A DNA stretch of 64,000 nt from Picochlorum sp. SENEW3 (lineage: Eukaryota). The position numbers and the translations under genes are program-made. Positions 1 to 64,000 of the stretch are shown one piece after another. Where the stretch lies: NCBI GenBank assembly GCA_034226945.1, contig CP120460.1:434001-498000 (forward strand), given 5' to 3'. Position 1 is the first letter of the stretch; each line of letters opens with the position of its first letter. Under the pieces are notes generated by a model. The model was given only the letters and a program-made list of their open reading frames with translations, did no database searches and had not been told where the DNA came from.

Positions 1-342
1 CCGTTCTATGAATTCTTCTATCCGTCGCTGCAGCCATATGTGCATTATCTGCCCGTCCACGTGACAGATGTGGCTGCTGCCGTGAAGTGGGCCAGGAAGC
101 ATCCAAAACAATCCTATCAAATGATTGTTGCTGCGAGAGAGTTTGTATGTAACACTGTGACGAGGGAATCGGTGAATGCGTACATGAAATATGTGTTTGA
201 GGAGTATAGTTCAATGTATAACGACATTCATGCGTCGGTTGAGACTGCGGATATGGAGCGTGTGCTGTTTCCAGGTGGTATATGGCAAACTTGTCCCGAG
301 GTGCCCTTTGAATGCCCAGGCTTTGACAATGAGCAAGATTGA
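1..342 (+). CDS. 3' part of a glycosyltransferase family 90 (CAP10/KDELC-like) gene, truncated by the window edge; tandem paralog of 808-2103
   Basis: Frame-1 translation PFYEFFYPSLQPYVHYLPV... is about 95% identical at nucleotide level to 1762-2103. Confidence 0.85.
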   Translation, partial: PFYEFFYPSLQPYVHYLPVHVTDVAAAVKWARKHPKQSYQMIVAAREFVCNTVTRESVNAYMKYVFEEYSSMYNDIHASVETADMERVLFPGGIWQTCPEVPFECPGFDNEQD

Positions 343-807
343 TAGTGTTAGGTACAAGAAAATCATGTGGTGACTCCGCCAATCAAAGCAAGAAAAGTAG
401 AAATCTCCCTCACTGTGTGGAGCAACGCAAGGGCATGTCATCATATATTACAAGTAAAAACATCAGTCGTGTGTGTTTGTACTGGTCAATGCTTTAAATC
501 GATTTCTGCATGAACAAGCGCTGATATTTAATTGCTCTTTGCAATATCAAGGCATGCGTTCTCTTCTTGAAAGTTGATGGCATTTCCAAGCCCCCTTCAT
601 CTTTCAAACCTCATGCACATGCATGCATCTGAGTTTACCCCGTTCAAAGGTGTGATCCATCCAACGGTGGTCTGCCGCCTACGGGATGCGATGGAAAAAA
701 ATACTTTCTTACTACCTGCGCTACGACGCTGGAACTATGTAATTGACAGTAGAATACATCTATAGGTAAATATATGTAAATATGTCACTGAATAGTCAAT
801 TTGATTC

Positions 808-2103
808 ATGAGGTGGGCAAAATTTGGGGGTGGTATTCCCCTGTATTCAGTTCTGCTGATAGCAGTCCTGGCCCCATGGCTTTTCATGTACGCCTTCTGG
901 GACTGCAAACGATACGAATTTGAGATTGAAAAGAGCGAGATACGAACGCCCAATGCATCTGTTCCCGTGGACCATGGTAAGACTGCTGCTGCCTTTGGTG
1001 GGCGAGGCCACGTGTGCCATGATTTCCCGACAGAGTGGAAGCGAGACGCAGAGAGGACCTTCCGGTATCTGAAAGAGCATCACACGCCATCAAAAGAGGC
1101 GCTGGAGGAGGCCATTGAGTCCCTACGCTTTGGCTATCACCTCAGAAAAGAAGGTACAAAGCTCTACAAGACAAGACATTCTTTGCGGAGTGGGAACGAT
1201 ATGAACAATGCCTTGTGCCAATTTGTGTACGCAATGTGCAAGGAATCCATACAAGGAGATATGGATTGGGTGTACACCACTGGCGACAAATCGCTATCAA
1301 AAGATTTCCCAAGTTTCTCATGGACAAAGAGTGTTACAGACTTTGACATTTTGGTTCCATATCAGCACTCCTTCCGCAGCTTGGACAGAGCAGGGTGCGA
1401 CAGACCCTTGCCTGATTTTGAGACTTGGAAGCGTGAGAAGAAGAACATTGCGTTCTGGAGAGGAAGCACAACAGGCATCGGCAAATGGACAACATCCACT
1501 TGGGAGGAGTATCCAAGACCCAAGCTTGTTCTCTACTGCAAGGAGCACGAGGACATTTGCGATGCTAAATTCGTTTCATATATCCAGGGAGCAGAGAATA
1601 TCCCCGAGATGAGAGAACGACTAGGGATGGAGGCTGCCAGGGTGTCACAAGCTGATGTTGAAGAGCACAAGTTTGTGATTGTTGTGGATGGCAATGGCCC
1701 GCCAAGCTCCAGGATATTGTCTCAGCTTCAAGGACACAGTCTTGTTCTGAAACAAGAGAGCCCGTTCTATGAATTCTTCTACCCATCACTACAGCCATAT
1801 GTGCATTATCTGCCCGTCCATGTGACAGATGTGGCTGCCGCCGTGGAATGGGCCAGGAAACATCCAAAACAATCCTATCAAATGATTGTTGCTGCGAGAG
1901 AGTTTGTATGTAACACTGTGACGAGGGAATCGGTGAATGCGTACATGAAATATGTGTTTGAGGAGTATAGTTCAATGTATAACGGCATTCATGCGTCGGT
2001 TGAGACTGCGGATATGGAGCGTGTGCTGTTTCCAGGTGGTATATGGCAAACTTGCCCCGAGGTGCCCTCTGACTGTCCAGGCTTTGACAATGAGCGTCAT
2101 TGA
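808..2103 (+). CDS. Glycosyltransferase family 90 (CAP10/KDELC-like) type II membrane protein, 431 aa
   Basis: N-terminal TM anchor; motifs AFWRGSTTG, HKFVIVVDGNG..SSR, SLVLKQES.FYEFFYPSLQPYVHYLPV. Confidence 0.85.
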   Translation: MRWAKFGGGIPLYSVLLIAVLAPWLFMYAFWDCKRYEFEIEKSEIRTPNASVPVDHGKTAAAFGGRGHVCHDFPTEWKRDAERTFRYLKEHHTPSKEALEEAIESLRFGYHLRKEGTKLYKTRHSLRSGNDMNNALCQFVYAMCKESIQGDMDWVYTTGDKSLSKDFPSFSWTKSVTDFDILVPYQHSFRSLDRAGCDRPLPDFETWKREKKNIAFWRGSTTGIGKWTTSTWEEYPRPKLVLYCKEHEDICDAKFVSYIQGAENIPEMRERLGMEAARVSQADVEEHKFVIVVDGNGPPSSRILSQLQGHSLVLKQESPFYEFFYPSLQPYVHYLPVHVTDVAAAVEWARKHPKQSYQMIVAAREFVCNTVTRESVNAYMKYVFEEYSSMYNGIHASVETADMERVLFPGGIWQTCPEVPSDCPGFDNERH

Positions 2104-2334
2104 CAGTGGCGCTTTGATCTTTTGATAGATGAACGTATCCAATGTTTAGGTGACCTGATAAAAACACGTTTTCCTGAAAAGTCATTCGAAATACCACGCT
2201 CCAGGTATGGGCACATCAACTTGAGTTGATCAAGTGAATTGAGATTCCTTTTAACAGAACCTGTCGTGCCTTTTGCCTGGATACAATACATTCCACCGAC
2301 ATCCAATCAATTTATATTTAAAAAATTGAATAGT

Positions 2335-4119
2335 ATGCGGCGGGGTGCAGCGAATTGGTGTCAAATCCTGAGACTTTTAGTCAGAGAGGAGTCTGTGGTG
2401 ACAAACCAAGGACGCCGAGCGATTCATTCGAACCGCATTGTAAATGCAAATAAATCAAAGGATTTCAAAGATCCACTTGCGTCGTACCCCAAAGTACACC
2501 ATGCGACGGCAGAAGAAGCATCGAAGATTTCCAAGAGGAATGCAATTACATTTGCCACTTTACTTGGGACTACAGGCGCAGTGTACTACTCTGTGCTTCA
2601 AAATATATCGTCACAGAGTTCAGTAGAGCCGATCGAAAATGAAGAGCTGGTCAATTGGTCTGGAACTCACTCGTGCTTGGTGAAGAAGCTCTATCAGCCA
2701 GAGTCATCAGAACAGGTTGAAGCCATTGTATCCCAGGCACATGCAACCAAACAAAAGACTCGATGTGTGGGATCTGCCCTGTCTCCCAATGGCATATCGT
2801 TCGAAGAGGAAGGGATGATGAGCCTGTCTCTCATGGACAAGGTCCTCTCTGTAGACAAGGAAGCAATGACTGTCACTGTCCAATCTGGTGCACGTGTGCA
2901 GCATGTAGCTGATGAAATCAAACAATATGGAATGACTTTAATGAATTATGCTAGTATACGGGAGCAGACTGTCGGTGGTTTCACGCAAATCGGAGCACAT
3001 GGCACAGGAGCTGGGATTCCGACAGTGGATGATTCTGTTGTCCGGTTGAAGATTGTGACACCGGCCCAAGGAACTATATATGTATCTGACAAGGAAAACC
3101 CAGAGCTTTTCAAGCTCGCAAAGGTTGGTTTGGGCTGTTTGGGGGTTGTGATAGAGGTGACTCTTCAGTGTGTCCCAGCACACAAGTTGGTGGAGAAGAC
3201 ATTTGTCACACACGTGCGTGATGTGAAGAAACATCACGTATCATGGCTGAAGGATAATAAGCATTTGCGTTACATGTGGATTCCAAACACGGATAAAGTT
3301 GTAGTTGTTCAATGCAATCCAGAAGGATCTCCACAGGCAGAATTGGCTCTTAAAGAGATGAAGGACGATACACACAGTGGAGAGAACAACACATTGCATG
3401 CCCTCCAGCAAATGGTCGAAAAATCTGGTATTCTCAAGGATGGTGAGGAATCGATCCATAACCTGTCACCAACAGAGTGCAGAGATGTCCTGTTAGCCCA
3501 TGATCCATTAAATCCTTCATGGGTGGCGTCTGTGAATAAAGCAGAAGCAGAATTCTGGGAGTCTAATCAAGGAGTCACCGTTGGCTGGAGTGATGATATC
3601 TTAGGTTTTGATTGCGGTGGTCAGCAATGGGTTTTTGAAGTAGCATTCCCGTGCGGCACACAAGCATCTCCAAATCACAAGGACATCCATTACATGGAAG
3701 AGCTATTGAAGCACATCAAGAAGAACAACATCCCAGCGCCTAGTCCTATCGAACAGAGGTGGTCGAGTGGTAGCTCATCGTCCATGAGTCCATCCTCAGG
3801 GAGCCCTGAATCACTCTTCTCATGGGTTGGCATCATCATGTATTTACCAGAAGGAGAAGGTGAGGAAGAAAAGAGATTAGACGTCACGCGCCGTTTCATG
3901 GATTACAGAAATATCGTAGAAAAGAATCTTTTGAGTCGATATGACGCTGTGGAGCATTGGGCCAAGATTGAGATTCCAGAGACTCCATCAGAGACTCACG
4001 CCATGCGCAATCGTCTCAACAAACGATATCCTATAGCCGCATTCCAGCAAGCTAGAAAAGAGGTAGACCCACACAATATCCTTGGAAATAAAATAGTTGA
4101 TACATTGTTTGAATCGTAA
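2335..4119 (+). CDS. GLDH: L-galactono-1,4-lactone dehydrogenase (mitochondrial, ascorbate synthesis)
   Basis: NWSGTH, VGSALSPNG, NYASIREQTVGGFTQIGAHGTGA, GFDCGGQQWV, PAPSPIEQRW, EHWAKIE. First in-frame ATG is at 2335. Confidence 0.92.
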   Translation: MRRGAANWCQILRLLVREESVVTNQGRRAIHSNRIVNANKSKDFKDPLASYPKVHHATAEEASKISKRNAITFATLLGTTGAVYYSVLQNISSQSSVEPIENEELVNWSGTHSCLVKKLYQPESSEQVEAIVSQAHATKQKTRCVGSALSPNGISFEEEGMMSLSLMDKVLSVDKEAMTVTVQSGARVQHVADEIKQYGMTLMNYASIREQTVGGFTQIGAHGTGAGIPTVDDSVVRLKIVTPAQGTIYVSDKENPELFKLAKVGLGCLGVVIEVTLQCVPAHKLVEKTFVTHVRDVKKHHVSWLKDNKHLRYMWIPNTDKVVVVQCNPEGSPQAELALKEMKDDTHSGENNTLHALQQMVEKSGILKDGEESIHNLSPTECRDVLLAHDPLNPSWVASVNKAEAEFWESNQGVTVGWSDDILGFDCGGQQWVFEVAFPCGTQASPNHKDIHYMEELLKHIKKNNIPAPSPIEQRWSSGSSSSMSPSSGSPESLFSWVGIIMYLPEGEGEEEKRLDVTRRFMDYRNIVEKNLLSRYDAVEHWAKIEIPETPSETHAMRNRLNKRYPIAAFQQARKEVDPHNILGNKIVDTLFES

Positions 4120-4122
4120 TGA

Positions 4123-5478
4123 TTAGAAAGCTGAAGCCTCCCCCTTTTTCGATTGTTGCCGCTGTTCATCCTTTGTGAGATGTACACCTCTCACAATGTC
4201 GTAGGCAACATCAAGCATGTCCCCTCCCACATTTCCACCACAAATGACAGCCACGACATGCTTTCCAGCCAAAGATGGAGCCATCTTGATGATGCTTGCA
4301 ATAGTCACAGCCGCAGCTCCCTCAATCTGTGCTGCATGATGCCCATGGAAACCAACCATGGCAGCAGCAATCTCAGACTCACTCACCGTCACCCAATCAT
4401 CCACCAAGTCAGCACAATACTCTAATGTGATCGTATCATCTTCGATACTGCCAGCAGTTCCCTCCGACAGAGTTTCCAGCCACGGCATGGAAACAACCTT
4501 GCCTGCCTCGACGGATTGACGCATAACATCAGAAGCCTCTGGTTGGCAACCAATCACCTTGACATGGGGGGCAATACCTTTTAAAGCACTCGCGACCCCT
4601 GATATCAATCCTCCTCCACCTACAGGTACAAACACTATATCCAATTTGTCTGTTGCCATGAGAATCTCTATTGCAATTGTCCCCTGCCCAGCCACAACAT
4701 GCACATCATTATATGGTGATATATACACTTTTCCGCCCTCATCAGCAGCCCGCCGTGCTGCAATTTCCGACTCAACACAATCTTGTCCTAACAATGTGAT
4801 ATGTCCGCCACATGCCTCAGCCTCTCTCTCAATCTTTGACAACTTTCTTGAGCTAATTGTTTCTGGCAAATACATCTCGACTGGAATACGTTCCCCAGTC
4901 ATCTTTCGAATCTCCTTAATCGCATTCAACACCGCCAAGGCATGATTTCCGGTCGACGAAATCACAATGCCATTCTTCCTCTCTTCTGGGGTCAGAGACA
5001 AAACCTTGAATGCAGCCCCTCGAGCTTTGAACGATCCTGTTTTTTGTGTGTTCTCCATCTTCAAAAACACCCGCGTGCGTGCACCAACATCACCACTACC
5101 CGCCCGCGCCACAGCTTCTTGTAACCAAGGACTCGGCATAAGAGCTGTTTCGATAATCCCAAGCCCATAAATAGACTCCATGGCTCGCCACACCAAATCG
5201 ATCCCTCCATGCAAGCCTTTTGTTTCAAACGCCCCCGGAAGCGTGTCTCTCGCAGAATCCCATCCACGCTGCTCAAGACGCTTAATAAAGTACGTGTCAC
5301 TCTCCTTGGTGAATCCTTCTCCGTCATTCCGCCTCTCGACGGCACACTGCGTCGTGGTGACACGTGTCGTCGAAACCCTGTTCCACCCCCTTTGAACCCT
5401 ACCACTTCTTCTCCCATGACTCTCGTGAGAGCCATGATAACAATGTGAATGCACAACGCATACGTGTCCCACCACCAT
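4123..5478 (-). CDS. PLP-dependent threonine/serine dehydratase (serine racemase-like, no ACT domain) with an N-terminal targeting extension
   Basis: FLKMENTQKTGSFKARGA (PLP Lys), SSTGNHA, AGQGTIAIE, VPVGGGGLISG, ICGGN. Confidence 0.85.
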   Translation of the reverse strand: MVVGHVCVVHSHCYHGSHESHGRRSGRVQRGWNRVSTTRVTTTQCAVERRNDGEGFTKESDTYFIKRLEQRGWDSARDTLPGAFETKGLHGGIDLVWRAMESIYGLGIIETALMPSPWLQEAVARAGSGDVGARTRVFLKMENTQKTGSFKARGAAFKVLSLTPEERKNGIVISSTGNHALAVLNAIKEIRKMTGERIPVEMYLPETISSRKLSKIEREAEACGGHITLLGQDCVESEIAARRAADEGGKVYISPYNDVHVVAGQGTIAIEILMATDKLDIVFVPVGGGGLISGVASALKGIAPHVKVIGCQPEASDVMRQSVEAGKVVSMPWLETLSEGTAGSIEDDTITLEYCADLVDDWVTVSESEIAAAMVGFHGHHAAQIEGAAAVTIASIIKMAPSLAGKHVVAVICGGNVGGDMLDVAYDIVRGVHLTKDEQRQQSKKGEASAF

Positions 5479-5975
5479 GGCCGGAAATGCAACTCTGGTT
5501 GTGTCCAACAAGATACCCTTGGTCGTGTTTCTGGTAGTCCTCAGTTGTCAATGTGACCAACCGTCACAGTACTTGCATGACAATGATGCTTTTTGTTAAG
5601 GTTTACGTGCGAGCGGTGGTGATACAAGCAGATGCGCAACCATTTTTGGAGATGGGTACCCACACTGTAGAGGTAGACATGTATCTACCATCAAAACATT
5701 CCTTTGATGGTGTCAGAATATATTCCCTGTCATATGCTCCGAGAAGGACAGCACATGGTGTACATCAAGAATTCCGATAACTAATTAGTAACATCTTTAT
5801 TGACCTGACTGACCACATATATATACAAAAGTACGAGGAACAACGTGCGCTGGTTTCTTTTCGGCTTTTGCGTTGAAAGACATTTTCTCAGATTCGCTTG
5901 TTACGAGTGCTGTCAGGTAGACGGCATCTAGAAGACATTTAGTAGAAGATTGACATTACAAATTTATCAAGAACA

Positions 5976-6239
5976 ATGAGAAAATCTCCGCTTGTGGTGA
6001 TCATGCCAGCGTTTTACCTGACTCTGGGGTATCTGTCCTTGACATACTTCAAGGTTGGGTATGCCCTGTTCACTCGTCTGGTGCAGCTTCAGGCGAATGT
6101 TCCATTATGGGATACAACACTGCAGCCAATGCTGCAGCAGATTTTGAACATGATGCAGCAAAGCATTGGGACGGCAGATCAGCTCAGATTTTCCATGACA
6201 AACATCTTGCTTGCTGCTATTCTGATTGTTCTGTCCTGA
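5976..6239 (+). CDS. Small hypothetical membrane protein, 87 aa
   Basis: ATG in an A-rich context, two hydrophobic segments, and it fills an otherwise empty gap. No family recognised. Confidence 0.5.
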   Translation: MRKSPLVVIMPAFYLTLGYLSLTYFKVGYALFTRLVQLQANVPLWDTTLQPMLQQILNMMQQSIGTADQLRFSMTNILLAAILIVLS

Positions 6240-6288
6240 TTGATTCATTCTTCATCCATCATGTAATATACACAAACATACATTATTT

Positions 6289-7912
6289 CTATCGATGCTG
6301 TAGGAGTTGGATTTTTCCTTGAGATCCATTACTCGGATGTGTTGTTGCTGACGAGGGGGTACTTCCTCCAGACCGATGATGAAGTCTGATGGAGTCATCA
6401 TCATCCTCTCGCGGCATACTGCGATCTGCCTGCTCCATATCCGTCATTCCCATATTCGATGATATCGAGATTTTAGAGTACAAGAATGTGTTTCGCTTGT
6501 CTTTTGGATACGTCATGTGGAGGGATGAATACACGACGAAGCAAAAGAGCCATGGGATGGTGGTGAAGGCCACCAGAGCGCTTCCAAGGGCATGGGCGTT
6601 TGGAATGTCGATGCTTGGGTCTCCCGTGACGGCACTTGTCCCACTGAATCCAAACATTTTTTCCGACATGTATCCTACTAATGGGGTGGCAAACGCTGCA
6701 ACAGCTCCCTCAAAGCATCTATCAAATGAATATACAAGGTTTCGCTGGGATGGAGGAACAATCTCTGCAAAAATGGGATTATTGGCGCAAGGCGCAGGCC
6801 ATGCCGTGGACACTGCAAAGAGAAAAATTGATATACTGTACAGCAAGGTGTTGGTGAGACCTGCTCCATCAGGGAGCGCTTTGAAGATCAAAAATGCAAA
6901 TGGTATTCCGATAAAGACACTGAATTGGGTTGCCACAATACGACCATGATTTGGGAATCTCGATGCTGCCAAGTCTCCGATCCATCCTCCCAAGAGACCC
7001 CCTAAACCGCCTCCTATTAAATAAAGAGCTACAATGACCGATGCCGCACTGTCAGACATACCCAAGAGTTGCAGATAGAGGGTGAGAAAAACCAAACTTG
7101 CATATGGAACACTCCCAACAATGCCCTGCAGGATGATCAACGAGAATGTGGGTATTTTCATGACACCTCCAATTTGCATGGCGATGGATTTCAGGCTGTC
7201 GACCGACACGCCACCCGAACTCTCTGCATCACGCTCCTTGTCCTCAAACGCAGCATCATGGACAAAGAGATGGTTCAGTATGCCCGCCAGCGCACTCAAG
7301 GCTGACACAGAGAAAAAGACAAATCGCCACCCTTCAATGCCTAAAGGCGTGTATGCCCCAAGATTGGTTGCATACAGAGCGCCCAGCATGCCTCCAAGGC
7401 TGATGACAAGCCACAGGGTACCAAATGCCCGCCCTCGTGACTCACTGGCATGTAAATCAGCTGTCAAACTCTGCACACTGGGTATCACGAGGGCCAATCC
7501 CAAACCATTGACAGCACACAGTCCTATTGCCAGATGAAGCGATGATACACAGGCAAATGCAGCCGTGAAGATGGCCCAAATGCAACAACCAACTCCAATA
7601 ACTGTCCCACGTGGAAGAAACTCGCCTACATATAAACCATTGACAATACCGTGATATTGCCCCATATAAGGCACAAATATACTTTTCTTAACACGTACTT
7701 GCTACCCCAGCCAGCGGAGATGTCAGAGCCTGGACAAAAGCTCGAGCAAGTGTAATGTACCCCAATTGCGATGGCGTTGCGTGTAAAGACGCACCAACCC
7801 TAGAATATAGGGCAGGGAGTATTTGTTCATCACATTTCTCTAGGACACTGGCTGTATTGATGAGAATAGTTGTCCTCCTGTTGGACTCGAGGTCAAAGAG
7901 GGAAGGCGACAT
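6289..7912 (-). CDS. Major facilitator superfamily transporter (spinster-like), 2 exons (7912-7699, 7625-6289), 516 aa
   Basis: EKCDEQILPALY, SLTADLHASESRGRAFG, NNPIFAEIVPP..R..YSFDRCFE, multiple TMs. GTACGT...TAG intron 7698-7626 restores the frame. Confidence 0.88.
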
Positions 7913-8027
7913 CCTTGATAGTCGAGTCTACGTATCCTAGGGCATAGTATTATACTCCTGTAACGATCTCTTTTGCTTTTTATGTTACATGGAGTATAAT
8001 TTAATGAAATAGAACAGAACGACGGTG

Positions 8028-9304
8028 TTAATGCTTGGTCTTTGGGGCCCATGGAAGCTCGGCTAGAGCACCATCTGCCTGATGTTGTCGAATTGCTGCA
8101 TCTGCTTCAGCTGGACGCTGGACTCGGATGCGGAGGTGGCGAGCTACATTCTCATCTTTCTCGGTTGGCTTGGGTTCTTCGATTGGCTCTACTCTTCTCC
8201 ATCCACACCGTTTCAGCACCATGTAGGTGATGCCTGCTAAAACTAATACTCCTACTAATGCTCCCAAAGCTGCTAATACGATGACCAATATGTTGCTGCC
8301 ACCTCCTGAGGAACTTTCGCTTTCCTCTCCTTTTTGTTGCTCTGGAGTGTTTGTGGTATCGGGTGATGGTGGTGCACTAGTTGGGTCATTTGGCTCATCC
8401 AATTTTGTGGGTATCACTGGGCCTTCGAAAGGTTCGACATTTTCGTCCGTCTCGACAATCTCATCCTTTGTGTCGGGCTCATCCTTCTTTTTATCTTCGG
8501 GGTCTCTCCATGGTAATGGAGACTGTGTCTCTGAAGGCGATGGTGACACAGGAGGTACATCTACCTGCTCATTTGGAGGCGGAGATGGAGATGGCGATGG
8601 CTCCATGGGAGGTGGTCTTTCTGTGAATGGGTTATACCACGATGGATCTTTGGACCAGAGCTCCTTGCACCCTTTGCATTCGATGAGGAAGGATGCCGAT
8701 GGGTCACCAAAGTTTCCTTTTCCATTTCGTGGAATGGTCATGTTTAGCAAATGTGAGGCCAATATCTGGTAACTTCCCATTGACAATGTTGCTTGTCCAA
8801 TCAAATCATCTCCAGCTTTTGCATTAGGAAGGATATTTGGCTTGTCGGGATGGCATCCATTTGGTGCACCATCACATTCCCATAATTGACAGATGAGTGT
8901 GTCTCCATATTCATACTTCCAGTCTCCCAGACGATGATCCAATGGATAATACCAAATGATTGGGTACAGAACATCCTTCATGTGAGTGAATAATGAAAAT
9001 TGTTCGATTGGAACTCGAGGGCTATAGCACAGCATGCTCAATTGAGGTGTCCCAATCCATTCTGCAGATACATACCATGTGTTACCAAATGCAATGTCAG
9101 GGGCCACCATGAATGAGTCCTACACGTACCTCGATCATCAAGAGGGAATACTGGAGCGGTGAATGCGCCGACATCAATGTACGTTTCCGCAGTGAATTGG
9201 CCTCCAGTGACGACGAGCTCTCTTTTCGGAAGTCCAGCCGAGGACTGGCCGGACACGGCGCCCAGCAGGGATATCAACCCAATATAAAACAAAATGGACT
9301 TCAT
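8028..9304 (-). CDS. Type I membrane protein: signal peptide, globular (possibly C2-like) ectodomain, Pro-rich stalk, TM; 2 exons (9304-9130, 9061-8028), 402 aa
   Basis: Signal MKSILFYIGLISLLGAVSG; intron GTACGT...CAG 9129-9062 joins the two ORFs in frame; TM ILVIVLAALGALVGVLVLAGITYMVL followed by KR. Confidence 0.75.
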
Positions 9305-9624
9305 AATTCATCCATGTGTAGTATTGAAAATGTCTGGAGACTGCGGGGGAGTCTGAATATGGCGTGGTGAGTACACGAGGCGTGTTTCTGGCGACCAACC
9401 AAGAGTTCGACGCGCCCACGTGGGCACGTGGAAGCGTATTCAAACATGCACGGAGATGAAGTTACAAGTATATCAATGATACAGGAGATACGGCACTATG
9501 TTCGTGGATGAGCAGCAGAATATGCATGGATTTGCATCTGTTTCTGGCATGTACCAGAGTGCCCGTATGACTGCTACATGTACCAGAATAATTCAGATGC
9601 AGACACACTCTCCTGCTCTTCCTG

Positions 9625-11913
9625 TCAGCTTTGGACCGCAAGCTTCTTGAGGTGCTCCGTGAAGACTTGTAAACTGACATCATCCGTCATGATGACTTCA
9701 CTGCTTACTGCTGCAGTTGAGTTGTATGTTGCCGATGGGTTCAATTTGGCCAACAAGAATCGAGCCTGACTTCCATTCTGATCACAGTCAGTGAAACGAG
9801 GAGTTGGGAAACGCCTGCGAATAATGGAACTTGCTTCACTCTGTGGGGCATCCAGAAGCGATTTGAATGCCGCATGCTCTGGCTGATTTTGATACCCTGC
9901 CTTTCTCCATTGTGCTACTGTGGAACCATGGAACACCACAACATAGAAATATGCATCCAGAAGCAAGATACGATCTGGCGTGACAGACGTGACGTCCAAA
10001 AGTACTGGCTCTGGTGCCTGAGAGTTGAATGAATAGGCATACAGGACTGGCTGAAGCATGAGGGTTGCCTCTGATACCACCTCCCTATTCAGCATAATCC
10101 TGGAATACGCTGTCTCATCAGGAGACTGGCCGAACACCTGAACAAACGGCGAGCGCCTAAAGTGGAACATAAATTGCGGATAGTAGGCCAACTGAGGCTG
10201 CAGTTGGAAAGATTCTGGTTCATCCTTTCTGTAATCACCAAACCTGGATGCAAGGCGGATCAGCGATCTATCCAACCATCGGGTCGCATCAAAGTCTTCT
10301 TCGACTTCCATTTTATACGACGCAAGCCTCGCAACAAGTACAGCAGCGCATTCCTGGTCGAATCCTTGGATCAAGTCTCCCACATGTGACCCATCAACCC
10401 ATCGACGGGTGACCGTGGTCACTCGACACCTCATACTGCCATTCTCGTGCAGGTACCTTGTGACAAATTGCAAAAAGAATTGGTTCTGAGCCATCGAATC
10501 ACTGCTACTATGTGGAGCGACAATGTCAAACACTACTGCCATGGACGTTCCTGGCTCCAGACTACACAGTTTCCATGTGGTGGTTCCACCCAGCCCCACC
10601 ACAGTATCACTGATCAACGAGCTCTTCTTCTCTACGCCGGATGCTGGTCCCAACGCACCACATATTTTTACATCCTTGGAGCAAAATGCTTCCATGGTGG
10701 CATTTGAATGCATACTGAGATGCTCATCTTCACCAGGAGGAATGAACATTCTCTTGAGCGACTGCTTGAACACTGGATTGGTGAATGTATCGGTCTGAAT
10801 TGTAATTCCACCGGTCGCTTCTACGGCAGTTTTCATTTCTGCAAGTCCAACCTGATCTAAAGCACAGGCATACACATCCAAGGTGTGCCCTTGCATCACC
10901 AGCTGAGTTGCAATCCCATCATAATATGCCTTGGCCTTTCTATAATGATGAGCAGAGTCTTTTGCCAAATCCTTGTGCGATCGAATAGGCTCTGTCAAGT
11001 CCTTATCTACTACTTTACCGCTTCCTTCAGTACATGGTCCTCCCAACATGAGCAACATGCGAGCAGCAGCTCCTCCATTCGGCAAACTACCACCCATGAG
11101 TGCTGTGGCCACCTGCAATGCAGTTCCTGTGCACCTCGAAGGCCTTTGCCCAGCCACCGCAGGGAAAGCATCACATTGCAAATCTTCTAGGGCTGCTGAC
11201 AAAACAAATTCGCACTCGCCGATGGGCATCAGGAATGATCCCTTCTTCCCTTGCACCTGACCAGCATGCCCTGGATGCTGCTGCTGCCGAGCATGGAGCA
11301 GACCCAACTGCTCCTGAATAGCTCCAGGAGTGTATTCTTTGCTTCCTTTAAACACATATGTCTTTGGAAATTCTTGGAAACCGAGCTCATGCACATACAC
11401 ATGGGTTCCAAAGGTGACCAAACCGACCAGTGCATACTCTGGAATCATGGTCATGGCCTGTGCAACGGCAGTTGTACACGCTTTCAACTCATCCTCTGCA
11501 ACACATGTATCGATAATAAACAAGTACGCAGGAGGAGACACAGCCCCGGGCCTTGGCAAGCTGTACTCAATCGTGCTACACTGAGGGAAAAGTTCAGCTG
11601 GAACAGATGCCTCGGAAATTCCCTGATAATGCGCAGGAAAGTGATTGCGAGCCATACAGAAAGGGCACGTCCACACTTTACTCGCAAAATCCACCATGGC
11701 ATATGGATTCAGGATCCCACCACACGACTTGCACGGCACAGGGTCGTACTCAACAACCTGCAAATTCGCAGTCTCCTTGGCTGGAGTCACCACAACACCA
11801 AAGGGCACCACGCACTTGGCAGCCTCAAGCCGACTCCTAGGCCACACATTCCACACCATACGAACCCCATCAACCTCCTCTAATTCTAAAAATTCGTTCC
11901 CGTATGATCCCAT
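9625..11913 (-). CDS. SEC23: COPII coat subunit Sec23, 762 aa
   Basis: DGVRMVWNVWP, zinc finger CKSC...CPFC, RCTGTAL, PIRSHKDL, GSQARFLLAKLNPS, TDDVSLQVF. Confidence 0.97.
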   Translation of the reverse strand: MGSYGNEFLELEEVDGVRMVWNVWPRSRLEAAKCVVPFGVVVTPAKETANLQVVEYDPVPCKSCGGILNPYAMVDFASKVWTCPFCMARNHFPAHYQGISEASVPAELFPQCSTIEYSLPRPGAVSPPAYLFIIDTCVAEDELKACTTAVAQAMTMIPEYALVGLVTFGTHVYVHELGFQEFPKTYVFKGSKEYTPGAIQEQLGLLHARQQQHPGHAGQVQGKKGSFLMPIGECEFVLSAALEDLQCDAFPAVAGQRPSRCTGTALQVATALMGGSLPNGGAAARMLLMLGGPCTEGSGKVVDKDLTEPIRSHKDLAKDSAHHYRKAKAYYDGIATQLVMQGHTLDVYACALDQVGLAEMKTAVEATGGITIQTDTFTNPVFKQSLKRMFIPPGEDEHLSMHSNATMEAFCSKDVKICGALGPASGVEKKSSLISDTVVGLGGTTTWKLCSLEPGTSMAVVFDIVAPHSSSDSMAQNQFFLQFVTRYLHENGSMRCRVTTVTRRWVDGSHVGDLIQGFDQECAAVLVARLASYKMEVEEDFDATRWLDRSLIRLASRFGDYRKDEPESFQLQPQLAYYPQFMFHFRRSPFVQVFGQSPDETAYSRIMLNREVVSEATLMLQPVLYAYSFNSQAPEPVLLDVTSVTPDRILLLDAYFYVVVFHGSTVAQWRKAGYQNQPEHAAFKSLLDAPQSEASSIIRRRFPTPRFTDCDQNGSQARFLLAKLNPSATYNSTAAVSSEVIMTDDVSLQVFTEHLKKLAVQS

Positions 11914-13339
11914 GACGATACTATCACGTTCGTGGTGGTACTAGCAACAACGAACAGCAACAGAATACGAGGACGACGCGTCTCGCCACAATCCACCCAC
12001 AGTAGATCAAAATAGCACTATATAATACAAATGTATTCCTTCTGCTAGCACGTATTCCTGTGTAGAGTCTCCAAAACTCGGTGTGATCGATCAGCAGCGG
12101 CAACAACGACTACTTCATTGCCTTTTCTGGCGATGTTATGGCAACGACTGTCCCACACGAATCCTTGTAGTCGGTTTTATGGGATACTTGATATATCTAG
12201 TCTCGATATGTGCCGTTCAGGACTCGAGTATCTGAAGAACACAAACAACCACGCCTCAAGTTCCACCTCTTCCCATGGAATGCCTTGTTTCATAGGATTG
12301 ACCCATCGCTGCACGGTGACTAAGAAGATACATGTAGATTGCCCATCGACATGCAGCCACAACCGGACACATCCAACATCATCCCGCCTCATCCTTTCCT
12401 TCGACTAAAAGGCCATGTCGACCGATCACATCGGCATGGATCCATCGACCATCGAGATGACGTCCCTGGATCGACGATGACCGGTGGGTGTTTGAAACGG
12501 TACCAAAAGTGACAGCGACATTATTTTAATTACAATCGTGTAATATATCGACAAACGTACGTTGAATATATGTTTCTCATGCATGATATTCCATCGCCGA
12601 TGGGTCGGGGGTGGCGTCAACTGTGATTGTGATTCCTTGCTGCTGCCACGTTCATGGTTGTCGCGTCAGTCTTCTATTTTGCCAGTTGTGTTCATTTGGG
12701 TGTTGCTTTCTCCATTTCATATGTTTTTCTGTGGCGTCATGTGTGTTTGGGGCATTCGTCGATGGTGGTCCTGATTCGATGGCGAGGTGTCTGTCTGTCA
12801 CAGGGCGATTCGTCGGAGTGTGACGTGTAGCCCATATGACGATGTATTCTATATATTTTTGTTCCGTTATGTGAACTAGTGTGTGTGGTTGCGTTTATAT
12901 CGTACGTTTGGGGTGGGGCTGTGGTGGCCAAGGTCCTGGTTTGGTTGCTCAGCATCGGCAGGGAAAAGGGCGCCTTTTGACAGGCGTGTCAGGGCAATGT
13001 TCCACAGGGCACTGATGGGGTGGGAGGGGTTTGGGTGGACACGAGGCACGATGCCTTCCGAGTGCCTTCATGTATTAATATACATGTATTTTATATTCTG
13101 GTCTAGCAGCAAGACATGCTGGAGTAGCGTATTATGCCATGGGAGTGTTGTGCCATTGGAATGACTCGTTTGAATTTCCTTGTGTAGGGTGTTGGAACAC
13201 ATCAGCCTGATACGCGTCGACAAGCGGAATCACACGTGCCCTTTTGATTCGATATGAAGACAAAGTGCGCAGTACTATAAGCAGCAGAGAGACAAGTTGA
13301 TTGCGATACCATCGATCCTGTTGTACGTTGAAGGACACA

Positions 13340-16300
13340 ATGGATGAGAAACGGGAAAAGTTGACGACGAACGACGCTCTGAGTTATCTCAGAGAAGTCA
13401 AAAGTCGCTTTGCAAATAATAGAAAAGTGTATGATAATTTCTTGGAGATCATGAAGCAGTTCAAAGCTCAGACAATTGATACTGCTGGGGTGATTAAAAA
13501 GGTGAAGAATCTCTTCTATGGGCATTCGGAATTGATTCTTGGGTTCAACACATTTTTGCCCAAAGGATATGAAATCAAGCTGGAAGATTTACCAAACTGG
13601 CCGCCACCGCAAAAGTCGCCTGTGGAATTTGATCAGGCCATCACGTATGTGAACAGAATCAAGCAAACCTTTGCAAATGATGAACGGGTGTACAAGGCAT
13701 TTTTGGAGATTTTGAACCAGTACAGGAAGGGTTTGAAGACTATTCAGAGTGTGTATGAAGAGGTTGCCCTCTTGTTCAGACATCACGAGGATTTGTTGAA
13801 TGAGTTTTCGTACTTTTTGCCAGATGCTGCCCCAGCACAGGCGCGGCGACAGACAGCGGCGCCTCGCAGAGCTGGTGGTGCCTATGGAGCGGCGGCAGGC
13901 AAACCAAAGCGTGCGCCTCCTCCATTGCGACGGGATGATCCAAAAGTTCAACGAGAGTTTGCATTTTTACACAAGGTGAAGAATAGGATCAGGAATGATG
14001 TGTCGTACAGTGACTTTTTGAAATGCCTCAGCCTCTATGCTGATGATGTTGTGACACGGGATGAATTGGTGACGTTGCAAAAAGATATCATCGGAAAGCA
14101 TCCAGATTTGTTGGCTGCTTTGAATGAATTTTTATTGCGATCAGAGCTGGGGCCAGATGATCCATATTCGAGACCATACCAGGCACGAGATAGATCTCGT
14201 CATGCCAATCTGACGCACAAGTATCTCTCGATGCCCATCTCGGAGCTTGAGGTTGGCAACTGGGAGAGGATAACGCCATCATATGTGCAGTTGCCATCGT
14301 CGTACCCAAAACTCAGGACAACTGGCCGTGATCCTGCAATGGCTGCATTGATGAACGATGACTGGGTTTCAGTCACCTCTGGATCTGAAGATTACAACTT
14401 CAAGCATTACAGGAAGAATCAATACGAAGACTTTTTGTTTATGGCAGAGGATGATCATTTCGAACTGGATATGATTATGAATCAGAATGCATCTGCCATC
14501 AAGGCCATGAAACCTTTGGTGGAGCAGATTTCAGAGCTTCCAGAGGATGCCAAAGCATCATGGCAGTTGCCTGAAGGAGCATTGCGGGCCTTTCATTACA
14601 GAGCTGTCCATCGGGTATATGGAGAGGGTGCACAGCAAATGCTTGCGCTGTTGAGGCAGAATCCTGCTGTGGCTGTACCGACAATTCTCCCTCGTCTGGA
14701 ACAAAAAGCCCTGGAGTGGTCCGAGACGAAGAAGGAGATGATGGCCCACTGGCAGGCGATTTTCAAGGAAAATTACAAAAAGTCGCTGGATCATCGCTCA
14801 TTCTACTTCAAGCAGTCGGAGAAGAAGACTCTTACACCAAAATTGCTGTTCACAGAGCTCAAGGATATTTCTGACAAGAAGAAGAATGAAAAGGTGTCAA
14901 TTTTGATGAGCCTTGCTGGGCGTGTGGACTTTGCCTCTCGAGTTACACCTCACATCACGTCAGACTTTTCTGACCGTCAGGTGGCTGAGGACACGAATCG
15001 CATCGTTCAGTCAGCGATCGACAACATGTTGACCATAGACGCATCAAAGCGGGTCAGACATTTCTACCACAACTTTTTCGAGACCTTTTTCGAGCTGAAA
15101 TGTATCTGCATGGAAGCTGAACAAAAGCGCATGGAGGATGGAGGAGGTGATGCACCACCTCCAGGAACAACCCCACGAGCAGCACGAGCAGCTGCTCCAG
15201 ATACAGAAGCATCCACAGATATGGATGCTGCTGCCGCGACTGGAGAGGATGAAGAGACTCAAGTGAATGAAAAGGACGACAAAGAACACGTAACGGATGT
15301 AGAGAGTGGCGACGTCAAAGACAGGGCTGATGACGTGACAGATGCTGAGAATTCTGAAGAGGATGAAGCAGCAGAAGCTCAGTTTGCTGGGTGCCGTCCA
15401 GTTGCCCCACTGGTGTCTGGAAAAGACAAGAGACCTCGTCAAGGCCATTGCAGAATCTTCTATGGAAACGAATCCTTGTTTGTCTTGCTGAGACTGCATC
15501 AGATTTTGTTTGATAGAATGAAGACTGCTCGCCAGTGCGCTGCTGCTCAGTGCGAAAAGGAGGGGGATGCCAGAGCAATGCATGATACATTTATGGGAAT
15601 GGCAGAGTCACTCATTCAAGGCAATACTGACCCTTCAACCTACGAAGACGATTGCAGGGCTCTTCTTGGCACAAATAGCTACCAACTCTTCACATTGGAC
15701 AAACTGGTGCAAAAGCTTGTCCGACAAGCGCTCACCTGCCTGACAGAGGACCAAACCCATCGATTGATAGATTTATGGAAGTATGAAAACTCCCGTAGTG
15801 TTCCTGTGGTTGATAGCGTGTATTATGCAAACACGAGAGTCATTCATGGTGATGAACCAACAGTGAGATTTGAGTTCACTGAAGATCATCAGCTGACATT
15901 CCAGTACTTGGAAGGCGACAAATCAGAAGTTCCTCCCGTTGTAGATTCTAGATTTAGAGGATATATTGAGGAGTACATAGCGACAGACGAAGCTGGACAG
16001 ATGGCTGGCACGTGTGTGGCAACCGAGTATGCAGAGACAGACGAAGGCCCAGAGAGAGTCCCAGTCTGCCTGAAGAGAAACCTCGATCAAATTGGCATCA
16101 AAGATTCATCTGATGCTGACACAATGTCATCAGACTTTATCCGAAGCAGCATCATCTCAAGGAACGGTCTGGAATGCAAACTTGGCACAACATTAGCCCG
16201 GAAAACAAGGAAAATTGCCTATGTTCTCGGTACTGAAGATTTCCTCCTGCGAAAACGACAAAAATTGGACGAGAAGAAGACCAAGACCATCAATGAGGCA

Positions 16301-16576
16301 AAGTCCAAAAAGTTCAATGCGTGGATTGAAAGGGAATCAGCAATCATCCGGGCATCCCCTCAAAAGCCCCCTGTGTCAGCTGATGGTGCACATGAAGAAG
16401 AAGAAGAGGAGGAGGAGGAGAGAAATCCCATGCAAGAGATACCCAGGCAACAGGCAGACGATATAGGAAATCAACTCTACCCCCCTGGGACCACCCCCAT
16501 GTTTGATCATTTGCTCTCTGCTGCAGACGATGCTGGACCAGACCAACCCATGCGGGATGCAGCAGCAGAGGAATAA
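13340..16576 (+). CDS. SIN3: SIN3-like paired amphipathic helix corepressor
   Basis: PAH repeats (DALSYLREVK, LILGFNTFLP, EFDQAITYVNRIK), HID region (NDDWVSVTSGSEDYNFKHYRKNQYE, KSLDHRSFYFKQ), C-terminal YEDDCRALLGTNSYQLFTLDKL. Confidence 0.95.
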   Translation: MDEKREKLTTNDALSYLREVKSRFANNRKVYDNFLEIMKQFKAQTIDTAGVIKKVKNLFYGHSELILGFNTFLPKGYEIKLEDLPNWPPPQKSPVEFDQAITYVNRIKQTFANDERVYKAFLEILNQYRKGLKTIQSVYEEVALLFRHHEDLLNEFSYFLPDAAPAQARRQTAAPRRAGGAYGAAAGKPKRAPPPLRRDDPKVQREFAFLHKVKNRIRNDVSYSDFLKCLSLYADDVVTRDELVTLQKDIIGKHPDLLAALNEFLLRSELGPDDPYSRPYQARDRSRHANLTHKYLSMPISELEVGNWERITPSYVQLPSSYPKLRTTGRDPAMAALMNDDWVSVTSGSEDYNFKHYRKNQYEDFLFMAEDDHFELDMIMNQNASAIKAMKPLVEQISELPEDAKASWQLPEGALRAFHYRAVHRVYGEGAQQMLALLRQNPAVAVPTILPRLEQKALEWSETKKEMMAHWQAIFKENYKKSLDHRSFYFKQSEKKTLTPKLLFTELKDISDKKKNEKVSILMSLAGRVDFASRVTPHITSDFSDRQVAEDTNRIVQSAIDNMLTIDASKRVRHFYHNFFETFFELKCICMEAEQKRMEDGGGDAPPPGTTPRAARAAAPDTEASTDMDAAAATGEDEETQVNEKDDKEHVTDVESGDVKDRADDVTDAENSEEDEAAEAQFAGCRPVAPLVSGKDKRPRQGHCRIFYGNESLFVLLRLHQILFDRMKTARQCAAAQCEKEGDARAMHDTFMGMAESLIQGNTDPSTYEDDCRALLGTNSYQLFTLDKLVQKLVRQALTCLTEDQTHRLIDLWKYENSRSVPVVDSVYYANTRVIHGDEPTVRFEFTEDHQLTFQYLEGDKSEVPPVVDSRFRGYIEEYIATDEAGQMAGTCVATEYAETDEGPERVPVCLKRNLDQIGIKDSSDADTMSSDFIRSSIISRNGLECKLGTTLARKTRKIAYVLGTEDFLLRKRQKLDEKKTKTINEAKSKKFNAWIERESAIIRASPQKPPVSADGAHEEEEEEEEERNPMQEIPRQQADDIGNQLYPPGTTPMFDHLLSAADDAGPDQPMRDAAAEE

Positions 16577-16887
16577 TAACACCCATGTATCATTATAGTT
16601 TTGTGCTGCTGTAAATACCACTACTACTACTATACACCATATATATGCATATACCAGAGATTCTTTGTCCCTAACACACATGTGCGCATGCATGACACGT
16701 CTTGTTCTTCTTCTTCTTCTTCCTTTGGGGAAGTGAGTGTAAGAGATCTCTGGCATCCCAAACAAACAACCGGTCAGACCAAAGCCCGCATGGGACAACA
16801 CCAACTCTTACAAGGTCGTCCAACCAACAACAACCAACCCCACCTTCAGCACTCCAACAAAATATAAAAAACCAAATCATTCCAACC

Positions 16888-17446
16888 ATGGTTGAAGAAC
16901 AACAACTCACAACCGCCCAGGTATGCCCATGTATCACCAACCAAGACGGATTCCGTTGGTACTGATGACCCTTGAATCACATCCCTGCCCTTTCCACTCA
17001 CTCGCATCCACATATACCTGCAGGAAAAAGAATACAAAGAAGCCTTTGCGCTCTTTGACTCGGATGGAGATGGGACAATCACAACCAAGGAACTCGGCGT
17101 CGTGATGCGATCCCTCGGCCAAACACCAACCGAAGCAGAACTCAAGGATATGATTGCTGAAGTTGATGCGAACAAGGACGGAACCATTGATTTTAAGGAA
17201 TTCTTAGGTCTCATGTCGAGACAAAGCAAGGGACGAGATTCTCAGGAAGAGTTGAGAGAAGCGTTCAAAGTCTTTGACAAGGACGGCAATGGATACATCT
17301 CTGCAGCCGAGCTTCGTCATGTGATGACCAGTTTGGGAGAGAAGTTGACTGATGAGGAGGTGGATGCCATGATGAAGGAGGCCGATGCTGATGGGGATGG
17401 TCAGGTTGATATTGAAGAGTTTACAAAAATGATGTGCAAGAGGTGA
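16888..17446 (+). CDS. CAM: Calmodulin / calmodulin-like, 2 exons (16888-16920, 17024-17446), 151 aa
   Basis: Four EF-hands [48 protein letters not shown]; phase-0 intron GTATGC...CAG. Confidence 0.9.
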
Positions 17447-17904
17447 TTGTTGTTGATTCTTGTTGGTATAGCAGCAGCATGCATATCATCTTGATGTGAT
17501 TTTCTATCCTGTACATGCATTGAGAATGGTGTAATATCTATTCGACATTCTCCCTCTCGCGAGAGGCGATATATATGTATACACACAAGGGAAGGAAAGA
17601 TTTGCCTTCAACAACAACAAGGATTTTGAAGGTAGGAGTCCCCTGTCAACGGGGATGGTTGATGGGCAGCACCCACCTGTCGTGAGGCTGTGGGTTTCAA
17701 ACAGCGCAGAATGGAGATTTGTTTAGCGATGAGCGCTGTTATTAAGTACGTACTAGTATTCTGCTATAATAATATACCAGTATTAAATTCTATATACAGA
17801 AGGGATATTAGTAGTAATAAAATCAAGCAGGAGGAGTAGAACACCGCTGCTTTTTTTTCGCTCTCCTCTCAACACACAAGAAAAAGAAAAGAAGAGCACC
17901 TCAC

Positions 17905-18458
17905 ATGGTGAACCCGTGGTTGGTGGGTATTGTCCCAGCCTTGGGAGTCGTGACAGCCATCCGGGCAGTGACTCACCGCGGTGGGTCTTCTCGACGACGT
18001 TCATTATCTTCTAGTTCTTCATCATACATGCATGGGGATGGGATCATGGATGGGTACGTGCAATTGTCTCTCCTTCACACAAAAAAGACAAGGACTCTAT
18101 TGAAAGAAAAAAAGGAAGAAGAAGAAGCAATACGATAGGGATGTCAGAGAGATGTACATACGTATGAGACAATGATGATGATGTATATGTATATATATGC
18201 AGAGAGGGTGGCACAGATCCCAATTTCATATGTGAACGTGTGTGCACATCAAACAGACTGATGCGGCGAATGGGTGGCCTTGCCAAGGACATCACACCCC
18301 ATACATGTGTGACTGTGTGTGGCGTATCAGCGTTGGATGCGTGTACAGAAGCCTGCCAACAAGCAGTGTGTACCAGTATGCATCAGGTTCCTGCCTGGAA
18401 TGAGGCATGTATCAGTCGTTGTAGTACAGAATGCCAGAGGGGGCGGGGTCAGAGATGA
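17905..18458 (+). CDS. Green-lineage Cys-rich protein (At5g64816-like), 2 exons (17905-18053, 18203-18458), 134 aa
   Basis: Spliced product reads FICERVCTSNRLMRRMGGLAKDITPHTCVTVCGVSALDACTEACQQAVC..HQVPAWNEACISRCSTEC, matching my recollection of the plant family. Confidence 0.75.
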
Positions 18459-18558
18459 TATCTATTATTAGTATTGTAATAGTATTTTAACGAATGCGGG
18501 TGGATTGAAAGATCAAAGGTTTGCCTATTGAGATTACTTGACACGTGACGAGGCTCAG

Positions 18559-19884
18559 ATGGGATTTCAGAAAAAGACTCGTGTTTTGGTGGTGGGTGCT
18601 GGGATGGCAGGGGCTGGGGCTGCCATGTACTGTTCTATGGCGATGGATGGGAAGAAGGAAGATATTGCGAATGTGACGCTGATTGATGGGGCGCCTTACC
18701 CAGCGAATGATGTGGCATCATCTGCTGGGGATTCTCGGATGTATCGTAAGATGTACAGCGATCCTTTCTATGCGAAGATGCAAGAGTTTGCTTTAGAGAA
18801 GAATTGGCGTGAGTTGGAGGCGATGTGTGGGGAGCAGTTGTTGGTGGCGAATGGGCTGTTGTTTTATGGAGAGGAGACTGGGGAGACGGTAGAGGGGAGT
18901 GTGTTGGGGGCGAAGAAGACGATGGAGGAGCTTGGGATTCCGTTTGAATCGTTTCCTAGTGGAAAGGATATTGATGCGCGATGGGCGGGGGTGCGTGCTG
19001 GGGATAAGCCTAGATATGAAGGGGTGTTTGAGCATACAGCTGGGCATGCCAGGGCTGCTCCGACCTGCAATGCGATGGTGCGGGTGGCTCGAGCGCATGG
19101 GTGTGAGGTGATGTATTATGATGGGTTGAAGCATTTGAAAAAGGTTGGGAATGATGGGTTTGTGTGGGAAGCTACAACAGAGCGTGGGAATGTGTATCAT
19201 GCTCAAAAGGTGATTTTGTGCTTGGGTGGGTGGACGAGGGAGTTTTTCAATCGGGAGCTGGGGTTGGATGTGAATCTGGATATTTGGAGGGTTCATTATA
19301 CGCATTATGAGGTGGATAAGGGTATCGCTGCTCAAGGAGGGTATCCGCAGATGTTTTGCTTTCGAAAGGAGCGGGATGGTGGGAACGATGGAGGGTTGTA
19401 TTATGCGTTTTCTCCGAATGCGACAGAGACGGCGCCTGATATGATTGGTCCCGGAGGAAAATCAAATCCACAGATCAAGGTTGGTGTGGATTTTAAGACG
19501 TTGAAGGAGAGGGATACGCCCCAGACAATGGCACAGTTTGATTATACGCCATCGGAGGATGTGTTGGCCATGATTGATGATTGGGTACGGAATAATATGA
19601 ATGGGATTGGGAGGAGGACATCGACATATGTCGCTCCGTATTCTATGACGCGAGATCCGTACTTTTTGTTGGACTGCTTGCCTGGGGATATGAAGGATGT
19701 GGTGGTGTTTGCTGGAGGGAGCGGTCGCGCATTCAAGTTTGGACCGTTGCTTGGAGAATGCTTGGCGAGATTGGCGCTTGAACAGGAGACACCGATTGAT
19801 GTGTCAAATTTCAGGATCACGCGTGAGACGATGGGGTTGAGGAAGATTGGGCAGCCAGCACTGCCACAGACTGCAAAAATGTAG
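18559..19884 (+). CDS. FAD-dependent oxidoreductase, sarcosine oxidase/PIPOX (DAO) family
   Basis: VLVVGAGMAG Rossmann motif, SSAGDSRMYR, C-terminal GGSGRAFKFGPLLG. Confidence 0.85.
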   Translation: MGFQKKTRVLVVGAGMAGAGAAMYCSMAMDGKKEDIANVTLIDGAPYPANDVASSAGDSRMYRKMYSDPFYAKMQEFALEKNWRELEAMCGEQLLVANGLLFYGEETGETVEGSVLGAKKTMEELGIPFESFPSGKDIDARWAGVRAGDKPRYEGVFEHTAGHARAAPTCNAMVRVARAHGCEVMYYDGLKHLKKVGNDGFVWEATTERGNVYHAQKVILCLGGWTREFFNRELGLDVNLDIWRVHYTHYEVDKGIAAQGGYPQMFCFRKERDGGNDGGLYYAFSPNATETAPDMIGPGGKSNPQIKVGVDFKTLKERDTPQTMAQFDYTPSEDVLAMIDDWVRNNMNGIGRRTSTYVAPYSMTRDPYFLLDCLPGDMKDVVVFAGGSGRAFKFGPLLGECLARLALEQETPIDVSNFRITRETMGLRKIGQPALPQTAKM

Positions 19885-20146
19885 CATCATTGTTGTGTTG
19901 GAATAAATCAAGGAATAATGATAATAACACATGCAGCAGAGGCTCTCACTCTCCCTGCATTGTTGGAGAATATATATACTCTGATCATGCCTAATGTGTG
20001 ACTGCAAGAAATAAATCATGCCATGAATCATTCTAGATTGTTTATTCATGTCTTGTGTAACACAAATGCATTCTATGACTATATATAGATTCATGTATTG
20101 ACAACTGTCAAACAGTACATATATATATATATATACGAAATATGTT

Positions 20147-21607
20147 TCATGTCGAATTCGAGTTGCCAAGGGTGCTCTTTCGGCGGAGGGAATTTCGAAT
20201 GGACTGCTCTGTAGGGCTGAGTTGAATCTTTCCCCCTGATGACGCATTCTGTGATGACAGCGAATCCCGCTTTTTCTTCGCTGCATTCTTCTTGGCGAGT
20301 CGAGGTGATCGGCGGGGCATTTCTCCTTGCTCTTCTTTCAGAGACATGGCAGCAACCATATCGGCAGCCCTGGCTGCGCCCTCCTTCTCCTCCTCTTCAG
20401 GTACCACTCTGCGTGCCTTGCCATACAAGGACAGCAGGTTTGGACTGCAGCTTTGTGGTGTGAGGTGGTGTCTTGTATTCTCCGTCTTTGGAGATGAGAA
20501 TGAAAAATCTGGAGTTCCACTGTATTGTGGAAGTTCTGGAGTCACGGCAGGAGCAAAACTAAAACCTGCACTGCTCCTCCGTGTTGACAGGGAGGGAGTT
20601 CTGTCCTGTTCTTCTCCTCTGAACGGCATACTCAAAACTCCAGTCGTGGGTGATATCACGCCATACATTGGAGGGCGCTGCGTATCCCCTTCTTGAGACT
20701 TGGAACGGTTGTATCTGTCCACAAAGAGCAGTGAGCGTCTCAATGCAGATGCAAGCTGATCCTTGGTAATGACACCATCAGCATCCTCAGTCGCATGCTC
20801 AATCACATGATCAATATCCTCCCCTTCTTCTGACGGTGTATATCTATTAAAAAGCGACGAAAGCCTCTTATCAAAAGGAGTTGACCCAGCATTCCTACTA
20901 TTCACACTCATCGGACACACATCTTCATCATGTTCTTCTTCACCTTCATCTCCCTCAGCAATGACATCGTCATCATCCGTCACTCGACCGAATGTCACCC
21001 GCCTACGTTCCAACGTCATTTGAGATCCGAGAGACCCAAACACCATCGGCCCGTTTGTCGACGAAAGAGGGGTGTTCCATGATGACGAATCCCTGCCACG
21101 CTCAGCATGAGGAGGAAGATGTGATGTAAACGTCAAACGCTTTGTCGCAGTCATGGGAGCATGAATCGTCTGCCCAGCAGGAGTAGCTTGAACTGTCGAT
21201 GGAAAATCCAACTTTTTCAGAATCCCTTTGAATGTGGTGCGTGGCGCACTGTCCAATTCCACAACAGTAGTTCTGGCATCAGAGTCCCCCTCACCATGTG
21301 GCTCACCCTTCTCCTCTCCACCATGACTCTGCATTCTTAACGCTCTTCCACTAAGACCACTCTTTTGAGGGGTCAGTGACTTTCTCTTTGTCCCCTGATC
21401 CTCACCCTGCCAATGGAAAGCGCCAATCACATTGGACGACGGTTGGCGGGTCGTTGCTCCCACCCCCACTCGACTCCTGACAGCATCAATCCTGTCTCCC
21501 TCACCAGATGGTAGCATATTTAATTCTTGTGATAATCCATCGTTCCAATTCGGCAGAGATTCGTACTCGTCCTGGATATCTTCGGGTTGATGTTGGCCTT
21601 GGGACAT
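20147..21607 (-). CDS. Hypothetical intrinsically disordered protein, 486 aa, with many S/T-P sites and PP1-docking-like motifs
   Basis: Long ATG-initiated ORF; GILKK, KRLTF, RRVTF; basic C-terminus. Confidence 0.75.
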   Translation of the reverse strand: MSQGQHQPEDIQDEYESLPNWNDGLSQELNMLPSGEGDRIDAVRSRVGVGATTRQPSSNVIGAFHWQGEDQGTKRKSLTPQKSGLSGRALRMQSHGGEEKGEPHGEGDSDARTTVVELDSAPRTTFKGILKKLDFPSTVQATPAGQTIHAPMTATKRLTFTSHLPPHAERGRDSSSWNTPLSSTNGPMVFGSLGSQMTLERRRVTFGRVTDDDDVIAEGDEGEEEHDEDVCPMSVNSRNAGSTPFDKRLSSLFNRYTPSEEGEDIDHVIEHATEDADGVITKDQLASALRRSLLFVDRYNRSKSQEGDTQRPPMYGVISPTTGVLSMPFRGEEQDRTPSLSTRRSSAGFSFAPAVTPELPQYSGTPDFSFSSPKTENTRHHLTPQSCSPNLLSLYGKARRVVPEEEEKEGAARAADMVAAMSLKEEQGEMPRRSPRLAKKNAAKKKRDSLSSQNASSGGKIQLSPTEQSIRNSLRRKSTLGNSNST

Positions 21608-21941
21608 TGTCGATCACGACGGGCGTTCTTACTCACAGTGGGGTGATATTTGATATTAAAAACACGTATGTATCGATTATTTTACACTCTCTGGAGGTAT
21701 TAGGGGATGTTGTGTCATGCATTCGAGACCTATCCCGAAATACTATGTCCACAGAAAGACTGGATCGAATAGGGCACATTCTGATGAGTGTCGATCCCAC
21801 CCAGAGTGCCTTAAAAACATCCATGTATGTTTGGAATCAGTGTAGAGCTATCGCATGCTCACGAGGGTTCTGAGGTGGAGCAGATAAGACTGCGCTTGTA
21901 AAAATTCTCGACACTCCGGGATAGTTTTATCTTCGTGCCTC

Positions 21942-24212
21942 ATGGTGAGGGTAGAACATTTTTCATTTTGATATATGGGAGACACATACTAGGTGTCGTC
22001 GGATGAAAACAAAGCAAGCATGGTGACGGAGGGAGACGTTGCTGGGCAGAAAGAGCCAAGCACGGTGACGACTGCGCAGGTGCCATTGCCCCAGGCGAAA
22101 TTAACAACTGCATTGGCTGGTTTACGTCATACATTTGTAGTTGCTGATGCTACGCTGCCCGACTGCCCGCTTGTGTATGCAAGCGAAGGGTTCATGCAGA
22201 TGACTGGCTACTCCTCTGAGGAGATTCTTGGGCATAATTGCAGATTTTTACAAGGAGAAGGTACTGATCCAAAGTCTGTGGATCAGATTAGAGAAGCTGT
22301 GAAGACGGGCAAATCGTTGTGTACTAGATTGTTGAATTATAAAAAGGATGGGACGCCGTTTTGGAATTTGCTGACAATCACGCCGATTCGCGATGAGACT
22401 GGCCGGGTTGTCAAGTTTGTGGGGGTGCAGGTGGATGTGACGTCGACAACGGAAGGTCATGCGATTCATGATGCATCTGGAGTTCCTGTGTTGATTAATT
22501 ATGATGATAGATTGAAGGAGAATGTTGCGAAGCCGATTGTTGATGACGTACTGCATGCAGTACAGGCGGGTGAGGGCAAGACTCCAAAGCGCCTATCAAG
22601 GCAATCTGTAGCTGGGTCTCCTGGTCGGGGGCTGCCTCGTTATGCATTGGATCTTGCGACAACTGTAGAGAGAATTCAATCGAATTTCGTCATTGCGGAT
22701 CCAACGCTGCCGGATTGCCCAATTGTGTTTGCGTCTGATTCGTTCATTGAGTTATGTGGATATCGTAGGGAAGAAGTGTTGGGGCGCAATTGCCGCTTCT
22801 TGCAGGGCAAACATACTGATAGATCAACAGTTGATACTCTTAAAAAAGCCATAAAAGAACAGAGGGAGATCACGGTGAGACTGTTGAATTACAAAAAGGA
22901 TGGCACTCCATTTTGGAATATGCTCACTGTCGCCCCCATTCGAGATGTCTCTGGAGCGCCCAGGTTTCTGGTCGGCGTTCAAGTGGACGTCACGGAAGAA
23001 TCTACGGTAGAAAAAGCTGCACCGTTAGGAATGAAGGCTGCACATGATGTTGGTAACGCAATGAAGAGAGTTGATTGGGTTGGTCTGGACCCTTGGGCAT
23101 CCTTTACAAATACCGTCTTGCCACTCAAGCCTCACAGAAGACAAGACTCTGGAGGCGTCTCTATTCAAAAATTGCAGCACGATAAAGGAAAAATCAAACT
23201 TTCTGACTTTAGACGACGAAAGCAGCTCGGGACCGGGGATGTTGGTATGGTGGACTTGGTGGCCATGGATGGCCATCAATTTGCCATGAAGTCTTTGGAA
23301 AAGCAAGAAATGATTGATCGGAACAAGGTTGGTCGCGTCAGAACCGAACAGAAAATCCTCGAAACGATTGATCATCCTTTCCTATCAACATGCTATGCCA
23401 AATTAAAAACCGACACACATTTGCACTTTATCCTGGAATATTGTTCAGGTGGTGAGCTGTATGGCCTGATGAATCGGATGCCTGGAAAGCGCCTTCCAGA
23501 AGCCTGGGTCAAGTTTTATGCCGCAGAAGTGTTAATGGCTCTCCAGTACTTGCACCTCAATGGATTCATGTATCGAGATTTGAAACCAGAGAATATTCTC
23601 ATCCACGAATCAGGGCATATTAAACTGACAGACTTTGATCTGTCATGGTGCCAGGGAGAGACTATTCCCAGCGTAGAAAAGATACACGTGCCACGCTCGG
23701 CGACTGACATTGAGAATGGTCTGTCGCCTGAGCGAGAAGATTACATCATTAAAATAAAACCAAAGGGAAGAGCAAACTCTTTTGTCGGCACGGAAGAATA
23801 CTTGGCTCCAGAAATCATCACAGGACAGGGCCATGACTACATGGTGGACTGGTGGTCCTTTGGCATCCTCATTTACGAACTCTCCTTTGGCATCTCGCCC
23901 TTCAGAGGACCACGACGAGATGCAACATTTGACAATATTCTAAAAAAGAAACTGCAGTTTTCCACCCTGGAGCCACCCATGTCTGATGAATGCAAGGATT
24001 TGCTCAAGTCATTGCTCAGAAAAGATCCAGAAGATCGATTGGGCCATGAAGCAGGAGCAGAAGATGTCAAACGACATCCATGGTTCCATGACATAGATTG
24101 GTCTTTATTGGCCAACTCAAAGCCTCCTTATATTCCTGGTGAGACACCAAAGCTACCAGAGAAGGAGATAAAGACAACAACGTCCACTTCCCCGACTGTG
24201 GAGGGATTTTGA
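21942..24212 (+). CDS. PHOT: Phototropin (LOV1-LOV2-Ser/Thr kinase). Probable ATG-only first coding exon 21942-21944, then exon 21993-24212; alternative start at 22020
   Basis: Two NCRFLQG LOV domains and an AGC-VIII kinase ([28 protein letters not shown]). Confidence 0.96.
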
Positions 24213-24330
24213 TGATGAATGACCATCATCATGTAATAATAATCCAATATAAGGCCCAAACCATGCATTCCTAAATCATTAAATCGATATACTCGATTAA
24301 TAATTACTATTTAGCGAAGAAAGCGTCACA

Positions 24331-25245
24331 ATGGCAACAATTCTAGCCAATGGTATCTCCACGCCTTTCTTCGACTCTGGTCGATCTTCACGCCTGATGT
24401 CCTCAGCAAATAGTACATTACATGAAAAATTCATCCAGTCAAGAAGGAGCGTGATCGCGTTTGGGACAGATGCACAGACGCACACATGTGAACCTGGCTC
24501 AACAGTCCTCGTCGCTGGCGCCACGGGCGGTGTGGGACAATTGGTCGCTGCAAAGCTTTTAGAACGAGGATACACTGTCAAAGCACTAAGCAGAAGTCGA
24601 GAGAAGACCAAAACCCTCCTTGGGGATGCTCCACATCTGGAGGTTGTCTATGGGGATATGAGGCAACCAGAAACCTTGACAGAGGCGATGGACAAGGTTG
24701 ATGCCGTGTGTTGCTGCACTGGAACAACAGCATTTCCTTCAAAACGATGGGATGGAGGAAATACTCCAGAGCAGACAGATTACATCGGCGTGAAGCATTT
24801 GATTGACGCTGCAGCAGCATCTGAAGGCCTGAAGAGATTCATTCTCACCACATCAGCTGGTGTCGACAGATCCAATCAATTCCCATTCATCATATTGAAC
24901 GCATTTGGAGTACTCAAGTATAAAAAAATGGCAGAAGACGCCCTTCGGGCCTCTGGAGTACCATACACCATACTCAGACCAAACAGATTGACAGATGGCC
25001 CATACACATCATATGATTTGAACACATTATTGAAAGGGGTGAGTGGAGAGAGACAGGACATTCAACTCACCCTTGAAGATGACCAGGTCGGTGAGACATC
25101 CCGCATTGCGGTCGCAGAGGCGATCGTTCAATGCTTGACTGCACCAGAGACCACCAATGCAGTCTTTTCCATAGGGTCTCGACCTGGTCCTGGACCAGGC
25201 CAAGACGCCAAAGCCTGGCAGACGCTGTTCCGTTCCATACTTTAA
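24331..25245 (+). CDS. ROQH1: Plastid atypical short-chain dehydrogenase/reductase, ROQH1-like
   Basis: GATGGVGQLV, CTGTTAFPSKRW, FGVLKYKKMAED, RLTDGPYTSYDLNTLLK, GPGQD..W..LF, matching my recollection of Arabidopsis At4g31530. Confidence 0.8.
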   Translation: MATILANGISTPFFDSGRSSRLMSSANSTLHEKFIQSRRSVIAFGTDAQTHTCEPGSTVLVAGATGGVGQLVAAKLLERGYTVKALSRSREKTKTLLGDAPHLEVVYGDMRQPETLTEAMDKVDAVCCCTGTTAFPSKRWDGGNTPEQTDYIGVKHLIDAAAASEGLKRFILTTSAGVDRSNQFPFIILNAFGVLKYKKMAEDALRASGVPYTILRPNRLTDGPYTSYDLNTLLKGVSGERQDIQLTLEDDQVGETSRIAVAEAIVQCLTAPETTNAVFSIGSRPGPGPGQDAKAWQTLFRSIL

Positions 25246-25323
25246 AAATGAAATACGACATTTATAATTTCATGTAGCATAATAATAATAATAGAAAGGA
25301 GAAGAAGAAGAAGAACAAAAGTC

Positions 25324-26382
25324 ATGCAACGCGAGGTACTACTAATACTAGACACTCATGACAACAACCATGGGCTCATCTGATTCTGATCAGGATACTC
25401 CCCAGCCCTATTATGCGCTTCGGAAAAGGAGGAAGAGTGAGAAAAGGTGAGAGTTTCAAGCCAATGTCAGCAGAATGTCGTTGAGATGTTTCCAACCGCC
25501 GTCTGTTTCTGTAGGGATGATTCGAATGCTCGTAATATAGAACTGTTAAAGGAATATGCGCATCAAGCGTCAAAGATTGTGGTATTTTCAGGGTCTGGTC
25601 TGTCTGCAACGAGTGGCATGTCGACATTTAGTACCAAGGGTGGATTATACGATATGGCGCGGCAAAAGTACCAATTGAGCGATGGGAAAAACTTGTTTAC
25701 ATATTCTTTTTATAAAAGGCGTAAACAGGAGGCTGAGGCGTTCTTTGTGGATATTCAACGAGAGGCGCGTGCTGCTACTCCTGCTCCTGGGCACGTGGCC
25801 CTGGCACGCTTGTCTGAGGCTGGGAGATTGTCGCGGCATTATACGCTGAATATAGATGGATTAGCTACTCGAGTAGGGATGGATGTGTGGGATCCTGAGA
25901 GTAATGTGGATGGGTGTACTGTCGAGATGCATGGGTCAGTACACCACTTGGTATGCACAGGGTGTGGGACAACCACGCTGATGAGCGAAACACATGCTGC
26001 GTCCTTGTCACGTCATGTGTCTGTGCGGTGTGATGTGTGCAAGGATTCTTCCTTGAGGTTCAAGGTGATGATGTATGATGACGATGATGGGGAATATATT
26101 ACGCCTGATGATGTCATGGACCTCATGGAAGAGGATGTCAAAGGGGCTGATATGATTGTCTGGGTGGGGATTTCGTTTCAACAGAGTGCCTCGACGTCGT
26201 ATTTTAGAAAGGTGAGGTATTGGCTGCAGGAGGATGACAAGCATCAGCGTGTGGTACAGGTGGTTATTAATCCTTCGGATGAGGCTTTGTGGAATGTGCT
26301 CACAGCGAGTAGTAATCAAGGAGAGCTGAATATTCTGGAGGTGTTGGGCACTGCTGATCACATCCTTCCCATGTTACTCTAG
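25324..26382 (+). CDS. Sirtuin (SIR2 family), 3 exons (25324-25335, 25394-25446, 25515-26382), 310 aa
   Basis: SGSGLS, YTLNIDGL, EMHGS, zinc ribbon CTGC...CDVC; two GT-AG introns give one frame with an N-terminal NLS-like RKRRK. Confidence 0.82.
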
Positions 26383-26465
26383 AGGGCTACTGGAATTCGA
26401 ATCTATTCTGTTATTATTATTATTATTTCTTTGTATGAGAAAATTGATCATATCGTTCTACAGCG

Positions 26466-28073
26466 TTATCGAATAACAGTCCGCATCATGGACCCCACAC
26501 CAGCCGCACCGCCTGCCTGTGCCTTTGGTCCTGGGAATACGTTCCAGAAGCGCAGGGTTTCGTCACCTGCTCCAGTCACGATTGTCTGTCCATCTGGTGA
26601 GCATGCCAAATACAATACACGAAGTGTATGGCCAGTCAACGTTGCCAGCTTTTGCATTCCTTGGTATCGCCATACAATGATTTGATTTTGAGAGTATCCA
26701 TGCGTGCTGACAATCTCATTCACATTCTTCGACCACGCCAAATTACACACCTGCGATCCTGTATCCACGCTATTCAACGCTGCTCCAGTAGATGTATTCC
26801 AAAATTTGATACATCGATCCGCTGTGCCTCCCCCACTCGCAATCAACCCATGCTGATGTGGACTCCATGCAATTGCCTTGACTGCTGCCGTGTGCAGCGA
26901 GAATTTCTGCACGGGATCCGACGACGACGAATGCCCTGGCTGCCATATCATCAAGTGATTATCATTTCCACCAGATGCTATTTCTCTATCATCCGGAGAC
27001 CATTTCAGACCACACACTTCAGACCGATGTGCTGATAACTTGGCATACGAATGTTCTGGTGCCCTCACATCCCTCAAAAGAATACTTCTATCTCTGCTCC
27101 CAGTTGCCAATACATGATGGCTCCAATTCATACATCCTACACGCTGTCGATGGCCAGCCATCAGTCGCAGGCGTCTACATTTGACAGCATCCCACAGCTG
27201 CACATCCCCATTGTCAACTCCAACAGACAAGTAATGTCCCCGTTGACTCCATGCCACACTGCACACGCTCGTATCCCTTCCAAGATCGACAAGCCTGGTC
27301 ACTTTACTCGTACATGCAGACCATAAATATACAGCCGACCCCAACCCTACTGCCAAGGTGTTGGTCGCTGACCAATCAACCAGGTTGAGGTAGAAATCAT
27401 CAGCCAACTGGGGTGCATCCAGCACCTTGAAAGGAGATCTATTGATCCTCCGCGGAAGCCGTCCCGGCGAGGTAAACGTCGACTCGTTACTGCCGAATAT
27501 ATCACTCCCATCCAGCAACCCACGCTGCTGAAACGGGGATTTGCACACATTTCCATAGGCATCAGATGAATCAGTCACATATCGAAACAGCGTCTTCCTC
27601 CCAGTCCCTGGCGTCCCTTGAGACGATGGACCAGCACCCCCTCCAGCCCGTCCATTCGACATTCTCCCCATGGGACTCTCTAGAAGACCAAAGTGCGGAA
27701 CTGATGCCTCCCCTGTCGATCCACCGGCCCCCCCTTGGGGATTCTTCTCGGGCGACGAGGGCAAGCTCGCACCCCCTCCAGTTGACGAGCAACCCAACAA
27801 TTCAGATCGAATCACCATGCCATATACACTCGCTGAATCCTGATCCTTATCCTGGCCTTTGACCGGCACTTGAGAAGCAACCGTTTCCCGTTCCAAGACC
27901 GTACAATCAAGGCGAGACGTCCCTGCTCTGCTGGGTATAAACCTATCAGAATATGACACAGGCTTACTGGTAGAAGAAGGTTGAACAACACGTTTGGAAG
28001 GAGATGCTGCTGCGTTGCTCGAAGGAGCGAATTCACCACCATGGTTCCTTCCTCCACCGTATTCGTCATCCAT
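26466..28073 (-). CDS. CDH1: APC/C activator CDH1/FZR (CCS52)
   Basis: C-box DRFIPSR, KVLDAPQLADDFYLNLVDWS, WD40 repeats, C-terminal IR tail. Confidence 0.95.
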   Translation of the reverse strand: MDDEYGGGRNHGGEFAPSSNAAASPSKRVVQPSSTSKPVSYSDRFIPSRAGTSRLDCTVLERETVASQVPVKGQDKDQDSASVYGMVIRSELLGCSSTGGGASLPSSPEKNPQGGAGGSTGEASVPHFGLLESPMGRMSNGRAGGGAGPSSQGTPGTGRKTLFRYVTDSSDAYGNVCKSPFQQRGLLDGSDIFGSNESTFTSPGRLPRRINRSPFKVLDAPQLADDFYLNLVDWSATNTLAVGLGSAVYLWSACTSKVTRLVDLGRDTSVCSVAWSQRGHYLSVGVDNGDVQLWDAVKCRRLRLMAGHRQRVGCMNWSHHVLATGSRDRSILLRDVRAPEHSYAKLSAHRSEVCGLKWSPDDREIASGGNDNHLMIWQPGHSSSSDPVQKFSLHTAAVKAIAWSPHQHGLIASGGGTADRCIKFWNTSTGAALNSVDTGSQVCNLAWSKNVNEIVSTHGYSQNQIIVWRYQGMQKLATLTGHTLRVLYLACSPDGQTIVTGAGDETLRFWNVFPGPKAQAGGAAGVGSMMRTVIR

Positions 28074-28500
28074 GATGGGTCTATGTCAATACTCGTCGTC
28101 TCCTTCTTGTCTATCTATGACGTTGTAATAATAATAGAGGGGTTTCGGTGGATATCTCTACAATCCATGCGACCTGGTCCATAGTCTTCATGCATATCAA
28201 TAACGGATTCGGTCAAAGGAGACTATTGACCGAATAGATGTGTCACATGCATTGTCAGGCATGGAAATGTGTTCTGGTGATGTCATTTAGAAAAATGATG
28301 CATGGTTGCGATGAAAAATTACGGTAAATTAAAATACTCTTGATACTGGGTCGACCTGTAAGGGTATTGAGCTCGGTGGGATTGGAGCAATATGTTTTCA
28401 ATGCATGACAGCGATTGATTTCAAGGAATCAAATACCTGGATCTCATTATTTTATATAGCAAAATAAGAACATATAATCGTGCGGACTGTTGGATGTGTG

Positions 28501-29730
28501 ATGTGTCGATATCAGCAGCAGCAGGAGGAGGAGGAGGAGGAGGGCAAGAGGACCTGCCAGGTCTCAAAGAGTGGCGGTGCATCCTCTCATGACAGGCAAC
28601 GGAAGAAGAAGAAGAAGAAGAAGAAGAAAATGAAAAGGAATACATATCAGCGGGTTGTTCGAAAGGTGAAGAGGAAGGCTCGGTCGGAGCTGCGTATTTC
28701 CAAGGGAGACTGGACTCGTCATGGGTATGGCCAGTCTCCCATCATCACATGTGATGTCGATTGCAAAGGGCCACATGATTCTATGCGTGTTGTGGATGGG
28801 AAGAGGGTATCGTTTGCAGAATTTTCTCATGGTATAGAGAAAAAAGGCTTGCCGTGTTTGATCAAGAATGTATGTGAACATTGGCCAGCCATATCTGGGC
28901 AGTGGAGTGATGCAGCGTTGCTGCAGAGATACAAGGACTATTCATTCAAAGTCGGTTCTGATGATGATGGGTACCCCGTGCGGATGAAATTTCATCATTT
29001 TCTGAAATATGCGCATGATCCTGAACAAGGCTTGCGGGATGATTCTCCATTGTACATTTTTGATGGATCTGTGCTGTCAGAGAAGGATGCAAAGGATGGG
29101 AGTTGTATGATGAAGGACTACACCGTCCCTTTTATCTTCTCAGAGGATTTGTTGCGACTCGCTGGGGAAGATAAGAGACCACCTTGGAGGTGGTTTTGTG
29201 CGGGAGGTGCTCGTTCAGGAACAAATATTCATGTGGATCCGTTGGGAACGTCTGCATGGAATGCCTTGGTTCGAGGTCACAAGCGGTGGGTGCTCTTCAG
29301 TCCTGAGACGCCACAAGACGCCATCAAGCCGAAAGGTGTTGATAGTGCTGCTCGATGGTTTGATATCGTCTGGCCACAGACGTTGAAGAAGGATTGGAGG
29401 TATCCGAGACCAATCCATGTTATTCAACAACCAGGAGACACAGTATATGTTCCCAATGGGTGGTGGCATGTTGTTCTCAACTTGGATTTTACCGTGGCTG
29501 TGACCCATAATTTCTGTTCGAGTGCCAACTTTAGAAAAGTATTTATGCATTGTCGGATCAGTCGACCGAAAATGTCTCAACATTGGTTGAAACATCTCAG
29601 GTTGGAGCGCCCAGATCTGGCTGAGAGTGCCCAATATATTATTGATGAGGATGAGCGATGTGACTCGATATCCAGTCCATCGTCCTCGTCTTCTTCTTCT
29701 GACAGCAACAGTAGTAGTAGTAGTCGTTGA
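28501..29730 (+). CDS. JMJD6: JmjC protein JMJD6-like (start codon uncertain)
   Basis: FKVGSDDDGYPVRMK, DDSPLYIFD, RPPWRWF..GGARSGTNIHVDPLGTSAWNAL, WWHVVLNLD, poly-Ser tail. Confidence 0.9.
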   Translation: MCRYQQQQEEEEEEGKRTCQVSKSGGASSHDRQRKKKKKKKKKMKRNTYQRVVRKVKRKARSELRISKGDWTRHGYGQSPIITCDVDCKGPHDSMRVVDGKRVSFAEFSHGIEKKGLPCLIKNVCEHWPAISGQWSDAALLQRYKDYSFKVGSDDDGYPVRMKFHHFLKYAHDPEQGLRDDSPLYIFDGSVLSEKDAKDGSCMMKDYTVPFIFSEDLLRLAGEDKRPPWRWFCAGGARSGTNIHVDPLGTSAWNALVRGHKRWVLFSPETPQDAIKPKGVDSAARWFDIVWPQTLKKDWRYPRPIHVIQQPGDTVYVPNGWWHVVLNLDFTVAVTHNFCSSANFRKVFMHCRISRPKMSQHWLKHLRLERPDLAESAQYIIDEDERCDSISSPSSSSSSSDSNSSSSSR

Positions 29731-29879
29731 GCACGGATTCGTCGTCCTGAGAGAGACTGATCCACGTCTTACATCAGGGCCTTGTGTGTGGAGCAGTAGG
29801 AAATTCCATCCAATGCAATGCGTGTGCCTGTTTGAATTATTTAAAAAAATAAAGTACTCGATTAAAAATATTCAATACA

Positions 29880-30526
29880 ATGCAGTTGTCTGTAATTACA
29901 CAAAAGCCGAGCTTTGTCTCTGGTTTCCACGTGACCAGGTACGAGTAGCGTGGTGGTCGTATGATTTCAAAATGGGCCATCTGGTTGGCTAATATATGTA
30001 CATAAAATTGCAGTAAAAGAAGATCTGGACGGGTTGCAGTCGCACCAAGAGCACTCTTTGGCGGCGGTAATAAAGATGTGAGTTCTTGTGACGTCGCATC
30101 TTGAGATGGTTGCGATGATGCGTCGATATGGTGTCGAATACATCTGATACATCGTTTTTATGGTCCATGTAGGGGAATGGTGGAGGTCTTGGAGGTCTCG
30201 GAAATATGGGCAACTTTATGGAGAATATCAAAAAGGCTCAGAGTATGATTCAGATTGAAGCTGCAAAGGTGCAAGAGGAGTTGGCAAACACTGATTTTGA
30301 AGGATATAGTTCTGATGAGACTGTGCGTGTAATTATGACGGGGAACCAGGAGCCAAAGTCTGTAGATATCACAGATGCAGCATACAGTCAAGGGAATGAG
30401 AAGTTGTCTGCATTGGTGACTGAGGCGATGAAGGATGCACATGCAAAGAGTGTTGCAGGAATGAAAGAGCGAATGGCGAAGTTGGCCCAGTCATTGGGAT
30501 TGCCACAGCCACCTCAGAATATGTAA
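29880..30526 (+). CDS. STIC2: Plastid YbaB/EbfC-family protein (STIC2-like), 3 exons (29880-29938, 30014-30077, 30173-30526), 158 aa
   Basis: Spliced transit peptide ending ...RALFGGGNKD, then IKKAQ..IQIEAAKVQEELANTDFEGY...TGNQEP...EAMKDAHAKSV. Confidence 0.82.
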
Positions 30527-30691
30527 ACCAATTCTATCCATGTAAGAAATGTTGTTTATATGGGTCAAGCTCTGTAGTCAGAGAGGCCAATATGTCTGCA
30601 AACGCGTTATAGCGCATACATATATATATATATTTACTCGTCTTTCCTACTGTGATAAAGGTGAGAGGAACGAAGAAAGAGAGCGTTACAG

Positions 30692-33292
30692 TTACACAGA
30701 AGAGGAGGAAGAAGAGGAAGAAGAAGAAGAAGATGCATCCTGAAGTTTTCCGGCTGGCTCATACTGCTTGATAATCTCCATAACTTCTTCTCCAAACACC
30801 GTCTCTTTTTCTAAAAGACGATCGGATAGAACACTCATTGCTTCTTTTCGTGCACTAAGTTCCTTTAGATTGGCCATGTATGATTCTTTGACAATATCAG
30901 CTGCCCGTGATTTCATGGCATGCCAGGAATTGTCAGAGGGCTGGAAGGATCCACCGTCGATGCTTGTCCCGTATAAATCTTCATCGATATTATCTACGGC
31001 AACCTCGAAGCTTTTCTGCATAAAGCCTAGGCGGCTTGGCGTGGGAGCATACGTTGTGATTCCAAGTGCAGCATCTAGTCCATAGTTTGCTACAAATCGC
31101 ATTGCCAGTTTGGTTGCATCCTGCAAAGACAGTAAGTATCGTCACATGTGGGACATGACGACCTACGTGAAAAAGAAAAAGAATCGTACCCTAACGTCGT
31201 TTGTTCCATATGTTGACGGGACACCATCCCAGACCTCTTCTGCAGCTCGCCCTGCCAAGACGACTCTGATTCTATCCAAAAGCCTTCCCTTGGTCATGAT
31301 GATGTAATCCTCGTCATTCCCTCTGGCATATATTGTTCTACTCCAATCCCTTCCTCTAGGAACAATGGAGACTCTCTCTACTGCCTCTATCCTCTGTGCT
31401 TTCTGGTGGAGAAGAGATGCAATGATGGCAGTGCCAGCTTCATGGACTGCCATGGACCTCTTGATTGGGAATCTATCAGGAAGGGCTGGTCGTCTAATAC
31501 CCTGAAGAACTCTATCGACAGCACCATATACATCTTCTGGGATAATTTCATGTCCGTCTCTGCGGACAGCCTCCAGTGCGGCTTCATTGAGCACATTGCC
31601 TAATTCAGCACCAGAGAGACCTGGCAAATCCTTTGCCAACTGCCCTAAATCCACATCAGGCGACATTGTATGCCGTCTTGCATGTATTTTTAAAATTTCT
31701 TTTCGTCCTTCTTCATCTGGTCGTCTGATGACAATCTTTCGGTCGAATCGACCAGCTCGGACGAGTGCTGCATCCAGCAAATCTGGTCTGTTTGTAGCAG
31801 CAACAAACACGACTCCTGAATCAGGTTTGAAACCATCCATCTCGGACAACAACTGATTTAACGTTTGCTCTCTCTCTTCATTAGTTTTCACTCCTGCAGC
31901 TGCTCTTTGAATGCCAAGCGCATCAATCTCATCGACAAATACTATACATGGTGCTTGGGCTCGTGCTCTCCGGAATAAATCACGCACTCGTGCAGCTCCA
32001 ACACCAACAATAGCTTCGACAAACTCTGAGCCTGCCATCTGATAAAATGGAACTCCAGCTTCACCAGCTATTGCCTTGGCAATAAGGGTTTTCCCTACAC
32101 CAGGGTCTCCAGAGAGGAGAATTCCCTTTGGGGGCCTTGCATCCAAGGCAGCATATCTCTTTGGATCCTTTAAAAATGAGACAATATCCATCATTTCGTG
32201 AATAGTCTCCCCCAATCCACCTACATCAGCAAATTTGACATCCGAAGATCCATCCTTACGGGCTGTTCCTTTACTTTGTGCAAACTCCATGGCCTGAAAC
32301 ATGTCAGTTGGCATTTGCTTTCGCGGTCTAAAAATCCCTATGGCCAATGCTCCAGCTAAAAAGGACATTCCAAACCCGTAGAATGCAATCGTAGGAAGCA
32401 TTTCCCAAAATGCGTGCAATGAACGCTCCGGCGCTGTGTAATGGAATGATATATTCATATGCTTGTCCGCAGGACAATCATACCCAGCACCAGAAGCTCT
32501 CTTCGTCCACCCCTTCCTCTCAACATCAAGCGCTGCTTTCCTCGACAACCGTTGCTCATACGCTTCAAACAATTGCTCAAAAACCTGATTATACCCATAC
32601 TCTCTCGGCGAAAACGGCTTCTGCGACATCCTCTTTGTCTTGTAGATGCCTCCCACAGTCCCACCACCCATATAATCCCTCAGGAAATTATCCGGACCTG
32701 GTCTATCTAAATTCACCCACCGCTTCCAACCTTCCTTCTCAGGAGATGTCAACAACACTCTATATCCTGCGAAACTCGGACGAAGGAACCGCCCACTATC
32801 ACTGAAAAACTCCATATTCCACACCTCTGCATCCGGGTTGTAATATTCACTCGTCCAATTCCTCTCCCTCAGACCCGCATAGAACTCCATATACGACATC
32901 TGCTTTATATCTGACCACTTTGGCTCTGGATTATATTGCTGCCCCCCGAGCACCTCGTATGGCACAAAATCATACACATTCTTGTCCTCTCCTCTTTTAG
33001 GCACCTCGAAATGAGCCCTCAAATCATCCATTGTCGGTCCCTCATTCTTGATCCGCTTCAAATCTTCCTTCTTAAATTTACTTGTATTCGGCTTTGGAGG
33101 CCCCTCGGCATTTTTGCCGCTACCACCCCCAATGCCGCTAAGCCAACCAGGAAGCCCCTGGGCCACAATGCCTCGCATTCCAATCATCTTATGCTTCCTA
33201 TTACCAAAATGTGAACATCGTCTTCTCAGATTGCTACCATGGCACCTCTGTTGTGGGTTCCTGAGACCCACGACTCCATGTGTCGCCCCCAT
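30692..33292 (-). CDS. FTSHI1: Plastid FtsH-like AAA protein, protease-inactive FtsHi1-like; 2 exons (33292-31190, 31120-30692), 843 aa
   Basis: Walker A GDPGVGKT, Walker B VFVDEID, SRH ATNRPDLLDAALVRAGRFDR; the zinc motif reads HEAGT instead of HExxH. Confidence 0.75.
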
Positions 33293-33561
33293 GAGTCGTA
33301 TCCGCGTCACTCTTCTACTCAATCAACAATGCACAAGATACATTGGTATATTTGATATGTAAACTTGTATTTAATCAACGCCATCAGTACAAATAGTGCT
33401 TGTATCGATGTTCGAGAGGAAAGTCTCCGTACTTAAAACATTCCGAATATATATATTACGGAGAATCCAGCCAGGATGAACGTTCTCACGTATGTTCGAG
33501 CTATTCAGATTTCCCAGTGAAATTTCTTTTATTCCATAGGTTTTTTTGTAGTGTTTCTGTT

Positions 33562-33773
33562 ATGAATCCGTACAGTGGCACATCAACCCTGGCAAAGGTG
33601 CTGAGGGTTGCCGCGGTGGGAGGAGGAGTTCTCTACGGATCCGTCAAGCTTGGGTATTTGAAGGTTGGTGGATCTGTAATTACGATACTATAGATCAACA
33701 TGTGAATGATGGTCGTGTTTGTGGTGTGCAGAGTGTAGCAGCATCAAATGCCAAAAAGGCAGCAAAGAAATAG
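33562..33773 (+). CDS. Mitochondrial ATP synthase subunit e (plant-type), 2 exons (33562-33663, 33732-33773), 47 aa
   Basis: MNPYSGTSTLAKVLRVAAVGGGVLYGSVKLGYLK|SVAASNAKKAAKK*; PYSGTSTLA plus GxxYG matches the plant subunit e pattern; phase-0 GT-AG intron. Confidence 0.8.
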
Positions 33774-33917
33774 TTAGAACTCTGGATTTTTACATGGCAT
33801 GTAAAAAAAATCAACGTTGATTGTTTTATCGAAGCTCAAAATCGACTAATGAATATAATTATCCTATCTGCTGCCTGAAAGGCAGGCTCTCATATATCAA
33901 ATATGGTACAATGTGAA

Positions 33918-36035
33918 TCAAGTATGGTCAAATGCCCTGACATCATCCGAGTGGGTATTTGGCATGCCAATAATTGCTGGGGCTGCTCCCCATAACTTTT
34001 TTACCAAATCCTCATCACTCGAATTGTGCGATCGTGCCAGATTATATTCTTCTTCCAAGCTGGGCAGTGCACTGGTGTATGTGTTGATGCGTCGTAATAC
34101 AGGCTTTGGTGGCAGGTTTCTGTCAGTTGTCTGCAGTGTAGCCATTCTACCCACCATGGTACCTGGAAGAGGGGGTTTGTTGGCTGTTGTCACGTTGCTT
34201 GCATCCGAGATGTCTACGCATGAGAGGTTTTGCATCGAGATGCTCTTGTTCAGTTTTCGCGGCCTTGCATTCTGCTCAAGGTTTGTGAGGGCCATCTCCT
34301 CATCATCCTCAAACATAAGTTCAGAAGATCCTCCATGCATATCCACTCCGGATGTGGTCACAAAGTCGTGTATATGCTGCAGATCGTGATCTTCCGGTTG
34401 ACCCAAAGACCCTGTCAATTCTCCCAAATCAACTCCACCAAAAATGTCCTTCTCATGCATGAAATCGTGAATTTCTTCATACGTTCCTGGGACTGCCATC
34501 TGACCTAGAGGTTCACCATTAAAAGGTACATGTGAAAATTGAGGCTCGCTGGTGACTCTCTTCATCCCAGAATGTCTTTTGGTGACCAGATCTGTGCTGG
34601 ATCCAGCATTCATGTGATGATCAGGTGCCAATATATGGCTTTCTGAACCAACTCGGATGAGAAGAGGTTCATCAAATGAACCCTGCTGCTGGTTTGGAAT
34701 CATTCCTACCGGTGTCACGTCTGATTCAATACTACCAGAGGTGAACTTGAGCCCTTCGCCTGGGGTAATGGAGAACTGTGGTCTGCCATGTTGTCTATGG
34801 CGTTCATTTGGTGCTGCTTTTGCTCGTGCAGCTGAATGATGATTGTGATCCACATGCGTTCCTGACATATTTTTCTTCGCTCTCATCTTCTCACTTCGGG
34901 ACGTTCCTTTTGTTGGCCTGTATTCGTATTCAAAATCATCGTCAGAATCAACTTCATTGCATTCTCCAAACCTTCCGTCATCCATGGACATATCCTCCAC
35001 AATACTTTGTCTCACGCCAACTTTGACTCCATTCGGCGCTTCATCTTTGAAATTGACATACGACTGTGCTTCTGCTGGCTTCAATCGCCACAGGGCTTTA
35101 TCATATGCGCGTGCAGCAGCTTCTTCAGAATCAAAGAGCTCCCTGTATGCCCACCTTCTGTTGACCATGACTTTAGCCTCCCATTTCCCCTTCTTCTTAG
35201 AAACACCCCTGTACTTACTGCTCTTATCCATAGGCTTAACACCCAATGCGCGCTGTAAGCTCTCTCTATCCAAATCTCTGAAAGGCTCAATGTCTTGCTC
35301 AGGATAGTCATCCACTGGGAAATTTGTTTGTGCCTGCATCCCATGCAGGGCAAGGCTCACTCGATCGTAGACCTTTGCGGCCTCTTCTTCTGTCTCATAG
35401 TACCCAAGATGAGTCACTTTACCATGTACCAATATCCTTGCTTGCCATTGATTCTTCCTGTTGGAAGAGCCCACCCCCATATACTTGGATGTTCTCTGCC
35501 GAGACATGAATCGCCGCCGAGGAGCCTGCTTGATTCTCTCACTCTTCAACGTGGTCTTCACTTCTTCACGTGTCTTGCCACTGAGGCAAGGAATAGAATC
35601 CTCTGAATAGTCAGAAACATCAAAATTTGTCTGCAAATTTGGTGCATCCCGACCTAGAAGACCAATGGCAGCCCGATCATACGCTCTTGCAGCAGCCTCT
35701 TCAGTATCGAAATACCCAACTGATACTCCACTTTTACCCAAAGCTGCAACTTTGATCTGAACCCTCCATTTCGCCTTCTTCCTGTCGTAACTGACTCCTC
35801 GATACCTGCTCTTGTTCACTGGTGCATGAGAGCGAGCTTGCGGACTCCCATCCGAACCCAGCCCACCAGCAGATGTATTTGCTTCTGACAAAGAACTTGA
35901 TGGCTTTTCATCACTCGGAGATTCCGCCGTTTTGCATGCAAGACCATGTTGCCCTTGTCCACCACCTCGCTTCTCCAGGGGATGAAACAGCATCTGCTCC
36001 GCCCCATTCGTCGCACTGTACCCTTCCGTCTTCAT
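33918..36035 (-). CDS. AP2-domain transcription factor with three AP2 domains, 705 aa
   Basis: SRYRGV...AAARAYDRAA; SKYMGV...AAKVYDRVS; SKYRGV...AAARAYDKAL. Confidence 0.9.
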   Translation of the reverse strand: MKTEGYSATNGAEQMLFHPLEKRGGGQGQHGLACKTAESPSDEKPSSSLSEANTSAGGLGSDGSPQARSHAPVNKSRYRGVSYDRKKAKWRVQIKVAALGKSGVSVGYFDTEEAAARAYDRAAIGLLGRDAPNLQTNFDVSDYSEDSIPCLSGKTREEVKTTLKSERIKQAPRRRFMSRQRTSKYMGVGSSNRKNQWQARILVHGKVTHLGYYETEEEAAKVYDRVSLALHGMQAQTNFPVDDYPEQDIEPFRDLDRESLQRALGVKPMDKSSKYRGVSKKKGKWEAKVMVNRRWAYRELFDSEEAAARAYDKALWRLKPAEAQSYVNFKDEAPNGVKVGVRQSIVEDMSMDDGRFGECNEVDSDDDFEYEYRPTKGTSRSEKMRAKKNMSGTHVDHNHHSAARAKAAPNERHRQHGRPQFSITPGEGLKFTSGSIESDVTPVGMIPNQQQGSFDEPLLIRVGSESHILAPDHHMNAGSSTDLVTKRHSGMKRVTSEPQFSHVPFNGEPLGQMAVPGTYEEIHDFMHEKDIFGGVDLGELTGSLGQPEDHDLQHIHDFVTTSGVDMHGGSSELMFEDDEEMALTNLEQNARPRKLNKSISMQNLSCVDISDASNVTTANKPPLPGTMVGRMATLQTTDRNLPPKPVLRRINTYTSALPSLEEEYNLARSHNSSDEDLVKKLWGAAPAIIGMPNTHSDDVRAFDHT

Positions 36036-37038
36036 TATTGTACAAAATATTCAATGTTCAAGCAACTGAGACAATACTCGGAAAATCCGTCCGTGCAGAT
36101 ACTGCAAATCGCCTCCCTTACAACAAGCCACAATGGTATTGAGAGAAACTCCTGCTCCTTGCACACAAAAATTTACTACTACGCTTCTTCACCACTATCT
36201 TAACTCACAAAAGATACTGGTCCATCCATTCAACAAACTCCAATATCAATAGCATGCCATTGTATCATGCTGCACATGCAGAAGCAGATGAAAAGGTTGA
36301 ATCCCCTCATATCCAGCATCACAGGAGGGTTAAAAGAAACCCAAACACGGCACCATCCCCATGACATCGTACTCTCTTTCCCCCGACCGAACACGCCATA
36401 CCACCAATTGCACACAATGTATCACTATCCCACCCGCCACGGCACTCGCAGAGGGACTCAACTCGCAAACACCCAACCTTATCCCAACCCACCCTGAAAT
36501 CAACACATCCCTCCGGTCCCGCATGCCCCTGCATAGGGACCATTGCCATCACCACGTAGATATTCTACGAGACCTTGCCACACACGAATGCAGCCCATAA
36601 CTCCTCTTGTCCTCTATGCTTGTCCCATTTTGTCACCATGTCGTATCCGAGACAGCAATATACAAGTCCCAACCCCCTTATCCCCCTTCGATACCCCTCC
36701 GCGTTCAATCAAGCACCCGACGACAGAGAACCTAGCCAGGTACCCCAACGCCGACAACAACATTGCCTTTCTTGGCATACATACCATTCCGCAACCAATT
36801 TATATTTAGAATTCTAAATTCAGTTTACCAATACATCTACCTTTCCGCCAATGCCTCCCCCTTGAGTATATTCTTCCGCGGGTGGTGGCTTCTAGATTCG
36901 CTTCCCATCAAAGGATATATTTGATGGGAGAGTATACTGCGGATTCCAATGATTCCGAATGTCCAGTCTTTCAAGCTTCCCGTCAATCCATACGCCCGGC
37001 ACAGTATCATTCATTGGTAAATTATAGGTAATAAAAGC

Positions 37039-37887
37039 ATGCTCCAGTGCATCAGAAAATTGCATGGCACTCTCGACATACCTCGGAGGCGACAGGGGAC
37101 TGCTGTCTCGTCTTCTGCTCCTTGTTGTTTTTCTTCTGCTCAATACACGTCTCCAGTGACGACCAGGCACGGGATTTCCAAACGCAGTATCCGTCTATAC
37201 AGTCCAGTTGTGTACGATATGACATTACGCCAAGACATGCGCATTCAGAGGCGAGGAGGGGAGATGCCCCCATGTGCATCCTCATCACAGGATGCCCAAA
37301 CAACACTGTTCACAATTCCCACCATGCTCACATTGGCCCGCGTGGTGGCCATCCCAGCCTTGGTTGGATGCTGGTGTAGTCAGATGTGGATGTGGTGTTG
37401 GGGACTGTTCATAGGAGCCTCCGTCACAGACTTTTTTGATGGATACTTGGCACGGGCATGGAACTGCTCCACACCATTTGGAGCATTCCTTGATCCGGTA
37501 GCAGATAAACTTATGGTTGCGACGATATTGATATTAATAGGAACTGTGCCGATTCCGGCAGGATATTTTGCTGGAAATACATGGATACTTCCCGTGACGG
37601 CGTGCATCATCATTGCTCGTGAGATTACCATGTCAGCATTGAGAGAGTGGGGTGCCACCCTTGGTCCTGAAGCTCACAGCGCTGTCGCTGTGAATGCACT
37701 AGGCAAGTACAAGACATCCTCGCAAATGGCATCTCTTATACTGTTGCTTGGGGCGAAGACGACTGTCGTATCCCCATGGGAAGCACTTGCCACAGACACT
37801 GGATTAGCATTACTAGGCATTGCAGCCTGTTTGACTGTATCATCTCTGGTATCGTATTTTAGAGGGTTATGGAAATTTATGGTGTAA
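37039..37887 (+). CDS. Phosphatidylglycerophosphate synthase (CDP-alcohol phosphatidyltransferase), organelle-targeted
   Basis: TIPTMLTLARV, TDFFDGYLAR...FGAFLDPVADK, REITMSALREW, GKYKT. Confidence 0.88.
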   Translation: MLQCIRKLHGTLDIPRRRQGTAVSSSAPCCFSSAQYTSPVTTRHGISKRSIRLYSPVVYDMTLRQDMRIQRRGGEMPPCASSSQDAQTTLFTIPTMLTLARVVAIPALVGCWCSQMWMWCWGLFIGASVTDFFDGYLARAWNCSTPFGAFLDPVADKLMVATILILIGTVPIPAGYFAGNTWILPVTACIIIAREITMSALREWGATLGPEAHSAVAVNALGKYKTSSQMASLILLLGAKTTVVSPWEALATDTGLALLGIAACLTVSSLVSYFRGLWKFMV

Positions 37888-38150
37888 CATAACACTATGT
37901 ATAGAAATGTCTTGAGAATGAATTCATTCAATTCGAATGCCGCTGCCTTTTTACAGGTACATGGCATGGAAGTATGTTCTTCAAGATTGCTTGAGATTGC
38001 TTTCGTGCGTCTTCCGAAGATCAAGTTCATCTGCCAGCAGCAGTCATTACGGAGATCATTGGGCATTGAGAAGAAGAATAGAAAATTCATTGCTATTGTG
38101 TACAATAATAACTAAAAGAAGACCAGTAGAATCTTTCGGACAGCAGCAGC

Positions 38151-38767
38151 ATGGGGTATAGAGGTGGGAGCAGAGGCCGAGGTCGTAAAGGACGTGGAGG
38201 AGGAGGATCTCGACGGGACAGACCCGTTCATGAACCAGAATATATTGAGAATAGAGATGGATCATCATCATCCGTTGGGGACGAGAGCGACACTTCATCG
38301 TCGAGCGGAGAAGCATTCGGTACGCCAGTCAACACAGGTCCTGATTGCACGCATCATGATTAACACAGCATTACATGGTTGTAGGTGTAGCCCGTCGACG
38401 AGATGGGCAGTCAGATAGAGTTGGTATGCTGCCTCCAAGCGACAGTGATGACTACTCATCTTCCGATGAGGACGAGCGAGGTGGGGGTCAGGCTCGAGGA
38501 AGAACAGTGCTTCCTGGTGATTTGCCTCCCATGAGTTCGGATGAGGAGGATGACGATGAGCCACGTGCTCCTCAGCCAGTGCAGAAGAATCGCAGGGAGT
38601 TGGAGGAGGAGAGGAAAATGCAAGAGGAGATGGACAGGTTGCGTCTGATTCGCGAGAAGCGTGAGAAACAGAGGCTTCAGAGAATTGAAGAAGAGGGTTG
38701 GGATAGGTTTGCGCCTCTGACTGATGACAATCATCCACCGGGTACAGCACCACCAAGTCAGCTGTGA
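38151..38767 (+). CDS. RGG/acidic protein with PP28 (PDAP1)-like C-terminus, 2 exons (38151-38319, 38385-38767), 183 aa
   Basis: RGG-rich N-terminus, repeated GxLPPxxSD motif, NRRELEEERK...MDRLRLIREKRE; frame-restoring intron. Confidence 0.65.
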
Positions 38768-38990
38768 TTATGAGTGGGCACATGCTTAGTGATACTATTG
38801 CGTGGAGTCTTCAGAGGCGGCTATATTTCAGTGCGACAAGAGATGTAGCATATATATACACTGTTCAATGTGACGGAGAAAATCAATCAATCGATACCCA
38901 TGTATATATCATATACTTGTAAGTATGTTTGTTGCGAAAAAAACCCAAGCAAGTGCAAACAACAAGAAAACTTGAAGAATGGAGAATATC

Positions 38991-39299
38991 TTAACACCAG
39001 AATGGGCTCAGGACAGTATCTATCAAGAGATATCCAACTAAACTACTGACGGGCGTAATGTATGCGTGAAATCTAAATGATGATGGGGGTGGTGCAGAAG
39101 CAGCTCCCTCAAACCAACTGACAACCATACAGCACCCGTCGTAACAGTCTCTCTCTTCGATATATCCAGTTGGACAGTCATCTACTGTCTTACAAGGAGT
39201 TGATAATGCACTGAATTTGGTGCTGCAGTCCTCCCCCGATACAGGGTGAAGGAAACAAAGGCATAGAATCAAAAGGGCACCTGCCCGAACCAAGCCCAT
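38991..39299 (-). CDS. Small secreted or anchored Cys-rich protein, 102 aa
   Basis: Signal peptide, six-Cys core (C-C-C-C-CC), hydrophobic C-terminus. Confidence 0.6.
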   Translation of the reverse strand: MGLVRAGALLILCLCFLHPVSGEDCSTKFSALSTPCKTVDDCPTGYIEERDCYDGCCMVVSWFEGAASAPPPSSFRFHAYITPVSSLVGYLLIDTVLSPFWC

Positions 39300-40563
39300 G
39301 AAACGCAAGCAAAAGTTGCTACCAAAGATTCATCTTTTTCTATTGTGATTCCATAATGCTGCGTGTGGTATCATACCCGCATACTGGATCCAGGGACTCG
39401 CCCAACTCTACTTCAAATCGAAATATTTCGTAATAAGGTACTTTAAAACGCGAATCCAAGATTCTTTCAAGATTTCTTGGAAATCGCGCCCAATATCGCA
39501 TCCAATGCTACCATTCCACGTCCCATCAACCAGCCCTCTTGATAGGAAATGCTTCGCATCCGCCTCCATCGTCGCCCCTCGTGTCCGAATGCATATCTGG
39601 GAGCACCCATACGTGCACACAACACTATTGTCGGTTATTTTATTGTCAACTCCAACGAATGTTTGATTACTCTACATAAGCAGAGGTTGTTTGCCCCTTT
39701 CTGTTTTCCTGCACACAAGGCTTTTTCTGTGCGCTACCGAAACTCAACAACAGAGTTTTGCAGTGGTTTTGCGTACGGTGTGAACAAGCTTTCTTCATAA
39801 GAAATAAACATATAATTCTTGTTCGACCAGCGTTCGTCACGGACGTGGTTTTTGAAGTAGGGACAGGTCCTTGGCACAACACGCGAGCGCCTCGTCTTGA
39901 TATTTGGTGTGATCCGGTCATTGAGCATTTGCAACCGGATCTAGTGAAAGAGACTTATTTTGTGCTTGGAAAGACGTAGAGAGAGAGATTCTCGCACGAG
40001 AATTATTACCAACACTTCGTGAGGTTATCAGTTTTTGCCGTTTTATTGAGAAACAAGCCTGTCTTGTTTCGGTGTTTTTCAGCGAAAGAATCAACAACAG
40101 CAACAGGTCGCTGAAATGAATTCATCAATGGCTCAGGTCCTGTATCACAGTTTTCATCCGGGGATGAGGGATGAACGAGAGGAGGTATGTTGTGTGATGC
40201 TATGATGGCGAGCGAGGAGGGTGGGTTTGGGTGCTTGCATGCATGGAGTCCCAATGGCATTGGGAGGTCAAACAGGCATGGGATCTGCATGGGACTGCCC
40301 AGGGAGGCATGGTTTCGTGGGGTGTATATACATGTCGGGATGGTTGTTATTGATGGTATACAATTCTAAAAGTATACGTGCTACAATTTGTGTGGGGTGT
40401 ACTACTACTACTACTACTACACTCGTTGTTCTTCTACAACGTGTCACAGTGTGGCACAGTATTTCATTTGAATTTCATTCTATTTGATTTTGAGAGTTAG
40501 GGCACTCTCCTCGCTCGCTACTTGAAGACGTTGGCCATTATGTGTACATGTGTGTGTGATCCA

Positions 40564-42165
40564 ATGGAATTTCTCCTTCCGCAGGATTTGCTGTCACCAA
40601 CATCTCAAGGACATGGCATGCACGCAGTGCAGCAGCAGTCACTTGGGGGACACTTGGAGCAGCATATGATGATGCAGCGACAGCAAGAAATGAATATTGG
40701 GCAGTTTAATACGACTGAATTGAATGTACCAGAGTATGCTTCTGATGGATTCAGAATGTTCCACTTCAAGGTGGAGCGGTGCAGCAAGAGATTTGTGCAC
40801 GACTGGAGATCCTGTCCATTTGCCCATCCTACAGAGAATGCGCGGCGTAGGGACCCCAGACAGTTCAAGTATGTCCCTGTTCCTTGTCCAGATTACAAGA
40901 GAGGGATTTGCTTGAGAGGAGACACGTGCCCGTATTCACATGGTGTTTATGAATGCTGGCTTCACCCAGCAAAGTACAAGACACAGTTGTGCAAGGAAGG
41001 GCCTCGTTGCAAGAGACCTGTGTGCTTTTTTGCTCACTCGGTGGGTGATTTAAGGCAGCCAACGCATGTTTTCCAAGATGATGCTCAGAATGAAGCTGAA
41101 ATCCCAAAGACAGTTGCAGCTGCCTTGATGCAACATGTCCAGGCAGATGCACAGTCAATTCAATCCAGTGAGCAGGAAGAGGCTTTGAATAATATGGGAA
41201 AATCAAATGAGAAACGCAGCGAGGGCAGCTCTTCGGATTCCGGAAACAACAATGAAGATGTTGGCGATTCCTCGCAAAACGTAATGTTGCAAAATGAAGA
41301 TTCAACAAAATCAAGCCAAGATTTGCTTCCAGCAGTGGAGAGAATGCAAGGTTTCCCGGCCACTCCTCAAGCACAGCGAAAGGAAAGATCGGCTGCAATG
41401 CCGACGACCGATAATGTGAGCTTGCTTGGTATTGGAAGCCCACAGGAGGAGGACAAGGTTCGCCCAGTGTCCTTGGACACGCAGATTGGCTATCGAGCAA
41501 ATGGATTGGAGCGCAAGAGTATGGATGGGGCTTGGACAAATTCAAATACCACTTCTCAGTTGATGCAAGGTGTGCCAGTGAATGAGCAGCCTCTGGTGTC
41601 CACTCAGGGCCCACGCATGTCAAATGCAGTGGCACGGAAGCTGGGGTTGGCTCCCACAAGGACATCGTCTGCGTCCTCGGCAGGAATTATGTCTCCACAA
41701 AGAAGATCGTTTGATCTTGTTCAGCAGCAGCAGCAGCATATGAACGCAAGGAGGTCGCTGGATGGATATAATGACTATGGAAATGTTGACAGGTTCCCAC
41801 TGTCATCAAACCATCCAGATGCCATGCACCCATCTTTGTTGGCTGCGATGAATGGAATCGAGTATGCTCATGCTGCGCACTGGCTTGAATCTTCAAATCC
41901 AGCAGGGGCAGGAAACTTGAACTCCATTGTCAATTCCATGGGCAGCTTGAATTTCCGTGACAATGCCGGCTCTTTCCAAGGAAATGGCTCTCAGATGTCT
42001 CAAGGGCTCTTTGCCACTGAATTTGGACGAGTACGAATCTGCAGGAGAGAGACATGCATGATTGGCTCTCGAGTATTTTCGGTCATTTGGGTTGACGATT
42101 TCATTTACAAACTTGTGCTATTGCATGACACGAGTGGTTACACTGCAATCCTTTACGCAAGATGA
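40564..42165 (+). CDS. RR-TZF tandem CCCH zinc-finger RNA-binding protein (termini uncertain)
   Basis: SDGFRMFHFKVERC..HDWRSCPFAHPTENARRRDP, CPDYKRGICLRGDTCPYSHG, CKEGPRCKRPVCFFAH. Confidence 0.9.
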   Translation: MEFLLPQDLLSPTSQGHGMHAVQQQSLGGHLEQHMMMQRQQEMNIGQFNTTELNVPEYASDGFRMFHFKVERCSKRFVHDWRSCPFAHPTENARRRDPRQFKYVPVPCPDYKRGICLRGDTCPYSHGVYECWLHPAKYKTQLCKEGPRCKRPVCFFAHSVGDLRQPTHVFQDDAQNEAEIPKTVAAALMQHVQADAQSIQSSEQEEALNNMGKSNEKRSEGSSSDSGNNNEDVGDSSQNVMLQNEDSTKSSQDLLPAVERMQGFPATPQAQRKERSAAMPTTDNVSLLGIGSPQEEDKVRPVSLDTQIGYRANGLERKSMDGAWTNSNTTSQLMQGVPVNEQPLVSTQGPRMSNAVARKLGLAPTRTSSASSAGIMSPQRRSFDLVQQQQQHMNARRSLDGYNDYGNVDRFPLSSNHPDAMHPSLLAAMNGIEYAHAAHWLESSNPAGAGNLNSIVNSMGSLNFRDNAGSFQGNGSQMSQGLFATEFGRVRICRRETCMIGSRVFSVIWVDDFIYKLVLLHDTSGYTAILYAR

Positions 42166-42389
42166 ATTCAAAAAGGTTGTAGGAGGATGATGTATACATG
42201 GATATTTCATTTCACCGTCCAGATTTCAAATATTGGATGAAACCCCAAGAGGCTTGCATACTTTTTGCTTGCTTGACTAATGAATGAGGAGTTTTGTGAT
42301 TGATTGATTGATTTCGAGATACGATAGAGACAATGCATTATCACGCATATTCTTTTAAATACACTTTTTCCCACGTATATGTAACGACT

Positions 42390-45300
42390 TTAAGATTTCT
42401 TTGCTTGAATCGCCCAAGAGGGAATAAGACCAGTTTGCTTGTCTGACAGCCTCATAACCTTTGCCCACCCACCTGCGTCAGAAATCAATTGAACGCCATC
42501 TCCAACCTCGACAGTGAGTTCACCTTCCAATTCACCCTCGAATTTGTGGACAATGACATGTTGTACATTCCTGGTGGGGGATCCTGGTGAGGCTGGGGAC
42601 CCAGAGAAGAAATCACCAGACAATCCAGAGATGCTTCTTCGATGGGACCTGCCAAAAGACGTGGTTTCAAACGGATTTGTATCTTCTTGGCTTGGTACAG
42701 CAGCTGATACTCCAGAGTCAGAGTGGCCCCACGGCTGGCCAGATGGCATGCCTTGAACCCCATTGGAGGAGAAGACCTCGTCCACATAGTTGTGGATATT
42801 TGAAGGGGTGGTATCCGACTCCTCAATATCGAGCAAATTCATGGAATCACTCAGATTTGGCACATCATCATCTATAGCGACATATGATCGGGGTACTAAT
42901 CCTTGGTGCCCATTAGGGTCTTTCACGAGGGCCCAACCTTCCAAACTCAGGTCCAACACGTCCACCTCATCGCCTTCAAAAATAGACAGTTCTTCAGACT
43001 GATTTGGAGCAGCAATAAATGTGTGGATCATTTTGCCATGTCGCACAGAGGATGTATCAATACTGGTTCGATGAGGCGTGCCTCCATAATCACTGGATTT
43101 CGGAGAAAACTCTGCTCCAGAAGGCTGGGCGCTATCTACGAATGCATTCATCGTATCGTCACGCCTGACTCCTTGTTGTTCTTCCGCCATAGCTTCCCAA
43201 GCCGCGTGCGATGCCTCGTCCTTGGTAAGCAAAGATTCAATCTCAATATCCTTGTCACGCCTCTTTTCAAACTTTTGGGTGAAATTAAACGAATCGTCAG
43301 TGCCCCCAAACGAGAGGATGCCGTCAATCTCCTTACTTTTCCTCGATTTCAACGCTGAATCGCCATCCTTCTCAAGATCTGTCAAATGAGTCATCTGGTC
43401 GTGGTCTTCGCCCTCGTCATAATACTGGGTGCAAATCTTCTGAGCCTTCACCCCAAGTATATTAAATCCTGATTTCGGCAACGAGCACACAGTATTTTCA
43501 ACTAATACATTCAAATATTGCACTCTCCGCGCGATGGACTCGAGAATTTCCACAGGCCACTCATCCAAGTCATCACCATGCTTGTCCCAGAGGGAGTCAA
43601 TGACAGCCTGACTCCCATATATTTCATCCAAAGCGTGTATGGCCGGCGAGACCACTCCTTGAAGACCTAAAGAATCCTGACCATTTGAGCCCATGGACAC
43701 AGAACGCAAAATCCCATAGCACTGAAGCCTGTATGGCTCCCCTGACCTGATTGCTATTTTTCCAATGGCACGAGCTGCTGCAGATCTCAACTGCCAATTA
43801 CCACCCAGAATAATGTCATTGAGTGCGGATATAACGATGGAAAGAGACGGAGAGCGATTGGAATGGGCATCTATGAGGGTCCTGCGATCGAACTGTTCCT
43901 GTGACAAATCTTCCTCTTCCTCCTCTTCCTCGGTATTTTCCACACTCTCATCATCCTCAGACGCCGCATCATGTTTTGCTCTCAAAAGTATCGAGTCAAC
44001 AACAGAGCCACATTTTTCACCACAAAGCTGATTGGCCATTTCTCCAAGCCACCAGGCAGCTGTTGCAACAAAAGATGTCCACCCTGCATCACTCCTTGCA
44101 GCAGCCAATGCTCTGTGATACAAAGCCCCTGCCTTGGACATGGCACTGGGCGGAAGTGGGCTTCTCAGCGCTGACAACGCCGCCACCAAGGCAGATTTTT
44201 TCCCTGCAGCACTATTCTCACTATCGCATGCAGCGTTCCACAACGCAACCACTTTTTTCAAATCGACAGCTTCCGGAGCAATGCCCACCACACCAGATGC
44301 ATATTCCAAAAAGAGAGGAGCCTGCCCTGGGCATGAACGCGCACATCGCAACACTGCAACGAGTAAAGAATCTTGTGCACCTCCTGATCCACCCTCAGCG
44401 CCAACCAATGTAAACGATGACGCGTGCAAAGACACTGGAAACCCTGCCGCCTGAAGATACAACAACGCTTCAATACATGCTGCCCTCTGCCCACCAGATA
44501 ATGGGCTCTCAATCAAACTTCCCAACTCCTTTGCTAAAATGTTCATAACTCGATCCACTTCGGGGGACGATGCTTGTTTATTACCGCCAGACACTTGAAA
44601 CGCCAGGCATGACTTGGCCATGCACGCAACAATACCTGCTGCAACTGAAAACCTTGCCTTCTTCACAGGCTTGTTCAAAGCAAGCAACACAAGCCTCCCG
44701 ACCAGATCAATAAATTTCAAATTAATCGGCTTTGACTCTGATATACCAGGAATAGTAACCTCGACGCCGGCCTGCGCAATCAACACTCTCCATGCTCTAG
44801 CCCTGCGTTGCTGTACCACAGCATCATCACGCCCCTTGCCCAAACTCGTTGGTCCCAACACGCTTTCACTCTGAGACACCACTCCTCCTGTCAGCGCTTG
44901 CAGCGCTACAAATCGAACCGTATCAGACGGGTCCCTCGAAATCATCAACGTCAACATATCCCAAAACTGCTTCCCACCCTGCGATGTCGGATCCAATGAC
45001 CCCTGATCAGAGTTCACAAGATAGGCACATATTCGTGCCATATGCGTTCGAGACAACGTATCCACCAACGTTATACCACAAGCTGGAGCAACACACTTCC
45101 CCGGACCCTCCTCTCCATACACCTTGATTGTTGAATCCATCAATGGCCCAAGCTCCTTCTGAACAACAGTCGGAGATTTCACCGAAATCTCCTCTGCAAT
45201 AGCAAGCGCATGCCTCGCCCCTACAGGATCGGGACTCATCACCCCTAAAAAGCACGCTCCAGCAACAGGATGACCACGCACTGGCCCTCCACATATCCTC

Positions 45301-46122
45301 AACGCCCCAAACACAGAGTGCTGTAAATCCCATGCCGTTGCTGATGCCGGCTGATCAGACCTCTCCTCCTTCTTCACCTTTGCCCCAGCTTCATCCACCG
45401 CAGTAATCATATCCGTCAAAGCTTTCTGAAACACAGCATTCATCGACGCATCCTGCCTCACAGAGCACGCCATAGTATACAGCGCAGTCCTCTGAATAGA
45501 CGGCATGGCATCCCCTGCCACAGCCATGGCATAACACACATCAACCTCTCGCTTCAACGTCATCCCATCCGGAGCAAACGTCGTCCCAGAATGCTCCAAC
45601 AACGTCGGCGTCCCAGCATGCCCTCGAGACACATTACAACCCACAATATAAAACAAACTCTTCATAATCTGCACATGGGTCCGACACAGTTCCAGACACG
45701 GAAGCAACCGAGACACCACATCCGCAGGATAGTACTCGAACAAGTACAATCGATGCAACAGAGACACAAAATACTCCCTATACTTTCTATCCTTGTATCT
45801 ATCAGGTGCCTCGAGCAGTGCCTTGGCAACCTCTGAAAAACTCATCTACACCAAACCTTGACCTCAGACACATCACACATGCGTACTTGTTGTACTAATA
45901 AACACATACCATACCACCCTCGCCCGCCATCGTCCTTGCATATAAACTTAACCGAGGTTCAAATCCCAATTGGATCTGTTCCTGTTCTTCAGCGAGACCC
46001 TCCTGCGTTTTACTTTTCAATAGAGCAGGAGATGATTTTACCCCTACAGATTCCAACAATCGATCCCTCATCGACCCACCCCTCTTTGAAAGAGAGGCCT
46101 TGTTTTTTGGTGTATTCGTCAT
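42390..46122 (-). CDS. TASH3: TPLATE-complex subunit TASH3-like: solenoid plus two C-terminal SH3 domains; 2 exons (46122-45910, 45845-42390), 1222 aa
   Basis: IAIRSGEPYRLQ motif; SH3-1 ELSIFEGDEVDV..GW...GLVPRSYV; SH3-2 ELTVEVGD..GW...GLIPSWAI; phase-0 intron GTATGT...TAG. Confidence 0.7.
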
Positions 46123-46218
46123 GGCCGATCCTGAATCGTCTCAATCCGCCAGAATATGAGGCATAAATCAATCTTCTGTATACATATGTGGTTCTTCTAT
46201 ACTAAAAAATTATTAATA

Positions 46219-47226
46219 TTATTCAGCAGACTGGAAGGTTCGTGAATCAAATCCAGAGTACGCTCCCTGGAGCAACATGTCGATATTGACATGGGTCATG
46301 TCTCGAAACACGGCAAGGGCGTCATCAAACTCTTGATCCTTGGTACTGGATGTGTACGTGATGACACAGGACATGCCAGCACCTGTGGCTGCTTGAAGTC
46401 CAATCACCGAGTCTTCGATGACCAAGCATGAGGATGGATCTGCACCCAGGCGTGCAGCAGCCTCATTGTAAATCATGGGGTCTGGTTTCTTGGCGGTGAC
46501 ATCATCTCCGGCCATGAACAGATCCAATTGCTGGAATCTCTCTTTTCCTAACAGAGACTCTAAGACAAAGATGACGGCTTCCTTGGTCGCAGCGCTGCAT
46601 ACCGCCACGGGGATGCCTCTGGCCCTGGCCTCATCCATGATTCTCTCAATGCCTGGTCTGGCAGCCACGCCATTCTTGATAATATCCTTGTACTTTTGTG
46701 TCTTCCAATCCTGGAGAGTATCAATCACCTTTTCCTTCTCTTCATCTGTTATTGGGGCGTTTCCTCCTTCGAGAATGGTGGTTGTGGGCCATCCGTGCTT
46801 GCCGAAATACCATCGCATCTTTGGCTTTCCACCTCCCACTGTGTTTTGCAAGACATCATAGAATTCCTCCGTCCATACAAGAGGCCCGTCCTGCCCTGGA
46901 CAGATGACGTTGAATTCTTTAAATGCTGCATTATACGCTTCTCTGTGGATTCCTTCGGATTCGACAATGACGCCATCGCAATCAAAGATTAAAGCCTGCA
47001 CAGGAGTAGAGCCTGTGGAGGAGGGTTCCTGTGTTGCGGGAGATGCCATCATCATTGCAGTGCGATTCGCCGTCTTCTTCGGTATACAACCATATATGGT
47101 TGTATTTGTCCCGAATCTACTCATTCTATGGCAAGACCCTGCTACCGAGCTCTGGATCATGTTGTAATTCCTACCACATGTCTCGCCATCCAAACAAGGC
47201 AATCTCGCCAATCGCATTGTCATCAT
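46219..47226 (-). CDS. CBBY: Plastid HAD-like hydrolase, CbbY family (At4g39970-like)
   Basis: ALIFDCDGVIVESE, VGGGKPKMRWYF..GWP, AGDDV..KKPDP, VIEDSVIG. Confidence 0.85.
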   Translation of the reverse strand: MMTMRLARLPCLDGETCGRNYNMIQSSVAGSCHRMSRFGTNTTIYGCIPKKTANRTAMMMASPATQEPSSTGSTPVQALIFDCDGVIVESEGIHREAYNAAFKEFNVICPGQDGPLVWTEEFYDVLQNTVGGGKPKMRWYFGKHGWPTTTILEGGNAPITDEEKEKVIDTLQDWKTQKYKDIIKNGVAARPGIERIMDEARARGIPVAVCSAATKEAVIFVLESLLGKERFQQLDLFMAGDDVTAKKPDPMIYNEAAARLGADPSSCLVIEDSVIGLQAATGAGMSCVITYTSSTKDQEFDDALAVFRDMTHVNIDMLLQGAYSGFDSRTFQSAE

Positions 47227-47272
47227 GATGATGGAGACGTTGTATTTTACAAATGAGTAAATAAAAAAACAA

Positions 47273-48283
47273 TTAATGGATGTATGATTTCTTTCCCCCA
47301 GCATTCCGGAGGATATCACACCGATTGCACGAGTACAGGCATTCGCCTGGATTCAACGAGTCACCAACCATGAATGACGCATTCTTCTGGCATTCCCCTT
47401 GCTCTGCCCATTCGGCGCACTTGACATGGTTATCACCGCACCCATTCTCACCTAATACTTTATTCAAGTGCTGTTTGACTGAGACAGGAGCCTCATCTCC
47501 AGAAGACACGTGGCCCACATGGATCCACTTTGGTGCAGACCATTTCACTCCCTTGATCACAGGGCAGGCTGTGTGGAGACTTCGGCGTTCCAATTCACCA
47601 TTGGGTTTGATCGAATGGAAAAGCACCGCATCTCCTTTTCTCGGTTTGGCTGCTAAATGATGTCGCGCGCATGCAGAGTAGTCTGGCCCGTTGTCACCGT
47701 TTGGTGCTGGGATGTTTGGGAACACTGTCTCGCCTCCTTCCTCCACCGTGTTGAGGTACATCAATACTGTGGCAAACCTATTCCCTCCATTCTTCTCTCC
47801 ATTCTGCTCGTCGAAAAAGTAATCGAAATGTCCGTCGTATTTTTGCGACTTATCATATCGGAGGATCTGCAACCCTTCCCCATTTCCCACAGGAAGCAGT
47901 GTCCACCTGGCAATTCGCCGCTCAATCTCCTGTACCCATTCGTCCTGCCCTCGCCTCAGGAATGTGCCTCTGCTCGTCCTGACATCACTCACACTGCTCT
48001 CTCCCTTTTTATTGGAAACAACACCAGATCGTTGGAGGTGGTCTTGCGCGAGGTTGACCAGATGGTCGCATTCCTCTTCAGTCAAAAAGTTTTCAAACAG
48101 AAAGATGCGCGCATCGTCATCCAACACCTGCATACGCGGTGTCTTGTCTCTCTTTGTCATAGCATGGCTCGAGTGTTTTACTGGACCCAATCGTTCTGTT
48201 TCGCCTGGAGCTGATCGGCCAGAGACAACAGCAACAGCCAGTGTGATTGACAAGAGAAGCAGGAATAGAAGGCGACCAAGCAT
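47273..48283 (-). CDS. P4H: Prolyl 4-hydroxylase with C-terminal ShK-like domain
   Basis: Signal peptide, SDVRTSRG, GEGLQILRY, HFD, GGNRFATVLMYL, LHTACPVIKGVKWSAPKW, Cys-rich tail. Confidence 0.93.
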   Translation of the reverse strand: MLGRLLFLLLLSITLAVAVVSGRSAPGETERLGPVKHSSHAMTKRDKTPRMQVLDDDARIFLFENFLTEEECDHLVNLAQDHLQRSGVVSNKKGESSVSDVRTSRGTFLRRGQDEWVQEIERRIARWTLLPVGNGEGLQILRYDKSQKYDGHFDYFFDEQNGEKNGGNRFATVLMYLNTVEEGGETVFPNIPAPNGDNGPDYSACARHHLAAKPRKGDAVLFHSIKPNGELERRSLHTACPVIKGVKWSAPKWIHVGHVSSGDEAPVSVKQHLNKVLGENGCGDNHVKCAEWAEQGECQKNASFMVGDSLNPGECLYSCNRCDILRNAGGKKSYIH

Positions 48284-48683
48284 GCTTCTTTCTTGCTTCA
48301 GCCTGATGTATTTCTATCAAAGGAGAAAGAATACGTGTTTTTAGTACGTATAATATTTTTAAATACGAGCACGTGTGTATCAGCAGTCTCGTTGATCAGG
48401 AGCGACGACGATGAAAAAAATGGGTCACGTGACCACGACAGGGGTGGTTGGTCATCCACGTCAGCAGACGTGTTTTATGTTTTACTTAATTCCGATGTCG
48501 GGTATATAGATACGATACCACCCACCTCGGATGGATGCCATGGGCACGCATCCAGTCTAGTACTATTCGTGATATGGATTGACGAAGAAGAGAAGAATAA
48601 AAAAAAGTCGTGGTCGCGTTGCAGTAGTAGTAGTAGGATAACAAGGTAATTGGCGTCATCATGAGGCTATTTTGAGAAAAAAG

Positions 48684-49679
48684 ATGATGCGCATGTTGAC
48701 ACGAGGTCTCGAGACGAGAGCAGTGTCTGTGTGGCAGCAGGCTGGTACAGCCACGTCGTTTTGCATGTACACCACGAGTGCATGGTATTCTAGCATCATC
48801 AGTAGAAGTTCTTCTACGAGTAATACTACAGAGTATACCTCGTCGAGTAGAAGCGCAGGGAGTACTAATTCTCTAGGAGAAGAAGAAAAAGATGGGCAGC
48901 ATGATAGGAATGCTCGTATACTGGAGTCAATAGCATTGTTGGATGAGCACGGACATCCTCAAGATGGTACAGGGAAGGATGTATCATCGTTGATGGGAGA
49001 GAGGGAGCGAGGTGTGCCCTTGACTGGGTTTCAGAGGGGTTTGCTGAGCATCTTGTCATCGTGGGGGGCTTTTCGGGATCCCAGGAGGGCTGATTTGGTT
49101 GCCATCGTTGGAGAAGTGACTGGTGAGAAGGCGCTGTCGTTGATTCGTGATAGGATGCGGAGGAGTGAGGAAGGAAGACGGGTGTTGGAGGAAAGGCCTC
49201 GTGTGACGGATGCAGCAACGCTGTCTCGGGCGCAAGGGATGCCCCCTCACACGTTTGGCGGTGCGTATGCATCGTTCATGGACACAAGGGGGTTTCATGC
49301 GGATGAACGACCGGCTGTACGGTTTATAGATGATCCTGAATTGGCATACGTCGCGGCTCGAATGAGAGAGGTGCACGATTTTTGGCACGTGTTGTTTGAT
49401 TGCCATACAGATGTGTTGGGGGAGGCTGCCTTGAAGGCTGTGGAGTTTATGCAAACTGGTATGCCAATGACTGGTATGGCAGTGATTGCAGCGGAATGGA
49501 GGTTATCGAGACCAAAGAGGAAGATACTAAATACGGTGTATTTGCCATGGGCTGTTCAGGCTGGGGCACAGGCAGCTGATTTGGCCTGCCTGTATTACGA
49601 AGAGCATCTGCACAGGGATTTGAACGATGTACGAGAGGCCTGGCGGATTTTAAAACAACCCATCCCTCCGGATTCCTAA
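48684..49679 (+). CDS. COQ4: Ubiquinone biosynthesis protein COQ4
   Basis: DPRRADLVAIVGE, RMREVHDFWHVLF...GE (HDxxH-x11-E motif), QTGMPM. Confidence 0.93.
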   Translation: MMRMLTRGLETRAVSVWQQAGTATSFCMYTTSAWYSSIISRSSSTSNTTEYTSSSRSAGSTNSLGEEEKDGQHDRNARILESIALLDEHGHPQDGTGKDVSSLMGERERGVPLTGFQRGLLSILSSWGAFRDPRRADLVAIVGEVTGEKALSLIRDRMRRSEEGRRVLEERPRVTDAATLSRAQGMPPHTFGGAYASFMDTRGFHADERPAVRFIDDPELAYVAARMREVHDFWHVLFDCHTDVLGEAALKAVEFMQTGMPMTGMAVIAAEWRLSRPKRKILNTVYLPWAVQAGAQAADLACLYYEEHLHRDLNDVREAWRILKQPIPPDS

Positions 49680-49700
49680 TTTATAAATTATTTGTAAAGT

Positions 49701-50739
49701 ATGACTCGAGAGGATGAGTTGATTGGGGAGCTTCAGCGTGAAAAGCACCTGAGGCAGTTGGACAATCAAGAACGATCGAAACTCAAAGTACGCGGGGTAT
49801 TGATCGATCTGATGTCAGTTACTTTTTATTTACTTCAATTATTGCATTTTACAGCATGCTAGGGATGAATTAGCCTTGCGTGTGCTCGAGTTGGAGGAGC
49901 AGGTGGGCAGACTGGTGGAACAGGATACGACGGACCGGGCCAATGGTGGCGATGCGAGTACAAGTACGCATGACCATGATCGGAATGGTGATGGAGAGGA
50001 GGAGGATGAGATGAGCGCGTTGCAAGCTGATGTCGATATTCTGCTGAGTGAGGTGGAACAGGAACGGAGGATTACGGCAGAATTGGAAAAGATGGTTCGG
50101 GCAAAAGACAAGACTATTGCGACGTTGGAGAAGAAACTGGCTGCGTCAGAGGATAAGGTTGCTCGATTGAAAGGAAAGAATAAAAAGGTGGAGGAGGAAT
50201 TCGAGTATGAGGAAATGATTGAAGAGCTGAAGAAGAAAGTGTCTGTGCTGACACAGTCTCAGACACAGTTGATTGAATCCTTGGATGCGAGTGCGGATGA
50301 ATTGGACAGGATGTCCAAGGAAAATAAAGCTTTGTGTGATGCAGTAGAGCGGTTGAAGGATTCGTGTGATGCTTGGGAGAAACAGGTGCAGGAAAATATT
50401 GCTCTGACCTGTCGTCTCAAGGATTTGTTGGAGGAGGGGTCACAGTGGATTGTGCCCAAAGGGGCAGATGGGGTGTCGATTCCTCGAATCACCAAATCAC
50501 ATAGGACGACAAGCGAGGAAGAAGTTGGTATATTACGGGAAGAGTATAATAATGTATTAGTGCACTACAAAGCGTTAGAGGGGAATGTGTCACAGTGGCA
50601 GACCAAATGCGCCGACCTGGAGATTCAAGTCATGGCCTTGTGTGCAGAAATCAACAGACTGCACACGTATAGTTCGAGCGTTGAATCGTCCATCATACCA
50701 ATACTGACGGATATAGAATCAAAGTTACAGCGGAATTAA
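49701..50739 (+). CDS. Coiled-coil protein of unknown function, 2 exons (49701-49787, 49855-50739)
   Basis: Heptad-rich E/K/L composition; phase-0 GTACGC...CAG intron links an upstream ATG exon. Confidence 0.7.
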
Positions 50740-51821
50740 GTATCATGTTCTGCCTCTGGCTTTTCCTCCTCCTTTGGCTGGAGCATTGAAATTTCCTGAA
50801 TAATGACTGCTTTTTCCTCCAAGAATTGTTGGTCTGTTCTGTCCACTTGGAAGTCCTCGAAATATTGTAATAATTTGTCCCTATTACTGAGTAAAATATC
50901 AGTGACAGCTGGTGATTTGTTCGGATTTGCCACGAATACTTTGAACACATGAAATGCTTCCCACTGTATAGACTTGGCAGAGGATTTGAGCAGATTCATC
51001 ATCACCTTTAAATTCTCTGGATCTGCCACATATTTCACCAGCACGCGCACATTAGCGCGCTCTAACAACATCTCTCCTAATAATTTCACGCTTTGCCTCC
51101 TCGTGAAGTAGTTTTGAGACTCTAACAACTTGGAATACTCGTGCATAAACTCGTCATAATGCTTGATCAAATAGGAAGCTGCCATGGTCTTGTGTCGTGT
51201 CAGCAAATCCTTAAACGTCGTGAACGAGTCAGATGCCATCTCGAATTCCGTATCATGAAGTTTCTCGAACAATTCAAAGAACATATCAGACTCCAGCACG
51301 TATTTCGCAATCTCCTGGTGCCGTATGCATTCTCGAAACATTTCCTGACAGTTGATTCCAATTTCCTGGCTGGAAAACCCATCGAACAGCGTCGACAATA
51401 ATTCTACATGCTGCAATACATATTCTTTTCCTGGGCAGTAGCCTCCTGTCGCGTGTCCTTGATGAGAACCGGCGTCGCTAGCGTCTCCGCCAGCTGCTGG
51501 CTCTTCCAGGCGAAGAATGCTCCCAAAGATCTGAGCCACGTCCTTGCGGGTTTCAAAATCCAGCATGCCCAAACAATCCACCATTTCAGATACCAATTCT
51601 GTTTTACAAGCTTCTTTGGCTATGAGAAGCGCAGACTCTTTGCTACACTGCTCGCCATCCCCGAACATGAGTTCCTTTATCCCCACCATCAATCTCGATA
51701 TTTCCTCGACGATTCTATCCTGTGAACTCTCATATGGTAATCGGAGAAAGGCTTGATGCGCTTTCGCAGCCAATTCAGCCGGGTTTTTCACCCGAAGGCG
51801 TTGGAACAGTCGACTCGCCAT
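50736..51821 (-). CDS. MO25: MO25/CAB39 scaffold protein
   Basis: LDFETRKDVAQIF, FKDLLTRHK, NYFTRRQSVKLLGE, EAFHVFKVFVANPNK. Confidence 0.94.
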   Translation of the reverse strand: MASRLFQRLRVKNPAELAAKAHQAFLRLPYESSQDRIVEEISRLMVGIKELMFGDGEQCSKESALLIAKEACKTELVSEMVDCLGMLDFETRKDVAQIFGSILRLEEPAAGGDASDAGSHQGHATGGYCPGKEYVLQHVELLSTLFDGFSSQEIGINCQEMFRECIRHQEIAKYVLESDMFFELFEKLHDTEFEMASDSFTTFKDLLTRHKTMAASYLIKHYDEFMHEYSKLLESQNYFTRRQSVKLLGEMLLERANVRVLVKYVADPENLKVMMNLLKSSAKSIQWEAFHVFKVFVANPNKSPAVTDILLSNRDKLLQYFEDFQVDRTDQQFLEEKAVIIQEISMLQPKEEEKPEAEHDT

Positions 51822-52151
51822 TCGGAGTCTGTCCTCCTCCAAGAGTAGCTTCTCTTACTCCACCAGTTTCCTTGAGCAATATAGAATAATTCTACTGAGC
51901 TAGATGCAGCATGTATCGGGGGAATGATGCTGATTGCTTGAAGAATGTAGACTACAGGTAGGGGACAGCGTATTTAACACAAGAGGTCCTATCAATTGGG
52001 TTGAGTGACCGATGATATTGGTCGATTTGTCAAGTCGCATTGGGAGACACGTGTGGCCATGATTGTACCTCAACGCCGTGGTGGCCAGTTCTCGTCATTG
52101 AAGAATATTGGGTTTTTCGTTGCGATTGCATAGCGCTCTGGAGACGTGACG

Positions 52152-53165
52152 ATGGTGACGGTTCACAACAACCGCTGCGGTGCCTTGTCAACGGCAGGGC
52201 AGAGAGCCTTGGCTGGTATGCGGGCGAGGCGAGCCAGCACGGTGTATCGATCTGCATCCAAAGATACTGGTATTGCAACGGAGTCGAATGTGAGAAGAGA
52301 AGCGAATTCCACAGGGCCAGAGTTGGTCTGTCCAATTTGTCACAGGCCATTGAGAGTTGCTGATGCATACACCAGTTCAGCCTCAGGGTTATCCTGTGCG
52401 GCGTGCAATAGAACATTTTCCGGTGGAAACAATGGCATACAAGATTTGACTCTGGTGTCTGGTCTGAGCAGTAGATCGTTCGAGAAGAGAGGGCCAAATA
52501 GTGTGGAGATTTTCAAAAGCCCAGTGGTCTCTGGTATTTATGAGAGAGGATGGCGCCAAAGCTTCTCTTGGGCAGCCTTTCCTGGGGTCGATATTGAGGC
52601 CGATATGGCCATGAATGTATTACGACCAGTCTATGGCCAAGTGCTTGTCGATATGTCGTGTGGCAGTGGACTGTTTGCTCGGAAGTTTTTGCAGTCTGGA
52701 AAATTTTCTCACGTTGCTGCAGTAGATTTTAGTCCTACAATGCTCCAGGAAACGCAGCAGAATTTTAAAGCAGCGTCCATAGATCCTTCTCGTTATTCAC
52801 TCGTCCAAGCAGATGTGGCGAGACTTCCGTTCCAGACCGGTTCAATTCCTGGGATTCATGCAGGTGCAGCAATCCATTGCTGGCCAGAACCGTTGTTGGC
52901 CATGGCTGAAATGAGCCGAGTGCTCTCTCCAGGAGGTATTTTTGTTGGCACGACATTTTTAAGCTTTGTTGCTCCGCTCGGAGAGTTCTTTGGGAGTGAT
53001 GACGTGTTCAAACCGCTCAGAAGTGCAGAACCCCGTACCAATGATTTTAGATGGTGGAATGAGGATGAATTACGAGACCTATGTGCTGCAGCTGGTTTGG
53101 AGAACTTTACAGTGGTAAAAAGACAGTTTAGATTCATCATGTTTTCATGCCAAAAGCCGTTGTGA
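52152..53165 (+). CDS. Plastid (plastoglobule-type) SAM methyltransferase with zinc ribbon (At1g78140/At2g41040-like)
   Basis: CPIC...CAAC, YERGWRQSF...FPG, DMSCGSGLF, ADVARLPF, HAGAAIHCWP. Confidence 0.85.
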   Translation: MVTVHNNRCGALSTAGQRALAGMRARRASTVYRSASKDTGIATESNVRREANSTGPELVCPICHRPLRVADAYTSSASGLSCAACNRTFSGGNNGIQDLTLVSGLSSRSFEKRGPNSVEIFKSPVVSGIYERGWRQSFSWAAFPGVDIEADMAMNVLRPVYGQVLVDMSCGSGLFARKFLQSGKFSHVAAVDFSPTMLQETQQNFKAASIDPSRYSLVQADVARLPFQTGSIPGIHAGAAIHCWPEPLLAMAEMSRVLSPGGIFVGTTFLSFVAPLGEFFGSDDVFKPLRSAEPRTNDFRWWNEDELRDLCAAAGLENFTVVKRQFRFIMFSCQKPL

Positions 53166-54437
53166 TGTGTAATTTGAGCAGACCAAATTTGCATGACAAG
53201 AGTCCTTTGATGTAAATGAAAGAATTGTTGCACTTCCAGGTCGGAAGTCAAACCGACGCTGGTTCATCACAACAGTATCAGTGTCTGATGATACACATCG
53301 TCGTACAATCTCATCACATGCTTCTGCATCAGCAATAGCAACAATACCTGATTGTGCAGATGATGATAAAGACGCCTCCAGGGCAGTCATGACATCAACA
53401 ACCTGTTCCCCAGGAGTCCCAACGGCCACCATGCAGGGAAGCATGGTGTCTACGTCTTTGATCCTCGATAATATACTGGAGGAATCATTGGTGCCACCAC
53501 ACACGAGAACAAGCTTGTAATGTGATTTTGTTATTTCCTTCTCCATCATGGAGACCACAGGAAATGAATTGATGCATTGCACGCGCACATCATCATGCGT
53601 GAATTGTAACTGAGAAAAGGATGCATTCGACTGTTGGATACGGCGGAACATGCTTGGAGGTAGACCCAGCGCTGTACATATCAATGCCTGGTTTACAGCA
53701 TTATGGGCAACCACAAGACAGTGGTCAGACTCTGCCGCCAAAATATTCTGCCACGCAAGCGACGCTCTATACCACAACTCTCGAACTGGGGCATGGCCGT
53801 CTATTTCAAATTCCGCAGGATGGGACTTCCATTCTGCATATTCCTTTGAATTTGCTGCCCTTGTAGAATACTTATCCATACCTTGGAATGAATACAAGTC
53901 AATTTCCCTCAGACTTGGAATCACACACATTCCATCGACGACTTCTTCAGAGTATCCTTGCAAAATGATATCCGCAGTCTGCCGAGCGCGTTTGAGAGGA
54001 CTGACATATACAGACAGGTCACGCTGCTCCTGAAGCAGCTGTGACAATACTTGTGCACTCTCCTGGGCCTGAGATATACCCTTTTCCGTCAGCACCGAAA
54101 AATCAGAACTCCCTTGTACTCTATTTCGTGCATTCCATGTCGATTGCCCATGTCGAACCAACGTCACGGTTGCAACACGCCCCTGAGCCACCTTGGGAAG
54201 AGCCAATGGTGCTTCATCCTTTCTGTCAAAATCCCAAGAATCCTCCCCTGCACACCAAGAATACACAATCCGATCGCTGTCTGTCCTAGTGTCTCCAATA
54301 CCATGTGACGATGTACTCTGCGCAAGGATTGTTCTCTGAATACCACGGTGGACACTTGAGTTTCTACCACCACTACTACCACTTGTAGACGGGCAGGATA
54401 TCGCTGCCCGCGATACCATGCCTCTCTGTAGAAACAT
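53145..54437 (-). CDS. Histidine phosphatase / phosphoglycerate mutase family, 2-carboxy-D-arabinitol-1-phosphatase-like
   Basis: LVRHGQSTWN..RVQGSSDFSVLTEKG, LREIDLYSFQG, IDGHAPVRELW, VVAHNAVNQAL. Confidence 0.82.
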   Translation of the reverse strand: MFLQRGMVSRAAISCPSTSGSSGGRNSSVHRGIQRTILAQSTSSHGIGDTRTDSDRIVYSWCAGEDSWDFDRKDEAPLALPKVAQGRVATVTLVRHGQSTWNARNRVQGSSDFSVLTEKGISQAQESAQVLSQLLQEQRDLSVYVSPLKRARQTADIILQGYSEEVVDGMCVIPSLREIDLYSFQGMDKYSTRAANSKEYAEWKSHPAEFEIDGHAPVRELWYRASLAWQNILAAESDHCLVVAHNAVNQALICTALGLPPSMFRRIQQSNASFSQLQFTHDDVRVQCINSFPVVSMMEKEITKSHYKLVLVCGGTNDSSSILSRIKDVDTMLPCMVAVGTPGEQVVDVMTALEASLSSSAQSGIVAIADAEACDEIVRRCVSSDTDTVVMNQRRFDFRPGSATILSFTSKDSCHANLVCSNYTSQRLLA

Positions 54438-54640
54438 GACGCTTAGAGTCAATAATTAATTTCTCAATTGACTGTATGTAGCTGGATACGAGTGTCCAAA
54501 CAAAGAAAAGAAAGAGAAATCGATTACAGGCCTTGTCTGGAAGGACAAACCATCTAGTCATGATGCCATGATGGGTCATCATCAGATCTGTCACCCAAAG
54601 AACCCTTGACCCATTAATTGAAATATAACCCTCTAAAAAA

Positions 54641-54988
54641 ATGCCAACTGCAATCGTCAATGTGAATGTCCCCAGCGACAAGGTCAAGGACAGCGACGTT
54701 GCTAAATCCTTGAGCAGCATCGTGGCCAAAACAGTGAAGAAACCGGAGCAATATGTTATGACTCACATCAATACTGATCAAGTAATGACATATTCTGGAA
54801 CACAGGAACCCTGTGCGTTTGTGAGAGTCATATCCATTGGGAATTTGAACGCAGAGTCCAACGTGACAATTTCATCGAGTATTTGTGAGCTCCTGCAACA
54901 GAGTTACGATGTTGATCCAAGCAGATGTTATATCGAATTTGTGGATAGCGAACGTCATATGTTTGGGTGGAATTCAAGGACATTTTAA
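54641..54988 (+). CDS. MIF: Macrophage migration inhibitory factor / D-dopachrome tautomerase-like protein
   Basis: Catalytic N-terminal Pro (MP), KPEQYVM, EPCA..V.SIG, FGWN..TF C-terminus, 115 aa. Confidence 0.92.
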   Translation: MPTAIVNVNVPSDKVKDSDVAKSLSSIVAKTVKKPEQYVMTHINTDQVMTYSGTQEPCAFVRVISIGNLNAESNVTISSSICELLQQSYDVDPSRCYIEFVDSERHMFGWNSRTF

Positions 54989-55223
54989 AGCATCTGCTGC
55001 ACAGGTGGACAGTGCTGGGACCACGTTGTGGGTGGGTTTGCGAACGTTTGTGTGGTATCAGGACTGTATCGCCTGCAGACATCAACCCGGGATGTGTATG
55101 CATCATGGTATTGTCCTATCTACACGAAAGAGGATAGAAAAAAGAGGTCTAAGGACCGGGTCAGAAGATTGATCTCTTTTTGTTGCGACGGAAATTCGAT
55201 TTTGTAAACAATTTATTGTAGAC

Positions 55224-55339
55224 ATCATAAGGTTGCGGGTTCGATCCCCGTCCGAGGTGGCGAAAATATTTCTGCCATGCCGTACGTGTTACAGCGTACT
55301 TGCCTCGGTGGCGCAATTGGATAGCGCATATGACTTCTA
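55224..55339 (+). tRNA. trnR-UCU: Circularly permuted tRNA-Arg(UCU): 3' half 55224-55259, spacer 55260-55301, 5' half 55302-55339; junction at 37/38
   Basis: The rejoined 74-nt sequence folds fully: acceptor GCCTCGG/CCGAGGT, D stem GCGC/GCGC, anticodon stem TATGA/TCATA with loop CT-TCT-AA, T stem GCGGG/CCCGT with loop TTCGATC, discriminator G. Confidence 0.92.
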
Positions 55340-55612
55340 TTCTGATTCTTTTGACGTCTTTCTCCGGGTAGAGTAGTTTTGTCTTCGCAAGGAAGTGCAG
55401 GTACCCATTTCTTTTCATGTTGCAAGCTGTCTGTCTGTAGAAAGCATGCCATAGGGTCAAATACCCCTTTTGTGTAATGATGAATATAAGGGATGGTAGT
55501 AATACCGTTTTTCTGATGTTTGTTTTACACGCATGATGCAAAAAGAGTAACACGATGACTTGACTTTCTAGTAGAATCACCCATCAAGATTTGGTAATGG
55601 CGCTGGAGGAGG

Positions 55613-58600
55613 TTATACTGCTGCTGCTGTGGTGGTGAAAGATGTCTGTACAGATCCTCCTGCTCCAGCGACATTCGATACACTGGTGATTGTAACTGTG
55701 TAACTGGTGCCTGGTTGCAATTGTCCAAATGTCTTGCAGGGGCCATTCTCCACTGTTGGTGGGTTGGAGCCAAGGGCAACATTGTAATAGTCCACACAAG
55801 TGGCATCTAGCGGTGCATTCCAGCACACTGTGGCTGATGTTTCATCCACAGAAGTGACTTGGGGATTCAGTGGACTGCTTGGAGGTGTGCATGCTGGAGG
55901 TGATGGTGATGGTGATGGTGATGGCGAGGGTGAAGGAGATGGTGATGGAGATGGTGATGGAGATGGTGATGGTGATGGCGAGGGTGAAGGAGATGGTGAT
56001 GGAGATGGTGATGGAGATGGTGATGGTGATGGTGATGGTGATGGTGATGGTGATGGTGATGGTGATGGTGAAGGAGATGGTGAAGGAGATGGTGATGGTG
56101 ATGGTGATGGAGATGGTGAAGGAGATGGTGATGGTGATGGTGATGGTGATGGTGATGGTGATGGTGATGGAGATGGTGAAGGAGATGCTGATGGCGATGG
56201 CGATGGCGATGGCGATGATGACGCTGGCTCAAGGCTTGGTGGACTTGGAACAATAGGCTCTGGAGATGGCGAAGGCTCTGGCTCTGGAGACGGTGATGGA
56301 GATGGGGATGAAACTGTTGGACCAATGATTGGCTTGGCTGGCTCTGGCTCTGGCACCATGCCAGTTGGTCCAGGTGGCAGAGCAACTGTTGTGAACGTGA
56401 TGCTCGTGGACCCCCCTCCTCCAAATCTTTCGGCATAAGAGCTGACTGTCGCAGAGTACTGAGTTCCTGGAGCAAGGTCTTCCACTGTCACACATTCCCC
56501 ACGTTGAACCTTGATGGTTCCAAGTGCCACTGATACAGCCTGTACACCAACAGGCGTGACGTTGACGTCATAATAGTCCACACACCCTCCGTTCTCTGGT
56601 GGATTCCAGCACATCTCGACACTCGTTGCCCCCAGAGTAGTCACACGCACATCGCTTGGTCCTCCTGGCCTGATCAATGTAGAGCAGAGCTGTGATGGTG
56701 GAGATGGTGGTGGACTAGGAGGAACTGGAGGCGGGCTTGGCCCAGGTGGCAGAGCAACTGTTGTGAACGTGATGCTCGTGGACCCCCCTCCTCCAAATCT
56801 TTCGGCATAAGAGCTGACTGTCGCAGAGTACTGAGTTCCTGGAGCAAGGTCTTCCACTGTCACACATTCCCCGCGTTGAACCTTGATGGTTCCAAGTGCC
56901 ACTGATACAGCCTGTACACCAACAGGCGTGACGTTGACGTCATAATAGTCCACACACCCTCCGTTCTCTGGTGGATTCCAGCACATCTCGACACTCGTTG
57001 CCCCCAGAGTAGTCACACGCACATCGCTTGGCCCTCCTGGCCTGATCAATGTAGAGCAGAGCTGTGATGGTGGAGATGGTGGTGGACTAGGAGGAACTGG
57101 AGGTGGACTCGGTGGCGCTGGGACAGTTGTGAAGGTGAGCTCAGAAGACCCACCACCTTTTGTTGTCACGGAGGTGACTTTCGCAGAGTATTTTGTTCCA
57201 GGAGCCAAATCAGTCACACGAACACACTGCCCACTCTGTACCTTGATACTGCTGCCTGAGAAGAACAAGGAAGACAGGCCATACAGGTTCACCGGAGTGA
57301 TTTGAACCTCGTAATAATCCACACACCCACGATTGGATGGAGTATCCCTGCACATCATCAGAAGGCAATAATAATGTTTTGATCCTACAGACAAAGACAC
57401 ACAGCAGCAACATACCAACACAGATCTACGCTTGTAGATCCCAACTGTGTTACCCTGAGATTAGAAGGCCCATTTGGAACAATATTAGTGCTGCATAGGC
57501 GTGAAGGAGGAGATGGTGGAGGCGGCGGTGGCTGTGGTGGTGATGGACTTGGGCTTGTCTGGCAGATGTTGTTCTCCTTCACCGCAATGAAGTAATTGAA
57601 CCACCCACACGTGTTGATCGCAACCTTAGAAGCTTGATAGTAAGTGAATGTAAAGCATCCTGGCCAGTATGCAGCTCTCTTTAGATCATGAATTGCCTGT
57701 GAGCAGGTAATTGGACAGTCTACACCAGCATTGGCCATAGCAGCAGCTACTTTGGACAAAGGACACGCCGATTTTGCTGTTGCAAGAGCTTCAGACCACT
57801 CACTACTAGCACATCCATACTTTTGCGCTGCCTGAATCGCATTATCCAAGGCAACTTCGCACGAGGAAGGCTTTGGTGCACAAAGCTCCTGATTGATTTG
57901 AATAAAGACATCAGGTCCACACAGGTTAACGACAATCTGCGCTGCGTAATTGTAATCATTTGTTCCACAAGACGTGTAAAATGTAGACGCTTTTGCCCTC
58001 AGATTGTTCAATGCACTCTGACAGGTGTACGGGCATGCGTTGCCAACTGTGGCAGCCAATACAGTTTCTGCATCATCTCTGCACAAGGCCTTTGTCTCAC
58101 TCAATGCAGCCATGTATTCATCACTGGCACAGCCTTTTTCTTGAGCTTGCTCTGCTGTATTTTGAGCAGCAGCAAAGCACTGATATGCCGAAACATCTTC
58201 CTGAGGAACTCCAATGTCACAAAATCCGCCATATACTGATTTCCCAATGCACTCCAAGGACTGGTACCCACATCTGGCCTGTGCCTGTTGAATTGCAGCA
58301 GTATATTCATCAGAATCACATCCAGTTTGATTGTAAATGTTCCATGCATATGCTACGGCATCATCACAAGAGAGTGATGTACTGGCCCCGTCAAGCCCAA
58401 CAAGAACTTGTCCCGAGGTTGCACATGAAATATATGTGTACAATTCTCCATACGACTGATTATACCCTGCTGGATTTGGGCAGAGGACATCCAGACCACA
58501 CGAGGACTCTACTTGATACCGTTCACAACAAGTCTGATTCGTAAACCCTGTGCTACTTCCGAGATACAGTGGGTAGAAGCCACTCTCCTTTGCTGCTACA

Positions 58601-59145
58601 TATTCAGGAGGACAATCCACCTCTGAATCTTCAGCCTCAGTACTATCCACCTCCACAAGGGTTGTATTATCGCCGCAAATTCCTCCCACGCGCTGAGCCA
58701 TGCACAGATATGCCTGATTCCCACACAAGGCCAGTGCTTGCCGCCGTGCTACAGAGAACTGATCAGAGTCGCATCCCAGGTCGCTTTGGTTTGCGACATT
58801 CTGGACATATTGCATCGCCTCATCACAGGTGGTCGATGCACCACTGTTGTCTGATCCGACAAGTAGCTCTCTAGACGTCCCACAGGAGGAATATGGAGCC
58901 AAAGCCCCAAAGGAGTCGTCATAAATGGCTGGATCGGAGCAGAGTACGTCAATACCGCAGCTGATTGCAAGCTCATTGCTAGCACAACAGTCCCCACCGC
59001 TATCTGAATCACCAAAGTACAGCACATAGTATCCTGAGGATGTTGCAGCGGTGTAGTTTGCAGGACATTCTTGGGACTGTGCCGCGCTCAGAAACACGGC
59101 AAGGAATAAAGCGAAAAGACTGTGCCTCGCCAAGTTTCCCTTCAT
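55613..59145 (-). CDS. Secreted wall/extracellular glycoprotein: signal peptide, Cys-rich repeats, four FN3 domains, long (Ser-Pro)n rod; 2 exons (59145-57416, 57347-55613), 1154 aa
   Basis: Intron GTATGT...CAG 57415-57348 gives ...[19 protein letters not shown]3 motifs CW.PP...CVDYY and L.PGT.Y. Confidence 0.85.
55899..56216. repeat. Hexamer tandem repeat (GGTGAT and variants) encoding about 50 Ser-Pro dipeptides on the minus strand
   Basis: Directly visible in the sequence. Confidence 0.95.
56370..57103. repeat. Near-perfect direct duplication of one FN3+linker unit (56370-56731 and 56742-57103; 372-nt period)
   Basis: Alignment by eye shows two substitutions, and the encoded peptides are identical. 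Confidence 0.92.
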
Positions 59146-59422
59146 CTTGTCCTGTACACAGGGGCAAAATATTCTAACACTTTTTGTTAACTGCTCAGGA
59201 TTCCACGCCTACCGTCTGATGGCTTCCCATACTGTTATGGGACTTTTCAGAATCTGAATTGCCACGTAATTTGCCACGTGTTTCTGTTTTCTCGGATGTC
59301 CCGACAGAGGACGCGCAGGTTCAGATTTGCATGGAGATGCACGAGGATGCATGACGGTGACAGAAGAGCAACGTATCGCGCATCGATTACACATATATAA
59401 CAGCAACAAATGTATTAGAATA

Positions 59423-61438
59423 TTACTCTACAGGGACCGAGTCCTGGACTTCGTCGTCGTCATCATCCTGGTGAGCTGACTGGCTCTCCAGGGACGGTAC
59501 TGAGTACACTCTCAACTGAGATTTGTTTGCATCTCTCATCATAATGTACTGTCCTGCATCATCATTAGTAAAAACATACTAGGATTAGCAATCATTCTCA
59601 CGATATATGTAAATCGACATGCATACTGTTGCAGCTATGGCCCAAGTTCCACAATGGTACTCAACACTATTGCAGACACATGTATACTGGGCCAAAGTTT
59701 GCATTCGTCTCCGCATATCCTTGCCAACAAAAGCACCATGAGCAGCTCAGGTTGGTGGTTGAGTAGCGGCTCACACATGAGACAAGAAGCATACAGCATA
59801 CCTTCAGGCGAACCTTCTGTATTATCAAAGCAAAAGGTTAAAAGTGCCTTGGCGATACCCCAAGCATTATCCATATTCAAATTCATCTGTGCAGCAAAGT
59901 CTTTTGGCTTGACAGCCTGTGTACCCAGCAGTTGGTGAGCCTTGGAGCTCTTGAACGATGTGCGGCTAATATAACCAAGTTTGATAATGTCTACTCCACC
60001 CAAAAGTGCTGCAGCAGTCCATCGAGCAATCTTTGTTGCATTATTCTTCAACTCTGTTGCCAGCACTGCACCTCTCTGCGTGTCTAATTTTGTACGCCAG
60101 TCAATACCAGACCATTTAGGATCAAACTCGTTCAATGCATGAACGGCAACCGTTTGCAAATTGTTAGCCACCGTCATGCATCCGTCAATTTCACAACGAA
60201 CAATCAACCGGATGTTCCCAAGATCAAATCTCTTGTAAATATATCCTGCTGACGGTGTGGCTGCACCCTCCAGCTCTGATGGCAATGGCTCACCCAAATC
60301 ATGGCCCTTCTTCCTCTGCAAGACCTGCTCCCTGAAAGCCTGGTGAACATGCGTAGACTCGGCTTTTAAATTTTCAATACCATTCACATTCTCTTTATCC
60401 TCCACAAGAGGGTCAGGTGCTGTCTCACCATTTGTGATGTACTCCAAAGAACTTCCAGTGCGTCGATCCAGGTACATTTTATTCTTCTTCTTCAAAATTG
60501 CAATATCCCATGGGAACAATGATCGTGGGGCTGTCATGATGACAGTCAAGATCAAATCTGACACAAACACATCTGCCTCATCATTCTCAGCCATTTTCTT
60601 CATCACAGGATCATCCCAAATCTTCAGAGGATACGCATGTGCCCCTGATGGCTCCTTCACCTTTGCAGGAAGCTTTGGTCCAACTCGATCAGCAGCACGA
60701 TCATACGTTGGAAGAGATCCAACAGACACCAGGCTCTCTCCCTCGTCCACCTTTGTAGACATTTTGCCAAGTGCTGGCAACAATATCTGGTCCCCGAGCA
60801 CCTGCCAGTCAGGACGCACGTCAATGGACTCTGAGAGTACTCGTTCTCTCTGTTGATCTCTCCATTGTGGCCTGCCCCTTCCTCCGTGCCAACCGCGCCC
60901 TCCACGGCCACCATCATGTTGACCTCCACGACCACCTCCGTGGTGCGCCGGTTGCTGTCCCCAACGCTGCTGGTTCTGTGGACGCCTCTGTGGCCCTCCG
61001 AAAGACTTTTTCACAGGCTTGTTATCCACAAGTTCGAACGCCTCATCCCCATCCGCCTTTTCAAAGTTGAACACTGACGTTCCCGGCGCTGGCTCTCTGT
61101 ATCGACCTGCACACATAACCATTGGACCATGTAAGCGATTTCGTCCAACACTAAATGAATTATCTGACTAAACAGTATGAAATTCGCGAGTAAAATCCCC
61201 TCATGAAAAAAGAACGACAATCGCCGTCGCTCCACCTCAATCGGCGACAGTCAGAATACGTACCACTGTAATGTCCCATGCGACTGTGAGAAGAATACCC
61301 AAAATCTGCAATCCTACCAAGTCTTTCTCCCTTTCCGTAGGGAAGGAAAGGCACTGCAGTGAATTTCTCAGGAATGCTGCTTGGGCCCCATCCCTCCTTG
61401 TTATCCTCCACGTGTGACAGACTGAATGAACTCGACAT
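59423..61438 (-). CDS. EIF3D: Translation initiation factor 3 subunit D, 3 exons (61438-61264, 61106-59802, 59553-59423), 536 aa
   Basis: DNKEGWGP, ERLGRIADF, IDWRTKLDTQRGAVLATELKNN, NLNMDNAWGI; last exon GQYIMMRDANKSQLRVYSVP. Confidence 0.94.
59624..59771 (-). ncRNA. Candidate intronic box H/ACA snoRNA in eIF3d intron 2
   Basis: Hairpin 1 (CCGC/GCGG, pocket, CCAAC/GTTGG), H box AGACGA (59710-59705), hairpin 2 (TGCA/TGCA, TGGCCCA/TGGGCCA), then ACA (59629-59627); about 148 nt inside an unusually long 248-nt intron. Confidence 0.65.
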
Positions 61439-61735
61439 GTTTAACTATAATATTGGATTATATTGATTGATTGAAACTGTGCTTGTACTGGGGATCTACC
61501 CAAGCCTTGAGAGAGCCAAAATTGGCTAGAGAATCTATTTAAGGAACTCGAGTCAATTTTACGTACAATGCTCATCCCTGAAGGCCACATCCCTACACTA
61601 CTTTTCAAAAATATAGACGCAATTGATAGTACTGAAGACACGTAGCGTCAATTTGTGTCGGAAAATACCAGGCAATTTTCGGAAGGATCGCTCGAGACTG
61701 TCTTTTTCCTAGGAAAATCACACAGAATACCTTAC

Positions 61736-63730
61736 ATGGAAGAATATTGTAGGGTTTTACCAGAAAAGCTTCATGGAGAGGAGGATTGGGTCGTTCGACG
61801 GAGTGTATTGAGTGAGAGGAATCTTGTCGAGACATTTCAAGGTCAGGAGGATGCAGAGACAGTACGCACTCTGTACGACGTATTTGAGCGGAGTGTTGAT
61901 TTATACAAAGAGAAACCATATCTAGGGTACAGAACGATTCTTGAGGATGGGTCTGCGGCTGCATATGAGTGGATCACGTATGGACATGTTGCTCAGATAC
62001 GAAATGCCATTGGGTCTGGTATGCTCGAGTTGGGAGTGAAGGGAGGGAGCGATACGAGGGTTGGGCTGTATTCGCATAATAGTGTGGATTGGATGTTGGT
62101 TGATTGCGCTGTTCATGCGTATGGGATGACGGCAGTGCCGTTATATGACACCCTGGGACCAGATGCTGTGGAGTATATTTCCAATCATGCTGAGCTGGCG
62201 GCGATCGCGTGCTCTATTACAGTGCTTGATAAATTATATCCAGTTCTTTCATCCTGTACGACTGTCAAGCTGGTTGTTGTGTATGGGACGACGCCTCACC
62301 AGAGGTTGCCGGAGAAGCCTGCTGGGTGTGGGCATGTCAGGGTGATGACATTGGATAGAGTGCAGGCCATGGGATACAAGCATCCAAAGCCGCACATGCC
62401 TCCGCGGCCTGATGATATTGCATTGATTAATTATACGTCTGGGACGACTGGTGTACCGAAGGGTGCCATGTTGACGCACAGAGCTTTGATTGCAAATGTG
62501 GCTGGAGCATGCATGGTGATTGACCCAATCATAGAGTCCGACACGATGGAGCACAGGCATATTTCGTATTTGCCTTTGGCGCATATTTATGAGCGATTTA
62601 ATGTGATATTGATGACGTTCAAGGGTGGAGCTATAGGATTCTATAGAGGGGATGTGTTGCTGTTGTTGGAGGATGTAGAACAGCTTCAGCCCACAACATT
62701 TGCATCTGTGCCGAGGTTGTACAATCGAATATACGATAAAGTCATGGCGCAAATTGAAAGTAGTAGCATCGTCGCGAAAAAATTGTTCTGGACGGCGTTT
62801 AATTATAAAAAGGCGCATATTTTGAACGGCGATTTACGAGGGGGGCCTCTTGCCCCATTGTTTGATGCTCTGGTGTTTTCAAAAATTCGAGCAAAATTGG
62901 GCGGGAAGATTCATATGTTATCCAGCGGATCATCACCCATTTCGAGCGATGTATTCTTATTTCTGCGAGTATGTTTTGGCCCGAATGTGCTGGAGGGGTA
63001 TGGGATGACAGAGACGGCATGCTTGATCACGTTGACATACCCAGGAGATGCCACATATGGACATGTTGGTGCACCCATTCCATCATGTGAGGTCAAGCTG
63101 GATGATATTCCAGAGATGAATTACTCAAACAAGGATACACCGTATCCTCGAGGGGAAATTTGTGTTCGAGGTCCCATTCTATTCTCCGGGTATTTGAAGA
63201 ACCCAGAGGCTACAGCAGAGACAATAGACAAGGATGGATGGTTACATACTGGCGATGTTGGTATGTGGCTCCCTGGAGGTCGGTTGAAAATTTTCGACAG
63301 GAAAAAGAGTCTGTTCAAGCTCGCGCAAGGGGAATACATATCTCCGGAAAAAATTGAAGGTGTATATGGCAGATCTCCCTTCATTTTGCAGACATTTGTG
63401 TATGGAGATTCATTACAGGCCCAGTTGGTGGCCATTGTGGTCCCTGACCCAGAATACCTGCTGCCCTGGGCAGCACAAAGAAACCTACCCCAAGATATGA
63501 ACCAGCTCTGCGCCAACTCGCACGTCTCTGCAGCCATATTTAAGAGCATGCAAGAAGAAGCCAGATCCGCTGGGCTGAAAGGATTTGAACGGGCTGCTGC
63601 AATTCGCCTCTGGGCAGAGCCATTGAGTGTGGAGAATGGCCTCTTGACCCCAACATTCAAGGTGAAGCGTCCTCAGGCCAAGGCTGTCTTTGAACAATTA
63701 ATTAATGAAATGTATGCGTCACTTTCATAA
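61736..63730 (+). CDS. LACS: Long-chain acyl-CoA synthetase (LACS6/7-like)
   Basis: YTSGTTGVPKG, SYLPLAHIYE, EGYGMTE, GWLHTGDVG, DRKKSLFKLAQGEYISPEKIE, GLLTPTFK. Confidence 0.95.
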   Translation: MEEYCRVLPEKLHGEEDWVVRRSVLSERNLVETFQGQEDAETVRTLYDVFERSVDLYKEKPYLGYRTILEDGSAAAYEWITYGHVAQIRNAIGSGMLELGVKGGSDTRVGLYSHNSVDWMLVDCAVHAYGMTAVPLYDTLGPDAVEYISNHAELAAIACSITVLDKLYPVLSSCTTVKLVVVYGTTPHQRLPEKPAGCGHVRVMTLDRVQAMGYKHPKPHMPPRPDDIALINYTSGTTGVPKGAMLTHRALIANVAGACMVIDPIIESDTMEHRHISYLPLAHIYERFNVILMTFKGGAIGFYRGDVLLLLEDVEQLQPTTFASVPRLYNRIYDKVMAQIESSSIVAKKLFWTAFNYKKAHILNGDLRGGPLAPLFDALVFSKIRAKLGGKIHMLSSGSSPISSDVFLFLRVCFGPNVLEGYGMTETACLITLTYPGDATYGHVGAPIPSCEVKLDDIPEMNYSNKDTPYPRGEICVRGPILFSGYLKNPEATAETIDKDGWLHTGDVGMWLPGGRLKIFDRKKSLFKLAQGEYISPEKIEGVYGRSPFILQTFVYGDSLQAQLVAIVVPDPEYLLPWAAQRNLPQDMNQLCANSHVSAAIFKSMQEEARSAGLKGFERAAAIRLWAEPLSVENGLLTPTFKVKRPQAKAVFEQLINEMYASLS

Positions 63731-63748
63731 TTCGTGTAATAGATCAGC

Positions 63749-64000
63749 ATGGTATCCCTATCGTACGAGGAAGTTTTGAACTGTTGCGCGTCAAAGTCAT
63801 TTGCGCAACGATTAGCCTCGCATTCTCCATTTCAGGACGAAGCAGAGGTTTTTAAGATATCTAGAGATATTTGGTGGACTGAGGTATGCCGTATAATGCA
63901 ATTACAGCACTGCGGGTGTCAAATGACACAACCCTTGTCTGCTGCAGTTGTCCATTTTTGACTGGCTCGAGGCTTTTCAAGCACACCCAAGTATAGGTGA
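63749..64000 (+). CDS. TTL: OHCU decarboxylase / transthyretin-like (TTL) gene, 5' part (exons 63749-63883 and 63948-end); runs off the window
   Basis: LNCCASKSFA...SPF...SRDIWWTE|LSIFDWLEAFQAHPSIG, the OHCU decarboxylase signature. Confidence 0.85.

What the first reader, a model, noticed from the sequence alone, without database searches (positions are those of the whole stretch)
55224..55339. Circularly permuted nuclear tRNA-Arg(UCU) gene
Seen: the 3' half ATCATAAGGTTGCGGGTTCGATCCCCGTCCGAGGTG (55224-55259) precedes the 5' half GCCTCGGTGGCGCAATTGGATAGCGCATATGACTTCTA (55302-55339). Rejoined, they give a complete 74-nt cloverleaf with all four stems paired (two G-U pairs), U8, A14, G18G19, the Arg identity bases A20 and C35, TTCGA and G73. 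The break is exactly at the canonical intron site 37/38. I see no conventional partner half on either side. Established: permuted tRNAs mature through a circular intermediate (splicing endonuclease and ligase, then RNase P and tRNase Z remove the spacer). They are known from Cyanidioschyzon merolae, prasinophytes (Ostreococcus, Micromonas), the Bigelowiella nucleomorph and Thermofilum. Inference: an occurrence in an apparently trebouxiophyte-like genome would extend that range, and standard tRNA scans would miss it.
Basis: partly seen in the sequence, partly recalled or inferred. Interest (0 to 1): 0.95.

Follow-up and report, generated by a model that had tools for sequence, protein, structure and literature searches.

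The report
Permuted tRNA-Arg gene in a Picochlorum-like alga
A green microalga related to Picochlorum carries an arginine tRNA gene whose back half is written before its front half, a rare but already known arrangement that ordinary tRNA finders miss.

Summary
On the + strand, a tRNA 3' half (55224-55259) lies before a 42-nt spacer and the matching 5' half (55302-55339). The halves form 12 of 12 inter-half base pairs and 21 of 21 stem pairs. Twelve chimeric control junctions reach only 5-8 of 12. A blind scan of both strands recovers only this locus, and 1 of 30 shuffled windows gives any call. No partner half exists elsewhere in the window. ARAGORN in linear mode and Rfam both miss the gene.

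A contig from another study spans the locus in the same order. In a more diverged relative both halves are unchanged while the spacer carries at least 8 of 9 differences.

The host is a Picochlorum-like trebouxiophyte. AGA is its most-used arginine codon in this window.

The best reading is a functional type II (37/38) permuted tRNA-Arg(UCU) gene. Expression and the circular intermediate were not shown, because only contigs were available.

Novelty is modest. The same isoacceptor and junction are listed for Ostreococcus tauri. Permuted tRNA genes were reported in the trebouxiophyte Auxenochlorella in 2025. I found no report for Picochlorum. It is a new member of a known kind.

The parts
55184..55223 (+). 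Upstream AT-rich region and putative leader. A T4 run at 55200-55203 and a T5 run at 55177-55181 would stop RNA polymerase III coming from upstream, so any Pol III start probably lies within 55204-55223 (inference).
   Evidence: 68% A+T against 53% for the window, and T-run positions. No promoter was tested.
55218..55222 (+). Leader bases -6 to -2 (GUAGA), complementary to U34-A37 plus the first trailer base. This forms an anticodon-leader helix beside the anticodon stem and brings the two cleavage sites together.
   Evidence: Present in the unconstrained fold. It adds 4.8 kcal/mol over the tRNA body (-27.5 against -22.7).
55224..55259 (+). 3' half of tRNA-Arg(UCU), positions 38-73: 3' strand of the anticodon stem, variable loop, T-arm (B-box-like GGTTCGATCCC at 55238-55248), 3' strand of the acceptor stem, discriminator G73. 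No CCA is encoded.
   Evidence: No listed difference at 55238-55259 in the diverged relative X17 (one of its 7 substitutions is not in the table).
55260..55301 (+). Intervening spacer, 42 nt, joining G73 to G1. Predicted to be removed by tRNase Z and RNase P. It has no run of 4 or more T. It contains a 6-bp hairpin (55282-55299) that the relative does not keep.
   Evidence: In X17, 6 listed substitutions and 2 insertions fall here.
55302..55339 (+). 5' half, positions 1-37: 5' strand of the acceptor stem, U8, D-arm (A-box-like TGGCGCAATTGG at 55309-55320), 5' strand of the anticodon stem, anticodon loop through A37 (anticodon UCU at 55336-55338).
   Evidence: No listed difference in X17 (one of its 7 substitutions is not in the table).
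55340..55352 (+). Trailer (9 nt) and a T4 run at 55349-55352, the likely RNA polymerase III terminator.
   Evidence: T-run positions. The diverged relative's unalignable downstream flank carries a T7 run within about 10 nt of the 5' half's end (loose end at 55343).

Best explanation
This is a functional, circularly permuted (type II, junction 37/38) nuclear gene for tRNA-Arg(UCU) in a Picochlorum-like trebouxiophyte.

Shown here: the two halves lie in reversed order on one strand, 42 nt apart. They fit each other perfectly. They match ordinary tRNA-Arg(UCU) genes. The arrangement is found again in independent assemblies, and the halves are kept unchanged in a relative whose spacer and flank have diverged.

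Inferred from the pathway established in Cyanidioschyzon merolae, as described in the review PMC3978253:
1. One transcript of roughly 130-150 nt starts in the AT-rich stretch after 55203 and ends at the T4 run at 55349-55352.
2. The acceptor stem closes over the spacer. The leader pairs with the anticodon, placing the ends of the tRNA sequence (before A38 and after A37) side by side, as at an intron.
3. The tRNA splicing endonuclease cuts both sites and the tRNA ligase joins A37 to A38, giving a circular RNA.
4. RNase P and tRNase Z excise the spacer, and CCA is added.

Because the A and B boxes are in reversed order, transcription probably depends on the upstream AT-rich region and not on the usual internal promoter (inference).
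For: - Anatomy.
- Stem pairing: 21/21 stem pairs and 12/12 inter-half pairs, against 5-8/12 in 12 chimeric controls. Chance of 12/12 is about 8e-6.
- Blind scan: 1 locus among 44 candidates. 1 of 30 shuffles gives any call.
- No other copy of either half, and no intron-containing tRNA, in 64 kb.
- The rejoined form is 74 nt, the same length as 11 of the 12 collinear Arg(tct) genes fetched (one is called at 76 nt), and 53-66 of its positions are identical to them. All 12 read CTTCTAATC across 37/38, which fixes the junction.
- Independent assembly: X2 contig of 1335 nt, depth 52, from another study, spans 54584-55800 collinearly with 4 differences, none listed inside 55224-55339.
- Selection: the X17 contig covers 55238-55343 with 7 substitutions and 2 insertions. 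The 6 listed substitutions and both insertions are in the 42-nt spacer, and none is listed in the 60 covered half positions. P(at least 8 of 9 in the spacer) = 0.0035.
- Transcription unit: T4 or longer runs bracket the unit and are absent within it.
- Need: AGA is the commonest Arg codon, 178 of 650, in 18 Pfam-supported ORFs of the window.
- Rfam's YrlA model, whose tRNA-like module runs T-arm, stem, D-arm, aligns across 55205-55355. This confirms the permuted order with a structure-aware model.
Against: - No RNA evidence. All four runs laid were contigs, and none shows a joint from 55339 back to 55224.
- The strict bulge-helix-bulge register (32:-3, 33:-4, 35:-6, with a U-U at 34:-5) is slightly unfavourable: -21.0 against -22.7 kcal/mol for the body alone.
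- The rejoined sequence's minimum-energy fold is not the cloverleaf (-26.5 against -24.7) and its z-score is only -1.69. This is common for unmodified tRNA sequences (recalled).
- The whole genome is not held, so I cannot say whether a collinear Arg(UCU) gene also exists.
- The seventh X17 substitution is not in the table. 28 rows of the differences table were not shown, so the X12 and X14 comparisons are incomplete.
- No orthologous permuted locus was found in metagenome, prokaryote-genome or viral contigs.
Confidence: 0.8

Rival explanations
1. A non-functional relic. An intron-containing tRNA-Arg(UCU) gene duplicated in tandem, the outer halves were deleted, and what remains is a recent untranscribed or unprocessed fossil. 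A collinear gene elsewhere does the work.
For: No expression data. The genome is not available, so a collinear copy cannot be excluded. The canonical BHB register is not favoured. A collinear Arg(tct) gene with a 22-nt intron at the anticodon-loop site exists in nature (L011), so the proposed precursor state is real.
Against: Both halves are intact, with 21/21 stem pairs. In a relative with about 20% change in the spacer and an unalignable downstream flank, no difference is listed in the halves (P = 0.0035). T-runs bracket the unit but do not interrupt it, and the relative also has a T-run just downstream. No trace of the deleted outer halves remains at up to 10 mismatches.
Confidence: 0.1
2. 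Two separately transcribed half-genes joined in trans, in the manner of split tRNAs, with no single transcript that circularises.
For: The order of the halves alone does not distinguish the two cases. The spacer contains a hairpin (55282-55299).
Against: The halves are 42 nt apart on one strand with no run of 4 or more T between them. So a polymerase III transcript starting upstream would read through both. The acceptor strands flank the spacer directly, as in all listed permuted genes (Table 1 of PMC3978253). Split tRNAs are known only from archaea (review passages).
Confidence: 0.03
3. A Y-RNA-like tRNA mimic (YrlA type) that acts as the unprocessed RNA and is not a tRNA precursor.
For: Best relaxed-threshold Rfam match is YrlA: 32 bits, E = 2.7e-5, full model length, 55205-55355.
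Against: The score is far below the family's gathering score of 69. YrlA is a bacterial family (Rfam description; its biology is recalled), and this is a eukaryotic nuclear region. The match is explained by YrlA's own tRNA-like module. Here a complete anticodon loop with UCU, A37 and A38 is kept and matches true Arg(tct) genes, which a mimic would not need.
Confidence: 0.02
4. An assembly artefact, such as a collapsed tandem array or a chimeric join.
For: None found. Only contigs, not raw reads, could be examined.
Against: Contigs from four runs of four studies lie collinearly over the halves and spacer. These include a 1335-nt contig at depth 52 (X2) and a 1368-nt contig (X12) that each span the whole locus and both flanks, with no joints or loose ends at the half boundaries.
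Confidence: 0.02

Closest known systems
Permuted tRNA-Arg(TCT) of Ostreococcus tauri, type II (Maruyama et al. 2010, as tabulated in PMC3978253, Table 1)
   Same: Same isoacceptor and anticodon, same junction (37/38), nuclear gene of a very small green alga with a compact genome, no intron.
   Different: Different class (Mamiellophyceae against Trebouxiophyceae). The spacer is 11 bp there and 42 bp here. I did not see the O. tauri sequence, so common descent against independent origin could not be tested.
Permuted tRNA genes of Auxenochlorella UTEX 250-A (Plant Cell 2025, PMC12636532; passages and Fig. S1 legend seen)
   Same: Same class and order (Trebouxiophyceae, Chlorellales). Found for the same reason: tRNAscan-SE gave an incomplete set. 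The halves are in reverse order.
   Different: The example shown there is Pro(UGG). The passages I saw give neither the number of permuted genes nor whether Arg(UCU) is among them. It is a different genus.
Permuted tRNA genes of Cyanidioschyzon merolae (Soma et al. 2007; described in PMC3978253, section 4 read)
   Same: 3' half, intervening sequence, 5' half. An AT-rich or TATA-like upstream region and a downstream T-stretch, with no signals in the spacer. No encoded CCA. Six of its eleven genes are type II.
   Different: It is a red alga. The circular intermediate was shown experimentally there and not here. Junctions occur at four positions there. The review describes a BHB motif at the junctions, whereas here the strict register is not favoured.
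Collinear tRNA-Arg(TCT) genes (12 metagenome loci L001-L012)
   Same: 74 nt in 11 of the 12 (76 nt in one), with 53-66 positions identical to the rejoined form. Same D-arm and T-loop cores and the same CTTCTAATC anticodon loop. L011 has a 22-nt intron at the site where this gene is broken.
   Different: Their halves are in the normal order, and most sit in tandem clusters with other tRNA genes in AT-rich contigs (26-42% G+C).
YrlA, bacterial Y-RNA-like family (Rfam RF02553)
   Same: Order T-arm, stem, D-arm within a closing stem. The model aligns end to end.
   Different: 32 bits against a gathering score of 69. It is a bacterial family and has no anticodon loop to restore. This is a resemblance of architecture only.

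Membership tests
Circularly permuted tRNA gene, type II (37/38) | 3' half upstream of the 5' half on the same strand, separated by a short intervening sequence (1-74 bp in known cases) | tested here: met
   55224-55259, 42-nt spacer, 55302-55339. Range of known spacers from Table 1 of PMC3978253.
Circularly permuted tRNA gene, type II (37/38) | The two halves belong to one tRNA: acceptor and anticodon stems form between them and the whole gives a cloverleaf | tested here: met
   12/12 inter-half pairs and 21/21 stem pairs. 12 chimeric controls give 5-8/12.
Circularly permuted tRNA gene, type II (37/38) | The rejoined sequence is a recognisable isoacceptor with conserved tRNA elements | tested here: met
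   ARAGORN calls Arg(tct). 53-66 of 74 positions identical to 12 collinear Arg(tct) genes. U8, A14, G18G19, TTCGA and G73 read.
Circularly permuted tRNA gene, type II (37/38) | Junction between positions 37 and 38 | tested here: met
   Only the 37/38 join restores CTTCTAATC, which all 12 collinear genes read. ARAGORN itself tolerates neighbouring joins, so the assignment rests on homology.
Circularly permuted tRNA gene, type II (37/38) | No collinear partner halves flanking it (not a tandem array and not an intron-containing gene) | tested here: met
   No other copy of either half at up to 10 mismatches, and no tRNA with an intron, in 64 kb.
Circularly permuted tRNA gene, type II (37/38) | Leader and trailer form a bulge-helix-bulge or splice-site-like structure at the junction | tested here: inconclusive
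   The canonical register has 3 of 4 central pairs, including C32:G(-3), but costs energy (-21.0 against -22.7). A 5-bp leader-anticodon helix is favoured instead (-27.5). No relative covers the leader, so covariation could not be tested.
Circularly permuted tRNA gene, type II (37/38) | Upstream AT-rich or TATA-like region, downstream T-stretch, and no terminator in the intervening sequence | tested here: met
   68% A+T in 55184-55223 against 53% for the window. T4 at 55349-55352. No run of 4 or more T in 55204-55348. Promoter activity was not tested.
Circularly permuted tRNA gene, type II (37/38) | Expressed through a circular intermediate and yields a mature CCA-tailed tRNA | not testable with these tools
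   Only contigs were served. No joint appears in any of the 4 runs, which says nothing either way.
Circularly permuted tRNA gene, type II (37/38) | Halves under purifying selection relative to spacer and flanks | tested here: met
   X17: at least 8 of 9 differences are in the 42-nt spacer, and none is listed in 60 half positions. P = 0.0035. This rests on one diverged relative only.
Rfam tRNA (RF00005), collinear | Score at or above the gathering threshold of 29 bits | tested here: not met
   No hit at gathering. 13 bits, E = 8.8, on the 5' half region at the relaxed threshold. This is expected for a permuted gene.
YrlA (RF02553) | Score at or above the gathering threshold of 69 bits | tested here: not met
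   32 bits.

The most novel reading that the evidence does not exclude
This is the only tRNA-Arg(UCU) gene of the alga. If so, reading AGA, its commonest arginine codon, depends entirely on the circularise-and-recut pathway. In addition, permuted genes would be a shared and so far overlooked feature of Chlorellales (Picochlorum clade plus Auxenochlorella). Their origin would then lie deep in core chlorophytes, or they would arise repeatedly as genomes become compact. Published tRNA sets for these biotechnology strains would be systematically incomplete.
Probability: 0.3. Interest if true: 0.5.

Novelty: new member of a known kind. Interest (0 to 1): 0.35.

Why it matters
Permuted tRNA genes are one of the few cases in which a eukaryotic cell must pass through a circular RNA to make an essential molecule, and only a few lineages are known to have them.

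This locus adds a second trebouxiophyte lineage, the Picochlorum clade. Its members are used as fast-growing production strains.

It also explains how standard annotation can leave their tRNA sets short. Published tRNAscan-SE counts are 42 and 24 nuclear tRNAs for two Picochlorum genomes (table passage seen). An assembly may then appear to lack a decoder for AGA, the commonest arginine codon in this window.

Together with Auxenochlorella and the prasinophytes, it gives comparative material for asking whether permutation arose once in green algae or repeatedly in compact genomes.

It does not reveal a new mechanism.

Tried and rejected
- **Whole genome:** not held. So I made no test for a collinear Arg(UCU) gene or for other permuted genes outside the window.
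- **Reads:** 4 of the 23 listed runs were laid (X2, X12, X14, X17). All are contigs. There were no joints, so no evidence for or against the back-joined RNA. The X17 contig comes from an RNA library but runs 146 nt beyond the T-run, so it is not evidence of a polymerase III transcript. The differences table left out 28 rows, so I did not count X12 and X14 differences inside the gene.
They served as controls only. The scan covered spacers of 22-52 nt, so relatives with other spacer lengths would be missed.
- **Locus-specific pattern** in prokaryote genomes and viral contigs: 0 hits in each.
- **ARAGORN circular mode as proof:** rejected, because it called 7 of 12 chimeric junctions.
- **Strict BHB motif:** not favoured energetically.
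- **Thermodynamic z-scores:** unremarkable, -1.37 for the precursor and -1.69 for the rejoined form.
- **Blind scan limits:** it requires a TTCRA T-loop, at least 4/5 T-stem pairs, at least 6/7 acceptor pairs and a spacer of 1-100 nt. More deviant permuted genes in the window would be missed.
- **Two adjacent 313-aa ORFs** (24304-25245, 25441-26382) looked like tandem duplicates but are unrelated.
- **Literature:** I found no paper on permuted tRNAs in Picochlorum. Searches: 'permuted tRNA' with Picochlorum, Chlorella, Trebouxiophyceae, Auxenochlorella and Nannochloris; 'Picochlorum' with 'permuted' (7 papers, 5 listed); 'permuted tRNA' from 2015 (46 papers, 40 listed). Maruyama et al. 2010 and Soma et al. 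2007 were not read. They are cited through the review.

Full report
**1. What is there**

On the + strand the window reads, in order:
- an AT-rich stretch;
- the 3' half of a tRNA (55224-55259, positions 38-73);
- a 42-nt spacer (55260-55301);
- the 5' half (55302-55339, positions 1-37);
- nine further bases and then TTTT (55349-55352).

ARAGORN on the window finds no tRNA, with or without introns. Rfam at gathering thresholds finds nothing.

**2. Is it more than chance?**

ARAGORN in circular mode on 55224-55339 calls tRNA-Arg(tct) across the origin. In linear mode it calls nothing.

I do not lean on that call. When I later fetched 12 places where the 3' end of one tRNA gene is followed by the 5' end of an unrelated one, circular mode 'called' a tRNA at 7 of the 12 chimeric junctions.

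The stricter measure is whether the halves fit each other. Here the acceptor stem is 7/7 and the anticodon stem 5/5, so 12/12 inter-half pairs. The D stem is 4/4 and the T stem 5/5. The 12 chimeras reach 5-8 of 12 inter-half pairs. Twelve random positions all pairing has probability of about 8e-6.

I also ran a blind scan that knew nothing of the coordinates. It required a T-arm, then an acceptor 3' strand, then a complementary 5' strand within 100 nt, and tested all junctions and lengths with ARAGORN. It examined 44 candidates on both strands and returned only this locus. The same scan on 30 dinucleotide-preserving shuffles gave any call in 1 of 30.

No second copy of either half lies in the 64 kb at up to 10 mismatches. 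Within this sequence, that rules out a tandem array or a gene with a long intron.

**3. Identity of the tRNA and of the junction**

Joined by coordinates inside a script, the sequence is 74 nt. That is the length of 11 of the 12 collinear tRNA-Arg(tct) genes from the metagenome loci (one is called at 76 nt). 53-66 positions are identical to them.

All 12 read CTTCTAATC through positions 32-40. Only a join between 55339 and 55224 restores that string here. A join one base to either side would put C at position 37 or U at position 38.

ARAGORN tolerates such neighbouring joins. The 37/38 assignment therefore rests on homology, not on the program.

The spacer begins GCG, so CCA is not encoded.

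**4. Is the arrangement real, and is it kept?**

Twenty-three public runs were listed as holding the region or being linked to holders. I laid four, from four studies, and all are stored as contigs.
- **X2:** a 1335-nt contig at depth 52 covers 54584-55800 collinearly with 4 differences, none listed in the gene.
- **X12:** a 1368-nt contig covers 54516-55800 with 34 substitutions and 4 gaps. The only one listed inside 55224-55339 is 55269, in the spacer. However, 28 rows of the table were not shown, so I draw no count from X12 or X14.
- **X17:** this is the informative case. It is a more diverged relative whose 254-nt contig lies on 55238-55343 with 7 substitutions and 2 insertions. The six listed substitutions (55267, 55269, 55279, 55297, 55300, 55301) and both insertions (after 55265 and 55298) are in the spacer. 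None is listed in the 60 covered positions of the halves. Beyond 55343 its sequence no longer aligns, but it shows a T7 run within about 10 nt.

At least 8 of 9 events falling in 42 of 106 positions has P = 0.0035.

The order is therefore not an assembly accident, and the halves are under constraint that the spacer and flank do not share. This rests on one diverged relative.

**5. Host and need**

The window is gene-dense, with long uninterrupted ORFs for eukaryotic and green-lineage proteins: Sec23, Sin3, a phototropin-type PAS-PAS-kinase, an AP2 protein, eIF3 and Mo25.

Sec23 is 86% identical to that of Picochlorum sp. (Picsp_1). The next named hits are Micractinium and Parachlorella at 70-72%. 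Unnamed proteins at 88-99% also exist.

In 18 Pfam-supported ORFs, AGA is the commonest arginine codon, 178 of 650. A working UCU decoder is therefore needed. Whether this gene is the only one cannot be said, because no genome is held.

**6. How it most likely works**

Shown here: the anatomy, the fit of the halves, their conservation, and the T-runs. There is a T5 at 55177-55181 and a T4 at 55200-55203 upstream, none from 55204 to 55348, and a T4 at 55349-55352.

Inferred, from the pathway described for C. merolae in the review (section 4 read):
1. RNA polymerase III starts in the AT-rich stretch after 55203 (68% A+T against 53% for the window).
2. It reads through both halves and stops at the T4.
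3. The acceptor stem closes over the spacer.
4. The splicing endonuclease cuts before A38 and after A37, and the ligase joins them into a circle.
5. RNase P and tRNase Z remove the spacer, and CCA is added.

The B-box-like (55238-55248) and A-box-like (55309-55320) elements are in reversed order. The review argues that this makes the usual TFIIIC-dependent promoter unsuitable (passages).

On the cleavage-site structure the result is mixed.
- The strict bulge-helix-bulge register would pair C32 with G(-3), the classical anticodon-intron pair (recalled), then U33 with A(-4) and C35 with G(-6), with U-U at 34:(-5). It costs energy: -21.0 against -22.7 kcal/mol for the body alone.
- A 5-bp helix between leader -6..-2 and U34-A37 plus the first trailer base is favoured (-27.5). 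It also appears in the unconstrained fold.

Pairing of the removed sequence with the anticodon is typical of eukaryotic intron-containing pre-tRNAs (recalled). I therefore read it as a eukaryote-style splice substrate, but I record the BHB feature as inconclusive.

**7. Rivals**
- **Relic pseudogene (0.10).** It is not excluded without RNA data or the genome. However, it fits poorly with intact stems, halves unchanged beside a diverged spacer, and a retained terminator.
- **Separately transcribed split halves (0.03).** There is no terminator between the halves, and split tRNAs are an archaeal phenomenon.
- **Y-RNA-like mimic (0.02).** At a relaxed threshold the best Rfam hit is YrlA, at 32 bits with E = 2.7e-5, aligned end to end over 55205-55355. 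This is below half its gathering score of 69. It is explained by YrlA's own T-arm, stem, D-arm module. It is useful as structure-aware confirmation of the permuted order and nothing more.
- **Assembly artefact (0.02).** Four independent assemblies speak against it.

**8. Comparison with what is known**

Table 1 of the 2014 review lists 34 permuted tRNA genes. They come from C. merolae, Ostreococcus (two species), Micromonas (two species), the Bigelowiella nucleomorph and Thermofilum. They include an O. tauri Arg(TCT) of type II with an 11-bp spacer.

The 2025 Plant Cell paper on Auxenochlorella UTEX 250-A states that tRNAscan-SE gave an incomplete set and that permuted genes were then detected. 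Its Fig. S1 shows Pro(UGG). The passages I saw give no list or count.

Passages of a 2026 review of tRNA repertoires in photosynthetic organisms cite permuted genes only for C. merolae, O. tauri and B. natans.

I found no report for Picochlorum. Genome papers give tRNAscan-SE counts of 42, 24 and 75 nuclear tRNAs for three Picochlorum assemblies (table passage). The smaller ones would fit hidden genes, but also draft assemblies.

**9. Verdict**

This is a real and almost certainly functional permuted tRNA-Arg(UCU) gene. It is a new member of a known kind: the second trebouxiophyte lineage, with the same isoacceptor and junction as in O. tauri.

It is worth a note for algal genome annotation and for the question of single against repeated origin. 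It is not a surprise to a specialist. Interest 0.35.

Noticed in passing
L011:1938-2033 (minus strand of the locus): A collinear tRNA-Arg(tct) gene with a 22-nt intron at the anticodon-loop site, in a 26% G+C metagenome contig. It is 66/74 identical to the window's rejoined tRNA and has the same anticodon-stem 5' strand. This is the kind of intron-bearing gene from which a 37/38-permuted gene is thought to arise by tandem duplication.
   Followed up: partly
L004 and L009 (tRNA-Ala(tgc) just upstream of Arg(tct)): ARAGORN calls a tRNA-Ala(tgc) with a 42-nt intron in two related AT-rich metagenome contigs. The other loci carry tandem clusters such as Leu-Asn-Lys-Arg or Ile-Tyr-Asn-Arg-Leu-Glu, in contigs of 27-42% G+C. 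Their origin was not determined.
   Followed up: no
window 55205-55355: At a relaxed threshold the bacterial Y-RNA-like family YrlA (RF02553) aligns end to end at 32 bits (gathering score 69). A permuted tRNA precursor and the YrlA tRNA-like module share the order T-arm, stem, D-arm, so YrlA-type models may be a cheap flag for permuted tRNA genes.
   Followed up: partly
window 21993-24212 (+): An uninterrupted 739-aa ORF with two PAS/LOV-type domains followed by a protein kinase domain, the phototropin architecture.
   Followed up: no
window 55613-57460 (-) and 57385-59208 (-): Two long minus-strand ORFs overlap by 76 nt in different frames. The downstream one carries fibronectin type III repeats and the upstream one has no Pfam match. 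They may be one gene with a short intron or a frameshift.
   Followed up: no
window 54456-55612: The tRNA gene sits in a 1.16-kb gap between two minus-strand genes, which is long for this gene-dense window. Nothing else in the part searched (55100-55460) reached a meaningful Rfam score.
   Followed up: partly
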